Of a DNA stretch of 64,000 bases, positions 1 to 64,000 are shown in pieces. A program made the position numbers and the translations under genes. Below the pieces are notes generated by a model. It was not told the origin of the DNA and made no database searches. It saw nothing but the letters and a program-made list of their open reading frames with translations. Position 1 is the stretch's first letter; each line of letters starts with the position of its first letter. Origin of the DNA: a phage; the sequence record PZ583743.1. One strand, 5' to 3'.

Positions 1-658
1 ATACGTAAAAACGAATAGCTTCCAATGCATTGATTACGTGCAGGCAGAGGTAAAGAGATTTCATTAGTGCTCGTTTAGTACATTCAACAACTTTGCCTAA
101 CTCTTCTTTACGAAATCCTTCTGATAAAATTCCTTCATAATCTTCAACCGCATTCTGATATTCACGAGTCTTAACTAGAACGTCATCATAATAACGACCA
201 ATAGATTCAGCACGTTTCATGATAGCTTTATCTAATACAATCTCATCAAATACCTTTGATGGATCAGTATAAAGATTTCGCATAATATGAGTATATGAAC
301 GGCTGTGAATAGTTTCACTAAAAGTCCATGTAGCAACCCATGTATCAAGACTTGGGTCTGAAATTAACGACATAAGTACAGCAGACGGTGCACGACCCTG
401 AATGCTATCCAAAAGTGATTGATACTTCAGGTTATTAGTAAAAATATCTTGCTGATACTGAGGAAGCTTGTTAAATTGTGCAGCATCCATCATCAAGTTT
501 ACTTCTTCAGGACGCCAGAAAAATGACAACTGTTTTTCGGTTAAATCTTCAAAAACTTTATGACGTTGAATATCATAACGCGCAATACCAAGACCTGAAC
601 CGAAGAACATAGGTTCTTTTAAAACATCAACTGGATTTGTATTAAAAACTGTGCTCAT
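1..658 (-). CDS. nrdB: Ribonucleotide reductase small subunit NrdB, N-terminal 219 codons; gene runs past the window start
   Basis: Minus-strand ORF from ATG at 658 (MSTVFNTNPVDVLKEPMFFG..., ...ETIHSRSYTHIMRNLYTDPS...) is open to position 1; not in ORF track because truncated; lies downstream of nrdA as in T4. Confidence 0.85.
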   Translation of the reverse strand, partial: MSTVFNTNPVDVLKEPMFFGSGLGIARYDIQRHKVFEDLTEKQLSFFWRPEEVNLMMDAAQFNKLPQYQQDIFTNNLKYQSLLDSIQGRAPSAVLMSLISDPSLDTWVATWTFSETIHSRSYTHIMRNLYTDPSKVFDEIVLDKAIMKRAESIGRYYDDVLVKTREYQNAVEDYEGILSEGFRKEELGKVVECTKRALMKSLYLCLHVINALEAIRFYV

Positions 659-709
659 AAATTTTCCGCTTAGTTAATAGATAGTGACTCGTCCGTGAGT
701 CAAATTATA

Positions 710-2974
710 TCATAATTTACAGGATGAACAATCTTCAGCTTTTGGAGTTTCTATTTCATAATCATCAGTACCAGAACCGTCACGTGTATTATGATAATAG
801 AAATTTTTTCCGCCAAAATACCAAAAGTACAAAAGGTCATCAATCATTACAGACATTGGAACCTTTCCTTTTGGAAAAATCTGCGGGTCATAATATGTAT
901 TCGCTGAAGCTGATTGACATACCCATTTCAGCATAATAGCTACCTGCGTAAGATAAGGTTTATTACCTTTCTTAGCTAATTTCCACGTATAATCATAGAG
1001 GTCTATGTTATGCTCAATATTGGGCACGACTTGATTAAAGGAACCCTCTTTTGATTCTTTAACAGAGACTGGTCCGCGTGGAGGCTCGATACCGTTTGTA
1101 CTGTTAGAAACTTGGGAAGATGACTCACATGGCATAAGTGCTGATAATGTGCTATTACGGATGCCAAAGAGCTTAAGGTCTTCCCGCAGCGACGACCAGT
1201 CACAAACGTATTTTGGAGCTGCGATTTGGTCAATCTTTTTATTGTACCAGTCGATAGGTAATTCGCCTCGAGACCAACGAGTGTCTGAATAATACTCGCA
1301 AGGTCCTTTTTCTTTGGCGAGCTTAATGGATGCTTTAATGAGTCCATACTGTAATCTCTCAAATAGTTCATGTGTTAAATCGTTAGCATCTTCATAAGAA
1401 GCAAAGTTACTTGCTAGCCAAGCTGCATAGTTAGTAACACCTACACCAAGATTTCGACGCTTTTTAGCTTTTTCTGCTTCAGGAACTGGATATCCTTGGT
1501 AATCCAAAAGATTATCAAGAGCGCGAACTTGAACTTCTGCTAATTCATTAATTTTATCTTGGTCTTGCCAATCGAAGTTATCCAACACAAATGCAGATAA
1601 CGTGCACAATCCAATTTCGGCATCAGGGCTATTCACATCATTTGTTGGAATAGCAATTTCACAGCACAAGTTACTCTGACGAATAGGTGCCTTTTCACGA
1701 ATAAACGGAGTATAGTTATTCGTATTATCAATGAACTGTACATAAATCCTTGCTGTTCCTGATCGTTCAGTCATGAGCAATTCAAACAGTTCACGGGCTT
1801 TAATACGCTTTTTACGAATATTAGGGTCTTTTTCTGCGGCTTCGTATAATTCGCGGAAACGGTCTTGGTCTTTAAAATAAGAATAATAAAGTTCGCCACC
1901 CATTTCATGCGGACTAAACAAAGTAATGTAATCGTTCTTTCCGAATCGTTCCATCATCAAATCATTCAGCTGGACGCCATAATCCATATGACGAATACGG
2001 TTTTCTTCTACGCCTTTGTTATTTTTCAAAACGAGAAGATTTTCAACTTCCAAATGCCAAATAGGATAATAAGCAGTAGCAGCGCCGCCACGAATTCCGC
2101 CTTGTGAACATGATTTAACAGCAGTCTGAAAATGTTTCCAAAAAGGAATAACGCCAGTATGACGCACTTCACCTGTGCCAATCTTAGAACCTTCGGCACG
2201 AATCATACCAACATTAATGCCGATTCCAGCTCGTTTAGAAATATACTCAACAATTGAAGCAGAAGCCTTATTGATAGACTTCAGCGAATCACCTGCTTCA
2301 ATAACAACGCATGAACTAAACTGTCGAGTTGGAGTACGACATCCAGCCATAATAGGAGTTGGCAGTGAAATCTGTCGAGTAGATACTGCTTCATAAAAAC
2401 GAATAACATGTTTTAATCTGTCAACAGGTTCATCTTGATGCAATGCCATTCCAATAGTCATAAATGCAAACTGTGGAGTTTCATAAATTTGACCAGTGGT
2501 TTTATCTTTAACGAGATATTTTTCTTTTAATTGCATCGCCCCGGAATAAGTAAATTCCATATCCCGCTCGTGCTTAATTTTTGATTCTAAAAATGTAATT
2601 TCTTCTGCAGAATATTTTGACAACAATTCAGGGTCGTATTTACCTTCATTTACACAGTAAGAAATATGGTCAATAAATGAACGGGGCTCATACTGCCCGT
2701 AAACATGTTTACGAAGAGCAAACATTAAACAGCGCGCAGCTACATATTGATAATCAGGCTCTTCAACTGAAATAGAATTCGCAGCAGCCTTAATTACAAT
2801 GGTTTGAATGTCATCAGTGGTCATTCCATCACGGAGATATGATTTAATATTTTCATATAATTCATAAGGATCTACAGATGTTCCTTCAGCTGCCCAAGAT
2901 AAAACTTTAATAATTTTTTGCGGGTCAAAGCTTTGAGAAACACCACTACTTTTGATAACATTAATTAATTGCAT
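710..2974 (-). CDS. nrdA: Ribonucleotide reductase large subunit NrdA
   Basis: 754 aa, same length as T4 NrdA; class Ia RNR sequence ending CSSCKL; between td and nrdB. Confidence 0.95.
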   Translation of the reverse strand: MQLINVIKSSGVSQSFDPQKIIKVLSWAAEGTSVDPYELYENIKSYLRDGMTTDDIQTIVIKAAANSISVEEPDYQYVAARCLMFALRKHVYGQYEPRSFIDHISYCVNEGKYDPELLSKYSAEEITFLESKIKHERDMEFTYSGAMQLKEKYLVKDKTTGQIYETPQFAFMTIGMALHQDEPVDRLKHVIRFYEAVSTRQISLPTPIMAGCRTPTRQFSSCVVIEAGDSLKSINKASASIVEYISKRAGIGINVGMIRAEGSKIGTGEVRHTGVIPFWKHFQTAVKSCSQGGIRGGAATAYYPIWHLEVENLLVLKNNKGVEENRIRHMDYGVQLNDLMMERFGKNDYITLFSPHEMGGELYYSYFKDQDRFRELYEAAEKDPNIRKKRIKARELFELLMTERSGTARIYVQFIDNTNNYTPFIREKAPIRQSNLCCEIAIPTNDVNSPDAEIGLCTLSAFVLDNFDWQDQDKINELAEVQVRALDNLLDYQGYPVPEAEKAKKRRNLGVGVTNYAAWLASNFASYEDANDLTHELFERLQYGLIKASIKLAKEKGPCEYYSDTRWSRGELPIDWYNKKIDQIAAPKYVCDWSSLREDLKLFGIRNSTLSALMPCESSSQVSNSTNGIEPPRGPVSVKESKEGSFNQVVPNIEHNIDLYDYTWKLAKKGNKPYLTQVAIMLKWVCQSASANTYYDPQIFPKGKVPMSVMIDDLLYFWYFGGKNFYYHNTRDGSGTDDYEIETPKAEDCSSCKL

Positions 2975-3291
2975 AAGTCCTCAACTTGAAAATCGTCTTT
3001 AAACAATCGGTTAACTATATGAGCTATTATATCACCATGACACGGCTTTGGTTTACATGTGCATCCTAGCCTCATTCCACGTAAAGGCTCTAAATGTGCT
3101 TTAGTTATTTCTCCGGATTTAATTCGACGTATAAAATCTTTTTTGAATAATTCAATGGCAGCCTCCCGGCTGCCAGCATCTTTACCGACGTAATTTCCCC
3201 AAAATGTACCACGGTGAATATTAACATCAAAGTCGGATTTATATTTATTCACTACTTGGCATAGACGGCCCGCGCGGTGATAATTCGTCAT
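2965..3291 (-). CDS. Conserved hypothetical protein (T4 nrdA.1 position), Cys-rich [11 protein letters not shown] motif
   Basis: 108-aa ORF between td and nrdA. Confidence 0.6.
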
Positions 3292-3508
3292 ATTGTTTTT
3301 CCGTTAAAACAGTAATATCATAATAACAATCTGAAGAAGTTTTAACCGTAGAAATTTTATTATCAAAATACTCACGAGTCATTTTATGAGTATAATATTT
3401 TTTGCCATAAATTATAATAGGCTGATTTGGTCCTGGAACTTCTAACTCGCTTGGGTTAGGAAGTGTAAAAAGAACTACACCAGAAGTATCTTTAAATCGT
3501 AAAATCAT
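3245..3508 (-). CDS. Hypothetical protein (T4 nrdA.2 position)
   Basis: 87-aa ORF; overlaps next ORF start by 47 nt in another frame. Confidence 0.5.
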
Positions 3509-3531
3509 ATATCCTCACAATTAATAATTAA

Positions 3532-4392
3532 TTACACCGCCATTTTTCCTTTAATAGGAGGGTGAGATACATAGTTGTTAAGAACAAAATTATGCGGCTT
3601 TGCGAATTGACTCAACCAAAATACCTGTGATTCTGTGTCCCATTCATCAAATTCATCTGGAAATTTTAATTGTAATTCGCATAAATCCATAGGTTCACGA
3701 CGCAAAATTTCTTTACATTGTTCTATGTGATTCATATAGATATGAGTATTACCACCAGAAAATATCAAATCTCCTGGAATAAGATTACACATCTTAGCTA
3801 CAATATGAACTAATGCAGCATATGATGCAATGTTGAATGGCAAGCCCAAGAACACGTCAACACTTCTTTGATACCACTGCAAATCCAAATAGCCATTACG
3901 CACATTAAACTGATAGAACATATGACAAGGCGGTAATGCCATTTGCTTGAGTTCAGCTGGATTCCATGCTGAAACAATTTGACGTCTATCATTTGGCAGT
4001 TTTTTAATACGATCAACAACTTCTATAATTTGGTCTACACCGCCAAAATCACGCCATTGTTTTCCATAAATTGGACCAAGTTCACCGCTATGATATCCTA
4101 AATCTTTTGCTTGATTTTCGTAATTTTCATCCCAGACTGTTTTGCCTTGAATTAATGAATCATGCTGAATTAATCGTAAATCATTTACGTTAGTACTTCC
4201 TGATAAAAACCATATTAGCTCAGCAATGCAAGCTTTCCAGGCGAGCTTCTTAGTTGTTACTGCAGGAAAACCTTTACTTAAATCCCAGCGTAATTTAGTA
4301 CCGAACAGAGCAATTGTTCCTGTGCCTGTTCGGTCATCAGTTTCATAGCCATTTTCAAAAATGTCTTTAATTAAATCTTGGTATTGTTTCAT
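3532..4392 (-). CDS. td: Thymidylate synthase, uninterrupted (no group I intron)
   Basis: 286 aa continuous ORF with ThyA motifs (LPPCH, FNIASYA); T4 Td is 286 aa. Confidence 0.95.
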   Translation of the reverse strand: MKQYQDLIKDIFENGYETDDRTGTGTIALFGTKLRWDLSKGFPAVTTKKLAWKACIAELIWFLSGSTNVNDLRLIQHDSLIQGKTVWDENYENQAKDLGYHSGELGPIYGKQWRDFGGVDQIIEVVDRIKKLPNDRRQIVSAWNPAELKQMALPPCHMFYQFNVRNGYLDLQWYQRSVDVFLGLPFNIASYAALVHIVAKMCNLIPGDLIFSGGNTHIYMNHIEQCKEILRREPMDLCELQLKFPDEFDEWDTESQVFWLSQFAKPHNFVLNNYVSHPPIKGKMAV

Positions 4393-4437
4393 TTAGTACC
4401 TTATATAAATTATAATACATTTTATGAAGCTAAATAA

Positions 4438-4785
4438 TCAATACGGTTTAGCGTCAAATTTTCTTTCAATTTCAGGCGTAAAATACAATTCTTTACCACG
4501 CTTGGAAAAGCGACCAATAATATGATAATTATTCTCATCAAACGTGATATTGCCGATATCCATAGCTTTCAACCAAATATCGATATTTCTGTCAAGCTTT
4601 ATATCAAAATTCCAATACGGAGAACTATTACCGAAAATACTACAAGCGGATTCAGTGAAACAACTGCTATAAATCTTGTCTTTAGGAACTACTAATTGAT
4701 AGACGCCTTTAATAAACTGAGGACCCTGCCATTTTGGTTGTTTCACGTCTTTTTCTAATAGAATAGGGTAATAATTAAAATTCAT
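4438..4785 (-). CDS. Hypothetical protein encoded in a frd-td insertion
   Basis: ORF track 4438..4797 (119 aa, GTG start); likely ATG start at 4785 giving 115 aa; no recognisable motif. Confidence 0.5.
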   Translation of the reverse strand: MNFNYYPILLEKDVKQPKWQGPQFIKGVYQLVVPKDKIYSSCFTESACSIFGNSSPYWNFDIKLDRNIDIWLKAMDIGNITFDENNYHIIGRFSKRGKELYFTPEIERKFDAKPY

Positions 4786-4805
4786 ATTTTCCGCCACGTG
4801 TTATT

Positions 4806-5632
<827 letters not shown>

Positions 5633-5640
5633 TTTATCTC

Positions 5641-5976
5641 CTAATATAAAGGATCGGGAACATATCCACTAGCTTTAATCATTTTAACTAAGGTTACCAT
5701 TCCTTTGTTAACTGCTTGTGAGATTTCATCAAAAACTTCATCACTAAAAAGTTCTAACACTCCCTTCTGAACTTTTAATTTACAACCAACAATTTCGTCA
5801 TCGCCTATAGTAAATTCATTACCGCCAATTCCACCGAAAAACTTAATTACCCCAGTTAACTGTCTTCCACGAGAATATGGGTCATGTGATAAAGTAATAT
5901 GAGTCACCCCAGGTACAGTTTTAAATTGACAGCGAATGTTTACTTGGGAAATTCCAGTTACATGAATGTCAGACAT
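5641..5976 (-). CDS. Hypothetical protein (frd-upstream cluster)
   Basis: 111-aa ORF. Confidence 0.5.
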   Translation of the reverse strand: MSDIHVTGISQVNIRCQFKTVPGVTHITLSHDPYSRGRQLTGVIKFFGGIGGNEFTIGDDEIVGCKLKVQKGVLELFSDEVFDEISQAVNKGMVTLVKMIKASGYVPDPLY

Positions 5977-5986
5977 AATATTTTCC

Positions 5987-6229
5987 TCAAACAGACTTTT
6001 TCACAGTTTTCCAATCAGCTTTAAACTGATCAACATCAGAATGGTAAATCCAGAATCCTGCGCTTTCTCCATCCTCATAAAGAGGGCATCCATCACATTC
6101 ATCTTCCCATCCCATATCACGTAAAAGATGTTCAGCTTTTTCAACGAGTTCAGAATCTTTACCGATGATATTAAAATACCATTTACCTCTAACTTCTGAA
6201 TCTTTGATGCTCTGGCGTTGTAATCTCAT
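5987..6229 (-). CDS. Hypothetical protein (frd-upstream cluster)
   Basis: 80-aa ORF with AAGGAG SD and its own early promoter at 6255..6284. Confidence 0.55.
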   Translation of the reverse strand: MRLQRQSIKDSEVRGKWYFNIIGKDSELVEKAEHLLRDMGWEDECDGCPLYEDGESAGFWIYHSDVDQFKADWKTVKKSV

Positions 6230-6254
6230 TTTATTCTCCTTAGTTGATAGGGTA

Positions 6255-6284
6255 ATAGTATCACACTACTACCCTTCTGTAAAC
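6255..6284 (-). promoter_or_regulatory. T4-type early promoter (GTTTAC, 18 nt, TACTAT)
   Basis: Minus-strand -35 at 6279..6284 and -10 at 6255..6260; precedes ORF 5987..6229. Confidence 0.55.
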
Positions 6285-6661
6285 TACTTTTTGAAAGTTT
6301 TTCGCAAAAGTTCAATGATTTCATCTACATTGTTTTCGTCAACAATGCAGTGAATTTTTGTTACGCCAGAAACCTTGTCTTCGACTTCATCTTCAGAAGT
6401 CGGTTCTTTATACTCGCAGAAACAATGAAATTCGTCTTCGCAAATTTCTGAAAGTCTATCACAAAGGTGAAAATGCTTTCCATTAGCGCATTCAATGTGT
6501 TTTACCGCTTTAAATCCATTAGCAAAGAAAACTTCTTTAACTTCAAACCATCCGCCATTTTCTCGAATAATTTTAACTATTGACGCGTTGGATCGTGGGC
6601 TATAATTAATAAATGTATCAATAAGTCTTGGAACAAGTTCATACTTTTTGCCAATATACAT
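6284..6661 (-). CDS. Hypothetical Cys/His-rich protein (frd-upstream cluster)
   Basis: 125-aa ORF; HIECANGKHFHLCDRLSEICEDEFHCFCEY segment suggests metal binding. Confidence 0.5.
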   Translation of the reverse strand: MYIGKKYELVPRLIDTFINYSPRSNASIVKIIRENGGWFEVKEVFFANGFKAVKHIECANGKHFHLCDRLSEICEDEFHCFCEYKEPTSEDEVEDKVSGVTKIHCIVDENNVDEIIELLRKTFKK

Positions 6662-6681
6662 TACGTTTTCCTCATTTTAAC

Positions 6682-6698
6682 GGGGCTGTAATAGCCCC
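6682..6698 (-). promoter_or_regulatory. Intercistronic RNA hairpin
   Basis: ggggct-gtaat-agcccc between stop at 6706 and ATG at 6661; no U-run. Confidence 0.4.
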
Positions 6699-6705
6699 TT
6701 GATAA

Positions 6706-6936
6706 TTATTGTTCAATCAATCCCATGTAAAATTCTGCGTCTTCAGAATCCATGCCGTCACAATACTCATTAGCCATAAAGCGGGTGAGGTCTTCAAGAG
6801 GGCCTTCAATGACAATAGAAAAATTGCAATAATTAGGATCATCGTGAATACTTGTGATACTAAGTCTAGTATAACGATTACGAATAATTTCTTCAATATA
6901 TTCAAAATCAACGATGTCAATATCAACTTTAGCCAT
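6706..6936 (-). CDS. Hypothetical acidic protein
   Basis: ORF track 6706..6957; SD AAAGAGGAA precedes internal ATG at 6936 (MAKVDIDI...), consistent with promoter at 6980..7009. Confidence 0.5.
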
Positions 6937-6979
6937 ATTATTTTCCTCTTTAATCATCAGCAGTATTGCCGATAGTTGT

Positions 6980-7009
6980 ATAGTACCACAGTATGCTTTG
7001 GTTGTAAAC
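6980..7009 (-). promoter_or_regulatory. T4-type early promoter in cassette A
   Basis: -35 GTTTAC at 7004..7009, 18-nt spacer, -10 TACTAT at 6980..6985; directly downstream of the gene 32 terminator. Confidence 0.6.
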
Positions 7010-7033
7010 CGTTTTGTGAAAAAATTTTTGAAA

Positions 7034-7059
7034 TAAAAAAGGGGACCTCTAGGGTCCCC
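7034..7059 (-). terminator. Rho-independent terminator after gene 32
   Basis: Hairpin ggggacc-tcta-ggtcccc at 7041..7059 followed on the minus strand by a U-run (plus A-run 7034..7040). Confidence 0.7.
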
Positions 7060-7081
7060 AATTAATTAGTAATATAATCTA

Positions 7082-7990
7082 TTAAAGGTCATTCAAAAGG
7101 TCATCCAGGTCCGTGTCATCAGCACTAGATGAACTGCCAGAGCTTGAGCTCATAAAATCATCTTCAGTTTTTGTTTTGAAGTCATCAACATTGAATGCAT
7201 CCAAATCATCAGCAACTTTATCGGCTTTCTTAGCAGCAGTTGCTGCGGCACCACCCATAGCAGCAGTTCCCATAACTTGACTGAACTTAGTGCTCAATTC
7301 TTCAAACGATTTGAATTTATCTTTAGAAGTCATTTCAGAAAGGTCAACCATTTGTTCGAACAGTTCTTTCTGGAAAGATTCATCATCAATGTTTGGAATC
7401 GCAGATTGATTCAGGAATTTAGATTCGTCGTAGTTACTAAAACCAGAAACTTGTTTAACTTTCAGTACAAAGTTAGCACCTTCCCACGGACAAGTTACAT
7501 CAACCGGGGTTTCACCCATTTCAACATCAACTGCAATCATTGCATTGATTTTATCCCAGATTTTCTTACCGAAGCGGTATTTAAATACTTTACCTTCATT
7601 TTCTGGAGCAGCTGGGTCTTTTACTACAAGAATGTTAGCCCAGTAAGAAGTTTTACGTTTAACAAGACCGTACTCTTTATTGTCAGTGTTATACAAATCA
7701 TTTTTATTGATGTACTGACATACTGGACAAGAATCGTAATCACCGTGGGTAGATGAACAGTTTTCAATATACCATTTACCATTTTTCTTGAAACCGTGAT
7801 TTACAAGAATTGCGAATGGTGCTTGTTCATCATTTTTAGACGGAAGAAAACGAATTACTGCTTGACCGTTACCCGCATTGTCGAGTTTCAGTTTCCACTC
7901 GCCTTTATCTTCAGAAGAAAAACCACCTTTATTTCCAGCCAGTTTAGCCATTTGTGCAGCGAGTTCAGCAGTAGATTTACGTTTAAACAT
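7082..7990 (-). CDS. 32: Single-stranded DNA-binding protein gp32
   Basis: 302 aa; [17 protein letters not shown]..., zinc site [14 protein letters not shown], acidic C-terminus; T4 gp32 is about 301 aa. Confidence 0.95.
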
Positions 7991-8035
7991 TTTTTATTTC
8001 CTTTTTAATTTAATTAACAGTTGGTGCTATGACGA
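7991..8035 (-). promoter_or_regulatory. Gene 32 5' leader, AT-rich translational operator region
   Basis: Unstructured A/U-rich tract ttaattaaattaaaaaggaaataaaaa upstream of gene 32 ATG, as in T4 gp32 autoregulation. Confidence 0.5.
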
Positions 8036-8074
8036 TGTATGACCTCATAGCTGGTCAGTGAGATAATTATAATC

Positions 8075-8082
8075 TATTTATA
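8075..8082 (-). promoter_or_regulatory. Late promoter TATAAATA for gene 32
   Basis: Exact TATAAATA on minus strand about 85 nt upstream of gene 32 ATG. Confidence 0.5.
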
Positions 8083-8090
8083 ATAAGCAA

Positions 8091-8744
8091 TTAGTACTTA
8101 CAAGATTTCACAGTTTCAATAAAAACACTTTTAGCTTTCTGCGAATCAATATTTAAAATTTTTCTATAAGCCTTTAACTTTATAGAATAATTATTCCAGA
8201 CTAAATTATCAGTCTGTTCGTCATGTTTATCAATTATATTTAAAAACGAATCAAGCAAGATAAACGTCTCAAACGAAATTATATTCGATTGAAGTAGTTT
8301 AAAAATATAACTTGATTGAACTTTTGGATTATACTCAAAGATTTCTTTAAAAGCAGAAACTTCAACTTTTTTACTAAAATAATAAATGTTGCGAATATCT
8401 TCTTCAAACTTAAATTTAATTTGCTTTAAGCGTCCGATATATTCACGATAAAACACAAGTGCATCAGCGTCAGAGATGTCACCAATCCAAGCATCTTGGT
8501 TAGCAACAAGATTGCTTATAAAGATTAAAGCAAGTTCCTTTAATTTATATTTTTCTGATAACTTCTGGAAAAAATACTTATCCCTTCGCTTTTGATAAGC
8601 GGCATCAGACACCCGCATGCACCAATTATACTTAATTACATCATACTTTCCATTCATATGTTGTTTTATCATTAAGTATAATTTATAAACTGATTTACCA
8701 TCAATGTATCTTTCACCACCAGCAGGCATGCGGAGTTTAATCAT
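8091..8744 (-). CDS. 59: Helicase loader gp59
   Basis: 217 aa, same length as T4 gp59; immediately upstream of gene 32. Confidence 0.9.
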   Translation of the reverse strand: MIKLRMPAGGERYIDGKSVYKLYLMIKQHMNGKYDVIKYNWCMRVSDAAYQKRRDKYFFQKLSEKYKLKELALIFISNLVANQDAWIGDISDADALVFYREYIGRLKQIKFKFEEDIRNIYYFSKKVEVSAFKEIFEYNPKVQSSYIFKLLQSNIISFETFILLDSFLNIIDKHDEQTDNLVWNNYSIKLKAYRKILNIDSQKAKSVFIETVKSCKY

Positions 8745-9079
8745 AGTAGAAAATCTAATGTATTAGTTTTTTCACAACGAACAACAGAAGGACGTAAAAG
8801 ATTTTCGTCAATAGCTTCTGACTGAATTTTTTCAATTATACCCGAAGGAATAAATTTAGCAAATTGAGTTTCAGGAATAGAATTTTCTTCCAAGAATGCT
8901 GTTGTAGCTTCAAGATAACTCATTCCAAACTCTTCTACCATTTTTTCAATAATAAATCCATTTTCTTGGCGGTCAAGAAGCTTTGCTATTTCATCCTTTT
9001 CTTTCTTAATTGAAAGTTCTTTTTCTGAAAGACCGGTCTCATCGACCGGACGAATATCATTTAGAGAAAACTGTGTCAT
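8741..9079 (-). CDS. 33: Late transcription co-activator gp33
   Basis: ORF track 8741..9088; start at 9079 (MTQFSLNDIRP...) gives 112 aa as in T4 gp33. Confidence 0.8.
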   Translation of the reverse strand: MTQFSLNDIRPVDETGLSEKELSIKKEKDEIAKLLDRQENGFIIEKMVEEFGMSYLEATTAFLEENSIPETQFAKFIPSGIIEKIQSEAIDENLLRPSVVRCEKTNTLDFLL

Positions 9080-9326
9080 AAAGTTCAACTACCTCTTCAG
9101 TTTCAGCTTCAAACACATCACGGTTATCTTTATGATACAAAGCTAAAAGACGATTAAACATCTTACCATCAACGCCAAGTTCATCTTTAGCACGAATTCG
9201 AATGTCTTTAATCAATTCATTATAACCGGAAATTTTCAGTTTATGATCAGATGCTTCTTTGATAAATTTAGCTAAGTCTTCGCCATGGATAGCTTCATCA
9301 AATTCAACCATTTCTTTTTTAGCCAT
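9057..9326 (-). CDS. dsbA: dsDNA-binding protein DsbA
   Basis: 89 aa, between rnh and 33 as in T4. Confidence 0.8.
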   Translation of the reverse strand: MAKKEMVEFDEAIHGEDLAKFIKEASDHKLKISGYNELIKDIRIRAKDELGVDGKMFNRLLALYHKDNRDVFEAETEEVVELYDTVFSK

Positions 9327-9334
9327 TATTCACC

Positions 9335-10252
9335 TCAAAATTCATTAATGCTATTAGTTAATTTAGAAAGACCCGCTTTTACAAAATATGAATAAATTTT
9401 GCCACGCGGTGGTAATTTATATGAATTATAGTAATTCACAATATTTGAAGCAATATTATCAGGAATATAATCAAAATCAATTAGAACTAAATTTTCTTTA
9501 TATCGATTATATTCAGATTCAGTGAGAAGCACCTTAGCTTGCTCACGGTCATTAGCAATAGCTTCAACAATAGAGGTTTTCATTGAAGGAGTTCGTTCAC
9601 CTTCAACTCTAGTAAACCAAAAGTCAGATCGTACTTTAACTGAAGCAACGTTATCCTTTTTGTCGCCTTTAAGGATTTTAGTCATACAGTCAATTTCAGC
9701 AGAACCGCTTTTAATTTTAACCCATTTCTTGTGCATCGGTGACCATTGCTTAACATTTGGGTATTTGTGAAGTTGAGTAAAGTCACCATCCGACGAAATG
9801 ATTAAAATCTTATGTCCTTCTAAAGAGAACTTTTTAACAAGAACAGCAATGTGGTCATCTGCTTCATACTTATCAATATCCATAACGATGTATGGCATAT
9901 AAGCTTTCAATTCATCTATAACTTTATGACTAGATTCAAAATAACCTTCCCAGTCCCAAGTAGATTCTTCTCGTGCTTTTCCACGGTTTTTCTTATAATA
10001 ATAAGCGAAATCACGACGCCAGTATCCAGATTTCGCGTTATCAATACACAATACAATTTTAGTGTATCCAAGAGTTTTTGCTTTTTTGACATTAAACTTA
10101 ATTGAGTTCAATATCAAATGACGAACCATTGATAAGTTAATTTTTTCTTTATCTGGAAAGTTTACTAGAGCAGTTGAAAGCGCAATTTGACTAAAGTCAA
10201 TTAAGCAAATTCCTTCTTTGTAATCTTCATCCAGCATCATTTCTAAATCCAT
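9335..10252 (-). CDS. rnh: RNase H (5'-3' exonuclease, FEN family)
   Basis: ORF track 9335..10267; GAGG SD precedes ATG at 10252 (MDLEMMLDEDYKEG...) giving 305 aa as in T4 RNase H. Confidence 0.9.
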   Translation of the reverse strand: MDLEMMLDEDYKEGICLIDFSQIALSTALVNFPDKEKINLSMVRHLILNSIKFNVKKAKTLGYTKIVLCIDNAKSGYWRRDFAYYYKKNRGKAREESTWDWEGYFESSHKVIDELKAYMPYIVMDIDKYEADDHIAVLVKKFSLEGHKILIISSDGDFTQLHKYPNVKQWSPMHKKWVKIKSGSAEIDCMTKILKGDKKDNVASVKVRSDFWFTRVEGERTPSMKTSIVEAIANDREQAKVLLTESEYNRYKENLVLIDFDYIPDNIASNIVNYYNSYKLPPRGKIYSYFVKAGLSKLTNSINEF

Positions 10253-10281
10253 ATGAACCTCGTTCAATTAGTGAGATTTCT

Positions 10282-10311
10282 ATTATATACCATCCAAATC
10301 TTAAAGTAAAC
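10282..10311 (-). promoter_or_regulatory. T4-type early promoter for rnh
   Basis: -35 GTTTAC at 10306..10311, 18 nt, -10 TATAAT at 10282..10287; supports rnh start at 10252. Confidence 0.55.
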
Positions 10312-10314
10312 AAG

Positions 10315-10322
10315 TATAAATA
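10315..10322 (+). promoter_or_regulatory. Late promoter TATAAATA for gene 34
   Basis: Exact TATAAATA 35 nt upstream of gene 34 ATG; AGGAG SD follows. Confidence 0.7.
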
Positions 10323-10356
10323 CTTATTATTGAAAACACAATAGGAGCCCGGGAGA

Positions 10357-13300
10357 ATGGCCGAGATTAAAAGAAAGTTCAGAGCAGAAGATGGTCTGGA
10401 CGCAGGTGGCGATAAAATAATCAATGTAGCTTTAGCTGATCGTACCGTAGGAACTGACGGTGTTAACGTTGATTACTTAATTCAAGAAAACACAGTTCAA
10501 CAATATGATCCAACTCGTGGATATTTAAAAGATTTTGTAATCATTTATAATAATCGTTTTTGGGCAGCAACGGATAATATTCCAAAACCTGCTGGAAGTT
10601 TTAATAGAATTCGTTGGAAAGCATTACGTACTGATGCCGTATATACAACCGTATCATCTGGACCATATCAATTAAAATCCGGAGAAGCAATTTCAGTAGA
10701 TACATCAGTTGGTAATGACATTGAGTTTAATTTACCACCTTCTCCGCTTGATGGAGAAACCGTAATAATTCAAGATATTGGTGGAAAACCTGGTATAAAT
10801 CAGGTTAAAATAAATTCTTCAAATCAGAGTATTGTTAATTTTAGAGGTGAACAAGTACGTTCAGTTCTAATGACTCATCCAAAGTCACAGATGATATTCA
10901 TTTTTAATAATCGTTTGTGGCAAATGTATGTTGCTGATTATAGCAGAGAAGCTGCGATTGTTACTCCATCGACTGCATATCAAGCACAATCTAATGATTT
11001 TATCGTGCGTAGATTTACTTCCGCTGCGCCGATTAATATTAAACTTCCGAGATTTGCTAATCATGGCGATATTATTAATTTCGTTGATTTAGATAAATTA
11101 AATCCACTTTATCATACAATTGTCACGACATATGATGAAACAACTTCAGTACAAGAAGTTGGAACTCATTCTATTGAAGGCCGTACATCGATTGACGGTT
11201 TCTTGATGTTTGACGATAATGAAAAATTATGGAGATTGTTTGACGGGGATAGTAAAGCACGTTTACGCATTATAACAACTAATTCTAATATTCGTCCAAA
11301 TGAAGAAGTTATGGTATTTGGTGCGAATAACGGAACAGCCCAAACAATTGAACTTCAGCTTCCAACCGATATTTCCATTGGTGATACTGTTAAAATTTCC
11401 ATGAATTACATGAGAAAAGGACAAACAGTTAAAATCAAAGCTGCCGGTGAAGATAAAATTGCTTCTTCAGTTCAATTGCTGCAATTCCCAAAACGCTCAG
11501 AATATCCACCTGAAGCTGAATGGGTGACTGTCCAAGAATTAGTTTTCAATGGTGAAACTAATTATGTTCCGGTTTTACAACTTGCTTATATAGAAGATTC
11601 TGACGGAAAATACTGGGTTGTACAACAAAACGTTCCAACGGTTGAAAGAGTCGATTCTTTAAATAATTCTACTAGAGCAAGATTAGGCGTAATTGCTTTA
11701 GCTACACAAGCTCAAGCTAACGTCGATTTAGAAAATTCTCCGCAAAAAGAATTAGCAATTACACCAGAAACATTAGCTAACCGTACTGCTACAGAAACTC
11801 GTAGAGGTATCGCAAGAATAGCAACTACTGCTCAAGTAAATCAGAACACTACATTCTCTTTTGCAGATGACCTTATCATCACTCCTAAAAAGCTGAATGA
11901 AAGAACTGCTACAGAAACTCGTAGAGGTGTTGCTGAAATTGCTACACAGCAAGAAACTAACGCAGGTACTGATGATACTACAATCATCACTCCTAAAAAG
12001 CTTCAAGCTCGTCAAGGTTCTGAATCATTATCTGGTATTGTAACCTTTGTATCTACCGCAGGAGCTACTCCAGCTTCTAGTCGTGAATTAAATGGTACGA
12101 ATGTTTATAATAAAAACACTAATAATTTAGTTGTTTCGCCTAAAGCTTTGGATCAGTATAAAGCTACTCCAACCCAACAAGGCGCAGTAATTTTAGCAGT
12201 TGAAAGTGAAGTAATTGCTGGACAAAGCCAAGAAGGATGGGCAAATGCGGTTGTAACGCCAGAAACGTTACATAAAAAGACATCAACTGATGCAAGAATT
12301 GGTTTAATTGAAATTGCTACACAAAGTGAAGTTAATACAGGAACTGACTATACTCGTGCAGTCACTCCTAAAACTTTAAATGACCGTAGAGCAACTGAAA
12401 GTTTAAGTGGTATAGCTGAAATTGCTACACAAGTTGAATTCGACGCAGGCGTCGACGATACTCGTATCTCTACACCATTAAAAATTAAAACCAGATTTAA
12501 TAGTACTGATCGTACTTCTGTTGTTGCTCTATCTGGATTAGTTGAATCAGGAACTCTCTGGGACCATTATACCCTTAATATTCTTGAAGCAAATGAGACA
12601 CAGCGTGGTACACTTCGTGTAGCTACACAAGTTGAAGCTGCTGCAGGAACATTGGATAATGTTCTAATAACTCCTAAAAAGCTTTTAGGTACTAAATCTA
12701 CTGAAGCACAGGAAGGCGTTATTAAAGTTGCAACTCGGTCTGAAACTGTAGCTGGAACGTCAGCAAATACTGCTGTATCTCCAAAAAATTTAAAATGGAT
12801 TGTGCAGAGTGAACCAACTTGGGCAGCAACTACTCTGATAAGAGGGTTTGTTAAAACTTCATCTGGTTCAATTACATTCGTTGGTAATGATACCGTTGGT
12901 TCAACGCAGTCATTAGAATCATATGAGAAAAATGGTTATGCAGTATCACCATATGAATTAAATCGCGTATTAGCAAATTATTTGCCATTAAAAGCAAAAG
13001 CCGTAGATAGTAATTTATTAGATGGTCTAGATTCGCTCCAGTTCATTCGTAGGGACATTGCACAAACAGTTAATGGTTCACTAACCTTAACGCAACAAAC
13101 GAATCTGAGTGCCCCTCTTGTATCATCTAGTACTGCTACGTTTGGTGGATCAGTTTCGGCAAATAGTACATTAACTATTTCTAATACTGGAACGGCAACT
13201 CGTCTGATTTTTGAAAAAGGACCTCAAACTGGGACGAACCCAGCTCAAACGATGACAGTCAGAGTGTGGGGAAATCAATTCAGCGGTGAATCGGACACAA

Positions 13301-14226
13301 CACGTTCTACCGTATTTGAAGTTAGTGATGAAACGTCTAATCACTTTTATTCTCAGCGCAATAAAGCTGGTAATATAACATTTAATATAAACGGTACAGT
13401 AACGCCGATAAATGTGAATGCTTCAGGAACATTGAATGCGAATGGCGTTGCAACATTTGGTAATTCAGTCACTGCTAATGGCGAATTTATCAGTAAATCA
13501 TCGAATGCTTTTAGAGCAATAAACGGTGATTATGGATTCTTTATTCGTAATGATGGTGCTAACACCTATTTTATGCTTACTGCATCTGGTGATCAGACCG
13601 GTGGATTTAATGGATTACGTCCTTTAACTATTAATAATGCATCTGGTCAAGTAACGATTGGTGAAAGCTTAATCATTGCCAAAGGTGCTACTATAAGTTC
13701 AGGTGGTTTAACTGTTAACTCGAGAATTCGTTCTCAGGGTACTAAAACCTCTGATTTATATACCCGTGCGCCAACATCTGATACTGTAGGATTCTGGTCA
13801 ATCGATATTAATGATTCAGCCACTTATAACCAGTTCCCGGGTTATTTTAAAATGGTTGAAAAAACTAATGAAGTTACTGGACTTCCATACTTAGAACGTG
13901 GTGAAGAAGTTAAATCTCCTGGTACATTGACTCAGTTTGGTAACACACTTGATTCACTTTACCAAGATTGGATTACTTATCCAACGACCCCAGAAGCACG
14001 TACCACTCGCTGGACACGTACATGGCAGAAAACCAAAAACTCTTGGTCAAGTTTTGTTCAGGTATTTGACGGAGGTAACCCTCCTCAACCTTCAGATATA
14101 GGAGCGATCCCATCTGATAATGGAATAATAGGTAATCTTACTATTCGTGATTTCTTGCGAATTGGTAATGTTCGCATTATTCCTGACCCAGTGAATAAAA
14201 CTGTTAAATTTGAGTGGATTGAATAA
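10357..14226 (+). CDS. 34: Long tail fibre proximal subunit gp34
   Basis: 1289 aa, same length as T4 gp34; internal TPKKL repeats; TATAAATA late promoter upstream. Confidence 0.95.
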   Translation: MAEIKRKFRAEDGLDAGGDKIINVALADRTVGTDGVNVDYLIQENTVQQYDPTRGYLKDFVIIYNNRFWAATDNIPKPAGSFNRIRWKALRTDAVYTTVSSGPYQLKSGEAISVDTSVGNDIEFNLPPSPLDGETVIIQDIGGKPGINQVKINSSNQSIVNFRGEQVRSVLMTHPKSQMIFIFNNRLWQMYVADYSREAAIVTPSTAYQAQSNDFIVRRFTSAAPINIKLPRFANHGDIINFVDLDKLNPLYHTIVTTYDETTSVQEVGTHSIEGRTSIDGFLMFDDNEKLWRLFDGDSKARLRIITTNSNIRPNEEVMVFGANNGTAQTIELQLPTDISIGDTVKISMNYMRKGQTVKIKAAGEDKIASSVQLLQFPKRSEYPPEAEWVTVQELVFNGETNYVPVLQLAYIEDSDGKYWVVQQNVPTVERVDSLNNSTRARLGVIALATQAQANVDLENSPQKELAITPETLANRTATETRRGIARIATTAQVNQNTTFSFADDLIITPKKLNERTATETRRGVAEIATQQETNAGTDDTTIITPKKLQARQGSESLSGIVTFVSTAGATPASSRELNGTNVYNKNTNNLVVSPKALDQYKATPTQQGAVILAVESEVIAGQSQEGWANAVVTPETLHKKTSTDARIGLIEIATQSEVNTGTDYTRAVTPKTLNDRRATESLSGIAEIATQVEFDAGVDDTRISTPLKIKTRFNSTDRTSVVALSGLVESGTLWDHYTLNILEANETQRGTLRVATQVEAAAGTLDNVLITPKKLLGTKSTEAQEGVIKVATRSETVAGTSANTAVSPKNLKWIVQSEPTWAATTLIRGFVKTSSGSITFVGNDTVGSTQSLESYEKNGYAVSPYELNRVLANYLPLKAKAVDSNLLDGLDSLQFIRRDIAQTVNGSLTLTQQTNLSAPLVSSSTATFGGSVSANSTLTISNTGTATRLIFEKGPQTGTNPAQTMTVRVWGNQFSGESDTTRSTVFEVSDETSNHFYSQRNKAGNITFNINGTVTPINVNASGTLNANGVATFGNSVTANGEFISKSSNAFRAINGDYGFFIRNDGANTYFMLTASGDQTGGFNGLRPLTINNASGQVTIGESLIIAKGATISSGGLTVNSRIRSQGTKTSDLYTRAPTSDTVGFWSIDINDSATYNQFPGYFKMVEKTNEVTGLPYLERGEEVKSPGTLTQFGNTLDSLYQDWITYPTTPEARTTRWTRTWQKTKNSWSSFVQVFDGGNPPQPSDIGAIPSDNGIIGNLTIRDFLRIGNVRIIPDPVNKTVKFEWIE
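11760..12720 (+). repeat. Tandem coding repeats in gene 34 (about 120-bp units)
   Basis: Repeated actgctacagaaactcgtagaggt and actcctaaaaagct segments at 120-bp spacing. Confidence 0.6.
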
Positions 14227-14234
14227 GAGGTATT

Positions 14235-15350
14235 ATGGAAAAATTTATGGCAGAGTTTGGACAAGGATACGTCCAAACGCCATTTTTATCGGAAAGTAAT
14301 TCAGTAAGATATAAAATAAGTATAGCGGGTTCTTGCCCGCTTTCTACAGCAGGACCGTATGTTAAATTTCAGGATAATCCTGTCGGAAATCAAACATTTA
14401 GCGCAGGTCTTCATTTAAGAGTTTTTGACCCTTCAACAGGAGCATTAGTTGATAGTAAGTCATATGCTTTTTCTACTTCAAATAATACTACATCAGCTGC
14501 TTTTGTTAGTTTCATGAATTCTTTGTCAAACAATAGACTTGTTGCTATATTAACTAGCGGAAAGGTTAATTTTCCTCCTGAAGTGGTATCTTGGTTAAGG
14601 GGAGCAGGAACTTCAGTTTTTCCATCAGATTCAGTATTGTCAAGATTTGACGTATCATATGCTGCTTTTTATACTTCTTCTAAAAGAGCTATTGCATTAG
14701 AGCATGTTAAACTAAGTAATAGAAAAAGCACAGATGATTATCAAACTATTTTAGATGTTGTATTTGATAGTTTAGAAGACGTCGGAGCTACGGGATTTCC
14801 TAAAAGAACATATGAAAGTGTCGAGCAATTTATGTCAGCGGTTGGTGGAACTAATAACGAAATTGCGCGATTGCCAACTTCAGCTGCTATAAGTAAACTA
14901 TCTGATTATAATTTAATTCCTGGTGATGTTCTTTATCTTAAAGCACAGTTATATGCTGATGCTGATTTACTTGATCTTGGAACTACAAACATATCCATTC
15001 GTTTTTATGATGCATCAAATGGATATATTTCCTCTACCCAAGCTGAGTTTACTGGGCAAGCTGGGTCTTGGGAATTAAAGGAAGATTATGTAGTTGTTCC
15101 TGAAAATGCAGTCGGATTTACTATATATGCGCAGAGAACTGCTCAAGCTGGTCAAGGCGGCATGAGGAATTTAAGCTTTTCTGAAGTATCAAGAAATGGC
15201 GGCATTTCAAAACCTGCCGAATTTGGCGTCAACGGTATTCGCGTTAATTATGTCTGTGAATCGGCTTCACCTCCAGATATAATGGTACTTCCTACACAAG
15301 CCTCTTCTAAAACTGGCAAAGTGTTTGGGCAAGAATTTAGAGAAGTTTAA
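14235..15350 (+). CDS. 35: Long tail fibre hinge protein gp35
   Basis: 371 aa (T4 gp35 372 aa); follows 34. Confidence 0.9.
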   Translation: MEKFMAEFGQGYVQTPFLSESNSVRYKISIAGSCPLSTAGPYVKFQDNPVGNQTFSAGLHLRVFDPSTGALVDSKSYAFSTSNNTTSAAFVSFMNSLSNNRLVAILTSGKVNFPPEVVSWLRGAGTSVFPSDSVLSRFDVSYAAFYTSSKRAIALEHVKLSNRKSTDDYQTILDVVFDSLEDVGATGFPKRTYESVEQFMSAVGGTNNEIARLPTSAAISKLSDYNLIPGDVLYLKAQLYADADLLDLGTTNISIRFYDASNGYISSTQAEFTGQAGSWELKEDYVVVPENAVGFTIYAQRTAQAGQGGMRNLSFSEVSRNGGISKPAEFGVNGIRVNYVCESASPPDIMVLPTQASSKTGKVFGQEFREV

Positions 15351-15355
15351 ACTGA

Positions 15356-15380
15356 GGGAGCCTTCGGGTTCCCTTTTTCT
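15356..15380 (+). terminator. Rho-independent terminator after gene 35
   Basis: Hairpin gggagcc-ttcg-ggttccc followed by tttttct. Confidence 0.6.
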
Positions 15381-15381
15381 T

Positions 15382-15389
15382 TATAAATA
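15382..15389 (+). promoter_or_regulatory. Late promoter TATAAATA for gene 36
   Basis: Exact TATAAATA 24 nt upstream of gene 36 ATG. Confidence 0.65.
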
Positions 15390-15412
15390 ATATTAAAATA
15401 AAGGGGCATATA

Positions 15413-16063
15413 ATGGCTGATTTAAAAGTAGGTTCAACTGTGGGTGGATCTGTCATTTGGCATCAAGGAAATTTTCCATTGAATTCAGCCGGTGACGATG
15501 TACTCTACAAATCATTTAAAATATATTCAGAATATAATAAACCGCAGGCAGCTGATAACGATTTCGTTTCTAAAGCTAATGGTGGTACTTACACCGGTCC
15601 AATTACTATTAATTACGGGGTAAATAGTTATCTTCAATTAAGTAATAATGAAACCCCAATTCGAATTCGTTCTGGCGGCGGTACCGGTAATACTCTTGTA
15701 GTTGGCGGCTCTTCCGGTGGTATTAGTTTTAGACCTGCAGGTAGTGAAATCACTACTGGGCAAATTACTATTACGCCAGAAGGTTTGACAACATTTACTA
15801 GGGCTGTAACGGCTCCATCGGTAACTGTTACATCTACTCCTTCCGCAGCATCTGATGTTACTCGTAAAGATTATGTCGATGGAGCAATAAATACTGTTAC
15901 GGCAAATGCAAACTCTAGGGTATTACGCTCTGGAGATACTATGACAGGAAATTTAACTGCGCCAAACCTTTTTTCACAGAATCCTGCATCTCAACCCTCA
16001 CATGTTCCACGATTTGACCAAATCGTGATTAAGGATTCTGTTCAAGATTTCGGCTATTATTAA
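15413..16063 (+). CDS. 36: Long tail fibre distal small subunit gp36
   Basis: 216 aa; late promoter and upstream terminator; between 35 and 37. Confidence 0.9.
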   Translation: MADLKVGSTVGGSVIWHQGNFPLNSAGDDVLYKSFKIYSEYNKPQAADNDFVSKANGGTYTGPITINYGVNSYLQLSNNETPIRIRSGGGTGNTLVVGGSSGGISFRPAGSEITTGQITITPEGLTTFTRAVTAPSVTVTSTPSAASDVTRKDYVDGAINTVTANANSRVLRSGDTMTGNLTAPNLFSQNPASQPSHVPRFDQIVIKDSVQDFGYY

Positions 16064-16071
16064 GAGGACTT

Positions 16072-19020
16072 ATGGCTACTTTAAAACAAATACAATTTAA
16101 AAGAAGCAAAACTGCAGGTCAACTTCCTGCCGCTTCAGTATTAGCCGAAGGTGAATTGGCTATTAATTTAAAAGATAAAACAATTTTCACAAAAGATGAC
16201 TCAGGCAATGTTATAGAATTAGGTTTAAAATATGGAGGAACAATTGATGGTTCTTTAACTGTTAATGGAAATATAATTGGAAATTTAACAGGTAACGCTG
16301 CAACTGCAACGAAATTAAAAACAGCACGAAAAATTAATGGTATATCCTTTGATGGGTCAAAAGATATCACGCTAACTCCATCTGACATAAATGTCAATAG
16401 CACAACATTTATAAAAAATAATGGCGAATTACCTGTTGATGCTAATTTAGATGAGTATGGGCCTGTTGAAGAATATCTTGGAGTTTGGTCGAAAGCAACT
16501 TCAACCAACGCTCAACCAGCAAATAAATTTCCAGAACAAAATGCTGTAGGTGTGCTAGAAGTATTTGTGGCCGGTCAATTTGCTGGTACTCAGAGATATA
16601 CAACTAGATACGGAAATGTTTATATTCGTTCCTTGACTGCTACATGGAACGGAGTAAATGGTCCGTGGAGTGTGTGGCGAAATATTCAATCCGGTACTCG
16701 TCCACTGTCAACAACAATTGATCTTAATGATCTAGGAGGCGCTGAACACTTTGGTTTGTGGCGAAATAGTTCAAATTCCATTGCTACCTTTGACAGAAAT
16801 TTCCCAGAAGAAGGATCGTCAGCTCAAGGACTTTTAGAAGTATATGAAGGTGGAAACTATTCTCGCACACAGAGATATACGACCAGATTTGGTGTTGTTT
16901 ATACTCGCTGTCTTACTGCTGCGTGGGATGCTTCTGCGCCTAAATGGGGACCGTGGCAACAAGTCGGTAATGTCACACCGGCGACTTTCTATGACGGAAA
17001 CCTGAATGATTTTAAAACTCCTGGGTTATATAATATTTTAGGCACTGATGCCGTTATTAATTGTCCTACAGGCGAAGGTTTACCAGCCGTTATTGTTGGT
17101 TTGCTGGAAGTTAAACAACGTGCTTCTGGCGGTGCTATTTTCCAAAAATTTACTACTGCCGGAACGGGTGAAACTACTCGCGATCGTATTTTTGAGCGCG
17201 CATATACCGGCGGTGCGTGGGGTGCATGGAACGAAGTATATACATCTTATTCTCTGCCAATTACTTTGGGTATGGGTGGTATTAAAGCTCAATTAGCGGA
17301 GTTAGATTGGCAAACCTTTGATTTTGTCCCTGGTAGTATGTTTAGCGTTCCTTTGAACAAAATAAAGAACATGCCAGCTAATATGGATTGGGGTACGATT
17401 GACGGAAACTTAATTATGTTTTCTGTTGGTCCTAGCGAGCACACCAGCACAGGACGTACTGTTCAGGTTTGGCGTGGTACTGTATCCCAGACAAACTACC
17501 GTTATTTTGTCGTTCGTGTATTCGGTAATTCAGGAAATAGAACTTGCACAGTTCGTCGCGTTGTTCTTGAAGATGGTCGCCATTCTTGGACGGCACAACA
17601 AGATTTTAGGGGCGCGGTTAATCTTTACGGTGCTACATATCTTCGTTCAAACAATAAATTAACATTAGATCCGAGTGCATATATTCAAGCACCAGCAAGC
17701 GGTTCTGGTTCTAATACTTACGCAAATCAGAATACTACTATTGCGCCATTATATCAGGCCATTGACGATTCAAATAAAAACCAGTTTGCTCCTATTGTAA
17801 AACAGAAAAACACTGTAACAAATATTACTATGGCTTCTGGTATGGATATTGCTAGTTCAGAATATCGTATCATTGCTCAAGGTGATTTATCCGCTACTGG
17901 AACTACAGCTAATGAATTAGCTACATGGCGTTTCTTGCCGTCTGGCCGATTCATGTCACAAAGCCGAGTTTATGCTGGCGCAGCATTCCTTAATACCGAT
18001 GGTAATATTGCTGGTTCAATCTGGAAGAAATATAACAATGCGACAAATTTAGATGCTGCCTTGAATACTCGCGTAGGTAAAGGCGGTGATACGATGACAG
18101 GTCGGTTAACAATCAATGCACCTAATGATTCTATCGTATTATCAACAACTGCTAGTAATTCTTTGCATATTCGCGGTGACATAGACGGGACTGGTAACTG
18201 GTATATTGGCAAGGGTGGTGCTGATAATTCGCTAGCATTTTATAGCTATGCTACTCAGGCGGCAGTACATATCACAAACAATGGTGAGATTTCGCTAAAT
18301 CCACAAAATATCGCAATGGTTAACGTTAACCGCGATCGTGTACACATTAACGGTTCTGGATGGATTGCTAGACAACCGGGTGATTGGGGCAACCAATGGC
18401 GAGTAGAAGCTCCATTATTCGTTGATCATGGTTATGTTTCACAGGATTGTTATTATCCTATTCTTAAAGCAAGAAGCGTTATAACCAATCAAGGATATAG
18501 CACCGCTGTTGACTTTGGTATGCGTCGTATTCCATCACAGTGGGGGCAAGCAATCATTCGTGTCGGATCCACGGAGGCTTCTCCTGATGCTGGACACCCA
18601 CAAGCTGTGTTTGAATTCCATCATGATGGATTCTTTTATACACCAGGAAATGGTAGCTTTAGCGATGTGTATATTCGTTCTGACTCCCGTCTCAAGATTA
18701 ATAAAGAAGAATTAGAATATGGAGCGGTCGAAAAAGTTTGCCGACTGAAAGTTTATATTTACGATAAAGTTAAGTCTATTAAAGACCGTAGTGTTATTAA
18801 ACGTGAAGTTGGTATTATTGCTCAGGACCTTGAAAAGGAATTACCGGAAGCTGTATCTAAAGTTGAAGTTGATGGATCTGATGTTCTGACAATTTCTAAC
18901 TCTGCTGTGAATGCTCTTTTAATTAAGGCTATTCAGGAAATGAGTGAAGAAATTAAAGAATTGAAAACGCCTCTCTTTACTAAAATTGTTCGCAAAATTA
19001 GTAAATATTTTAAATTCTAA
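16072..19020 (+). CDS. 37: Long tail fibre distal subunit gp37 with C-terminal intramolecular-chaperone-like domain
   Basis: 982 aa; internal triplicated module (LEVxxxG...QRYTTRxG.VY.R.LTA.W); C-terminal about 110 aa (SDSRLKINKEELEYGAV...GIIAQDLEKELPEAV...) resemble self-cleaving chaperone domains. Confidence 0.9.
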   Translation: MATLKQIQFKRSKTAGQLPAASVLAEGELAINLKDKTIFTKDDSGNVIELGLKYGGTIDGSLTVNGNIIGNLTGNAATATKLKTARKINGISFDGSKDITLTPSDINVNSTTFIKNNGELPVDANLDEYGPVEEYLGVWSKATSTNAQPANKFPEQNAVGVLEVFVAGQFAGTQRYTTRYGNVYIRSLTATWNGVNGPWSVWRNIQSGTRPLSTTIDLNDLGGAEHFGLWRNSSNSIATFDRNFPEEGSSAQGLLEVYEGGNYSRTQRYTTRFGVVYTRCLTAAWDASAPKWGPWQQVGNVTPATFYDGNLNDFKTPGLYNILGTDAVINCPTGEGLPAVIVGLLEVKQRASGGAIFQKFTTAGTGETTRDRIFERAYTGGAWGAWNEVYTSYSLPITLGMGGIKAQLAELDWQTFDFVPGSMFSVPLNKIKNMPANMDWGTIDGNLIMFSVGPSEHTSTGRTVQVWRGTVSQTNYRYFVVRVFGNSGNRTCTVRRVVLEDGRHSWTAQQDFRGAVNLYGATYLRSNNKLTLDPSAYIQAPASGSGSNTYANQNTTIAPLYQAIDDSNKNQFAPIVKQKNTVTNITMASGMDIASSEYRIIAQGDLSATGTTANELATWRFLPSGRFMSQSRVYAGAAFLNTDGNIAGSIWKKYNNATNLDAALNTRVGKGGDTMTGRLTINAPNDSIVLSTTASNSLHIRGDIDGTGNWYIGKGGADNSLAFYSYATQAAVHITNNGEISLNPQNIAMVNVNRDRVHINGSGWIARQPGDWGNQWRVEAPLFVDHGYVSQDCYYPILKARSVITNQGYSTAVDFGMRRIPSQWGQAIIRVGSTEASPDAGHPQAVFEFHHDGFFYTPGNGSFSDVYIRSDSRLKINKEELEYGAVEKVCRLKVYIYDKVKSIKDRSVIKREVGIIAQDLEKELPEAVSKVEVDGSDVLTISNSAVNALLIKAIQEMSEEIKELKTPLFTKIVRKISKYFKF

Positions 19021-19026
19021 CAACAA

Positions 19027-19044
19027 GGGGGAAATGCCCCCTTT
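19027..19044 (+). promoter_or_regulatory. Hairpin between genes 37 and 38
   Basis: ggggg-aaatg-ccccc then tttgg; TATAAATT (7/8 late-promoter match) follows. Confidence 0.35.
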
Positions 19045-19056
19045 GGAGTATAAATT

Positions 19057-19839
19057 ATGGCAGTAGTTAGTGTTCCTGGTTGGATTGGAAGTTCAGCCGC
19101 AAATGAAACAGGGCAACGATGGATGAGTCAAGCGGCTGGTCAACTAAGATTGGGTGTTCCTTGCTGGATGAGTCAATTTTCAGGTCGCTCGCGAGAAATT
19201 ATTCATACACTTGGTGCAGACCATAACTTCAATGGTCAGTGGTTCCGTGATAGATGCTTTGAGGCAGGTAGTACACCTATAGTGTTTAATATTACAGGTG
19301 ATTTAGTATCATATTCTAAAGATGTTCCTTTATTCTTTATGTACGGAGATACACCGAATGAATATGTTCAGTTGAATATACATGGCGTAACGATGTATGG
19401 TCGTGGCGGGAATGGCGGTAGCAATAGTCCTGGATCAGCTGGGGGTCATTGTATTCAAAATGATATTGGTGGGAGACTAAGAATTAATAATGGCGGAGCT
19501 ATTGCTGGCGGTGGCGGTGGCGGTGGCGGCGGATATTATTCTCCTTTTTCACAAATGAGATTGACCTTTGGCGGTGGCGGCGGTCGTCCGTTTGGCGCTC
19601 CGGGCGGATCTATTGATATGCAATCAGGAGCAACTGCTGGTACTATTTCTGCACCAGGCTCAGGGTCTGTGAACGGTATCTATAGCGGCGGGTCTGGTGG
19701 TGAAGTTGGATCCGCAGGGGGTAGATGTAATATTCGTGGTCAAGGATATGAATACGATGGCGGAGCTGCTGGTTATGCCGTCATAGGGTCTACGCCGACA
19801 TGGCAAAACGTTGGAGCAATATATGGTCCAAGAGTATAA
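19057..19839 (+). CDS. 38: T2-type receptor-recognising adhesin gp38 (glycine-rich motifs)
   Basis: 260 aa with [25 protein letters not shown] and [12 protein letters not shown] motifs; T4 gp38 is a 183-aa chaperone without these. Confidence 0.85.
19507..19585 (+). repeat. Glycine-codon (GGY)n tracts in gene 38
   Basis: ggcggtggcggtggcggtggcggcgga and ggcggtggcggcggt encode the poly-Gly motifs. Confidence 0.7.
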
Positions 19840-19869
19840 TTTGAATAAATATCCTTAAAAGGAGGGTCT

Positions 19870-20526
19870 ATGGCAGCACCTAGAATATCATTTTCGCCCT
19901 CTGATATTCTGTTGGGTGTTCTAGATCGCTTGTTCAAAGATAACGCTACCGGGAATGTTCTTGCTTCCCGGGTAGCTGTCGTAATTCTTTTATTTATGAT
20001 GGCGATTGTTTGGTATAGGGGAGATAGTTTCTTTGAGTACTATAAGCAATCAAAGTATGAAACATACAGTGAAATTATTGAAAAGGAAAGAAATGCACGC
20101 TTTGAATCTGTCGCCCTGGAACAACTCCAGATAGTTCATATATCATCTGAGGCAGACTTTAGTGCGGTGTATTCTTTCCGCCCTAAAAACTTAAACTATT
20201 TTGTTGATATTATAGCATATGAAGGAAAATTACCTTCAACAATAAGTGAAAAATCACTTGGAGGATATCCTGTTGATAAAACTATGGATGAATATACAGT
20301 TCATTTAAATGGACGTCATTATTATTCCAATTCAAAATTTGCTTTTTTACCAACTAAAAAGCCTACTCCCGAAATAAACTACATGTACAGTTGTCCATAT
20401 TTTAATTTGGATAATATCTATGCTGGAACAATAACCATGTACTGGTATAGAAATGATCATATAAGTAATGACCGCCTTGAATCAATATGTGCTCAGGCGG
20501 CCAGAATATTAGGAAGGGCTAAATAA
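19870..20526 (+). CDS. t: Holin T
   Basis: 218 aa, same length as T4 holin; N-terminal TM segment; follows 38. Confidence 0.9.
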   Translation: MAAPRISFSPSDILLGVLDRLFKDNATGNVLASRVAVVILLFMMAIVWYRGDSFFEYYKQSKYETYSEIIEKERNARFESVALEQLQIVHISSEADFSAVYSFRPKNLNYFVDIIAYEGKLPSTISEKSLGGYPVDKTMDEYTVHLNGRHYYSNSKFAFLPTKKPTPEINYMYSCPYFNLDNIYAGTITMYWYRNDHISNDRLESICAQAARILGRAK

Positions 20527-20799
20527 TTATTTGTTTGTATACATCTCTAGATATCGATATACACCCTCAAAACCCTCGTTGAATTCGTCGATGAGGGTTT
20601 TCTTATCTTCTTGAGTTAATTCAGAAACAATTTTACGGAATGAATTCTGATTTAACTTTCTACCTTCATGCGTTACTCCAATCTCATTCAGAAATGCAAT
20701 AAAATTAGCACGATTCTCAACAATATCTTCTCTGGAAAATTTAATCAAAATAGACGCAACAGTAATAATTTCACGAACTGTATCAATATTTTTATTCAT
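20527..20799 (-). CDS. asiA: Anti-sigma70 factor AsiA
   Basis: 90 aa; MNKNIDTVREIITVASILIKFSREDIVENRANFIAFLNEIGVTHEGRKL... matches T4 AsiA. Confidence 0.9.
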   Translation of the reverse strand: MNKNIDTVREIITVASILIKFSREDIVENRANFIAFLNEIGVTHEGRKLNQNSFRKIVSELTQEDKKTLIDEFNEGFEGVYRYLEMYTNK

Positions 20800-20811
20800 T
20801 AACTATACCAC

Positions 20812-20964
20812 TCAATTAGTTGACTTTATTATAATATCATCAGACGCTTTATTTGTAAACTGGTCTGTGTTATTTTCTTCAAAAATTTTTTCTACGAATT
20901 CTTTGAACGACTCACGTTCCTGAGCTACATTATGCTCGATTACCTTTTCAAGATTATGACTCAT
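20812..20964 (-). CDS. Small hypothetical protein (50 aa)
   Basis: ATG overlaps upstream stop (ATGA); below ORF-track size cut-off; contains the asiA promoter. Confidence 0.35.
   Translation of the reverse strand: MSHNLEKVIEHNVAQERESFKEFVEKIFEENNTDQFTNKASDDIIIKSTN
20831..20860 (-). promoter_or_regulatory. T4-type early promoter for asiA
   Basis: -35 GTTTAC at 20855..20860, 18 nt, -10 TATTAT; lies inside small ORF 20812..20964. Confidence 0.55.
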
Positions 20965-21239
20965 TCGAAATAATCTTCAATTTCGTAATCATGGACATAA
21001 ATCATTATAGTTTTTAATACATCATCAATACTTTTTCCTGGAGCTGGAATTACGTAAAAATATCCCTCCTTTGAGTTATCTTTATAAGTTCCAATCAAGA
21101 AATCATTATTCTCGCGATGTAGTTCTTCAACTAATTCATTAACAATTGAGTGGTATAAATTTGGTAGAAACTTATATAGCTTTTCTAGAATATCAATTTT
21201 GATTGTGTATTGAACCACAGATTGAGAATCAATAATCAT
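20961..21239 (-). CDS. arn: Probable anti-restriction protein Arn (McrBC inhibitor)
   Basis: 92 aa, acidic, next to asiA as T4 arn; assignment by position and size only. Confidence 0.55.
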   Translation of the reverse strand: MIIDSQSVVQYTIKIDILEKLYKFLPNLYHSIVNELVEELHRENNDFLIGTYKDNSKEGYFYVIPAPGKSIDDVLKTIMIYVHDYEIEDYFE

Positions 21240-21322
21240 AGACCTTCCCCTTATGTTTCTGTTTGCGATTAGATTCTTTAAACGCTTTCTTCTTATCCTT
21301 ATGGACAGAAGCTTTATTAAAA

Positions 21323-21541
21323 TTATGTTTTGCGACTAAATTGTTCATAGTGCTGAATTACCTCTCTTAAACATTTGCATGTGAATGAAAACTTTTTAGC
21401 TACACCACATTCAAATATATGTTCTCTTAAATCACGCGTGTCAGTATATCCCATCTCAACAATAAAATGCCGTATTAGATTTTTATCTTTATCGTTGAGG
21501 GAATTAAAATAATCGGATTTTGAATTAATTTCCCTGGCCAA
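21323..21541 (-). CDS. Hypothetical protein
   Basis: 72-aa ORF in asiA-motA intergenic cluster. Confidence 0.5.
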   Translation of the reverse strand: MAREINSKSDYFNSLNDKDKNLIRHFIVEMGYTDTRDLREHIFECGVAKKFSFTCKCLREVIQHYEQFSRKT

Positions 21542-21821
21542 ATTGAATCACCTTCAGTTGACGTTTTAGTTCTTTTATCATTTCTTCGTTCATCGCAATA
21601 TAAAGATCACGTAAAGCAGGTTTTAGCATTCCATTTATTGGGGAACTAAATGGACATACATAATCTTTTCCTACGAGCTTTTTAGTTAATTCCATATCAC
21701 AAAACTGAAATGCAGGTTCATTAGCATAAATTCCCCAATTAGTTGACATCATTTTATTGGCATATTCCAACGCCTGGATTTGATTAGTAATTCCATCAAT
21801 TTGAAACTTTTTAATATTCAT
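21525..21821 (-). CDS. Hypothetical protein
   Basis: 98-aa ORF. Confidence 0.5.
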   Translation of the reverse strand: MNIKKFQIDGITNQIQALEYANKMMSTNWGIYANEPAFQFCDMELTKKLVGKDYVCPFSSPINGMLKPALRDLYIAMNEEMIKELKRQLKVIQFGQGN

Positions 21822-22282
21822 TAGTAAAGGTCCTCAGAGTAAAGTTCTTTTTCACTACCACCACGTTCAATACGTACTTGTCCAGCGTAAGTTGCAATAA
21901 TCATTGCTTCTTCACGTGTCCAATAATTACTATATTGGTCAATAAACCCTTGATCACCATCACAAACTTGCTGAGTAACTAATTGAGGTTTAACTACATC
22001 TAAAACTTCTGCCATATCTTTAGAATAATGACGAGCACCCGGAATAATAAGAGTTCGTCCATCTTTTAATTTAAAACGGTTGGCTGCGCAAACAATTCGT
22101 CGTTGATACTTTTGGTTTTCGTCCCAATATGCGGTCTGCCAACAGATTTCAGGAACTTCTTTTAGAATATCTTCTTCTGTGCATTTATAACCATGTGCTT
22201 TAAATTTTTCAACAAGACTTTCTGGAGTTTCACGAGATAAAGGAACATTCAACATTTTTAAACGATTAATAAATGGATTCAT
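21821..22282 (-). CDS. Hypothetical protein
   Basis: 153-aa ORF. Confidence 0.5.
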
Positions 22283-22608
22283 TTAAACCATCCTTTAATA
22301 CGCTGCCACAAAGTTTTCTGCTGAGCTTTGTTAACACCAATTGAGCGAATAACTGGTTGAGATTCCTGGAATTCTTTATAATCAGCAAGGTAAATTTCGT
22401 AAGCTGAATCTGTAAAGGAACTTATAGCTGCCATGAAATTATTGCGAATGCCTACTGGAGCATCTTTACTTTCACGAATAATCATGTATTTGCCAGTCTT
22501 AATCTTTACGATAGTTCCAAGATAAGCTCCATGATACCAGATGTCCCACCCCTCTTGAGTGGGTTCTGCACAACGACGAAGTTCATTGATAATTTCTAAC
22601 TTGTTCAT
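22279..22608 (-). CDS. Hypothetical protein (T4 motA.1 position)
   Basis: 109-aa ORF immediately downstream of motA. Confidence 0.5.
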
Positions 22609-22618
22609 TATTTATTCC

Positions 22619-23254
22619 TCACAGTTCAGATGCTACGGTGATTACAGCTTCAATGTTTTCTGCCGAGCGTTTAATGTCAAGATACACATTACCGTTTTTA
22701 GCGATTTTACATGACATTCCGATATCAGTAAATTTCTGAATATGATGTTCCATCATTTTGTATCCAAAAATTCGCATATTTCCATTGTTGTTAATTTCAA
22801 AATTACGAATTCCGTGAGTGCGTTTTTCTAAAATAGCGAGATAGTTACTACGATAAGTTTCAATCTTTTTAAGAACAAATCCATTTTCATCTAAAAGTTT
22901 TAACATGAAGTCTTTATCTTCTTCCATATCAGAAGTAATTTCGCGAGCTTTACGTGTTGCTCGTTTTTTCAACAGTTCAGGAGCATTTTCCTGTGCGTAT
23001 AAAGTTGCCGCATTTGAAATAATATCCTGAGCTTCACCAGTAATGATTAATCCATCACCAGATTTCTCCACCAGGCCTTTTTTAATCAATACCCCAATAT
23101 TACTATTAACTACTGCATTACCTAAATCTGGATGCACCTCACGAACTTCTGCAGCTGTAATGAAATCTTTCTTAGCAATGGTAATTAAAATCGCAGCAGT
23201 TTTTTCATTCAGAACATCGTTAGAAGCTTTGATGATGTAAGTTACTTTAGACAT
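22619..23254 (-). CDS. motA: Middle transcription activator MotA
   Basis: 211 aa; MSKVTYIIKASNDVLNEKTAAILITIAKKDF... matches T4 MotA. Confidence 0.9.
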   Translation of the reverse strand: MSKVTYIIKASNDVLNEKTAAILITIAKKDFITAAEVREVHPDLGNAVVNSNIGVLIKKGLVEKSGDGLIITGEAQDIISNAATLYAQENAPELLKKRATRKAREITSDMEEDKDFMLKLLDENGFVLKKIETYRSNYLAILEKRTHGIRNFEINNNGNMRIFGYKMMEHHIQKFTDIGMSCKIAKNGNVYLDIKRSAENIEAVITVASEL

Positions 23255-23295
23255 TTTCTAATCTCCGTAATTCTGTATCAGTAGTTGATAGTTGT

Positions 23296-23325
23296 ATAGT
23301 ACCACAGTATGCTTTGGTTGTAAAC
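23296..23325 (-). promoter_or_regulatory. T4-type early promoter for motA (cassette B)
   Basis: -35 GTTTAC at 23320..23325, 18 nt, -10 TACTAT; near-identical to cassette A. Confidence 0.6.
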
Positions 23326-23350
23326 AGTTTTGTGAAAAAAATTTTGAAAT

Positions 23351-23376
23351 AAAAAAGGGAGAGCCTCAGCTCTCCC
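23351..23376 (-). terminator. Rho-independent terminator after gene 52 / small ORF
   Basis: Hairpin gggagagc-ctca-gctctccc at 23357..23376 followed on the minus strand by a U-run. Confidence 0.7.
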
Positions 23377-23381
23377 TAAAA

Positions 23382-23531
23382 TTACTGCATGACTGTGATA
23401 ACTGTCATGATAACACGTTGAATGCCGAACGCAAGAAGACCTCCTGCTACGGCTGGAACAACACCTAGCCCCGCTAGTAAAATGCCACCAGATACTAATG
23501 CCGCGCTTGTAATACCAATGAATGGACTCAT
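23382..23531 (-). CDS. Small membrane protein (49 aa; T4 52.1 position)
   Basis: ATG overlaps gene 52 stop (ATGA); hydrophobic; followed by terminator. Confidence 0.5.
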   Translation of the reverse strand: MSPFIGITSAALVSGGILLAGLGVVPAVAGGLLAFGIQRVIMTVITVMQ

Positions 23532-24856
23532 TTGATTTCCTCTAAATCTTTGGTGTATTCGGTAACTACATCAGTAGTTTTCCAATATTCGTTTTCTTCT
23601 TTTTTAGCTTTAGCTTCTTCAGCAAGTTTCTTTGCTTCATCGGAAGTCATATGAAAAATATTCATTCCGACTAGTTTATCAACATAAGAAGAATACATAT
23701 CAATTTTAGAAAGTTCTTCGGTCAGTTCTTTGCGAGTTTTACCCTGCACAACAATTTCACCTGAAATTACTTTCTTAATGAAATGTGCCTTGGCAAAGGC
23801 TAAACGAAATGCTGATTCAGTTTCTTTAATTTTGTTATCAATTCGTTTTTGGACGTAAGTTTTACGAACTTCAACAAAGTCTTTAATTAAATCAACTACG
23901 TTATCGTAAACTTGTAGCTTTCCTTTCTCATTAATGACTGTAATATTCTGAGAACGACGCTCAATCAACCCGAAGTCTTTCATGATTTTTGCATGGCGTT
24001 CTTCTTCGTTATCACTCAAAGAGTATTCTTTGCGGAATTTAACTTTAAATCCAAAACCATGCTCACCGCAAGCATCATCCCATGTAATGAAGCCTTTATC
24101 TTCAAGCGGGTCTAAGATTTTACTCACGTAAGTTTCACGATCATACTTATACGGAATTTCAGTGATATTCATTTGAGTTCGTGAAGTAAACTTGTACGTT
24201 CCACGAATTTCATATTGACCATCAATTTCAACGACTTCACCACGAAATTCTGGGAATTCTACCTTCGGTTTAGTTACTTTCTTTCCTTGAAGAGCTTGTA
24301 GTACAGCTTTCTTGACAGAAGAAACACTATGAGGAAGAATGTAAGTTGCATAACCAGTTGCAATACCGGAAACACCATTAAGAAGAACAGTAGGAATAAT
24401 AGGCAAATAGAAAGCAGGAGGAATGTGTTCTTTATCTTGATGTACCGGAGCATATTCAGTATCTTTATATACGTTATAGAAATTTTTACTTACGCGAGCA
24501 AAAATATAACGACTTGCTGCTGCTTTTTGGACGGTACGAGAACCAAAGTTTCCTTGGCCGTCTAACAAAGGAAAGTTATTATTCCATGTGTTAGCCATCA
24601 AAGCCCCCGCATCTTGTGCAGAGTTTTCACCATGATGATATCCAAGGTCTGCTACACCACCTGCAATAGAAGCAAGTTTGTGAAACTTATCTTTATTTCC
24701 CCGTGCCAAATCAAGAGCTCGAGCAATAACAAATCGTTGAACTGGCTTAAATCCATCAATCATATTTGGAATAGCACGATTTTCAACCGTGTACATAGCA
24801 TAAGCCAATGCTTCATTATCAATGATACTTTTTAAATCGCGATTATTCAGTTGCAT
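23528..24856 (-). CDS. 52: DNA topoisomerase II medium subunit gp52
   Basis: 442 aa, same length as T4 gp52; GyrA-like N-terminus with active-site region. Confidence 0.95.
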   Translation of the reverse strand: MQLNNRDLKSIIDNEALAYAMYTVENRAIPNMIDGFKPVQRFVIARALDLARGNKDKFHKLASIAGGVADLGYHHGENSAQDAGALMANTWNNNFPLLDGQGNFGSRTVQKAAASRYIFARVSKNFYNVYKDTEYAPVHQDKEHIPPAFYLPIIPTVLLNGVSGIATGYATYILPHSVSSVKKAVLQALQGKKVTKPKVEFPEFRGEVVEIDGQYEIRGTYKFTSRTQMNITEIPYKYDRETYVSKILDPLEDKGFITWDDACGEHGFGFKVKFRKEYSLSDNEEERHAKIMKDFGLIERRSQNITVINEKGKLQVYDNVVDLIKDFVEVRKTYVQKRIDNKIKETESAFRLAFAKAHFIKKVISGEIVVQGKTRKELTEELSKIDMYSSYVDKLVGMNIFHMTSDEAKKLAEEAKAKKEENEYWKTTDVVTEYTKDLEEIK

Positions 24857-24860
24857 AAAT

Positions 24861-25001
24861 TTACCATACTAGTGAATGTAGTGCCATAATAACATCAGAA
24901 ATGAAAAGCACGACTTGAATTAATCCGAACATTACTCCATAATATAGCGCTATCAATAAAATAGCAAGGGCTACCGAGTAGCCCAAGATTTTCTTAATCA
25001 T
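24861..25001 (-). CDS. Tiny hydrophobic protein (46 aa)
   Basis: Minus-strand ORF between ac-like ORF and gene 52; start overlaps upstream ORF end. Confidence 0.35.
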   Translation of the reverse strand: MIKKILGYSVALAILLIALYYGVMFGLIQVVLFISDVIMALHSLVW

Positions 25002-25152
25002 TAGTAGATAACAACACAAATGTTAAATATGCACACATACCCTGGGCTAAAGCTTGTGAAAACACACTGCTAGCATCGATACAGATAGTTAAAACACATG
25101 CTACTATCCAACAAATAAATGAAATAACTCCTAATAATTTTGCAATATTCAT
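24994..25152 (-). CDS. Small membrane protein, probably Ac (acridine sensitivity)
   Basis: 52 aa, MNIAKLLGVISFICWIVACVLTICIDASS...; position between stp and 52 as T4 ac. Confidence 0.5.
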   Translation of the reverse strand: MNIAKLLGVISFICWIVACVLTICIDASSVFSQALAQGMCAYLTFVLLSTND

Positions 25153-25159
25153 ATTTTCC

Positions 25160-25240
25160 TCACTGGCGTCCGAAGACGCCTTTAGTTTTAAGATTGTTAC
25201 GATAGAACTGCATCACGTGTTCGTTATGGAAATTACTCAT
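25160..25240 (-). CDS. stp: Stp peptide (26 aa), activator of the host PrrC anticodon nuclease
   Basis: Translation [26 protein letters not shown] matches T4 Stp; ATG overlaps ndd stop. Confidence 0.8.
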
Positions 25241-25695
25241 TAATATGCCTGCAAAACAAATTTAAAGTTATCAGCCAACATACGGTTCATTTCTTCAAGT
25301 GTTTGATACTCAGAATGATGATTACGAGTAAACGCTAAAGCTAACTGACCTTTTCCAAATCCCGTCGTCAGAGGTTTCATCTTAGAAGCAGGTAGATAAA
25401 ATACTGTGTATGGAACATTGTTATTTGCAATAGTACGCGCGAGCTGGGACCGACGCTGACGAATATGACTTAGAACTGCACTGAATCCTTGCTTAGAACG
25501 CTGATTACCTACATAAAATCGCGCAGATACACACGGACTATCAAATGGACCACCAAATTTGCTCACTAAAAAGTAAAATCCAGGGTTAGACAAAATGTCT
25601 TTATGCGGAGTTCCAAAAACCCATTCACCGCCCTTGATTGTACCAATAACAGTTGCGCCTGCATTATTCAGATCAGTAACAGTCATGTATTTCAT
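25240..25695 (-). CDS. ndd: Nucleoid disruption protein Ndd
   Basis: 151 aa, same length as T4 Ndd; between denB region and stp. Confidence 0.8.
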
Positions 25696-25715
25696 ATTGA
25701 TTTCCTCTAATTATT

Positions 25716-25740
25716 TTCTACTCCAAGGCCGTATGTATTC
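25716..25740 (-). promoter_or_regulatory. RNA hairpin in ndd leader
   Basis: ggccgtatg-tatt-catacggc (8-bp stem); no U-run; GGAG sites nearby. Confidence 0.35.
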
Positions 25741-25754
25741 ATACGGCTGTTAAA

Positions 25755-25970
25755 TTAATCGTCGCAGTCGACACTTAATTCCCAGAATTCTTCTACAGTA
25801 TAAGTTTCAGTATCATTTTCAATACAGAAACGTTCATTACTGTTATTTGCTAAAGTAGCGTTAACTGTCATTTTCTCGCTAGTACTCTTAAGAGGTGAAA
25901 TACGAATTAACTGATCACCATTATCTAAGCAAAAAATTTCACCGACCTTTACATCTTTAAAAATTTTCAT
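25755..25970 (-). CDS. Hypothetical protein (ndd.1-like position)
   Basis: 71-aa ORF. Confidence 0.5.
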   Translation of the reverse strand: MKIFKDVKVGEIFCLDNGDQLIRISPLKSTSEKMTVNATLANNSNERFCIENDTETYTVEEFWELSVDCDD

Positions 25971-25978
25971 AATTCACC

Positions 25979-26089
25979 TCAGGGAGTATAAAATCCAAAT
26001 GCAGTTGTTGACCATCCCATCCAATATGGGAAATTTGCACCAATGTAAAACATAAGAATATAAAACCAACCACTCAGCAAATTCATCAT
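25979..26089 (-). CDS. Tiny hydrophobic peptide (36 aa)
   Basis: ATGA overlap with upstream stop; part of cluster of tiny membrane ORFs as T4 ndd.2-ndd.6. Confidence 0.35.
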   Translation of the reverse strand: MMNLLSGWFYILMFYIGANFPYWMGWSTTAFGFYTP

Positions 26090-26283
26090 TTTACACCATT
26101 CCAAATTGTTTCAACCACAGATTTTAAACCATTTTGGTGAATATCCATTCCGACAACCGCCATCAAATAGATTCCAACCACAACTGACCCCAAGGCGAAA
26201 ATCAGCATGAAAATGAATAAAGCAGGAAAAATATTATCAAAAAACCATTCCATAAATGTAAAAGCACTGCGTTTACGCTTCAT
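26086..26283 (-). CDS. Small membrane protein
   Basis: ORF track 26086..26304; GAGGAAAA SD precedes ATG at 26283; two TM segments. Confidence 0.5.
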   Translation of the reverse strand: MKRKRSAFTFMEWFFDNIFPALFIFMLIFALGSVVVGIYLMAVVGMDIHQNGLKSVVETIWNGVK

Positions 26284-26290
26284 ATTTTCC

Positions 26291-26404
26291 TCACATAAAT
26301 CCAAAGTAAGCGTTTAATACATCAATCATTAAAACGATTGGGAATATACTTAAAACTACTAGTATTATAACTACATTCCATATAGCTTTAACAATCTTTT
26401 TCAT
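26291..26404 (-). CDS. Tiny hydrophobic peptide (37 aa)
   Basis: First ORF after early promoter 26433..26462. Confidence 0.35.
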   Translation of the reverse strand: MKKIVKAIWNVVIILVVLSIFPIVLMIDVLNAYFGFM

Positions 26405-26432
26405 TTTCTATTCCTCCGTAGTTGATAGAGTA

Positions 26433-26462
26433 ATAATACCACAGAGGAACAGTCTTGTAAAC
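26433..26462 (-). promoter_or_regulatory. T4-type early promoter (cassette E)
   Basis: -35 GTTTAC at 26457..26462, 18 nt, -10 TATTAT; precedes tiny hydrophobic ORFs. Confidence 0.5.
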
Positions 26463-26564
26463 AACTTTTTTAAAAATATTCGTAATAAATGTGAATACCA
26501 ATCACCACTGCCGAAACTTGTGCAACCCACCACGCACAAGCAATAAGCACAGAATTAAAAATTT

Positions 26565-26651
26565 TCATAATAACCTCATCACAAAAGTAAATGTTAAACA
26601 AATTAATGGAATACTAATTAACCAAACGAAACACCACCATAATGAACTCAT
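26565..26651 (-). CDS. Tiny hydrophobic peptide (28 aa)
   Basis: MSSLWWCFVWLISIPLICLTFTFVMRLL; coupled to neighbours. Confidence 0.3.
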   Translation of the reverse strand: MSSLWWCFVWLISIPLICLTFTFVMRLL

Positions 26652-26679
26652 AGTTCAATCTCAACGATTTTCATTTTAC

Positions 26680-26886
26680 TCAATAATCCGCTAAAAGATC
26701 GACGATTGCATCACGAAGACACTTATTCGCAATACGTTTAAGAGCAATTTCAGTTTCTGGAGCATTTTGAATAATCATTGAATTCAATTCAGCCTCAGCA
26801 AACTGAAGTTCTTTAACTAATTCAGCTTTATATTTTCCTTGCCCTTTCTTAGCTTTTGCTCGTTTTAATTCAGCTGTAGTAAACAT
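26680..26886 (-). CDS. Hypothetical protein
   Basis: ORF track 26680..26898; conserved leader tttggagaataaaATG places start at 26886. Confidence 0.5.
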   Translation of the reverse strand: MFTTAELKRAKAKKGQGKYKAELVKELQFAEAELNSMIIQNAPETEIALKRIANKCLRDAIVDLLADY

Positions 26887-26920
26887 TTTATTCTCCAAAT
26901 CCGTATCAGTTGATAGTTGT

Positions 26921-26950
26921 ATAGTACCACAGTCCTTGTGGTATGTAAAC
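26921..26950 (-). promoter_or_regulatory. T4-type early promoter (cassette C)
   Basis: -35 GTTTAC at 26945..26950, 18 nt, -10 TACTAT; leader identical to cassette D. Confidence 0.6.
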
Positions 26951-26967
26951 CGTTTTGTGAAAATTTT

Positions 26968-27525
26968 TTAAATGGAAAGATACCATCCGTTGTAGTTGCT
27001 TTTTCTTACAACCTTACGAAGGTCTTCTCTATCACCGATGAACTTCGGAGTGTACTGGATGACACCTGGATGAATTTCTTTAGTGTTGAATATAATTATA
27101 CAGTCAGCGACTTGGTGATTCAGAATGGGCCCTAGATTTATTCCAGAACCGTATGGATACTCCCCGCTGCATCCGGTTGTTACCGAAATCCAACGTGAGT
27201 CAGTTTGATGTGTTTTGACTTCTACACGAAGCCCACAGTATTTTGGATGCGCCAATACATCCCATGCGTAAGTATACGGGTCATTAACATCCTCTTGGCC
27301 TTTGTTAACATATCCGCTTAGCCAATCTGCTACAAAAAATTCTGCGTACACAGCGATACGGCATCTTTCAATAACTTCTGCTTTATCCTGATTAGGATTT
27401 TGTTTTAAAGAGTATCTTGCTGTATCAGCAATTTTGACCTTCATTTCACTAGTCAAATCATTGTTCGATAGGGTAAATGTCGGAATCTGAAATAGTCTCT
27501 GTAAACCTGGATTCGTTTTCTGCAT
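26968..27525 (-). CDS. denB: Probable endonuclease IV DenB
   Basis: 185 aa, same length as T4 DenB; downstream of rIIB; assignment by position and size. Confidence 0.6.
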   Translation of the reverse strand: MQKTNPGLQRLFQIPTFTLSNNDLTSEMKVKIADTARYSLKQNPNQDKAEVIERCRIAVYAEFFVADWLSGYVNKGQEDVNDPYTYAWDVLAHPKYCGLRVEVKTHQTDSRWISVTTGCSGEYPYGSGINLGPILNHQVADCIIIFNTKEIHPGVIQYTPKFIGDREDLRKVVRKSNYNGWYLSI

Positions 27526-27583
27526 TAAACTTTCCTTTTACGTCGGAATCACTGATATTCATATAATAAATCATAGTTTCCCT

Positions 27584-27608
27584 TAAAACAAAAGGGCCGA
27601 AGCCCTTT
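27584..27608 (-). terminator. Rho-independent terminator with UUCG tetraloop
   Basis: Minus strand GGGCUUCGGCCC followed by UUUUGUUUU, after stop at 27612. Confidence 0.6.
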
Positions 27609-27611
27609 ATT

Positions 27612-27863
27612 TTATTTGAATTGTGCAATTCTTTTCTCTAAACAATCTGCGTAAGATTTCATTGAGATAAACTGCGAAAGCAGCAGTTCTTGCTCAACTG
27701 CATTAACCATTGAAAACTTTTCACTTTCTAAAAATTTGCTCAGTGCATTAATTTTGAGCATTAATTGATCGTATTCTTCTTTTACTCGTGCTTGATAACC
27801 TAACATAATTTTCCTCAGTAATGGGCCGAAGCCCTTATTTAAATTGTTCAGTAACGTCTTCAA
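27612..27863 (-). CDS. Hypothetical protein (T4 rIIB.1 position)
   Basis: 83-aa ORF; followed by UUCG hairpin terminator. Confidence 0.5.
   Translation of the reverse strand: MKTLLNNLNKGFGPLLRKIMLGYQARVKEEYDQLMLKINALSKFLESEKFSMVNAVEQELLLSQFISMKSYADCLEKRIAQFK
27823..27834 (-). promoter_or_regulatory. UUCG-tetraloop hairpin at rIIB 3' end
   Basis: gggccgaagccc; no U-run. Confidence 0.4.
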
Positions 27864-28773
27864 CTACTTCGTATTGACAGGTACGCATTTTAGCATCGTT
27901 GTAATCAATCGGAATTGATACTACATCACGCGGATGTACTTTAACTTTTACAACTCGGCTGGTTGAACTACCAAAGTGACGAATATAAGATTTAGAACAC
28001 ACATGCAGACCACGAGAACAAGTTTGTGTATCATCGTCATTCACACGAGTACGTGGCATTTTAACTACTTTACCAGGGCTGTTATCAAAAGTATTTGAAT
28101 GACAGTCAAAGTAATTGCTGCGAACTACTTTCCAAGCATAGAAGTAGCCGTCTTCTGTAATTTCAATATCGTTTGCTACCAAGAAATCAAAGAGTCGAGA
28201 TACTGCTTTTTGGCTTGGGTTTTCCAGCAGATTTTCCAGGAACGGAAAATAAAATTCAAAGTTTTCGCCTTTTTCCATCGAATCGAGAATACGATCAACT
28301 AAACCAGACCGCAATTCAATGTTTTGATAGAACAAGCTTCCACCTTCAATTCGAACATCACCCGAAATATATTTTTCAACAGCGCGACGAACGTTAATTT
28401 TTTGTGCCGCTTCTTCTAATTTATCTGCAACAAGCAGGTTAAGAATTTCCTGGAAGTTTGAATGAGTATTAGGAGTTGCGTTATAAGTTACGCCGTCAAC
28501 AGTAATTGAAATGAATTTTTTAGATGCATTCCAAATAATGTCAGATTTAGCAACTGGAGCAATAGCTACATCACTCTTAACTTCAACTGTAATGTCACCG
28601 CTAATGGTAACTTTAGAGCGTTCAGCTTCTTTAGCATTTTTCAAAACACGACGGATTGTGTCAACCGATACACCTTGCCAATCAGCCAATTCCTGTTGGG
28701 TATAATTACCGCTTGAATACAGTTTAACAATTTCAGCTTGTTCGTTTTTGGTCAGGCATTTAATATTGTACAT
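27835..28773 (-). CDS. rIIB: Lysis inhibition / Rex exclusion protein rIIB
   Basis: 312 aa; MYNIKCLTKNEQAEIVKLYSSGNYTQQELADWQGVSVDTIRRVL... matches T4 rIIB. Confidence 0.95.
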   Translation of the reverse strand: MYNIKCLTKNEQAEIVKLYSSGNYTQQELADWQGVSVDTIRRVLKNAKEAERSKVTISGDITVEVKSDVAIAPVAKSDIIWNASKKFISITVDGVTYNATPNTHSNFQEILNLLVADKLEEAAQKINVRRAVEKYISGDVRIEGGSLFYQNIELRSGLVDRILDSMEKGENFEFYFPFLENLLENPSQKAVSRLFDFLVANDIEITEDGYFYAWKVVRSNYFDCHSNTFDNSPGKVVKMPRTRVNDDDTQTCSRGLHVCSKSYIRHFGSSTSRVVKVKVHPRDVVSIPIDYNDAKMRTCQYEVVEDVTEQFK

Positions 28774-28784
28774 AATTTTCCTTA

Positions 28785-30962
28785 TTAGGCCGCAAGGGCC
28801 TTCATAGTTTTAGCGATTTGGGAAACTTCATCATCACTTAAAGAGTTGCGATAACCGATGAAATCGGAAACAATACGGAATTTCTTGGTAAACTCAGCAA
28901 CCATTTTATCACTGTTTTTTGAAGCATTATTTGATAATACATCAAAAAGATTAGTTACTGTCCAGATGTCATGACCGATGGTACCTTTTCCACCGTTGAA
29001 ATATATACCTTGCAATGAACTAACCATATTACCAAGGCGAGTATATTCTTCGGAAACTTCATCTGCACTGAAGTACTTCATCATAAAATCTAACTCAGGA
29101 TACTTGATAATTTTATCAATATATCGTTTAGCTGAACTTGAATAACCTACATACTTATCATAATCTACATCATCAAAAGCATCTACATATAAATCACGCA
29201 AAGTTTCAAAAATACATTGACACTGACCGAGTTCTTTTACCTTTTTCTGTAAAAGTGGACGAATAACATAAAATTCATTAATGCCAATAAGATTAGCCAT
29301 ACGAATCAAAATATTCGTAGATGGATGACAAAGCGATGTAGTACCATCCATAGAGAAAATATCAGAACGATGCATGTATGCTACATAACCAGTAATTTCA
29401 TCTGCTTCTGATGTGAGCGTAAACAGTTCCTCTTTTTCCCAGCGCCCGTCTTTAATTTCAAACTTAAATGCAGTAGCAGCTTTAGGACGAGGAGCTGTAC
29501 TTTTTACTGCCTTTGGAATATAACTTTTAACTAAAGCTTCAATTTCTGACAAATAATGAATGTTAACTTCATCACTTTCAAACATTGCCATAATATCAGG
29601 AAGCAAATCAATCTGTGATTCTACTTCCGGATTAATAAACAAAAGGCGTTCATTGTGATGAATATTTAAGGTGTTATTAAATTCATTATCATCTAACGCA
29701 CGTGCTAATCCACGGACAATATTAACACGATTTTTAGTATTATCAATAACAATATTAATTTTTGTCGTATTAATACCGAACAGACGATAACTTGATGCAA
29801 CGGCTGAAGTTTCATGGCTTTGCTTAATGCGTTTTAGTCGAGGGTCAAGATTTACTTCATACACAACTCCTGCATTACATAACTTACTGTCAGGTTCAAA
29901 CATGCTCTGCATCTTTTTATATGACAGATTTTTAGTCGTGAATTTGACCGAATTACTAATCATATAATCTCGAGCAGAATATCCCATCTTCATCAATTCA
30001 CGGTATGTATGACGAGGAGATGTAGATTCTTTAAATCGTTTTACATCTTCATTGAATGCCTTCTCACTAAGCTCTTTAACACGCTCAATAATATTTTTAC
30101 GAGTACGATCATCTAGTGAAAGAGCCTCGCGCGATGGAGCAATATCAAGTGAACCCATTGGAAACTTAATATAATTCACTTCATTGCGAATGCTTAACCA
30201 GTTACGCTCTCTAATAACGCCATCAATAGGATAAACAATACCACCATAGATAGCGTACAATCCACCACGATCTGGCCAGTATCTTTCTGGATTTACGCCG
30301 TAGTAGTCATCAAAATCCGGAAAATAATCAATTTCGCGGTCAAGACCATTAATGATAGCCAAATCTTTGAATGGTCGCATGATATAAGAAACTTCATAAG
30401 CAAAGTTTCTAAAATCTTTTTCTTCAACTGGAACTACGATTTCAATACCAGTTTTATCGTTTGGACCCATTTCTTTTACGAATGTAGGTTTAATCTGTGG
30501 ACCATCACCATCCATGTAAGCTACATAACCGCGAATTTCGCCTTTATGATATGAAGTAATACTAAATGTATCAGTATAACTAAACGGAGATTTAGAACCT
30601 AAACCAAATCCACCAATGAAATCGTTAGATTCAGCCTTAGATGAACTAAAGTATGAATTATACAACCCAGGAGAATTATCATCACCCTGAATATCAAAAT
30701 CGCTCATACCCGGACCAAAATCTCGACAAACAAATCGCGGATCTAATCGTCCTGGAACTTGTATGATAAATTTTTCAGGATTTCCATTAAGAGCATGGGC
30801 ATCAATCATGTTGGTAATCAATTCACGGACTACTGCGCGAATCTTGTTTGTATATAAATCAGATGATAGAATTTTAAATACTTTAGGAGACGCTGTGATG
30901 CTAAATGCTTTTGATTTAGAACCATTACCAAGAATTGTTTCTTTTTCAGTGGTGATAATCAT
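28785..30962 (-). CDS. rIIA: Lysis inhibition / Rex exclusion protein rIIA
   Basis: 725 aa, same length as T4 rIIA; directly upstream of rIIB. Confidence 0.95.
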
Positions 30963-30972
30963 AATTTCCTCA

Positions 30973-31176
30973 TTAATTCATATTACGCTTAATAACTTCA
31001 GCAACTTCTAGTAGTTCATCTTTAGTTGCGGTGTCGGATTGAATTTTATCTCTAATATTCTTAAAGCGGTTTTTAAACTCTTCGGCTTCTCCCATATCGA
31101 AAAAGCGTTGAATGATTCTATATTCTCGATGAACTGCTTTATCAAAAAGTTCTAAATTTACTTTATATGATTTCAT
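30973..31176 (-). CDS. Hypothetical protein (T4 rIIA.1 position)
   Basis: 67-aa ORF with own early promoter at 31202..31231. Confidence 0.55.
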
Positions 31177-31201
31177 TTCAATATCCTCATTTGCCCAATT
31201 A

Positions 31202-31231
31202 ATTATACCACATCCTTGTGGTAAAGTAAAC
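31202..31231 (-). promoter_or_regulatory. T4-type early promoter for rIIA.1 / rIIA
   Basis: -35 GTTTAC at 31226..31231, 18 nt, -10 TATAAT at 31202..31207. Confidence 0.6.
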
Positions 31232-33051
31232 TACTGGCTCATCCATTCTTTACGAAGGTCAGCATTATCTCCCATGAGCATTTCAAAAAGCTCTTTCCAG
31301 TTCTCAGGAAGTTTAACAACATCATATACTGGGTTTTGAATCATCTCACGATATTCAGATTTTTCCAAAGAGCCAAGTCCTTTAATATAACGGATGCTAT
31401 GTTTAGGTAGAGCATCTTTGGCACTCTCATATTCAGCGACTGTATAAAACCATTCTTGTTTTTTACCGACCTGAGCGATGATTACAGGAGTTTTGACAAA
31501 GCGAATTCTTCCTTGTTCAAACAGTTCTGGCCAATTACTAAAAAATCCGAGCAGAGAAGGATAAATGCTTCCTAGACCATCATGGTCAGCATCAGTCATA
31601 ATAGCAATATTATGATAATTCAAGTTTTCAGCTTTTTCACCGAGAACTAATCCAGTGATTGCGCAAATATCAAACAGTTCTTTGTTTTTAAGCATGTCAG
31701 CATATGACATGCCCCAACTGTTGAGAACTTTACCACGTAATGGATAACCACCGTGAAGTTCTTTATCACGAACATCAATAAGATATCCGATAGCCGAATC
31801 ACCCTCAGTCAAGAAAAGAGTAGTATCAGCATCTTTACCACAAAGATTCGCTTTAATATGTTTATGAACCTTAGCTTTAGAAGCCTTTTTAGCTGCTTTA
31901 GTTTCTGCTGCTTTTTCTGCCGCTAATTTACGAGCCAAAGCAGCTTCAATAATCGGCATTAGAATTGCTTCATTATTTAGAATAGCACGTGAAATCTTTT
32001 TAGCATCAAGTTGAATATGACTACGGATTTCACCAAATGGAGAAGTCAAACGCTCTTTAGTTTGAGAATCAAATCGCATGTTTTTCATATCACGGACAAA
32101 CATAACGATAGTCAAACATTCTTTAACGCGTGCTTTAGTCACATCAATTTTGAACTTACGTTTGATTTGTGGAATAAGGTCTTCACAAATATCATCCATA
32201 ACACAGTCAATGTGATGGCCACCATTCTTAGTGTGAATGTTATTCACATAAGTTAATTGACGAAAACCATCCGGTGAACGACCAACCGCAATAGAGCAAT
32301 TTTCTTGTTCTTGAACGATAGCATGCTCATCATATTGACGTGCATATTTCTTAAAATTGCCCTGAACCTTTTTACCATTAAAGGTAAATTGAATATCAGG
32401 ATAAACTACTGCAAGTGTCTGGAGACGATCTAGTGTAATGTCAAGATAAACTTGAGATAGCTCATTAGTTTCAAATGACATAAAATCAGGAATGAAAGTA
32501 ACACGAGTTCCTTTCCATTTTCCAGGAATAGTTTCCCATGATTTATTTTCCATGCCATTTGAACAACGAACTACAATATTATTTTGACCATCGCCAGTTT
32601 CACCGACAAACATCACAGAAAAAATGTTAGTTAAACTAGAACCAACACCGTTCATACCGCCGGTGACGCGTTCTTTATCATCACCAAAGTTACCACCTGC
32701 TTTTGGAATAGTCCATGCAGCAACAGGACCAGGAATTTCTTCACCAGTAGGTGTTTTAACCATCGCCTGTGGAATACCGCGACCGTTATCTTCAACTGTT
32801 ACTTGATTGTTTTTGATAGTAACATTAATTTTATTTGCGAATTTAAACTTAGTACGAATACCTTCATCTACTGAGTTATCGATAATTTCATCAATAAGCT
32901 TAACAAGACCAGGTACATACTGAACACTTTCCCATTTACCAAACAGAAAGCGCTCATGCATTTCATTAGCGGAAGAGCCAATGTACATGCCGCTACGCTT
33001 TTTGATATGTTCAATATCGCTCAGAATTTTAATTTCATTCTTAATCATCAC
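31231..33051 (-). CDS. 39: DNA topoisomerase II large subunit, unsplit gene 39 (T4 39 plus 60 equivalent)
   Basis: 606 aa continuous ORF with GyrB-like ATPase and Toprim segments; no hop or inserted ORF. Confidence 0.9.
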   Translation of the reverse strand: MMIKNEIKILSDIEHIKKRSGMYIGSSANEMHERFLFGKWESVQYVPGLVKLIDEIIDNSVDEGIRTKFKFANKINVTIKNNQVTVEDNGRGIPQAMVKTPTGEEIPGPVAAWTIPKAGGNFGDDKERVTGGMNGVGSSLTNIFSVMFVGETGDGQNNIVVRCSNGMENKSWETIPGKWKGTRVTFIPDFMSFETNELSQVYLDITLDRLQTLAVVYPDIQFTFNGKKVQGNFKKYARQYDEHAIVQEQENCSIAVGRSPDGFRQLTYVNNIHTKNGGHHIDCVMDDICEDLIPQIKRKFKIDVTKARVKECLTIVMFVRDMKNMRFDSQTKERLTSPFGEIRSHIQLDAKKISRAILNNEAILMPIIEAALARKLAAEKAAETKAAKKASKAKVHKHIKANLCGKDADTTLFLTEGDSAIGYLIDVRDKELHGGYPLRGKVLNSWGMSYADMLKNKELFDICAITGLVLGEKAENLNYHNIAIMTDADHDGLGSIYPSLLGFFSNWPELFEQGRIRFVKTPVIIAQVGKKQEWFYTVAEYESAKDALPKHSIRYIKGLGSLEKSEYREMIQNPVYDVVKLPENWKELFEMLMGDNADLRKEWMSQ

Positions 33052-33075
33052 TTATCCTCGTTTGGTTTCGGGAAT

Positions 33076-33101
33076 ATTATACTCCGGTAATCATAAAGCT
33101 A
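33076..33101 (-). promoter_or_regulatory. Possible middle promoter for gene 39 (imperfect MotA box plus TATAAT)
   Basis: Minus strand TAGCTTTA, 12 nt, TATAAT; box has one mismatch to TGCTTtA. Confidence 0.35.
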
Positions 33102-33118
33102 AAGGCCCGAAGGCCTTT
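33101..33118 (-). terminator. UUCG-tetraloop hairpin after lipoprotein ORF
   Basis: aaaggcc-cgaa-ggccttt overlapping the stop at 33118. Confidence 0.45.
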
Positions 33119-33387
33119 TATTTAAAACGGATAGTCGAATCCTTAAAGAACAGCCCAGAACATACTGTTCCTTCTACTTTCTGCCCAGTAGGTCCAATAG
33201 CACGAAATCCAGTATGTTGGAAATCATTTTCAGAACAACCGAACCAGTTATATCCAGTGATTTCAATATTAGTAAAACCGCTTGAAGACAAAACTTTGGT
33301 TGCATTATCAGCATCAGTACATCCTACTAAAGACACTGCTAATACTAATGCTGCGATAGAACGATTAATATATTTCATAGTTTTCAC
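33118..33387 (-). CDS. Putative lipoprotein
   Basis: 89 aa; signal peptide with lipobox LVGC. Confidence 0.55.
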   Translation of the reverse strand: MKTMKYINRSIAALVLAVSLVGCTDADNATKVLSSSGFTNIEITGYNWFGCSENDFQHTGFRAIGPTGQKVEGTVCSGLFFKDSTIRFK

Positions 33388-33755
33388 TTAAATTTAATGG
33401 CTTGAAGGAGACTAATAATTCTCAAGCGACTTCTTTCATCTTTAACTGTAAATGAAAGAGGGTCACCAGATTTCATAGTGATAGTGCATTCAAAATCAAA
33501 ATCTTCTGTAACTTCTTCGAAGAAGTCAAATTCTTCATCATAAATTAGAACATTACTCTGAAAGCTGTGAAGAATTTTTCCGTCATTTCCAGATGCTGTA
33601 CTAATCATTGTAACATTATTACCTTTCATATCTTCAACGATAAATTCGCTTGTAGATATTACATTACTAATAGAACCATTCCTATAAATAGCAGAAAATA
33701 GATATTTCTTTTCTTCACCTTCGCGAATGCGATATTTCTTACCGATTTTAAACAT
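33384..33755 (-). CDS. Hypothetical protein
   Basis: 123-aa ORF. Confidence 0.5.
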   Translation of the reverse strand: MFKIGKKYRIREGEEKKYLFSAIYRNGSISNVISTSEFIVEDMKGNNVTMISTASGNDGKILHSFQSNVLIYDEEFDFFEEVTEDFDFECTITMKSGDPLSFTVKDERSRLRIISLLQAIKFK

Positions 33756-33757
33756 AA

Positions 33758-33934
33758 TTACCCTTTAAGTAAGTCGTAAAATCCGCCATTCACATGCTTA
33801 GGGGCAGAGACTAACCGAATAGCAATCCGATGACAATCAGGACATACATCAGTATCTCTTTCAGAAATTTTCTTGATTTTTTCGTATTCTTTTGCGCAGT
33901 CTTTTGATTGACATTTATAATCATAAAGCGGCAT
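33758..33934 (-). CDS. Small zinc-ribbon protein (FmdB-like, 58 aa)
   Basis: MPLYDYKCQSKDC...CPDCH two CxxC pairs; below ORF-track cut-off; coupled to neighbours. Confidence 0.45.
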   Translation of the reverse strand: MPLYDYKCQSKDCAKEYEKIKKISERDTDVCPDCHRIAIRLVSAPKHVNGGFYDLLKG

Positions 33935-33936
33935 AA

Positions 33937-34350
33937 TTATTCCTTAAAGTGAGCTTTCAACATCTGATACAAGGACCATGCCTGTTCATCATTTTCAATA
34001 GTAACTTTCATTACAGGGAATTTAGATTGATCAGTTATCGGTGCAGATTCTTCCTGCTCTTCAGCTGCCTGGTATGGATTTTCAACTTCATTAAAGAATT
34101 CAGCTTCATTCGATGAAAGCCAAATAAAATCTTCATCCAAAATATCTTTACCAGAAGATAGTACTAAATTTCCAGCAAATGACATAATTTTAATAGGACG
34201 CCCAAGAGCATCCACATCTAAAATTTTAAAAGGATGCATACCTAAACGGCGTGCATAGATTCCGTTATCAGTATGGTCTTTAATAAAATTTTCTTGAGCT
34301 TGTTTATTTTTAAATTGATACCATTTATTAACTTCAAATTTAATAGCCAT
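33937..34350 (-). CDS. Hypothetical acidic protein (T4 goF position)
   Basis: 137-aa ORF. Confidence 0.5.
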
Positions 34351-34565
34351 TAATAAATTTCCTTCCAGTAAGTTGTACCATCTTCAGTGATTTCACGAAA
34401 TACACCGTAAATTGGTTGTTTATCCCCAACCTTTTCATACACATAAACCGAAGTCAAGTGAGTAAACTTAGCAGTGTGTTCCTTTTGAACTACTACCAAA
34501 TCTGGATCGAATAACACATCTTCAAATTCGTCATTAGTGCAGTTCTGAACAATTTTACGTTTCAT
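34350..34565 (-). CDS. Hypothetical protein (T4 cef position and size)
   Basis: 71-aa ORF. Confidence 0.45.
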
Positions 34566-34664
34566 TACAATTTCCTCGTTAATTGAACATTGGAGCGATG
34601 CGTTTCAGAAGAGTAGCAGCACCTTTGGCAAATTTTCCATTTTATTCTCCAAATTATTTTCTAT

Positions 34665-34707
34665 ATCAGTAGTTGATATTGATATAGTACCATAATCAAC
34701 TACTGAT
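34665..34707 (-). repeat. Perfect 13-bp inverted repeat with 17-nt loop in promoter-like cassette
   Basis: atcagtagttgat ... atcaactactgat; loop contains tatagtacca; followed by ggagaataaaATG and an 11-codon ORF. Confidence 0.5.
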
Positions 34708-34737
34708 GTATATAGTTTTATGAAAAAATTTTAAACT

Positions 34738-35229
34738 TTATGCATAGCGAGCTTTGCTGTAGTGTTTAATCCAACTTTCAGGAATGACTTTGTATGTTCC
34801 TAAAAATACCGCGTTGTATAACTTAACGCCATCTTCTACCCATTGATCAGTAATGTATGCACACATAGCGCGAGTACGCCGAGGAAGTGGTTGTCCACCT
34901 TCGATAAATTCAAACTCATAAGGAGCAATGAACTTGATAGCTCGACCGAGTTTCCACTTAAAGTCTACACCTACATGCGAAGTATCAATCGTTTCAATTC
35001 CTTTAGCGGGAACAGCTTTCAAAAACGCAGATTCAAGAAATTTCGCGCGAACATAACCAAACTGAGGTTTAGACTTTCCATCTTTAGGAATGATACGCAC
35101 TTTTACTTCAGAATCTTCATCTTTAACGCCGTGTTTAAGCTGAATGCTTACAATTTCGACCAATTTTCCTGCTGCTTTAGAACGGGATTTATCAGATACA
35201 CGAGCAATTTCACCAATATTAATAATCAT
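34738..35229 (-). CDS. MotB-like protein
   Basis: 163 aa (T4 MotB 162 aa); early promoter at 35274..35303; shares C-terminal TDQWVEDGV motif with next ORF. Confidence 0.55.
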   Translation of the reverse strand: MIINIGEIARVSDKSRSKAAGKLVEIVSIQLKHGVKDEDSEVKVRIIPKDGKSKPQFGYVRAKFLESAFLKAVPAKGIETIDTSHVGVDFKWKLGRAIKFIAPYEFEFIEGGQPLPRRTRAMCAYITDQWVEDGVKLYNAVFLGTYKVIPESWIKHYSKARYA

Positions 35230-35273
35230 AGTTATCTCTCACTTGTTAAAAAGATTTTATACTCCACAGGACC

Positions 35274-35303
35274 ATTATACTCTGGTCCCAAGAGTTTGTA
35301 AAC
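35274..35303 (-). promoter_or_regulatory. T4-type early promoter for MotB-like gene
   Basis: -35 GTTTAC at 35298..35303, 18 nt, -10 TATAAT at 35274..35279. Confidence 0.6.
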
Positions 35304-35305
35304 TA

Positions 35306-35851
35306 TTAATTCAAAATAGCTACCACCGCACTACGAGGTACTACACTAAAATCTCCTGCATGGACAACGTTCAGAAGCTCAACACCATCTTCAATCCACT
35401 GGTCTGTTACCCAACCACAGATAGGATTATCAAAAGGACGACGGATAGACACAGCAGCACACAACAGGTCTGTAGGGTCTTGTTCTTCAACTTCTTGGAA
35501 CAGGATGAACTCATCTTCATAAACCAGGTTTTTCTTTATTTTGTTATTATCTAACCGGCGACCGTGGATGACGTAAGATTTGTCAAACCACTCACTTTTG
35601 GCAAATTCTTCAACAATAAATTCGCCTTCGCCAAAAACATCCGTCAGAGTTTTATAACCAGAAATCAAGGCATTAGTTTTAATTTCAGTTTCAACCAGTT
35701 TGTAGGTTTTGCCGATTTCAATAGCGGTAGTCATAGTAGGTTCCTTAATTTCCAGTGGTTTAACAGGGCATACATAAGTACTTACAACGTCAAAATCAAT
35801 CAGTTTAGCTGCCGGATTCGGTGTGTATTCAGGATTATAATTAAATTTCAT
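35306..35851 (-). CDS. Hypothetical protein, paralog of the MotB-like C-terminal domain
   Basis: 181 aa; CGWVTDQWIEDGVELLNVV vs CAYITDQWVEDGVKLYNAV in the neighbour. Confidence 0.5.
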   Translation of the reverse strand: MKFNYNPEYTPNPAAKLIDFDVVSTYVCPVKPLEIKEPTMTTAIEIGKTYKLVETEIKTNALISGYKTLTDVFGEGEFIVEEFAKSEWFDKSYVIHGRRLDNNKIKKNLVYEDEFILFQEVEEQDPTDLLCAAVSIRRPFDNPICGWVTDQWIEDGVELLNVVHAGDFSVVPRSAVVAILN

Positions 35852-35853
35852 AA

Positions 35854-36354
35854 TTATCTCATTTCAATAAAATCTACAAGTTCAGCATGGGATTTACGGA
35901 ACATTACTTGATGCCCGCCAACGATAACTTGGTCATCTGGTACTTCGTATACAGCAAGATAAAATCCTTTCGAAGCTAATTCTTCACGCTCTTCTCGTGT
36001 GAACCATCTCATCATATCATATTCGCTAGCGAAAGCAAAATGATAAAGAGCTATAAACCATCCTGGAATATGATATTCTACTCCAACATAATCTTTCTTG
36101 AACTTAGTATTAATTACTATATTAGCGTTTTTAACTAATAGTTTATCTTCGTGTGGTAAAGGAATTCTTTTATTATTATCGCTATGATGCATAAAATTAG
36201 GTCTGTCATAACCTACGTGTAATAGCCACTCTTCGCTCCATGAATCTATTATACTCCTGTACGGCGTTATTTGAACACAAAGATTTCGACGTATTGTTAT
36301 AGCATCTTCATAATCAAGAATACTAAACGATGATTCAACACGATAAATTTTCAT
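35854..36354 (-). CDS. Hypothetical protein
   Basis: ORF track 35854..36393; promoter 36382..36411 and GAGGA SD place start at 36354 (MKIYRVESS...). Confidence 0.5.
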   Translation of the reverse strand: MKIYRVESSFSILDYEDAITIRRNLCVQITPYRSIIDSWSEEWLLHVGYDRPNFMHHSDNNKRIPLPHEDKLLVKNANIVINTKFKKDYVGVEYHIPGWFIALYHFAFASEYDMMRWFTREEREELASKGFYLAVYEVPDDQVIVGGHQVMFRKSHAELVDFIEMR

Positions 36355-36381
36355 TTTATTATCCTCAGTAGCTACGGTGTT

Positions 36382-36411
36382 ATAATACCACAACTAACCG
36401 AGGAAGTAAAC
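36382..36411 (-). promoter_or_regulatory. T4-type early promoter
   Basis: -35 GTTTAC at 36406..36411, 18 nt, -10 TATTAT. Confidence 0.5.
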
Positions 36412-36417
36412 AACTTT

Positions 36418-37101
36418 TTATCGTTTTGTTGGAAGAGATAGAGGATCGCAATCTTCCTCTGATGGAGCATCTTCAAGACCCATAGCATATCGCAAAGCGT
36501 ACTTCATCATCAGGATGTCTTTCGCACAGTCATGAATAGAATCATGCGCAACGAATCCATCTAAAGTTCCTTTTGGAAGAGGACACGTGGTCATATCACG
36601 AACAAGCAGAAGTGCTTCAATTCTGGTACGAATATCACGCTGATTCCAGAATTTACATGGTTCTAACTTAAATGTGTCAAGTTCATTCTCAGAAACACCA
36701 TTAAGACGTTGAATATCACGAATGAGATCGACTAAAATTGGAAAATCAAACGACATTCCACGGCACCAGCCTTGAGATTTCCAAGGATCGATATTATGTG
36801 CATTGATGTAATCATTAAATTTCGCAATACCGTCGATAGTGCTTACATCTTCATCGGACGGTGCAATATTTTTTCGAGCTTCAGGAGACTGATTTTTCCA
36901 CCATTCGATAGTGCTTTTAGTAAAAAGACGATGTCCTTTTTGGCTTTTTAAATCAAATTTGATTTTAATGCCGCGTGAAACTAATTCATCAAATGTTTCA
37001 ACTACTTCTGGGTTAGGGTCAAAAGCAATTACAGCTAAATCAATAACAGCTGCTTTTTCACCACTTCCCATTGTTTCAAAATCTATAATAAAATCAAACA
37101 T
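36418..37101 (-). CDS. dexA: Exonuclease A (DexA)
   Basis: 227 aa, same length as T4 DexA; N-terminal DEDD-type motif FIIDFETMG. Confidence 0.8.
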   Translation of the reverse strand: MFDFIIDFETMGSGEKAAVIDLAVIAFDPNPEVVETFDELVSRGIKIKFDLKSQKGHRLFTKSTIEWWKNQSPEARKNIAPSDEDVSTIDGIAKFNDYINAHNIDPWKSQGWCRGMSFDFPILVDLIRDIQRLNGVSENELDTFKLEPCKFWNQRDIRTRIEALLLVRDMTTCPLPKGTLDGFVAHDSIHDCAKDILMMKYALRYAMGLEDAPSEEDCDPLSLPTKR

Positions 37102-37343
37102 TAAATTTTCCTTGCTAAATCGCGAATTTGACCTACAGTATAATCTTGAATATAAACTTTATTAATAGGTTCATCAATAAATTTTGCCATAGATTCAATA
37201 TCTTTTTGTATTTCTTCAAGACTGTATACTATCTTTAAAGCTTTTTCGCGAATAGTAATATTTTCAGGACCCTGATTTTCTTCAATGACAGTTTTAACAT
37301 TTGTCATAAGAGATTTAAACTGGTACCAACTCAATTCAATCAT
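37101..37343 (-). CDS. Hypothetical protein (T4 dexA.1/dexA.2 position)
   Basis: 80-aa ORF; similar architecture to next ORF. Confidence 0.5.
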   Translation of the reverse strand: MIELSWYQFKSLMTNVKTVIEENQGPENITIREKALKIVYSLEEIQKDIESMAKFIDEPINKVYIQDYTVGQIRDLARKI

Positions 37344-37596
37344 TAATAATCGCCTTATAAAGATAGCTAATTTCGCCTAAAATATAATCATTGATTGTAA
37401 CAGTTTTCACTTCACCACAAAAGAATTCTAACGCAATTAAATCTCGTTCAATTTCTTCTAATTGAAGCCTCAACTTACTAGATTCTATTTTTAGAGTTTC
37501 ACGATTTTTGCTATAAGCAATTTCATAAATTTCGCTTACTTTATCTTGAAGAAGATAAAACTGATCTTTAGTTATTTCCACGAATAGCTTCCTCAA
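37336..37596 (-). CDS. Hypothetical protein (T4 dexA.1/dexA.2 position)
   Basis: 86-aa ORF. Confidence 0.5.
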   Translation of the reverse strand: MRKLFVEITKDQFYLLQDKVSEIYEIAYSKNRETLKIESSKLRLQLEEIERDLIALEFFCGEVKTVTINDYILGEISYLYKAIIND

Positions 37597-37602
37597 ATTT
37601 AA

Positions 37603-38922
37603 TCATACATAAAACACATCATAACGACCACGGGTAACACCAACATAAAGAAGTTGTTGAGCCAATTCAGCATCTGCATAATGAATACAAGGCGTATAAA
37701 TGAAAGCACGGTCTACAGACATACCTTGAGCTTTGTGGAATGTTGATGCAGGAAGTGCTTTCACTTTACTAAACTGTGATTTAGCATCCCAAAAATCACT
37801 CCATGGAGCCTTTCCGCCTTTATTCCAATTTTTGTAAGTTTCTGCAGTTTTACCTAAAAATAAGTTAAACTTATACAGCTCTTCATCAGATGAAATTATT
37901 TTAATCTTTTCACGATAATATTCATCATCGCCGTAAGTTTCTACTGTTAAATCCCAATGACGAATTAGATATTCTCCAGAAACACCACGAGCTTTAACAA
38001 ACGTCGATGTATATTCTGCTTCTATAATACGAACTAATTGTCCGTTATTAAAAATAATTTCTGACACAGGCTTTCCATCAATTTTATATGTTTTAATTAA
38101 CGGTTCCTGCATTACAATAATTTCACCAACGATAAAATCTTTATCAGTTTCAAAAATCTTTTTACGAATAATGCTATTTAACTTATCAACAGATTTATTC
38201 GTAAATGCCATTACACGATTTTCAAACAAATCATCTAGTGATTTTACGATTGAAAAATAATTTACCATAAAATCGCGTAAAGCGGTATCACCAGTAAATC
38301 CACGTACTCCATGTCCGTCAACAACTTTATCATAAATCCACTTACCGTTGCGAACATCAGTAGCTACATCAATAATAGGAGCATTACTGCGTTTAACTTC
38401 AGTGAGTTCACACTGATAAAAATCTTTGTGTGTAAAGAATGGACTGATATAAGCAGTGTTTTCTCCTGGGTCAACAGGTCTAATTTGCTTATTATCGCCT
38501 ATTCCAATTATAGTACACCACGGCGGGATAGTTGAAAGCAGAATTTTAAATAGCTTTCTATCATACATTGACACTTCGTCGCAGATTAATACTCTGCATT
38601 TAGCTAAATCCGGTACTTCTTTTTGTTCAAAAAGAACGTTTTCTTCATATGTTACTGGGTTAATTTTAAGAATGCTATGAATAGTACTTGCTTCTTTCCC
38701 TGATAGTTTTGAAAGAATCTTTTTAGCTGCATGAGTAGGAGCTGCTAAAATAATACCAGTTTCACCCGTAGATATTAAAGCTTCAATGATGAACTTAGTA
38801 AGAGTAGTCTTACCGGTACCAGCAGGTCCATTAATAGTTACATGATGTTTCTTTTCTTTAATAGCCCTCATAACGATGTTAAAGGCATTTTTCTGGCCTT
38901 CTGTCAAATCATCAAATGTCAT
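37603..38922 (-). CDS. dda: Dda DNA helicase (SF1B)
   Basis: 439 aa; Walker A GPAGTGKTT; T4 Dda is 439 aa. Confidence 0.9.
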   Translation of the reverse strand: MTFDDLTEGQKNAFNIVMRAIKEKKHHVTINGPAGTGKTTLTKFIIEALISTGETGIILAAPTHAAKKILSKLSGKEASTIHSILKINPVTYEENVLFEQKEVPDLAKCRVLICDEVSMYDRKLFKILLSTIPPWCTIIGIGDNKQIRPVDPGENTAYISPFFTHKDFYQCELTEVKRSNAPIIDVATDVRNGKWIYDKVVDGHGVRGFTGDTALRDFMVNYFSIVKSLDDLFENRVMAFTNKSVDKLNSIIRKKIFETDKDFIVGEIIVMQEPLIKTYKIDGKPVSEIIFNNGQLVRIIEAEYTSTFVKARGVSGEYLIRHWDLTVETYGDDEYYREKIKIISSDEELYKFNLFLGKTAETYKNWNKGGKAPWSDFWDAKSQFSKVKALPASTFHKAQGMSVDRAFIYTPCIHYADAELAQQLLYVGVTRGRYDVFYV

Positions 38923-39230
38923 CGGAAAGTCCCTGCAATTGGAATACTAACAATACGCCCAGTATCTAGAATTCGTTGATATAATCTTTGTGTATCTACA
39001 TCAGGCTTAACATGTTTAACTTCTATTTTATTAAACCAAAATTTACGTGGAGTCTCAACTAATCTCGGAATTCCTTTACCTAAAGCTAGTCGATACTGCT
39101 CTTTAAGAGTGGTAAATACTTTATCAGCAATCTTCCATTCAAAAAATACAGCAGGACGATGTTCATCAAGTGGAACTGGCGCCGTAAATCCGTCTTTGTC
39201 TCGGTAAACTATCGCATATACATAAACCAT
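38919..39230 (-). CDS. Hypothetical protein (T4 dda.1 position)
   Basis: 103-aa ORF. Confidence 0.5.
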   Translation of the reverse strand: MVYVYAIVYRDKDGFTAPVPLDEHRPAVFFEWKIADKVFTTLKEQYRLALGKGIPRLVETPRKFWFNKIEVKHVKPDVDTQRLYQRILDTGRIVSIPIAGTFR

Positions 39231-39231
39231 A

Positions 39232-39978
39232 TTATCCTCGGATAAGTTTAAAAATTGAACAATTTAGCGGGTATCCTCTTTTCAGTTTAAGTTTATCAAT
39301 AAAAGACAAATTTTGATACCGCTCTACACCTTGAATAATTTTATCACACATATCATATTGCATTTCTGCTTCTGACAGCTTTTTCACAATTTTCCAATCC
39401 GAGCCTTTAAGAAGAACGTTCAATTTAACAACTTCAGCGCCTTCTGCTATGCGAGAACCATCAATACGTGCTTTAAGTGCTACAATCGTTAGCTTAACGT
39501 CAGAGGTTTGTTTTGATTTAGAAAGCTGAGAAATGTGCTCAATTCGGTTTTCGCGTTTTTTCTGTATAGCTTTAATTTGATTATAAGTCTTTTTGATTTT
39601 AGCCCATTTCTTTTCATCTAAATTTAGTTTATGAACTTTTTTCGCAGATGAACGACCAATTCGCAAAGCAAATAAATCACGCTTTTCAATCAACTCTTCT
39701 AAAGTATAATCAGAACGAAATGTATTATACTTTTTCTTTACTGCAATAACATTCCCTTTAATGTATCCAACGTTATTATCAAAACGTTCTAATGATAATT
39801 TCTCTCCTTCAATACGATTATCAAAAGGTTCTCCCGAGTAAGCACAAACTTTTTGATCTAAAATGTTCTTAATGTAATTGAAGTCTAAGTTAAAATCTTT
39901 AGAACGTCTTTTAGCAGATGCCTGAGTATGCTCTAGACGACGTTTAATTTTACGAATTTGGTTATTAGACAGCTTCAT
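39232..39978 (-). CDS. srd: Probable Srd
   Basis: 248-aa basic protein between dda and modA with own early promoter; positional assignment. Confidence 0.5.
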   Translation of the reverse strand: MKLSNNQIRKIKRRLEHTQASAKRRSKDFNLDFNYIKNILDQKVCAYSGEPFDNRIEGEKLSLERFDNNVGYIKGNVIAVKKKYNTFRSDYTLEELIEKRDLFALRIGRSSAKKVHKLNLDEKKWAKIKKTYNQIKAIQKKRENRIEHISQLSKSKQTSDVKLTIVALKARIDGSRIAEGAEVVKLNVLLKGSDWKIVKKLSEAEMQYDMCDKIIQGVERYQNLSFIDKLKLKRGYPLNCSIFKLIRG

Positions 39979-40008
39979 ATTTTTCTCACGGACGGGTTAA
40001 CTACTTAT

Positions 40009-40038
40009 ACTATAACATTTTTACTTCAGCTTGTAAAC
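40009..40038 (-). promoter_or_regulatory. T4-type early promoter for srd-like gene
   Basis: -35 GTTTAC at 40033..40038, 18 nt, -10 TATAGT. Confidence 0.5.
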
Positions 40039-40094
40039 AACTTTATGAAAAATGCTTTAAAACTTTCATGGTATAATGAATCTAAGTCCTTCCA

Positions 40095-40697
40095 TTATAG
40101 ATTAAATCCTTCAAAATCAAGAGTATAGATAGTATATGTTGAATACTTTTTGTACTCATATCTATCTGCAATTCTAAATACACTTCCAGCTGGTATCATT
40201 ACTTCTTGTTCATCTGAAACTAATTCCATATTACGATAGCGATGGCTATCCGGAAACTTAAAACTCGGACTATATTCTTTACAACGTAAAGCTTTTATAG
40301 CATACTCCTGGAAATTAAATACCATAGGAGCTTTGAATTCAAAAATAACTTGTGTGTTGTATTCTAATCCAGAAGCAAAATGTAGAGCTATATTTTTATC
40401 ATATGAAGCTGATACTACTTTATCAAATGTAATAATATCAATTCCTTGATTTAACACTTGCTTAGTCTCAACTGGAACACCTCTCCAAAGAGGTTTATCG
40501 TTTGGAACCAAACGAGATTTGACTATTTCATTTAACCAAGAATGATCGTCTGGTTTATTAGTAATACAATGAATTAAAAGTTCAATTTCAGATAAATTAA
40601 ATCCTTCAGAAAGTAATTCTTCACGAATAGAAGCACGCACCGATGCATCCATTGATTTTATTTTAAAATCTTTTAGTTGCATTACTGAGTATTTCAT
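40095..40697 (-). CDS. modA: ADP-ribosyltransferase ModA
   Basis: 200 aa, same length as T4 ModA; R-S-EXE type motifs (LWRG, EQEVMIP). Confidence 0.75.
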   Translation of the reverse strand: MKYSVMQLKDFKIKSMDASVRASIREELLSEGFNLSEIELLIHCITNKPDDHSWLNEIVKSRLVPNDKPLWRGVPVETKQVLNQGIDIITFDKVVSASYDKNIALHFASGLEYNTQVIFEFKAPMVFNFQEYAIKALRCKEYSPSFKFPDSHRYRNMELVSDEQEVMIPAGSVFRIADRYEYKKYSTYTIYTLDFEGFNL

Positions 40698-41317
40698 TCA
40701 ACTACCTCAATATCATAAACTTTAAATGTTCCAAATGAATCGTGTAATTTTTCTTTTGAAATAGAAGTTATTCTATACTTTCCAATTGGAATCATCCATT
40801 CTTGTTCACGCACAATCATCATTAAGTTATCAGTACGCTCTGAATCTAATCCATCAGTATCTTCATATGTATACTTAAATTCAGTATTAGGAGAAGAAAG
40901 TATAATATCGCTGATATGGTCAGAATAATTAAAAGCTTTATCAGTTTTTAAGCGAAATATTATTTCAGTGAAATACTCAACATAAGAAAAACCACATGCT
41001 GTGTGCAAACTAGTAGTAAATGAATCTACTCTGTTCGTTGAAAACACTTCTCCAACTTGTAAATCTTTAATGAGTTCTTTTGTCGATTTTGATATACCAC
41101 GATATAGCCGATAAGGCGATTTAGTTAAATGCTTTTTAACGATTTTATTCAACTGCCGATGAAGAGCTTCATTCTTTTTGGCTTCCATACACTGCCAAAG
41201 AATTGACTGCTCAAAGTCAGTAAATTTTTCACAGACTTTTTTATACATATCATATTGAAAATCAACACTTTCAGCTTTTATAGATAACTGTTCAACATCT
41301 GCAAGATTAATAATCAT
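40694..41317 (-). CDS. modB: ADP-ribosyltransferase ModB
   Basis: 207 aa, same length as T4 ModB; LYRG and EQEWMIP motifs; paralog of ModA. Confidence 0.75.
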   Translation of the reverse strand: MIINLADVEQLSIKAESVDFQYDMYKKVCEKFTDFEQSILWQCMEAKKNEALHRQLNKIVKKHLTKSPYRLYRGISKSTKELIKDLQVGEVFSTNRVDSFTTSLHTACGFSYVEYFTEIIFRLKTDKAFNYSDHISDIILSSPNTEFKYTYEDTDGLDSERTDNLMMIVREQEWMIPIGKYRITSISKEKLHDSFGTFKVYDIEVVE

Positions 41318-41343
41318 GATAGCCTCCGTATACTTCAGAAGCT

Positions 41344-41373
41344 ATCATATCATCGTTAGAAAGGAAAGTAAAC
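41344..41373 (-). promoter_or_regulatory. T4-type early promoter for modB
   Basis: -35 GTTTAC at 41368..41373, 18 nt, -10 TATGAT; GGAGG SD before modB ATG. Confidence 0.5.
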
Positions 41374-41384
41374 AACTTTTTGAA

Positions 41385-41567
41385 TTATTTTGCCCAGGGA
41401 GCCCAGGGCGGAGGGTCAAGATGGTATGAAGCTAGTTCTTCTAGAAGAGCATCTGGGGCTTCAATTCCATAATTCTGTAATACTATACGGTACTCTTTCT
41501 TATAATCACTAGAATCATTCTGGATATTCGTAGAATGATTATCTTCTAACATCTCAAATAAATCCAT
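41385..41567 (-). CDS. Hypothetical protein
   Basis: 60-aa ORF. Confidence 0.45.
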   Translation of the reverse strand: MDLFEMLEDNHSTNIQNDSSDYKKEYRIVLQNYGIEAPDALLEELASYHLDPPPWAPWAK

Positions 41568-41575
41568 ATTAATTC

Positions 41576-42046
41576 CTAGCGATAAAAACCAAAATAACGA
41601 TTAGCTTCAATAATTTTTCTTTCTTCTTCGGACATTCTCCAGCGTAGTCCAACATCAAAATGAGCCCAGACCATCTTAACAAATGCATTTATATCTTTAA
41701 TATCTTCAATAATGAATGTTTTACTTTTAAAAGGTTGACTCGCTAATTTAACCTTATCATCTTCAAACAGGTCAAAAAGACCATATTCATGAGCTCTTTT
41801 ATAGCCTTTGATAGTTAAAGCCTCAGAAGAAGAAAACGGTGAATCAGTATTCTGTAAAATATCTTCAGTATGCTTTATAATTAGAATAACATTTTCTGGA
41901 TATTTTCTTTCTTTTATATCTTTAATTAAAAGATCCGGATTTTCTGCTAAAGGAATAATTAATGAGCATTTTTTATCAAGTGCATTTACTGATTTACCTT
42001 CTTTAGACATAAATTCTATTGAATAATGTTTTGCTACTTCAATCAT
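41576..42046 (-). CDS. Hypothetical protein (T4 mrh region)
   Basis: 156-aa ORF. Confidence 0.5.
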
Positions 42047-42203
42047 GTGATTTCCTTTTGCCTACTAATGGGCCGTCAGGAATTTTGTTTTCCTGGATAT
42101 ATTTCTCATTTTCTTCCATCATTTTACTGCCAATTTTAAGAAGCAAATCCAGTGCTTCATTTGCTTTAGCCTTGGCCTCTTCTAGCGTCATATCTCTGTT
42201 CAT
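42039..42203 (-). CDS. Small hypothetical protein (54 aa)
   Basis: ATGA overlaps at both ends with flanking ORFs; below ORF-track cut-off. Confidence 0.4.
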
Positions 42204-42403
42204 GATTTATCCCCATAGATATCTCTCATCAATTTAAGCGCTGAGCGTTCTAATTTCTTTTCTTTCTCAGCACTAATCATTGATTTCATCCATTCTTCCG
42301 ATTCGTTCTGCATTTCTTTATTTGCTTGTTCAACCCAACCATCATCAATGTACATTGAGTTTGGTCTATTGAACCATTCAAACATTTTCTTCAGAACTTT
42401 CAT
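42200..42403 (-). CDS. Hypothetical protein
   Basis: 67-aa ORF. Confidence 0.45.
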
Positions 42404-42875
42404 TTGTTTTACCTAAAACGACAGTAGAAGCATCGTCAAATTCATGAATTTTTAGCAAATTTGGATGTAAACTATTCCATACAGAAGAAATAAAATATGA
42501 TAAAGCGTCTTCACTCGCAATTATAAATTTATTTCCTTTATCTATTTTCCAACTATATAATGAATCGTACGAATAGAAAGATAAAGGTTTATCATTATAT
42601 TGTTCTGCGCTAACATTAATGTATTCGGATTTAGTAAATGCTTCAATTGCTCTAAATGGAATATTTGGTACAGTTTCAATAATTCCGATCTTTTTAAGTT
42701 TTATTTCAGCATCTTCTGGAACTGGCATTGAAACGAAATTTTCTACGAGATACATTGGGTCACAATAACCCTTATCAATCATTACTGCTACGGTAATTGG
42801 AACATCTTTAGCAAATGACATGCTATTACTGCTAATATACATTTCAAACAAAATCGCTTCCATAATTTTCCTCAA
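42378..42875 (-). CDS. Hypothetical protein
   Basis: 165-aa ORF. Confidence 0.5.
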
Positions 42876-43210
42876 TCACAAGATGTAGATGAACAACTAG
42901 AATCACAAGAACTTCCACATGAATCGCCCGTCCACACATGAACAGGAACATTAGTATCATATGAATCAGAACTAGACTGTGTATTCTGCGTATTAGATGA
43001 TGTAGGTGTTGACCAACGCCAAGGATTTTTATAATATTCCTGGGCTTCTTCATAAGTCATAGTAACTGCTTCTACTGTTCCATCTCCCATATAAACATAT
43101 TCAACTACAGTTAAAGGAAGGTAGTCATTTGAAATAGGAACTACACCTTCTCCGGGAGTTGTAGAGAAAAAATCCGTAAAGAAACTTTTAAACCAATTAA
43201 AGATAAACAT
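42872..43210 (-). CDS. Hypothetical protein with Ser/Cys-rich C-terminal tail
   Basis: ORF track 42872..43255; likely start at 43210 coupled to upstream stop; tail [18 protein letters not shown]. Confidence 0.45.
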
Positions 43211-43422
43211 TACAAAAAGCCTCTTTGAAATTCGACTCTTTGAAATCCACCCCAATCAGTGTATCGCATTTCAGCATTGAACTCGACTGAACCATCTGCA
43301 TGCATCATGAATGAATGCGTGACGATATCACAATCCCAGCTTTTCATACCCCATTTATCAGAGATAGCTTTATCAAGAACCTTCTGGAGGTCTTCATTTG
43401 GTTTAATCCAGCGATTTAACAT
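43210..43422 (-). CDS. Hypothetical protein
   Basis: 70-aa ORF with early promoter 43449..43478. Confidence 0.5.
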   Translation of the reverse strand: MLNRWIKPNEDLQKVLDKAISDKWGMKSWDCDIVTHSFMMHADGSVEFNAEMRYTDWGGFQRVEFQRGFL

Positions 43423-43448
43423 AGTGCTCTCCTCTATAAGATAATTTT

Positions 43449-43478
43449 ATTATACCATACTCATTTTGGAAAGTAAAC
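43449..43478 (-). promoter_or_regulatory. T4-type early promoter
   Basis: -35 GTTTAC at 43473..43478, 18 nt, -10 TATAAT at 43449..43454. Confidence 0.55.
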
Positions 43479-43518
43479 CGGTAAAATGAAAAAAGGACTC
43501 CCGAAGGAGTCCTTGAAT

Positions 43519-43764
43519 TTATTCACCAGTTACTTTCCACAAATCTTCGTTTGCAGTAATCCATTCAGTACGTTGATTTTCTTCATATACTGTAGAATAT
43601 GCTGCTTTTTCTGAAGGGAATATCTGATAATGAGCGCCAGAAATTTTGTGAACGTCAGAATAAAGAGGGAAAGCTACAGAAATTTCCTTTCCTTCAATTT
43701 TCTTATTTCCATCTAATTTTTGCTCAAATGTTTTAATATTAACATAACCGCGAGTACTAGCCAT
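43519..43764 (-). CDS. soc: Small outer capsid protein Soc
   Basis: 81 aa (T4 Soc 80 aa); TATAAATA late promoter 30 nt upstream. Confidence 0.9.
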   Translation of the reverse strand: MASTRGYVNIKTFEQKLDGNKKIEGKEISVAFPLYSDVHKISGAHYQIFPSEKAAYSTVYEENQRTEWITANEDLWKVTGE

Positions 43765-43779
43765 GTAATTCTCCTTTAT

Positions 43780-43989
43780 TTAAATTACATGACTATTTAT
43801 AATAAATTCTTGCGGAACGTTAAAATACCCAATTTTAGTTAATATAACAACATCACCGTTAATAATTACCGGAGAATAATCGGCTGGAGCATTAAACTTC
43901 CAATGAGCTCTAATATTATATCCATCAGAACCAAATGCTCAACTAGCCGGTCTCCCGGCTTTTTGCCATGCATAAAAATCAAATTTCAT
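43780..43989 (-). pseudogene. ORF interrupted by a single in-frame TGA (16 codons, TGA, 52 codons); candidate pseudogene or readthrough gene
   Basis: ATG overlaps upstream stop; MKFDFYAWQKAGRPAS, TGA, AFGSDGYNIRAHWKFNAPADYSPVIINGDVVILTKIGYFNVPQEFIINSHVI; no start codon after the TGA. Confidence 0.4.
43794..43801 (-). promoter_or_regulatory. Late promoter TATAAATA for soc
   Basis: Exact TATAAATA on minus strand 30 nt upstream of soc ATG, inside the 3' end of the interrupted ORF. Confidence 0.7.
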
Positions 43990-44186
43990 TTTGAATGCTC
44001 TATAATTAATTTTAAGGCTTCTTCATGCACCTTACCTAATTGTATATGTCCAGTTTTAATTGTGTAAGCTTTGTGGAGCTGATTAGATAGGAGCTCGTAT
44101 GTGAGCTCCTTGTCATAATTTTTAAATAGCTGGTCAATACGTTTCTTGTGGGCTTTCTTAAGTTGACGTTTATTTAAACGAGCCAT
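43986..44186 (-). CDS. Hypothetical basic protein
   Basis: 66-aa ORF coupled to gene 56 stop. Confidence 0.5.
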   Translation of the reverse strand: MARLNKRQLKKAHKKRIDQLFKNYDKELTYELLSNQLHKAYTIKTGHIQLGKVHEEALKLIIEHSK

Positions 44187-44704
44187 TAATAACCTCGGTC
44201 TTGACGAGCGAAGTTTTCAGCATTTTTCAGATAATAAAGTTTAAAGATTTCTTCAGCCGTAAGACCGAGACCTTGGAACATGTTCAGAACGAAATGAAGA
44301 ATATCAATCATTTCGAATTTAATTTCCAACTGGTCTTGTGGAGACAAATCAGTAATCAGAGTTTCACGTCGTTCACCATGTTGAGCTTTCCAAGGCTTCC
44401 ATACAGCAGATGCATCTTTTTCACCATTGCTCATACCACCAAGAGAAGTCAATAGTTCGCGGAATTCATCATCAATATAATCTTTCTGATTACGCAGCCA
44501 ATCAACAACTTCACCCGCAGTAGCCAAATCATCAGGATGACGGTTATATTCAGGTTTATCTTTAGCTAAACGAACCTGTAGAGATTTCTGCATATCAAGC
44601 ATAACCTGCAGCGGGTCTTTTTCATCACCGAGAATATCCCAGTATTCATTTTGAGCTTTATCAGCGCCTTCGATCAGTTGACTACATTCGTTAAAGTAAG
44701 CCAT
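44186..44704 (-). CDS. 56: dCTPase/dUTPase gp56 (MazG-like)
   Basis: ORF track 44186..44719; start at 44704 (MAYFNECSQLIEG...) gives 172 aa vs T4 gp56 171 aa. Confidence 0.8.
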   Translation of the reverse strand: MAYFNECSQLIEGADKAQNEYWDILGDEKDPLQVMLDMQKSLQVRLAKDKPEYNRHPDDLATAGEVVDWLRNQKDYIDDEFRELLTSLGGMSNGEKDASAVWKPWKAQHGERRETLITDLSPQDQLEIKFEMIDILHFVLNMFQGLGLTAEEIFKLYYLKNAENFARQDRGY

Positions 44705-44764
44705 TATTTTTCCTTTCAATTCATTAATAAGTTAAATAATTATATCATTTGAGTATGTAAGCAA

Positions 44765-46104
<1,340 letters not shown>

Positions 46105-46129
46105 TATATCATCCTCAGCAATTTATTTT

Positions 46130-46159
46130 ATAATACCATAACAAGCTGAGAAAGTAAAC
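46130..46159 (-). promoter_or_regulatory. T4-type early promoter for the nuclease-like ORF and dam
   Basis: -35 GTTTAC at 46154..46159, 18 nt, -10 TATTAT. Confidence 0.55.
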
Positions 46160-46177
46160 AAATTTATGAAATTTGTG

Positions 46178-46184
46178 ATAAATA
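46178..46184 (+). promoter_or_regulatory. Late-promoter-like ATAAATA box for plus-strand small ORF
   Basis: gATAAATAtt 19 nt upstream of ATG 46204; 7/8 match to TATAAATA. Confidence 0.3.
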
Positions 46185-46203
46185 TTAATTTAAAGGAGGA
46201 CAT

Positions 46204-46404
46204 ATGGCACAAAAATTAATGGCACTTGTTAATGCCATCAAAGGTAATAAGAAACGTATAGCTTTTACTATTTCTGCTATGGTAGGAATTTTACTCTGGA
46301 ACTTTATTTTATCACCAATTGCAATTGCGCATGGTGTTAATATTCCAGTAGTTACTCTTGATACATTCGTAGATCTAGCATTTGCTTTAGTTGGGTTAAT
46401 TTAA
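46204..46404 (+). CDS. Small membrane protein (66 aa), plus strand, convergent with gene 61
   Basis: AGGAGG SD 4 nt upstream of ATG; two hydrophobic segments; ATAAATA box 19 nt upstream; stop overlaps gene 61 stop. Confidence 0.5.
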   Translation: MAQKLMALVNAIKGNKKRIAFTISAMVGILLWNFILSPIAIAHGVNIPVVTLDTFVDLAFALVGLI

Positions 46405-47429
46405 ATCTTGGCATATTTAGATAACCGCATTTTAGCCATTAACCCCTGGGCAATATTATTTTTCATATATTCCATAATTTGTTCAGGGGTTGCACCTTCC
46501 TTTCTAATCATATCATTAACATCTTTTGATTTCCAGGGAGATTTATCCCAAAACATAACCCTTTCTCCTGCATCAACTAATTTAGTCATTCGCTTGATAG
46601 TGTCAGGGTGACGAGGTTCATTATCTAAAACCCACACTCGTCTATCTTTAAATGGAACAACTTCTAGGTCTAATTGACCACCTGTAATAGCTATACCATT
46701 TTCAATAAAAAGCGAATCTATAGGTCCTTCTAGAACATATACATCACCATCTTTGACTCGTTCGACTCCATAGATTTTTGTTGCCTCAGGATAAGCTTTG
46801 ATGGTGATATATTTTTGAGGAGCATCTTTCTTTAATGCACGTCCTTGAAAAGACTCAGCTTTTCCGTTAGCATTATAAATTGGAATAACAAGACGAGGCT
46901 CAGGTGTTTCCTTTTTATATGTTCCTGGAGCTATACTATTAACTAATTTAGGCCATTCAGTTGTAAACCAAAGATATTTCCATTTATCCTTTGGAATACA
47001 ACGAGCTTTTACATATTTTATAATTGGATGGTCTTCCGCCAATTTATCTAATCTGATGCATGACGGAAGAGATTTAATTATTTTCTTCTCAGGTTGTTTA
47101 GGAAGTTCTTTAGGTTTTTCTACTGGACGACTTTTACCTTTTTCTTTTCTTATTTCAAAGATATACTCACGATATAAATCAGGTTCAAACTCCTTTAAAT
47201 ATATTCCGATTGGTGCATGATAGTTACAGTTATAACAATGAATATTTCCTTCATTATTATCGCCATAATACCATCCACGGGCTTTATTTTGATCGGTTTT
47301 TGAATCTCCACAAACGGGACATCTAAACCGTAATTTAAAAGTTGAACTATTATTTACTTGTGCGAATTTAGGTAAATGAGCCAATGCACGGTATGCAAAC
47401 TCATTATCAATCCAAGGTATTGATGACAT
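46401..47429 (-). CDS. 61: DNA primase gp61
   Basis: 342 aa, same length as T4 gp61; N-terminal zinc-binding CPVCGDS...CYNC and Toprim region. Confidence 0.9.
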   Translation of the reverse strand: MSSIPWIDNEFAYRALAHLPKFAQVNNSSTFKLRFRCPVCGDSKTDQNKARGWYYGDNNEGNIHCYNCNYHAPIGIYLKEFEPDLYREYIFEIRKEKGKSRPVEKPKELPKQPEKKIIKSLPSCIRLDKLAEDHPIIKYVKARCIPKDKWKYLWFTTEWPKLVNSIAPGTYKKETPEPRLVIPIYNANGKAESFQGRALKKDAPQKYITIKAYPEATKIYGVERVKDGDVYVLEGPIDSLFIENGIAITGGQLDLEVVPFKDRRVWVLDNEPRHPDTIKRMTKLVDAGERVMFWDKSPWKSKDVNDMIRKEGATPEQIMEYMKNNIAQGLMAKMRLSKYAKI

Positions 47430-47431
47430 TT

Positions 47432-47596
47432 TTACTCTTCTTTTTCTTTAGATTCCTCTTTTTTCTTTTTAGGAATCTGTTCAGGACCTTTATTTACTAC
47501 AGCACCTGACGTTGTTCCAGTGGAGATATTTTCAGGATTACCACCTGAATCTCCAGCTACCATATCTTCTTTAATAAATTCTTTATATGTTTTCAT
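47432..47596 (-). CDS. Small hypothetical protein (T4 61.1 position, 54 aa)
   Basis: MKTYKEFIKEDMVAGDSGGNPENI...; below ORF-track cut-off. Confidence 0.45.
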   Translation of the reverse strand: MKTYKEFIKEDMVAGDSGGNPENISTGTTSGAVVNKGPEQIPKKKKEESKEKEE

Positions 47597-47597
47597 A

Positions 47598-48224
47598 TTA
47601 ACCTCTATTCATAAAAGCATTAAAAATTTGGTCATCAATAGAAACATCTACTTTAGACTGTTTTTCTGATGGTAATTCATATCCACATATTACAATTTTG
47701 TGATCAATATCAAAATACACAGAAGCAATATGATTAATGATGTTTTCAGTAAAGTCTAAATCAACATCAATATCTTTTTGACCACAGCCCAAAGGATAAA
47801 TAATGCGAGTAATTCGATTATCTTTAACAAAGATTCCACCGACATACTCTGTGCTGCGTTTAAAGTCTACACGCCAACGAAATGAAAAATATTCAGGCTC
47901 TTTATGAGCTCTGCTCATAGGACACAACGAGTAACTAGAATAAGAGATGTCAAATCCTACGCCTTCAATATGAGCCAAAGTATCATGATTAAACCAATTA
48001 TAATCGTACGCCAAATCCATTAGATTATAATATGTAAAAGGCACCGGATTAACGTCATTAATCACAAGCATGTAATTAGCAACTGCTATAATTTCATTGT
48101 TTTTAACGAATACAAACCGTGATTGATGCGAATGACCTGGACCCGCGTTTTCACGATTAATGATATAACACTGGGCACCTTTATATTTGTATGTATCTTT
48201 GCACTTGTGCATTTGATAGAGCAT
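47598..48224 (-). CDS. Hypothetical protein (T4 61.2 position; possibly the anti-DarT factor AdfA family)
   Basis: 208 aa; position and size match T4 61.2; family link is from memory. Confidence 0.5.
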   Translation of the reverse strand: MLYQMHKCKDTYKYKGAQCYIINRENAGPGHSHQSRFVFVKNNEIIAVANYMLVINDVNPVPFTYYNLMDLAYDYNWFNHDTLAHIEGVGFDISYSSYSLCPMSRAHKEPEYFSFRWRVDFKRSTEYVGGIFVKDNRITRIIYPLGCGQKDIDVDLDFTENIINHIASVYFDIDHKIVICGYELPSEKQSKVDVSIDDQIFNAFMNRG

Positions 48225-48517
48225 TATTCACCTACCACTTCAGCGATGATATTTTTATTATTAAAGTTTTTATCGCAATACAGAACATAATTATACTGCA
48301 TTACACCACCAGATTTAAGTTGTTTTTGCACTTTAGCTTTCATTTCAGGACGATCGCGCTCAACGATATTCATAATATCCGCTTCAATTTGAGTTTCAAC
48401 TTCAGTCTGATCTGCAGTCATAGACCATTCGCACAAATCTTTGTCATAACCCGCCATAGCAGGCTGAGCAGCGCAAGAAGATAAAGCAAAAATTGCAGCA
48501 AAGATAAATTTTTTCAT
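48224..48517 (-). CDS. sp: Probable spackle periplasmic protein
   Basis: 97 aa with N-terminal signal peptide MKKFIFAAIFALSSCAAQPAMA; position of T4 sp (61.3). Confidence 0.6.
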   Translation of the reverse strand: MKKFIFAAIFALSSCAAQPAMAGYDKDLCEWSMTADQTEVETQIEADIMNIVERDRPEMKAKVQKQLKSGGVMQYNYVLYCDKNFNNKNIIAEVVGE

Positions 48518-48545
48518 GATAATCTCCTCAGTAGTTTATGTTTAT

Positions 48546-48575
48546 ATAGTATCTCAATTTCCAATAAAAGTAAAC
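48546..48575 (-). promoter_or_regulatory. T4-type early promoter for sp
   Basis: -35 GTTTAC at 48570..48575, 18 nt, -10 TACTAT. Confidence 0.55.
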
Positions 48576-48577
48576 AG

Positions 48578-48835
48578 TTATTTTAAAACTTCTGCATAAT
48601 CACATGTTACAAACTGTTTCTCTAACTTGGCGATTTTACGAAAGTATCTTTTGCATTGACGAATCTGTCGCTTTGTAGGGCGCACAGCAAACTTAATAAA
48701 TTCCACTCGACCAAATGGAGGGCTTTCTTCTGCCGGAATATCTAATACTAATTCCCACGTATCTGCAATAAGTGCTTTGAATTGAGTATTTTTCCTGACA
48801 TTATACGGAGTAGGTTTAAATAAAACGATATGCAT
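48578..48835 (-). CDS. Hypothetical basic protein (T4 61.4 position)
   Basis: ORF track 48578..48877; GAGGA SD precedes ATG at 48835 just after dmd stop, giving 85 aa. Confidence 0.5.
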   Translation of the reverse strand: MHIVLFKPTPYNVRKNTQFKALIADTWELVLDIPAEESPPFGRVEFIKFAVRPTKRQIRQCKRYFRKIAKLEKQFVTCDYAEVLK

Positions 48836-48836
48836 A

Positions 48837-49019
48837 TTATCCTCGGCAATCCACTTCACATACCTTCTTGTCATCAATGAAAGCTTTAACTAGTGCTTTA
48901 TTAACTTCAGCATATTGAGTAGTAGCCCATTGAACGTCATCTTTCATCATTGTGGTCTCTTTAGTAAACATGCTTTCATTCTTAAACCACCCCATAAAAA
49001 CTACCTTTACCAATTCCAT
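48837..49019 (-). CDS. dmd: Dmd antitoxin-like protein
   Basis: 60 aa; MELVKVVFMGWFKNESMFTKE... matches my recollection of T4 Dmd; own early promoter. Confidence 0.7.
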   Translation of the reverse strand: MELVKVVFMGWFKNESMFTKETTMMKDDVQWATTQYAEVNKALVKAFIDDKKVCEVDCRG

Positions 49020-49048
49020 AACAATCTCCTCATTTAACCAACAAGACT

Positions 49049-49078
49049 ACTATACCATAGTCTTGTCAGCTTGTAAAC
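49049..49078 (-). promoter_or_regulatory. T4-type early promoter for dmd
   Basis: -35 GTTTAC at 49073..49078, 18 nt, -10 TATAGT. Confidence 0.55.
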
Positions 49079-50505
49079 TAAAATTTTAATTCATTCGCCA
49101 AAGCATCTAACTGAGCTCGAGTGGATTCATTTCTTTGATAGCGATTCTGCTCAGCTTGTATCTGTTGTGAACCTGCTACCTCACTCACTTCAGTTGGAGT
49201 AGAATCTTGTTCAATTTCTACCCATTTCTGATTTCCTTTTTGAACACCCATCAAAAACTTATTCCATTTATTCTTATCACCATATCGTGATTTGATTTGC
49301 TTAATAAGTTGTTGTTCAGCAGCTGCTAACTCCTCGGTTTCAATGACCGCAAGCATAAAATCAGCTGTTGCTGGAAGACCGGCAGATTCTGCAATATCGC
49401 TCATGTTAACATCAGAAGAATCCCAAGCTTGTTTACCAACCTGTGCTGCAGTCCAAAGAACAGTTTCGGTTTCAACAGCAAGAGCACGCAATTCCTCTGC
49501 AATGGCTTTAACAGTTGTGTAACTATTTTCTGAATAAACTCTGATGCGGCAAGATTTACAAATACCTAGATAGTCGACAATAATGATTGTTGGAACAAAA
49601 TTTTTCTTGAGCTTCAATTCATTCAAGAGAGACCTGAATGTGTTAGCATCTGCCCCACCAGTAGGATACTGTTTAACGATTAAACGACCGAGAGTAGATT
49701 TCTCACGCCATTTTTCCATTTTTCCTTTATACTCAGCGTAAGAAATATGCCCATCATCAATATCATCAAGAGAAACATCAAGCATATTAGCATCAATACG
49801 TTTAGCGCAGACTTCTTCTGCCATTTCCATGGAAATGTAAAGAACATTATGTCCGAGCTGTAAATAATCTGCTGCTAATGAACACAATCCTAATGACTTA
49901 CCAACGTTAACGCCAGCCATTAAAACGTTCAGTGTTCCAGTCTCAGCTCCGCCTTTAGTAATTTTATTTAGAATTTTGAGTTTAAATGGAACCTTACGAG
50001 CTTTATTCATATAAGATAGCCAACGTGCTTCATAGTCATCCATCCAATCATGACCAACGTAACTATCAAATGAAATTGATAATGCTTGGCGCATGATGTC
50101 AGGAATAGCACCAACATCCGGCATTTTCTTATTTCGTTTTTCCGGAGGAAGCTCAGCATTGGTTTGAATTTCAATTATTTTAGACGTAGCATTAAACATC
50201 GCCCTTTGCTGAACATATTTTTCTGTTTCTTTTACTAACCAGCTGTGGTCTTCCGGAGAATCGGTTAGTTTTGAAATAAGTGTTTTTACACCAGAATATT
50301 CTGTTTCAGTAAATGAACTATTTTCTAATGCAACATTTAACGCATTAATAGATGGAACGCTATGATACTCATTAACATGTGATTTAATTAATTTGAATGT
50401 ATTTTTAGCTGGACCACTTTCAAAATATTCTGAATCCATATATGGCCAAACTTTTGAAAAATAAGCTTGATCAAATATGAGATGAGAAAGAATAATTTCT
50501 ACCAC
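49078..50505 (-). CDS. 41: Replicative DNA helicase gp41 (DnaB-like)
   Basis: 475 aa, same length as T4 gp41; Walker A GVNVGKS; GTG start. Confidence 0.95.
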   Translation of the reverse strand: MVEIILSHLIFDQAYFSKVWPYMDSEYFESGPAKNTFKLIKSHVNEYHSVPSINALNVALENSSFTETEYSGVKTLISKLTDSPEDHSWLVKETEKYVQQRAMFNATSKIIEIQTNAELPPEKRNKKMPDVGAIPDIMRQALSISFDSYVGHDWMDDYEARWLSYMNKARKVPFKLKILNKITKGGAETGTLNVLMAGVNVGKSLGLCSLAADYLQLGHNVLYISMEMAEEVCAKRIDANMLDVSLDDIDDGHISYAEYKGKMEKWREKSTLGRLIVKQYPTGGADANTFRSLLNELKLKKNFVPTIIIVDYLGICKSCRIRVYSENSYTTVKAIAEELRALAVETETVLWTAAQVGKQAWDSSDVNMSDIAESAGLPATADFMLAVIETEELAAAEQQLIKQIKSRYGDKNKWNKFLMGVQKGNQKWVEIEQDSTPTEVSEVAGSQQIQAEQNRYQRNESTRAQLDALANELKF

Positions 50506-50514
50506 ACTTACTCC

Positions 50515-50877
50515 TTAAAAGAATTTAAATTTTTTCTTTGACCTTTTATTAAATGCATCTTGTAGTTGCATTGTAATACATTTTTCTACATGAGGAGCTA
50601 ACTCAGCTTTTCTTTCTTGGTCAAGAACAGCAAAGTCCATTACGACTTTTCCATCAACCCAATCTAATTTTGTCACATACACAATGTGTGTAGAACCATC
50701 TTCTAGTTTAATGACAATCTCCTGGATAACATTTTCCATGGCAGATTTAATTATCTTAAGAGATTCATTAAAAAGACGTTCTTTTCTTTCTTCTTCCCCC
50801 TCCGAAGAGGGGGATTCGTCGATAATTTCTAGATCTAAATCTAAATCATCTTTATTCATTAAATTCTTCCATATCAC
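50515..50877 (-). CDS. 40: Probable gp40
   Basis: 120-aa ORF between uvsX and 41; start overlaps uvsX 3' end. Confidence 0.55.
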   Translation of the reverse strand: MIWKNLMNKDDLDLDLEIIDESPSSEGEEERKERLFNESLKIIKSAMENVIQEIVIKLEDGSTHIVYVTKLDWVDGKVVMDFAVLDQERKAELAPHVEKCITMQLQDAFNKRSKKKFKFF

Positions 50878-52033
50878 TTAACTGATCTAGGTCAGTTTCT
50901 AAATCAGCTGCTGATTTACTTTTACTTTCTGGAGATTTAAATTTTTCAACCTTTGAGTTAATCAATTCATCAACTTCAGCTTCAACAATTTCATTACTAT
51001 CAATAGCACCTAATTGATAAGCACGTTTAATAGCATCTCGGAATGGTTGATGCTTAAATAAAGGACCCCAGAATGTAGTGCAGTTGGTATCTTTTGCACG
51101 CCAAGATTTTTCTTCGCGAATCATCTCGCCTGTTTCTTCGTCAAGAAATTCACGAGCATACCAGCCATTTTTAGGTTTTACTACAAATCCTAATTCAAGA
51201 GCCATATCTAACAATCCAGAATAAGGATCGATACCACCGTCAAATTTAACATCAATAAAGAATTTACTTTTTTCTTTAACGGTACGAGATTTTTCTACAT
51301 TTAGAACAAATTGATACCCCTGAAGATCAGAACCATCTTTAATCTGACGCTTACCGATAATGAATACAGTATCAGCTGAATACATTACGCCTGTACCACC
51401 TGTCATCACGGTTTTACTAAACATTTCAATGGTTTCAATTGTATGGTTAACCGCAACACATGGAATATTTTTAATGCTAAAATAAGGAGTAACAATACGG
51501 AATAATGACTTCAGTGATTTAGCACGAGTCATATCTGCCACAGATTTTTCATTCAAGGCATCTTCCGTTTCTTTCTTAGAAGCCATATTACCAATTGAGT
51601 CGATGAATACAATAACCTTTTCACCACGCTCAATAGCTTCAAGCTGATTCACCATATCAATTTTCAGTTGTTCAACTGACTGGATTGGCGTATGAATTAC
51701 TCGTTCTGGGTCAACTCCCATGGATCGCAAATAAGCTGGAGTAATACCAAATTCGCTATCATAGAATAGACAAACTGCATCAGGATATTTGTTCAAATAT
51801 GCCGCAACCATAGTCAAAGACATATTTGATTTAAAGTGTTTAGAAGGCCCTGCGAAAATAGTTAAACCGGACTGCATTCCACCATCAATCGCACCGGAAA
51901 TAGCGATATTAAGCATTGGAATTTTTGTACGGATTACATCCTTTTCATTAAAGAATTTAGATGTAGTCAGTTCAGCAGTCATTTTAGAAGTGGAAGCTTT
52001 AATCAAACGGGATTTTAAATCTGCAATAGACAT
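50852..52033 (-). CDS. uvsX: Recombinase UvsX (RecA-like)
   Basis: 393 aa; Walker A GPSKHFKS; near-identical to T4 UvsX. Confidence 0.95.
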   Translation of the reverse strand: MSIADLKSRLIKASTSKMTAELTTSKFFNEKDVIRTKIPMLNIAISGAIDGGMQSGLTIFAGPSKHFKSNMSLTMVAAYLNKYPDAVCLFYDSEFGITPAYLRSMGVDPERVIHTPIQSVEQLKIDMVNQLEAIERGEKVIVFIDSIGNMASKKETEDALNEKSVADMTRAKSLKSLFRIVTPYFSIKNIPCVAVNHTIETIEMFSKTVMTGGTGVMYSADTVFIIGKRQIKDGSDLQGYQFVLNVEKSRTVKEKSKFFIDVKFDGGIDPYSGLLDMALELGFVVKPKNGWYAREFLDEETGEMIREEKSWRAKDTNCTTFWGPLFKHQPFRDAIKRAYQLGAIDSNEIVEAEVDELINSKVEKFKSPESKSKSAADLETDLDQLSDMEEFNE

Positions 52034-52110
52034 TCATTTTTTCCATAGGCATCATTATATTTTCCTCACTGGTTAAAGATAGAATAATTATAACACAATA
52101 AATTTAGGCA

Positions 52111-52959
52111 TTAATCAACTGCTATTGGATGAATAGCATTAAACTTATGAAATGCTTCTGATTTTTCTTTACGCGAAACACACATGCGAAGAACCTTTAA
52201 TGGCTCGTCTTCTTCACCCAACGATTTTCGTTTTTCAATATTCGATGTTTTCCAACGAGCTTGCTCTGGAAACTCTCTATTGATTTGCTCAAGCGCTCTA
52301 TTATGTTTAGAATTACTACGAATTGAACTACATCCACCGGGAGCGTGTGATTTTCCAGATACAACTAGATATTTGAACAAGGCCAAATGCGGATAACCTT
52401 GATTAATTAAATTGAGAAATGCATACATATCTTCGCATAAATCAATTTTTCCATACCCAATTTGTTCTGTCGTAAGTTTTCCGAGGTCATACCATGTATT
52501 CGTGAATCCATATGAGTTTTCACGATAATTACCCCAAGATGAAGTAATTTTAAAAATTGGTAGACGAGCATGACCGTGATAATACCCGCAATCCATGGCA
52601 TCTTCAACATATTGAATCAATTCATAGAACTGTTCACGAGTTAATTGATTAATTTTATCTACACGCCGTTTATCGTCTCTCTTTCGTATTGAACTCATAC
52701 GAATAGTAGTATCATCATCAATCATCCAGATTCGTTGACCTGCATACATATCAGTAATTGCTTTACGAGTACCAGCAATTCCATTAACATCATCAGGAAT
52801 AGTTATAATTTTAGCTCTAGACCCATAAGCGTCATAATAAGCTTTTTCTTCGTGTTTACGTACTACAATATGAGGTTCATAATCAGTTGGAAACATATCA
52901 AGGGCAGAAACTGCCCCTACGCGTTGATAACTTGGAATTACGAATTGAATCATTTCCAC
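52111..52959 (-). CDS. GT-A fold glycosyltransferase at the T4 beta-gt locus
   Basis: 282 aa; FVIPSYQR and IWMIDDDTT (DxD) motifs; between uvsX and 42 where T4 has the 351-aa GT-B beta-gt. Confidence 0.6.
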   Translation of the reverse strand: MEMIQFVIPSYQRVGAVSALDMFPTDYEPHIVVRKHEEKAYYDAYGSRAKIITIPDDVNGIAGTRKAITDMYAGQRIWMIDDDTTIRMSSIRKRDDKRRVDKINQLTREQFYELIQYVEDAMDCGYYHGHARLPIFKITSSWGNYRENSYGFTNTWYDLGKLTTEQIGYGKIDLCEDMYAFLNLINQGYPHLALFKYLVVSGKSHAPGGCSSIRSNSKHNRALEQINREFPEQARWKTSNIEKRKSLGEEDEPLKVLRMCVSRKEKSEAFHKFNAIHPIAVD

Positions 52960-53690
52960 TCACCGTTATAATCTTTTTTCGCAATATGAATTTCGCCAGT
53001 TTTCCACCAATGGTCAACCAAATAAAAATGACGGGAATACACATGAAGGCTCCCGACATTCCATATAATGGAACCTGCTTTATACTGACGAGTTGAATCA
53101 CCTGCATTCAAATCAGATACTAATTTATCTAGTACATATTTTTGCCATGCATAATCATTACGGAATCCGAAGACCACGTCATTTGAACGCATGTTAACCA
53201 CTGCATTAATTTTCTTATCACGAATCAGGTACTGTACTGTATTAGTACACATGAAATCCGACATGCCATCTTTATTGTAGTCAAACTGCATGGATGGACG
53301 AGTATAAATCATGATACCGCGTCGAGAATCAGGATTTTGACCAAGTTCAGCTAAACACATATCATACTGGGCATAGTTATCTTCTGACCAGATGGCCCAA
53401 CCATAATTCGAGTTAATTTCGCCTTTAGAAGATGCTACCTGCTGCCAAATCTTCGGCGTTTCACCTGGAATATCTTTAACAAACAAACTTTGAGACTTAT
53501 ACCATTCAAGTTCACGCTGAATGTATTCATCATTAAGAGCGCCAAAAATAAAAGGTTCATCTGCTACAAATGATGCACCAATAATTTCAATAGTTTTAAC
53601 ACCGGTTTTATCAATTACGAAATCTTTTTCCTTTAATGCAAGACCCAAATCAAGACGGATTTCTTCAACTGTCATATAATCGTTAATCAT
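52950..53690 (-). CDS. 42: dCMP hydroxymethylase gp42
   Basis: 246 aa, same length as T4 gp42; thymidylate-synthase-like fold. Confidence 0.9.
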   Translation of the reverse strand: MINDYMTVEEIRLDLGLALKEKDFVIDKTGVKTIEIIGASFVADEPFIFGALNDEYIQRELEWYKSQSLFVKDIPGETPKIWQQVASSKGEINSNYGWAIWSEDNYAQYDMCLAELGQNPDSRRGIMIYTRPSMQFDYNKDGMSDFMCTNTVQYLIRDKKINAVVNMRSNDVVFGFRNDYAWQKYVLDKLVSDLNAGDSTRQYKAGSIIWNVGSLHVYSRHFYLVDHWWKTGEIHIAKKDYNGEWK

Positions 53691-53697
53691 TTAAACC

Positions 53698-53847
53698 TCA
53701 ATTGATGCATTCATATTTAATTTGTAACAGTAATAAACCCCAACCTAAAATAATAGTTGGAATCATAAGAGGAACCGTTACACTATAGTATATACTTATT
53801 ATAATCATCAAGATTAAAAGCAACACTGCTATAATTTTGCTTTTCAT
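53698..53847 (-). CDS. Tiny membrane protein (49 aa)
   Basis: ATGA overlap with imm stop; MKSKIIAVLLLILMIIISIYY... Confidence 0.4.
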   Translation of the reverse strand: MKSKIIAVLLLILMIIISIYYSVTVPLMIPTIILGWGLLLLQIKYECIN

Positions 53848-54095
53848 TCCTTCTCTCTGATGATAATTACTTGATTTGGCTGTGCAGACTTTTTAGTTTC
53901 ACCAGCAATTGACCAAATAAATGTAATAAACCAACCAATGATTGACCAGTTAAACAGTAAAGATGTAAAAAAGATTCCTACTGTCGATTTTGACCCACGC
54001 ATCAAGGCAATGAACCAAGGAAGCATGTATATAATAATAGCCAACACACCTGAAACTAAAACCATAAAAATTGAACCTGCTACTAAAGTTTCCAT
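53844..54095 (-). CDS. imm: Immunity (superinfection exclusion) membrane protein Imm
   Basis: 83 aa, same length as T4 Imm; two TM helices; between 43 and 42. Confidence 0.75.
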   Translation of the reverse strand: METLVAGSIFMVLVSGVLAIIIYMLPWFIALMRGSKSTVGIFFTSLLFNWSIIGWFITFIWSIAGETKKSAQPNQVIIIREKE

Positions 54096-54102
54096 GTTTT
54101 CC

Positions 54103-54483
54103 TCACTTAGTCAAATTTTTTACACATGAATTATAAGAATTTACTACATACTCCATCGGAGCATTTTTACCAGTACGCCATTGATAATTATTAGCCCAAT
54201 TTGCCCAAAGTTCAGCGCAGTAGTTTTCAATTTTTTCTTCGCGTGTAATTACATCCGAATTACGATATGCTTGAGCAGATTCATCTGGACGAATAGCCTC
54301 GTCAAAATTCGCCTGCATTTGTTCTACTGTCTGTTTTGGAGCTTCTTTATAACACTTGACATTAGGATTATAAAATTTGCTTGAACAGTTTACAATTTTT
54401 CCTACATCAGACTGATTTACTACCGGTCCTTGAGCTACACAGCCAGTAAGACCCAATGCAATAACCAAAATAGCGATTTTCAT
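54103..54483 (-). CDS. Putative lipoprotein (126 aa)
   Basis: ORF track 54103..54672; promoter 54518..54547 and leader tttggagaATG place start at 54483; signal peptide with lipobox LTGC. Confidence 0.55.
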   Translation of the reverse strand: MKIAILVIALGLTGCVAQGPVVNQSDVGKIVNCSSKFYNPNVKCYKEAPKQTVEQMQANFDEAIRPDESAQAYRNSDVITREEKIENYCAELWANWANNYQWRTGKNAPMEYVVNSYNSCVKNLTK

Positions 54484-54517
54484 TTCATTCTCCAAATCCG
54501 CATCAGTTGATAGTTGT

Positions 54518-54547
54518 ATAGTACCATAGAAGAACAGTCTTGTAAAC
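54518..54547 (-). promoter_or_regulatory. T4-type early promoter (cassette D) for lipoprotein ORF
   Basis: -35 GTTTAC at 54542..54547, 18 nt, -10 TACTAT; leader matches cassette C. Confidence 0.6.
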
Positions 54548-54630
54548 AGTTTTGTGAAAAAATTTTTAATGAATTCCAGGGGTCCAGAAACATCTGTTTT
54601 TCCTAAGTATAGATTTATATTACTTGTATG

Positions 54631-54651
54631 AAAAAGGGACCCGGAGGTCCC
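54631..54651 (-). terminator. Rho-independent terminator after gene 43
   Basis: Hairpin gggacc-cgga-ggtccc at 54636..54651 followed on the minus strand by UUUUU. Confidence 0.7.
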
Positions 54652-54664
54652 TAGATTTATTCTA

Positions 54665-57361
54665 TCAGCCAAACAGGAAGTCTAACGAGGCTTTTTCTTC
54701 ATAGTCCATACCCGCTGACTCACACATACCCGCAAGCGGTTTAACAAACGATTTTTGGAACAAAGTTGAGTAATCAATCCAAGACAGTACATCAGAACGA
54801 ATTTCTTTTGGAAGTTCCGTACCCGATGGCCAAGCAATGCACTTGTCACCAAATGGATTTCCCTCACGTAATGGAAGAACCATTACTTTATTTCCATCCA
54901 AAATTGGAGCTACACCTAAACCGCTAACAGCTCGACGATAAGTTAGCACCCCACGAATGTGGAACGGGCATTTAAATCCTGGCCAACCTTTATCGTCATA
55001 TTTCGCTATATCGTTCGCAGTTTTTACTTCAGCAATAACTTTATAGTCAAGTTGACGATATTCTTTCTCAAAGTTCTTATAGTATTCTTGGACAGACTCT
55101 TCACCTTCCTGAAGAATGCGACGAATACTTTCTTCGAGAGCTTCTTGTACTGCTTTTGGTGTTGAACTCTGCTGAGTTTCCATACCCATGATTTTTAGAT
55201 GTGGTTCAGCAAATCGTTTATCTTCCATATCATAAACGTTCAGAGCATAACGTTTTTTCGCTTTCCAAAATCCACCAACACCCTTTGAACCAAGCGGAGG
55301 ACAAGAAATAGCTTCACGGTCCATATGCATCAGATGCTCGCGGTTATTCATATAATCACATAACTCACGATATGCAACATCAATCATAGGTTCCATCTTT
55401 TTCTTACCGAACTGATTCATGAATTCAACTAAATCATTTTGTTCTTTAAAGCGGTCAAGACCTACTTTTTCAATAACTTTATCTACACAAACATATACAG
55501 AATCAGTATCACCCGCTGCGATGAAATCTTCGCCATTAGTTCCACACACCTTATTCAAGTATTCATTAATTTTACGAGCAATCCACTGAATACCAACTTG
55601 ACCAAAAATTGTGATAGCAGTAGCATTTCGCAAATCATAATAACGGAAATGAATATTACCAAGAGCACCATAAAGACTGTTGATAAGAATTTTACGGTTT
55701 AGCTGATTTGTGTTAGCAAGAGTAGCTGCTTTTTCACATTCTTCAATCAAACTATTAAGAACAGATTCGGTGTAATTCGATAATTCATTTAAGAAATCAT
55801 CATTGAACTTAACATATCGTTCAACTTCTGGTTTAGTTGAACAAGACCCTGCACCTTTCATAATAATCTTTTTAATAGCTTCGGCATTCATTTCTTCAGC
55901 GAACATTTTCTTTTTCCAATCTTTACGCTGGAAAAATACTTTAGCGATTTCCTTTGGAATGATACCTTCTTGATGCTTATCATACATCCATCCATTCGGA
56001 GAACAAGAATATTCATCGCTTGGCTTAGGAGCTGTTCCTGCGATATATTCATGAATTGGATGAACTTTGAACTGTCCACGAATAGTTTCAGGACTAATGT
56101 TAACCTGACGAATAATGCTCGGATACAGAGACGTCAAGTCAAAACTCATAATGTATCGACGGGCAATCGGTTTAGGTTCAAACACAAATGCACCTGGAAA
56201 ACTCTGTTTAACGTGCGAACCTTGTTGAGGAATAACCTTATGTTCACCTTTCAATGAGTTAAAAATAATAGCATCCCAAGTTTTAATAGGACTCATTACA
56301 CCAGAAAAAGGCATTTTAGCGTAATAAGACATACTTAAAACTAGATCGATAAACCCGCGAATTTTATCAATTGCTTGAACTGATTCTACGTCAATAATGT
56401 TATAACTAATGTATCGTTGATGATTAGTCTCACGAAGTTTATTAATAGGACCATCATATGGTAATTTACCTTTTTTGGTTTCATGTTGAGCAACTGATTC
56501 CAAAGAGAATGATGGCAAATTAGTAAATGCGAATTTCTTGTACAAATCTAAATAATCAAGAATAGATACGCCATCAATAGAATAAATTTCTTTGCTACCG
56601 TACATATTTTGAATTAGTTTAGATTTTACTCGACCGATTGGAGAGAAGCGTTTCATACTACGTTCGCCGAGAACCATTTTAACACGATTCATGATATACG
56701 GAACGTCAAATCCCTCAATATTCCAACCGGTAAAAATAGCAGGTCGTTTCTGTTCCCAGAGATTAATATATTCCATGAGCATATCACGCTCATTATCAAA
56801 TGGCATATAAATTACTCGGTCAAGAATTTCTTGAGGAACTTCATCACCACCTTCACAGTCAAGTTTAGCAGCTAACTTTGCATCCCATTTTGATACTGAA
56901 CCGTACATTGAATTCAACAAATCAAAGACGTAAAAACGGTCGTCAATTGAATCATAATGAGTGATAGCATCAATTTCATATTCTGCTTTCATTGGGTCAG
57001 GAAATTTATCACCAGTAACCTCAATGTCACAGTTAGCTACACGAACAAATTTTCGGTCATAAACAATTTCTGAACCATACGTATCACTGATATAAGCGAG
57101 TTTAAAATCGTTCATACCGAGAGCTTCGAGACCGATGTCTTCCATTCGCTTCATCCAATCTCGTGCATCTTTCATTGATGGAAATTTTTGAGGAGCGCAG
57201 TTTTTACCGTAAATGTCTTTGTATTTTGATTCTTCCTTACAATGCCTAAACATAGTCGGAAGATATTCTACTTCGCGAGTACGTTCCTTTCCATTTTCAT
57301 CAATATAACGTTCAACAATATTATTTCCGACTGTTTCGATAGAGATATAAAATTCTTTCAT
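54665..57361 (-). CDS. 43: DNA polymerase gp43 (family B)
   Basis: 898 aa, same length as T4 gp43; exonuclease FDIE and polymerase DTDS motifs. Confidence 0.95.
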   Translation of the reverse strand: MKEFYISIETVGNNIVERYIDENGKERTREVEYLPTMFRHCKEESKYKDIYGKNCAPQKFPSMKDARDWMKRMEDIGLEALGMNDFKLAYISDTYGSEIVYDRKFVRVANCDIEVTGDKFPDPMKAEYEIDAITHYDSIDDRFYVFDLLNSMYGSVSKWDAKLAAKLDCEGGDEVPQEILDRVIYMPFDNERDMLMEYINLWEQKRPAIFTGWNIEGFDVPYIMNRVKMVLGERSMKRFSPIGRVKSKLIQNMYGSKEIYSIDGVSILDYLDLYKKFAFTNLPSFSLESVAQHETKKGKLPYDGPINKLRETNHQRYISYNIIDVESVQAIDKIRGFIDLVLSMSYYAKMPFSGVMSPIKTWDAIIFNSLKGEHKVIPQQGSHVKQSFPGAFVFEPKPIARRYIMSFDLTSLYPSIIRQVNISPETIRGQFKVHPIHEYIAGTAPKPSDEYSCSPNGWMYDKHQEGIIPKEIAKVFFQRKDWKKKMFAEEMNAEAIKKIIMKGAGSCSTKPEVERYVKFNDDFLNELSNYTESVLNSLIEECEKAATLANTNQLNRKILINSLYGALGNIHFRYYDLRNATAITIFGQVGIQWIARKINEYLNKVCGTNGEDFIAAGDTDSVYVCVDKVIEKVGLDRFKEQNDLVEFMNQFGKKKMEPMIDVAYRELCDYMNNREHLMHMDREAISCPPLGSKGVGGFWKAKKRYALNVYDMEDKRFAEPHLKIMGMETQQSSTPKAVQEALEESIRRILQEGEESVQEYYKNFEKEYRQLDYKVIAEVKTANDIAKYDDKGWPGFKCPFHIRGVLTYRRAVSGLGVAPILDGNKVMVLPLREGNPFGDKCIAWPSGTELPKEIRSDVLSWIDYSTLFQKSFVKPLAGMCESAGMDYEEKASLDFLFG

Positions 57362-57380
57362 AGATATTCCTTAGTTTATA

Positions 57381-57398
57381 GCCCGAGTTATTAGGCTC
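57381..57398 (-). promoter_or_regulatory. Gene 43 translational operator hairpin
   Basis: Minus strand GAGCCUAAUAACUCGGGC upstream of SD AAGGA and gene 43 ATG; matches the T4 gp43 operator as I recall it. Confidence 0.6.
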
Positions 57399-57420
57399 TT
57401 GATATATTATACTCCAAATA

Positions 57421-57436
57421 AGGGGCCGAAGCCCCT
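57421..57436 (-). terminator. UUCG-tetraloop hairpin after regA
   Basis: aggggc-cgaa-gcccct followed on the minus strand by UUAUUU. Confidence 0.5.
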
Positions 57437-57440
57437 TTGC

Positions 57441-57809
57441 TTAATTACCAATCGTATATTTAGGAACGAGTTTCCATTCATGTTTTTGCTTAAAAGAAAT
57501 AACTCGGAAGTTATTAGTTAAGTCTTTCATAAAAGTTCTTTGACCGGGAGCGATTTCAATCAGTCCCCAATCTTCTAACAGCCATGCAATCGAATCACGA
57601 CGAACTTCATCTTCTTCTGTCATTTCAACCTGGCGACCATCCATACGAAGCATTTCTTTAAAATGAACGATATAGTATAGTCCTTTTTTCTGGAGAATAT
57701 GACAGGATTGATACAGAACTTTATCTTTATTATTAGCAATTCCCATACGAGTCAAAGTTTCTTTAACTTTCAGAAAATCTTCAGGTTTTTTAAGAGTAAT
57801 TTCAATCAT
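57441..57809 (-). CDS. regA: Translational repressor RegA
   Basis: 122 aa, same length as T4 RegA; between 62 and 43. Confidence 0.85.
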   Translation of the reverse strand: MIEITLKKPEDFLKVKETLTRMGIANNKDKVLYQSCHILQKKGLYYIVHFKEMLRMDGRQVEMTEEDEVRRDSIAWLLEDWGLIEIAPGQRTFMKDLTNNFRVISFKQKHEWKLVPKYTIGN

Positions 57810-57810
57810 T

Positions 57811-58374
57811 TTACCATTCCAATGCTAGTTTTTTGAGTTGTTTCTGTTCTTTTACATTCTTAGTCACTTCTTTCAAAAAATCATCCGTGACTAAACCTTT
57901 TAGTTCTTTTAATACTAAAGGAAGTTTTCCATTTTTAGTAAGAATTGATTTATAGTTAATTGCATCATTTGTATTAACTTGATACCGCTTAGCAAGTAAC
58001 TTAATAATCAATACTTCGGTAGAATCTTCAACCAGTTTTGCCCATTTACCATATCTTTTACCACGAGGAACAGCAGCCATCAGATAATTAAAATGGGCTT
58101 CATCGCTTAAACCTGATCCAATTAAATTCATAGCATATACAGCTGGCATGCACTCCGGAAATTGTGATAATGCATTCTCAACCATGTATTTTGAATAATC
58201 TTTTTGAGCAATAGAGCATTTAGTTTTATTATTAATAGCTCCAATTATTTCAAAAAACTCATTTTCAGCTTTTTCTTTAAAAGAATCAGCAGCAGATTGG
58301 ACAGCTGTCCAATCTTTTGAATACCAAGCAACTTGATGCTCGTTTAATTGAATATCATCTTCAAATAAGCTCAT
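57811..58374 (-). CDS. 62: Clamp loader small subunit gp62
   Basis: 187 aa, same length as T4 gp62. Confidence 0.9.
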
Positions 58375-58375
58375 A

Positions 58376-59335
58376 TCACTTCCACTGCATTTCGCATGCC
58401 AATTGAATGAAAAGATATGCTAAATGTAATTCCGTATTAGCCGCAATTCCATGATACTGGTTATTTTCACCAACAATTTCATACATACGAATAATACTTT
58501 GCGGAGTTACGCGTGTATAGATTTCTTCAGCAAGTTTACCAACGAACCACGAATAATCAGCCGCATATTTTGGTGCTAAAGCTCTGAGTTGTTTAACATC
58601 TTTATTTTTGAGAGACTCAAGAACATCATCAATAGCACCACGATCGTTAGTAACCAGTGATAAAATACCAGCATCCAAAACACCTTTAGATGAATAACTA
58701 TCGAGCTCGCCGATAGTTTTACGAAAATCAGGAAAATTCTTTTTAACCAAAGCTGCTACAACTTTCATATCAGCTATAGCAATTCCTTCACGCTTACAGA
58801 TTTCAGTCAATCGACGAATCATCTGCTTCATCATTTCAATTTTATCTTCATCGGTCGGTTGACCGAACGTAATAACTCGGCAGCGTGACTGAAGCGGTTT
58901 AATAATACCATCAATATTGTTAGCAGTAATAATAATACTACAGTTTGAACTATAAGCTTCCATAAAGGAACGAAGATGTCGCTGAGACTCTGCTAATCCT
59001 GAACGGTCAAATTCATCAATAACGATTACTTTTTGACGACCATCAAATGAAGCTGCGCTAGCAAAATTAGTCAAAGGACCGCGAACGAAATCAATTTTAC
59101 AATCTGACCCATTCACAAACATCATATCAGCATTTACGTCATGACACAATGCTTTTGCTACGGTTGTTTTACCTGTTCCTGGAGAAGGAGAATGAAGAAT
59201 AATATGTGGAATCTTACCTTTACTTGTAATAGATTTAAAGGTTTCTTTATCAAAGGCGGGAAGAATACATTCATCGATAGTAGATGGACGATATTTCTGT
59301 TCAAGAATGTGTTCTTTTTCATTTACAGTAATCAT
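58376..59335 (-). CDS. 44: Clamp loader large subunit gp44 (AAA+)
   Basis: ORF track 58376..59350; start at 59335 ([17 protein letters not shown]...) gives 319 aa as in T4; Walker [11 protein letters not shown]. Confidence 0.9.
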
Positions 59336-59369
59336 AATTTCCTCATTCAAGTTTTAGTGTAAATTATAA

Positions 59370-59383
59370 AGGGCCGAAGCCCT
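59370..59383 (-). promoter_or_regulatory. UUCG-tetraloop hairpin between genes 45 and 44
   Basis: agggc-cgaa-gccct just after gene 45 stop. Confidence 0.45.
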
Positions 59384-59386
59384 CTA

Positions 59387-60073
59387 TTAAAAATCGTGGG
59401 TAGAATCAGCTTCAAGAGCTACTACATAATTCGCATGTTCACCTTCAAATTTAGCAGCGCCTTGTTTACCTTTTGCCCAGAGCAGAAGTTTATAATTTCC
59501 TGGTTGCATTTTCATATTTGCCATATTGATAATGAAATTAAATGTATTTTCACCATCATAATCACCAAGAGTCAAAGAATATTTAACACGGGTCAGAGCA
59601 GAATCTTCTACTTTATTAAAACCGTTAATTACGATTTTACCTTCTTTTACCGTGATAGCAATTGTATCAATTTGCAGACCACGAGATACACGCAACAGTT
59701 GTTGAAGGTCTTCAGCTTTAATTTCAGTAACAACAGATGCTACTGGGAATGGAATTGGTTTATTAGGAGCAACTACTGTACTCGGATCAGCTGCTGGCCA
59801 AAAAATTGTTGAACGAGCATCAGCAATTTTAATATTTCCATCTTCTGACTGGGAAATTTCTGCATCATCATTAACTAGAGACAGAATACCGAGAAAACCG
59901 TTCAAATCGTAAATTGCTACATCAAAATCAATAGTGTCAGAAATATTTGCTTCTGCATAAGTTGTACCATTAACCGCGCGAGTCATAATAAATTGACCGG
60001 ATTTAAGCATAATACCGGAGTTAATAGTAGCGAAATTTTTAAGCAGAGCAGTAGTATCTTTAGACAGTTTCAT
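59387..60073 (-). CDS. 45: Sliding clamp gp45
   Basis: 228 aa, same length as T4 gp45. Confidence 0.9.
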   Translation of the reverse strand: MKLSKDTTALLKNFATINSGIMLKSGQFIMTRAVNGTTYAEANISDTIDFDVAIYDLNGFLGILSLVNDDAEISQSEDGNIKIADARSTIFWPAADPSTVVAPNKPIPFPVASVVTEIKAEDLQQLLRVSRGLQIDTIAITVKEGKIVINGFNKVEDSALTRVKYSLTLGDYDGENTFNFIINMANMKMQPGNYKLLLWAKGKQGAAKFEGEHANYVVALEADSTHDF

Positions 60074-60128
60074 GTAATTTCCTTCAATTCAAATGAGATT
60101 TAATTTTATAACTAATTTAATAAAGCAA

Positions 60129-60518
60129 TTAACGATTAAAATCAGCAGCAATTGTTTCCGCAACAATTTGAGCAGCAACAATTAGACGTTCATCTGCATT
60201 ACCGCAATAATCATCTTCAAGGCGTTCACCACATGAAGTCATAATAAATTTAGCACCAGCATTTAGAGATTCTGTCGTATGTTTGCGCATCAGTTCAATC
60301 CATTTATCACTCACTTCACGATCGATAGCTTCATAATATGCATGACGAGCAGGTGCAGATTTAATTTTGTTCTGAATAACTTCCATTGCGTTATCAGAAA
60401 GAGACAAAACCCATGCTCGACGAATTTTATTTTGGTTTTGCGGATTTGATTCAGAACGCACGTGTTTTGGCTGGATATCTTTTACATCAACAGTATAATT
60501 CACAGTAATTTTAGTCAT
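60129..60518 (-). CDS. rpbA: RNA polymerase-binding protein RpbA
   Basis: 129 aa, same length and position as T4 RpbA. Confidence 0.7.
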
Positions 60519-60527
60519 AATACACCT

Positions 60528-60716
60528 TTAGTCATAATAATCAGTAACAGTCCAAGCTTCATTTCTGTTGGACATTATTTTCGTATATTCTGCTTTAAAT
60601 GCATTCTTAAGCATAGATTCAGTAACTATATGCTCTTCATTAGAAAAATTATTTCTCAGAATATATCGTTTTATTTCAGGAATAGTTAATAGATGCTGTC
60701 CAGTTGAATATTCCAT
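60528..60716 (-). CDS. Hypothetical protein (T4 45.2 position)
   Basis: 62-aa ORF with MotA-box middle promoter upstream. Confidence 0.55.
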   Translation of the reverse strand: MEYSTGQHLLTIPEIKRYILRNNFSNEEHIVTESMLKNAFKAEYTKIMSNRNEAWTVTDYYD

Positions 60717-60733
60717 GTTTTTCCTCCATAGAG

Positions 60734-60760
60734 ATTATACTCTAATAAATTAAAGCATAA
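60734..60760 (-). promoter_or_regulatory. Middle promoter (MotA box plus -10)
   Basis: Minus strand ttaTGCTTTA, 11 nt, TATAAT; about 18 nt upstream of ORF 60528..60716. Confidence 0.55.
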
Positions 60761-60771
60761 TCTCTTATAAA

Positions 60772-62454
60772 TTAAACCATTACAGTAAATCGACCAACTT
60801 TCTTCATTTGAAGATGCTGACCATATTCTTGTGGGTCATGGTCTTTGTGCGAAATTATAAAAACATTAGTATTTTTCATTGAATTTATAATATTCGCTAC
60901 ACCTTTAATACCTTCGGCATCAAATGACCCATCAAACACTTCATCAAGAATTAATGTACTAATACTAACACCAGATACAATAGAAGCAATATCACGCCAA
61001 GTAAATAAAAGAGCAATATCGATTCGTGCCTTTTCACCTTCACTAAATGAAGCATAACTAAAATCTTCACGACCACGGGATTTAATTGTCTCATTAAATT
61101 CTTCATCTAATGTAAACACATAATCCGCTTCCATTATTTTAAGATAATAGTTAATCTGCTTATTAAATAATGGAATGTACTTTTTAATAATAGCACCTTT
61201 AATACCAGAATCTTTGAGCATGTCAGTCAAAATTCCTCTGTGGTATTTTTCCATTACTAAATTAGTTTTTGTCTTAACAATTTTATCAAGTTCTTCTTGA
61301 AGCAGTGCTATTTCATCAGCATGGTCAATAAACTCGGATGATGCTTTTTCTATAGCCGCTTTAACTTTTTTAGCTTTATCTACCGTCGTGATTAAGGATT
61401 GCTTTTTATTGCGAATATCATTTGCCAATGACTGCTGAGTCTTAATATTATCTCGGTATTCATCAACAAGAACTTTTAAATTATCACGATGTGTTGAAAG
61501 CTGTTCAAACGAATGCGTGCATTCAGAAACTTTATCTTTAATTTTAGAAACAACTTTATCACCGGAACTTAACTGTGACAAACAAGTTGGACATAATCCA
61601 CCTTCGTGATACATATTAATGACTTTATTATACGAGTCAATTTTTGATTTAATTAAAAATGCTTCTTGACCGATTTTATTAAATGCATCAGTCGGGTCTT
61701 CATCCAAAACAATATTAACTAATCTTTCATTAGCTTCTTCTATTTCCGATTTTAGCGTTCTAGCTTCTTTTGCCAAATCATCATACATATTCTGCAGACG
61801 AGTAAGGTTATCACCAGTTAATTTTTTCTGGCGTTCAACATTATCGTTATATATTTTAATTTGTTGGATAATACTATCTTTTTTAACATCAAGCACTTGG
61901 TTTTGTGAATTTAATTCACGTATTAGTGCTTTATTAAGCTTATCCATTTCAGCTAATGTTCCTACTTCGAGCAGGTCTTCGACAAGCTTTCTTCTTGCAG
62001 GAGTGGATAGGCCCATGAAAGGGGTATATCCAGCCGTGCCGAGTACGACGATCTGTTTGAAACTGGCGTATGACATTCCGATAAGCTGTTCAAATTCTGC
62101 TTGGAAATCTTTACTGCTGGCAGATTCATTAAGACGTGTACCGTTAACGGTGATTTCGAAAACATTCGGTTTTTGTCCTCTTTTGATATAGTACTTTTTT
62201 TCATCATATTCCATCCACAGTTCAACTAAAAGTTCTTTCTTATTTGTGCTGTTTATTAATTGGCCTTTCTTTACATCACGGAATGGCTTGCCAAAAAGCC
62301 CAAATGTGATGGCTTCTAACATAGTAGACTTACCACCGCCATTTCGCCCAGTAATAAGAGTTTTTTGAACCTTATCTAATTGAATGTCAATAGGATTTCC
62401 ACCTACTGACATTATATTTTGATACCTAACTCGGTTTAGTTTAAAATTCTTCAC
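60772..62454 (-). CDS. 46: Recombination endonuclease subunit gp46 (Rad50/SbcC-like ATPase)
   Basis: 560 aa, same length as T4 gp46; Walker A GRNGGGKST; GTG start in ORF track. Confidence 0.9.
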   Translation of the reverse strand: MKNFKLNRVRYQNIMSVGGNPIDIQLDKVQKTLITGRNGGGKSTMLEAITFGLFGKPFRDVKKGQLINSTNKKELLVELWMEYDEKKYYIKRGQKPNVFEITVNGTRLNESASSKDFQAEFEQLIGMSYASFKQIVVLGTAGYTPFMGLSTPARRKLVEDLLEVGTLAEMDKLNKALIRELNSQNQVLDVKKDSIIQQIKIYNDNVERQKKLTGDNLTRLQNMYDDLAKEARTLKSEIEEANERLVNIVLDEDPTDAFNKIGQEAFLIKSKIDSYNKVINMYHEGGLCPTCLSQLSSGDKVVSKIKDKVSECTHSFEQLSTHRDNLKVLVDEYRDNIKTQQSLANDIRNKKQSLITTVDKAKKVKAAIEKASSEFIDHADEIALLQEELDKIVKTKTNLVMEKYHRGILTDMLKDSGIKGAIIKKYIPLFNKQINYYLKIMEADYVFTLDEEFNETIKSRGREDFSYASFSEGEKARIDIALLFTWRDIASIVSGVSISTLILDEVFDGSFDAEGIKGVANIINSMKNTNVFIISHKDHDPQEYGQHLQMKKVGRFTVMV

Positions 62455-62714
62455 AAAAGATTCCTTTTAATGTATCTTTTAGACCATTCTATCATATCAT
62501 CATAATCTAAAAAGTATTCATCAAATTCAGCCATGCAAACAACACCTTGTGCTGCTTTTGATGTGATATAAATTATTCCAACATATCTAGAATCTTCTTC
62601 GGTGTAATCAATATTTGCTATGAATTCATCGTTAATGTCAAATGTCGAAAACTTCACAGTATGCATCCTTAATACAAGATACAGCCATATCTTGTAATGA
62701 TTTAGGTGTGTCAT
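62451..62714 (-). CDS. Hypothetical protein (start uncertain)
   Basis: 87-aa ORF overlapping next ORF in another frame; SD-backed internal GTG or ATG start is likely. Confidence 0.4.
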   Translation of the reverse strand: MTHLNHYKIWLYLVLRMHTVKFSTFDINDEFIANIDYTEEDSRYVGIIYITSKAAQGVVCMAEFDEYFLDYDDMIEWSKRYIKRNLL

Positions 62715-62901
62715 TATCTAAAATGTTGAAGTTAAAAGATACAGCCCAGTCAGTGCAGACCGTGACCTTTTTAATACAATTATCTTCAACCTCTAGTGGT
62801 TCAAACCAGTATTCAATAATTTCTTTATGACCAATATCATCTTTTACTTCACATTCAAAATGCTGACTCATCATAACATTTTTAAATTCATCAAAAGTCA
62901 T
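62638..62901 (-). CDS. Hypothetical protein
   Basis: 87-aa ORF coupled to gene 47 stop. Confidence 0.5.
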   Translation of the reverse strand: MTFDEFKNVMMSQHFECEVKDDIGHKEIIEYWFEPLEVEDNCIKKVTVCTDWAVSFNFNILDNDTPKSLQDMAVSCIKDAYCEVFDI

Positions 62902-63917
62902 TGTGTTGCCTCTACATATAACTGATTTGCATATTGAATAAGTGCTTCACGGTCAGAATCAGTGATGTCTGGAATTGCATTAATGTATTCTTCCATCAAC
63001 GTCTGAAGAGATTGAACTTCAACTTCTTCACTATCATCTGACTCGACAGAGTTATCAATCTTTGACACAACTCGTAATGAATGCACAACTTTTTCTAGTT
63101 CAGATTCGAACTTCGTCAGATTTTTGTCTACTTCAGTTACTATAACACGTACTGATAGATTTGTAAAATCTTTATAGTCAATTTTTCCTTTAAATGGATA
63201 ATGAATTCTACGATGCCAGGTAGTATTGTTTGGAATAAATTCCATTCGTTCTGTTTCTGTATCAAACATCCAGAACCCACGAGGGTCATTCTCGTCACCT
63301 GCAGTTAGTGTCCATGGTGTCCCAATATATCTGACGTTTGCAGCCTCAGAAATAGTATGGAAGTGACCAGACCACACTTCTTTATAAGTCTTAAGGAAAT
63401 CAGGTTCAAGACCGTGAGATTTCATTCCTTTATAAAAATAAAATCCATTCAGTTCCCAGTGACCAACACAAAAAGAAGCAGATGAAGTTTTGATATGCTC
63501 AAGAATTTCACCAGTATTTTCTTCACACATCCAAGGAATTAAATCAATCAAACATCCGTCAAAATCTACTGTAGTAGGCTTATCATATACTTTAACATTA
63601 GGATATTTAGCCAAAAGCTCAGTAGAGGCATTTGGATGCATTACATTTTTATAGTGGAGATCGTGATTTCCTACAATAGTGTGTAATGTAATTCCAGCAT
63701 CATCAAGCGTTTGAACTATTTCACGGGCAAACTCCATAGTTTTATGTGTGATCGCTTTTCGCACATCAAAAATATCACCATATTGAATCCAGGTAGTAAT
63801 TCCATTTTTCTTAGAATATTCTATTGCTTGTTTAATTCCATCAATTTGAATACCGCGAATCCACTCATCATCAGCTTTAACGCCTAAATGCCAATCACCT
63901 AAATTTAAAATTTTCAT
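62898..63917 (-). CDS. 47: Recombination endonuclease subunit gp47 (Mre11/SbcD-like)
   Basis: 339 aa, same length as T4 gp47; phosphoesterase motifs LNLGDWHLG and GNHD. Confidence 0.9.
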   Translation of the reverse strand: MKILNLGDWHLGVKADDEWIRGIQIDGIKQAIEYSKKNGITTWIQYGDIFDVRKAITHKTMEFAREIVQTLDDAGITLHTIVGNHDLHYKNVMHPNASTELLAKYPNVKVYDKPTTVDFDGCLIDLIPWMCEENTGEILEHIKTSSASFCVGHWELNGFYFYKGMKSHGLEPDFLKTYKEVWSGHFHTISEAANVRYIGTPWTLTAGDENDPRGFWMFDTETERMEFIPNNTTWHRRIHYPFKGKIDYKDFTNLSVRVIVTEVDKNLTKFESELEKVVHSLRVVSKIDNSVESDDSEEVEVQSLQTLMEEYINAIPDITDSDREALIQYANQLYVEATQ

Positions 63918-64000
63918 ATATCAAGAACCGTCATTGAAATGCAAAATAAAATTATTGAAATAAATCCATCTGGAGTGCTAAAGAACCCAATCCAACATGC
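63914..64000 (-). CDS. C-terminal end of an upstream ORF (partial, product unknown)
   Basis: Open frame ending ...GFISIILFCISMTVLDI with TGA overlapping gene 47 ATG; 5' part outside window. Confidence 0.3.
   Translation of the reverse strand, partial: ACWIGFFSTPDGFISIILFCISMTVLDI

What the first reader, a model, noticed from the sequence alone, without database searches (positions are those of the whole stretch)
54103..54483. Early-expressed lipoprotein between imm and gene 43
A 126-aa protein with a textbook lipoprotein signal (MKIAILVIALGLTGC) is driven by its own early promoter and ends 8 nt from imm. Phage lipoproteins made early are classically superinfection-exclusion or receptor-masking factors; with imm next door this could be a second exclusion function. 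The ORF track merges it into a 189-aa frame, so it is easy to miss.
Basis: partly seen in the sequence, partly recalled or inferred. Interest (0 to 1): 0.45.

Follow-up and report, generated by a model that had tools for sequence, protein, structure and literature searches.

The report
T4 gene imm.1, an early lipoprotein
The flagged ORF is real, but it is the long-annotated, still uncharacterised T-even phage gene imm.1: an early, dispensable, probably outer-membrane lipoprotein that sits next to the superinfection-immunity gene imm in every T4-like phage examined, which makes it a testable candidate partner of imm.

Summary
The ORF at 54103-54483 (minus strand, 126 aa) is real. It is the ortholog of phage T4 gene imm.1 (124/125 identical; Pfam DUF5481, phrog_1754) and the window is a Tequatrovirus.

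- **Confirmed:** the lipoprotein signal (K2, hydrophobic core, lipobox LTGC), a GGAG ribosome-binding site and a T4-type early promoter. The 189-aa TTG frame is a mechanical artefact.
- **Published T4 data:** imm.1 is early at RNA and protein level, and dispensable.
- **Added here:** remote homologs in eight T4-like genera form one family. In all 21 distinct gene neighbourhoods examined the gene sits beside imm, although the pair has moved, flipped order and diverged to about 20% identity. The lipobox Cys is kept in 22 of 23 sequences. dN/dS is 0-0.12.
- **Against receptor masking:** T2, T4 and T6 use different receptors, yet their Imm.1 proteins differ by at most 3 residues.
- **No further lead:** no fold or sequence relative outside the family was found.

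The best reading is an outer-membrane-anchored periplasmic accessory of Imm-type superinfection immunity. This is inferred, not shown. Imm alone excludes T4 from a plasmid. The gene is already known and its function is open. Interest is modest.

The parts
54635..54652 (-). Intrinsic terminator after gene 43 (AGGGACC-TCCG-GGTCCCT followed by a T run). It separates the gene-43 transcript from the imm.1 unit.
   Evidence: Terminator scan; conserved in T4 and T6.
54518..54547 (-). T4-type early promoter: GTTTACA (-35), 17-nt spacer, TGG-TACTAT (extended -10), with an A/T-rich tract upstream.
   Evidence: 14 matches in the window against 0.16 expected, all on the minus strand. Conserved in T4 and T6. 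The same motif lies upstream of Mosigvirus imm.1.
54490..54493 (-). Shine-Dalgarno GGAG, six bases before the ATG of imm.1.
   Evidence: Sequence read directly; invariant in T4 and T6.
54103..54483 (-). imm.1 coding sequence: 126 aa plus a TGA stop. Ortholog of T4 imm.1 (DUF5481, phrog_1754).
   Evidence: dN/dS is 0-0.12.
54439..54483 (-). Signal peptide with lipobox (M1-G14, then the lipid-acceptor Cys15). Residue +2 is Val, not Asp.
   Evidence: Sequence. The Cys is conserved in 22 of 23 family members.
53844..54095 (-). imm, the superinfection immunity protein (83 aa, PF14373). It starts 7 nt after the imm.1 stop, and its GAGG ribosome-binding site overlaps that stop codon.
53698..53847 (-). 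49-aa single-pass membrane ORF (phrog_3610). T4T annotates a 42.1 at this position, and the homolog in L022 is PF26865 Phage_T4_Y02C. Its start overlaps the imm stop (ATGA). It is possibly a third member of the cassette.
   Evidence: Intact but unannotated in T4 NC_000866.4.

Best explanation
The ORF is the T-even phage gene imm.1.

How it is made. It is transcribed within the first minutes of infection from a sigma-70 early promoter, as the first gene of a tightly packed imm.1-imm-49-aa-ORF unit. The precursor is exported. It is then lipidated on Cys15 and cleaved by signal peptidase II. Because residue +2 is Val rather than Asp, the Lol system should deliver it to the inner leaflet of the outer membrane.

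The mature protein. It is about 112 aa. It has a conserved but probably extended N-terminal tether (C-x-x-QG-x-VV-x-x-S-D/E-VGK, then a YNP motif). This is followed by a helical domain whose last two helices are pinned by the invariant pair C89/C120. C33/C44 form a second, co-occurring Cys pair.

Most likely role. It is an accessory, outer-membrane-anchored periplasmic arm of the Imm superinfection-immunity module. It would act on the tail tip or DNA conduit of a superinfecting T-even phage as it crosses the periplasm, or it would position or stabilise Imm. In this it would complement Imm, which sits in the inner membrane and binds the tape-measure protein, and Spackle, which sits in the periplasm and inhibits the gp5 lysozyme.

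Status of each step. Shown: gene identity, early promoter, early RNA and protein in T4, dispensability, purifying selection, and conserved linkage with imm. Inferred: lipidation, outer-membrane location, disulfides, and the exclusion role itself.
For: - Identity: 124/125 identical to T4 Imm.1; DUF5481 at 5e-72; phrog_1754.
- Expression: early-promoter class motif. T4 imm.1 is listed as 'early-RNA_early-Protein', in the same class as sp (PMC9697503 supplement).
- Dispensability, as for imm: 31/31 TA sites carry insertions and the gene is called non-essential (HIDEN-SEQ supplement). CRISPRi-ART scores it 'Not Fit'.
- Real protein under selection: dN/dS 0-0.12, like imm and gene 42.
- One family: lipoproteins from Tequatro-, Mosig-, Gelderland-, Jiaoda-, Dhaka-, Gapriver- and Muldoonvirus and from metagenomic lineages all match phrog_1754 over its full length (E 1e-15 to 1e-52).
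- Linkage: the gene is adjacent to imm in all 21 distinct neighbourhoods examined (23 locus records; two pairs repeat the same gene order). In Mosigvirus the pair has moved next to sp. In Dhaka- and Gaprivervirus the order is inverted. In PS2, L018 and L020 the two reading frames overlap by 4 nt.
- Counts in the phage collection: Imm in 1002 records; Imm.1-type lipoproteins in 657 + 132 + 148 records. The three sets may overlap, so the total is at most 937.
- Envelope targeting: lipobox kept in 22 of 23 sequences; no Asp at +2 in any; C89 and C120 invariant or nearly so.
Against: - No experiment links Imm.1 to exclusion. None was found in the searchable literature.
- Imm alone, expressed from a plasmid, excludes T4 and binds the tape-measure protein. 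Imm.1 is therefore not required for the core mechanism.
- A non-T4-like phage, Obolenskvirus LZ35, carries imm with no neighbouring lipoprotein gene.
- Part of the synteny could simply be inherited gene order among T4-like phages.
- An outer-membrane lipoprotein of about 112 aa may not reach the inner membrane, so direct contact with Imm is uncertain.
- The structure model is confident only for residues 81-125, and no informative structural neighbour was found.
- Lipidation and localisation rest on sequence rules only.
Confidence: 0.45

Rival explanations
1. Receptor-masking lipoprotein of the T5 Llp / T1 Cor kind. It would bind the periplasmic face of the phage's outer-membrane receptor and allosterically close the phage-binding site, blocking adsorption of further phages.
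For: - It is an early, small lipoprotein with intramolecular Cys pairs and is predicted to face the periplasm from the outer membrane, as Llp does (PMC9586334).
- One distant family member (PS2 gp047) has a marginal N-terminal match to the Cor PHROG (E 8e-4, signal-peptide region only).
Against: - Imm.1 differs by at most 3 residues among T2, T4 and T6. By established knowledge these phages use FadL/OmpF, OmpC plus LPS, and Tsx respectively, so a receptor-specific binder should vary with the receptor.
- llp lies next to its receptor-binding-protein gene, whereas imm.1 lies next to imm and the DNA polymerase gene.
- The window protein has no Pfam, PHROG, PDB-sequence or fold similarity to Llp or Cor.
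- By established knowledge, superinfecting T-even phages still adsorb to infected cells; lysis inhibition depends on that.
Confidence: 0.08
2. An envelope-maintenance or lysis-timing factor that is not itself an exclusion factor. Possible roles include helping to reseal or stabilise the envelope after the phage's own penetration, resisting lysis from without, or taking part in lysis-inhibition signalling in the periplasm.
For: - Early expression, periplasmic or outer-membrane location and dispensability in the laboratory fit such conditional functions.
- In Mosigvirus it is a neighbour of sp. By established knowledge, sp is the gene for resistance to lysis from without.
- The linkage with imm is compatible with a shared envelope-after-infection theme rather than a shared target.
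Against: - No similarity to holins, antiholins, spanins or Spackle was found.
- The very tight coupling specifically to imm, with 4-nt overlaps and co-relocation, points to the Imm function rather than to lysis genes, which map elsewhere in T4.
Confidence: 0.2
3. A counter-defence or host-takeover factor that binds a host periplasmic or outer-membrane protein. The target could be a host or prophage envelope-level defence, a periplasmic nuclease or a protease. On this reading the gene is unrelated to Imm except by position.
For: - Many dispensable T4 early genes are anti-defence factors, which is the theme of the HIDEN-SEQ preprint.
- The protein is nearly invariant within a genus (at least 95% identity) but only about 33% identical between genera. 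That would fit adaptation to a host-side or genus-specific partner.
Against: - The main texts of the two genome-wide T4 screens consulted do not mention imm.1. The one conditional comparison seen gave log2FC 0.06, not significant.
- There is no PADLOC or other match that suggests a target.
- This reading does not explain why the gene travels with imm.
Confidence: 0.12
4. A chance or decaying ORF with no function.
For: It is dispensable in laboratory screens.
Against: - dN/dS is 0-0.12.
- The protein is at least 95% identical in 502 phage records.
- The protein is detected early in infection.
- The family is conserved across genera, with invariant Cys residues and a conserved lipobox.
Confidence: 0.01

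Closest known systems
Phage T4 Imm.1 (gene imm.1, NP_049661, UniProt P18057; Pfam PF17578 DUF5481; phrog_1754)
   Same: It is 124/125 identical. It has the same position between genes 43 and imm, and the same promoter, ribosome-binding site and terminator. This is the same gene.
   Different: There is one extra C-terminal residue, and the lipobox is LTGC instead of LAGC. The gap to imm is 7 nt instead of 11 nt, so T4's alternative 94-aa Imm start is out of frame here.
T5 Llp and T1/phi80 Cor superinfection-exclusion lipoproteins
   Same: They are small phage lipoproteins with an intramolecular disulfide, anchored in the outer membrane and facing the periplasm (PMC9586334).
   Different: There is no sequence or fold similarity. 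Imm.1 is predicted to be helical and is about twice the size of Llp (61 aa modelled). llp is linked to its receptor-binding-protein gene, whereas imm.1 is linked to imm. Imm.1 is invariant across phages with different receptors.
T4 Spackle (Sp, gp61.3)
   Same: It is an early, small, exported protein acting in the periplasm of the infected cell (PMC7677548 abstract). It is in the same early-RNA/early-protein class. In Mosigvirus it is encoded directly beside imm.1-imm.
   Different: Spackle is a periplasmic protein that inhibits the gp5 lysozyme. Imm.1 has a lipobox, and no Spackle chain appeared in the PDB sequence or fold searches.
T4 Imm (PF14373 Imm_superinfect)
   Same: It is the immediate downstream neighbour. 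In the window it shares the same promoter and is possibly translationally coupled. It is also non-essential.
   Different: Imm is a small membrane protein that binds the tape-measure protein. Imm.1 has no membrane-spanning segment beyond its signal peptide and no homology to Imm.

Membership tests
T4 Imm.1 / DUF5481 (PF17578) / phrog_1754 | Profile match above the curated threshold over the whole domain | tested here: met
   PF17578 scores 239 bits against a cut-off of 27, covering profile positions 1-103 of 103. phrog_1754 matches at 5e-44 over positions 2-148 of 148.
T4 Imm.1 / DUF5481 (PF17578) / phrog_1754 | Orthologous position and near-identity to T4 imm.1 | tested here: met
   124/125 identical. 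The gene order 43 - imm.1 - imm - 42 is the same as in T4, T2 and T6.
Bacterial lipoprotein precursor (signal peptidase II substrate) | Positively charged N-terminal region, hydrophobic core, lipobox [LVI][ASTVI][GAS]C with the Cys at about residue 15-35 | tested here: met
   The N-terminus reads M-K-IAILVIALG-L-T-G-C15. The rule itself is quoted from established knowledge (the PROSITE PS51257-type pattern). The Pfam LPAM_1 match is only weak, E 0.44.
Bacterial lipoprotein precursor (signal peptidase II substrate) | Lipid-acceptor Cys conserved in homologs | tested here: met
   22 of 23 family sequences keep it. The one exception, P0005, has a signal-peptidase-I-like AHA/S site, and its sister P0039 has LTGC.
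Bacterial lipoprotein precursor (signal peptidase II substrate) | Actual diacylglyceryl modification and globomycin-sensitive cleavage | not testable with these tools
   This needs palmitate labelling, globomycin treatment or mass spectrometry.
Outer-membrane (Lol-sorted) lipoprotein | No Asp at position +2 after the lipidated Cys | tested here: met
   The +2 residue is Val here and A, G, S or Q in the homologs; it is never Asp. Localisation itself was not tested.
Llp/Cor receptor-masking exclusion lipoproteins | Sequence or fold similarity to Llp or Cor | tested here: not met
Llp/Cor receptor-masking exclusion lipoproteins | Specificity tied to the phage's own receptor (gene next to the receptor-binding-protein gene; sequence varies with receptor) | tested here: not met
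   The gene is next to imm and the DNA polymerase gene. The T2, T4 and T6 proteins differ by at most 3 residues.
Llp/Cor receptor-masking exclusion lipoproteins | Expression blocks adsorption or infection | not testable with these tools
   This needs plating and adsorption assays.
T4 early gene class | T4 early promoter (GTTTAC -35, TAnnAT -10) directly upstream, and early RNA and protein | tested here: met
   The motif lies at 54518-54547 and is one of 14 in the window against 0.16 expected. The T4 ortholog is early at both RNA and protein level (literature).
Imm-type superinfection immunity module (as a partner, not a homolog) | Conserved physical linkage with imm across divergent lineages | tested here: met
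   Adjacent in all 21 distinct neighbourhoods examined, covering eight genera plus metagenomic lineages, and including relocation and inversion.
Imm-type superinfection immunity module (as a partner, not a homolog) | Contribution to exclusion of superinfecting phage | not testable with these tools
   No published phenotype was found. This needs genetics.

The most novel reading that the evidence does not exclude
Imm.1 is a third, so far unrecognised arm of T-even superinfection exclusion. On this reading it is an outer-membrane-anchored periplasmic protein that forms an envelope-spanning barrier to incoming genomes, together with inner-membrane Imm and perhaps the 49-aa membrane peptide encoded just downstream. 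The module would be conserved as a unit across T4-like phages of enterobacteria.
Probability: 0.35. Interest if true: 0.6.

Novelty: already known. Interest (0 to 1): 0.33.

Why it matters
T4 superinfection exclusion is a textbook phenomenon that is currently explained by two proteins, Imm and Spackle. How Imm works was only reported in a 2026 preprint.

A conserved lipoprotein gene fused into the same operon as imm in most T4-like coliphages has no assigned function. In RefSeq it even carries the spurious name 'iduronate sulfatase'.

If it contributes to exclusion, it would complete the picture of how an infected cell closes each envelope layer to rivals. That would matter for phage-cocktail design and for understanding lysis-inhibition signalling. 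If it does not, it remains one more dispensable early gene.

The practical gain here is a sharply defined hypothesis that is cheap to test, and a corrected annotation.

Tried and rejected
- **First word-indexed protein searches.** They returned only 3 proteins each.
- **Exhaustive HMMER search.** It found only 6 clusters among 1.84 billion representatives. DUF5481 in the strict sense is therefore tiny. The wider family was reached only through neighbourhood inspection and PHROGs.
- **Other libraries.** NCBIfam and PADLOC gave only noise.
- **Profile-profile comparison of DUF5481 with the other genera.** It was significant only over the N-terminal motif: 97% probability with the signal peptide, and 79% (E 1.7e-5) over 27 columns without it. 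The full-length PHROG matches settled the homology.
- **Literature.** Searching 'imm.1' mostly returns immunology journal abbreviations. Lu and Henning 1989 and Miller et al. 2003 could not be read. No functional study of Imm.1 was found.
- **Not attempted.**
  - A fused Imm.1-Imm co-folding run. The tool returns no interface metrics and accepts only window or database sequences.
  - The remaining conditional HIDEN-SEQ tables, because of their cost in look-ups.
- **Rejected readings.** The 189-aa TTG frame is an artefact. Receptor masking of the Llp/Cor kind is disfavoured. A relationship to Spackle or Imm is not supported. The name 'iduronate sulfatase' is spurious.

Full report
**What is there**

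The window is a T-even phage (Tequatrovirus). The 1.2-kb region around the finding matches 517 phage records at about 90-97% nucleotide identity. The gene order on the minus strand is uvsX, a glucosyltransferase, gene 42, a 49-aa ORF, imm, the flagged ORF, and gene 43.

The mechanical ORF list does merge it into a 189-aa TTG-initiated frame, 54103-54672. That frame runs back through a promoter, the gene-43 terminator and the last codons of gene 43, so it is an artefact. The ATG at 54483 has GGAG six bases upstream. It is the start used in T4, T2 and T6 and in every homolog.

**Identity**

The protein is 124/125 identical to T4 Imm.1, NP_049661. It matches Pfam DUF5481 at 5e-72 and PHROG family phrog_1754, 'unknown function', at 5e-44. 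The exact sequence is already on record from 521 contigs. [quoted passage not shown] The gene is therefore not new and was not missed. Its function is unknown.

**Signals around the gene**

- A hairpin terminator follows gene 43 at 54652-54635.
- At 54547-54518 lies GTTTACA-N17-TGG-TACTAT. The T4 early-promoter pattern GTTTAC-N17-19-TAYWAT occurs 14 times in the window, all on the minus strand, against 0.16 expected from shuffles. This is a bona fide member of the phage's early-promoter class.
- Promoter, A/T-rich upstream tract, ribosome-binding site and terminator are conserved in T4 and T6.
- The stop codon of imm.1 is followed after 7 nt by the ATG of imm, and imm's GAGG overlaps that stop codon. 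The 49-aa ORF overlaps the imm stop (ATGA), and gene 42 follows 7 nt later. The promoter therefore serves a polycistronic unit, not imm.1 alone.
- One sigma-70-like match lies inside imm.1 (54395-54367). It is within what shuffles produce (8 found against 5.8 expected).

**Published data on the T4 ortholog**

- In a time-resolved transcriptome and proteome study, imm.1 is listed as 'early-RNA_early-Protein', the same class as sp (PMC9697503 supplementary files 4 and 6). The protein is therefore made, and made early.
- In transposon sequencing of T4, all 31 TA sites in imm.1 carried insertions and the gene is called non-essential, as is imm (bioRxiv 10.1101/2025.11.20.689424 supplementary file 7).
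- In a dCas13d knock-down screen it is 'Not Fit', and its function is listed as unknown (PMC11879866 supplementary files 8 and 15).
- A 2026 preprint shows that Imm binds the tape-measure protein gp29 and that plasmid-borne Imm alone excludes T4. It does not mention imm.1 (bioRxiv 10.64898/2026.03.06.709160).
- No functional study of Imm.1 was found.

**Is it a lipoprotein?**

The N-terminus has a Lys, a hydrophobic core and the lipobox LTGC (LAGC in T4), with Cys at residue 15. Across the family the Cys is present in 22 of 23 sequences. The single exception, P0005 from one short contig, has a deletion that creates a signal-peptidase-I-like AHA/S site. Its sister sequence P0039 has a normal LTGC. 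Export to the periplasm is thus invariant, and lipid anchoring nearly so.

The residue after the Cys is never Asp. By the E. coli sorting rule this predicts delivery to the outer membrane. Lipidation and localisation remain inferences.

**Selection**

Among the window, T4, T2, T6 and EC128, imm.1 shows 5-11 synonymous but only 0-3 non-synonymous differences per pair. That gives dN/dS of 0-0.12, comparable with imm and the essential gene 42.

**Family and neighbourhood**

DUF5481 in the strict sense is tiny. An exhaustive HMMER scan of 1.84 billion representatives found six clusters. In the phage collection the window protein finds 502 records at 95% identity or more (Tequatrovirus) and 155 at about 33% (Mosigvirus), with nothing in between.

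Inspecting what lies next to imm in other genera revealed lipoproteins of 145-168 aa with the same architecture:
- a lipobox;
- a post-Cys motif C-x-x-Q-G-x-V-V-x-A-x-E-V-G-K;
- a conserved Tyr;
- a helical C-terminal part with two Cys.

These were found in Salmonella phage S16, Klebsiella phages Boboto and Shark_ER15, Serratia phage PS2, Dhakavirus IME08 and UGJNEcP3, and Gaprivervirus SP18. Pfam does not recognise them. All of them, together with the window protein, match phrog_1754 over its whole length at E 1e-15 to 1e-52. A profile search with the merged alignment found further lineages.

In every one of the 21 distinct neighbourhoods examined the gene is directly beside imm (23 locus records; L005/L006 and L018/L019 each repeat the same gene order):
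- upstream of imm in Tequatro-, Mosig-, Gelderland-, Jiaoda- and Muldoonvirus and in several metagenomic contigs;
- downstream of imm in Dhaka- and Gaprivervirus and in three metagenomic lineages.

Three observations argue that this is more than inherited gene order:
- In Mosigvirus the pair has moved away from genes 43 and 42 to sit between 61.4 and sp, the other exclusion gene.
- In one metagenomic lineage the pair follows a frd.3-like gene.
- In PS2, L018 and L020 the two reading frames overlap by 4 nt.

In the phage collection Imm is found in 1002 records and the three lipoprotein subtypes in 657 + 132 + 148 records. The three sets may overlap, so the total is at most 937. A non-T4-like phage with imm, Obolenskvirus LZ35, has no such neighbour.

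**Structure**

AlphaFold2 with 6 and then 22 sequences gave the same picture:
- residues 1-39 at low confidence (signal peptide plus a probably extended tether);
- two short helices (53-64 and 68-75) at moderate confidence;
- a confident helical hairpin (81-104 and 110-125).

C89 and C120 lie on the two helices of the hairpin. They are invariant in the 10-sequence alignment and invariant or nearly so in the 22-sequence alignment, which suggests a disulfide. C33 and C44 occur together or not at all.

**What it most likely does**

The shown facts are:
- early synthesis;
- export with a lipoprotein signal;
- strong purifying selection;
- dispensability in the laboratory;
- persistent, often translationally coupled linkage with imm.

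These are best explained if Imm.1 is an accessory component of the Imm superinfection-immunity function, placed at the periplasmic face of the outer membrane. There it would meet the tail tip and DNA conduit of a superinfecting phage before that conduit reaches Imm in the inner membrane.

I put this at about 0.45. No phenotype exists, Imm alone works from a plasmid, and imm occurs without the lipoprotein outside T4-like phages.

**Alternatives**

T2, T4 and T6 use different receptors (established knowledge), yet their Imm.1 proteins differ by at most 3 residues. The gene is linked to imm, not to a receptor-binding-protein gene. There is no similarity to Llp or Cor.
- A role in envelope maintenance or lysis timing is possible, at about 0.2.
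- A role against a host envelope protein is possible, at about 0.12.
- A non-functional ORF is excluded.

**Verdict**

The gene is already known as T4 imm.1. Interest is modest, because the gene is a well-annotated orphan and the exclusion role rests on linkage alone.

Noticed in passing
window 53698-53847 (-): A 49-aa single-pass membrane ORF whose start overlaps the imm stop codon (ATGA). It matches phrog_3610, and T4T annotates a 42.1 at this position. It is intact in T4 (46/49 identical) but not annotated in NC_000866.4 or in T6 MH550421. Homologs follow imm in SP18 and L004, and in L022 the corresponding ORF carries Pfam PF26865 Phage_T4_Y02C. It may be a third member of the imm cassette.
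   Followed up: partly
window 54096-54135 (-); L001 4374-4658: T4 has an in-frame upstream ATG that gives a 94-aa Imm overlapping the end of imm.1. That form was used for cryo-EM in the 2026 preprint. In this window the upstream ATG is out of frame and meets TAA after six codons, so only the 83-aa Imm is conserved.
   Followed up: yes
L002 2393-2629; L016 145-500 (relative to window ~54484-54634): Some close relatives carry one or two extra small ORFs between gene 43 and imm.1 (78 aa in EC128; 35 and 83 aa in T2). This shows up as a roughly 250-bp insertion in the megablast hits. The insertion is absent from the window, T4 and T6.
   Followed up: no
L001 4637-5014 (T4 NC_000866.4 imm.1) and cluster members: RefSeq/PGAP names this 125-126-aa lipoprotein 'iduronate sulfatase'. 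The name has spread to E. coli and Salmonella records and is spurious. Other records call it 'immunity protein' merely because of its neighbour.
   Followed up: yes
L003 2380-3260 (Mosigvirus JS09): In RB69-like phages imm.1 and imm lie between 61.4 and sp. Each of imm.1, imm and sp is preceded by its own GTTTACA...TA(C/T)(T/A)(A/G)T early-promoter motif, which forms a compact 'exclusion island'.
   Followed up: partly
window 52111-52959 (-): The glucosyltransferase next to gene 42 is the T2/T6-type beta-glucosyl-HMC-alpha-glucosyltransferase (282-aa GTG frame), not T4's beta-gt. The homing endonuclease gene segA, present in T4 between uvsX and beta-gt, is absent here.
   Followed up: no
window, whole (14 sites, e.g. 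6255-6284, 23296-23325, 48546-48575): All 14 matches to the T4 early-promoter pattern lie on the minus strand. Two of them (6980-7009 and 23296-23325) are identical 30-mers.
   Followed up: no
PMC11879866 supplementary file 15 (T4 coordinates 26607-26637): In the dCas13d screen, guides at the imm start score as 'Fit' (1.40, p 0.02) although imm is non-essential by transposon sequencing. This may be a polar effect on the essential gene 42 downstream in the same unit.
   Followed up: no
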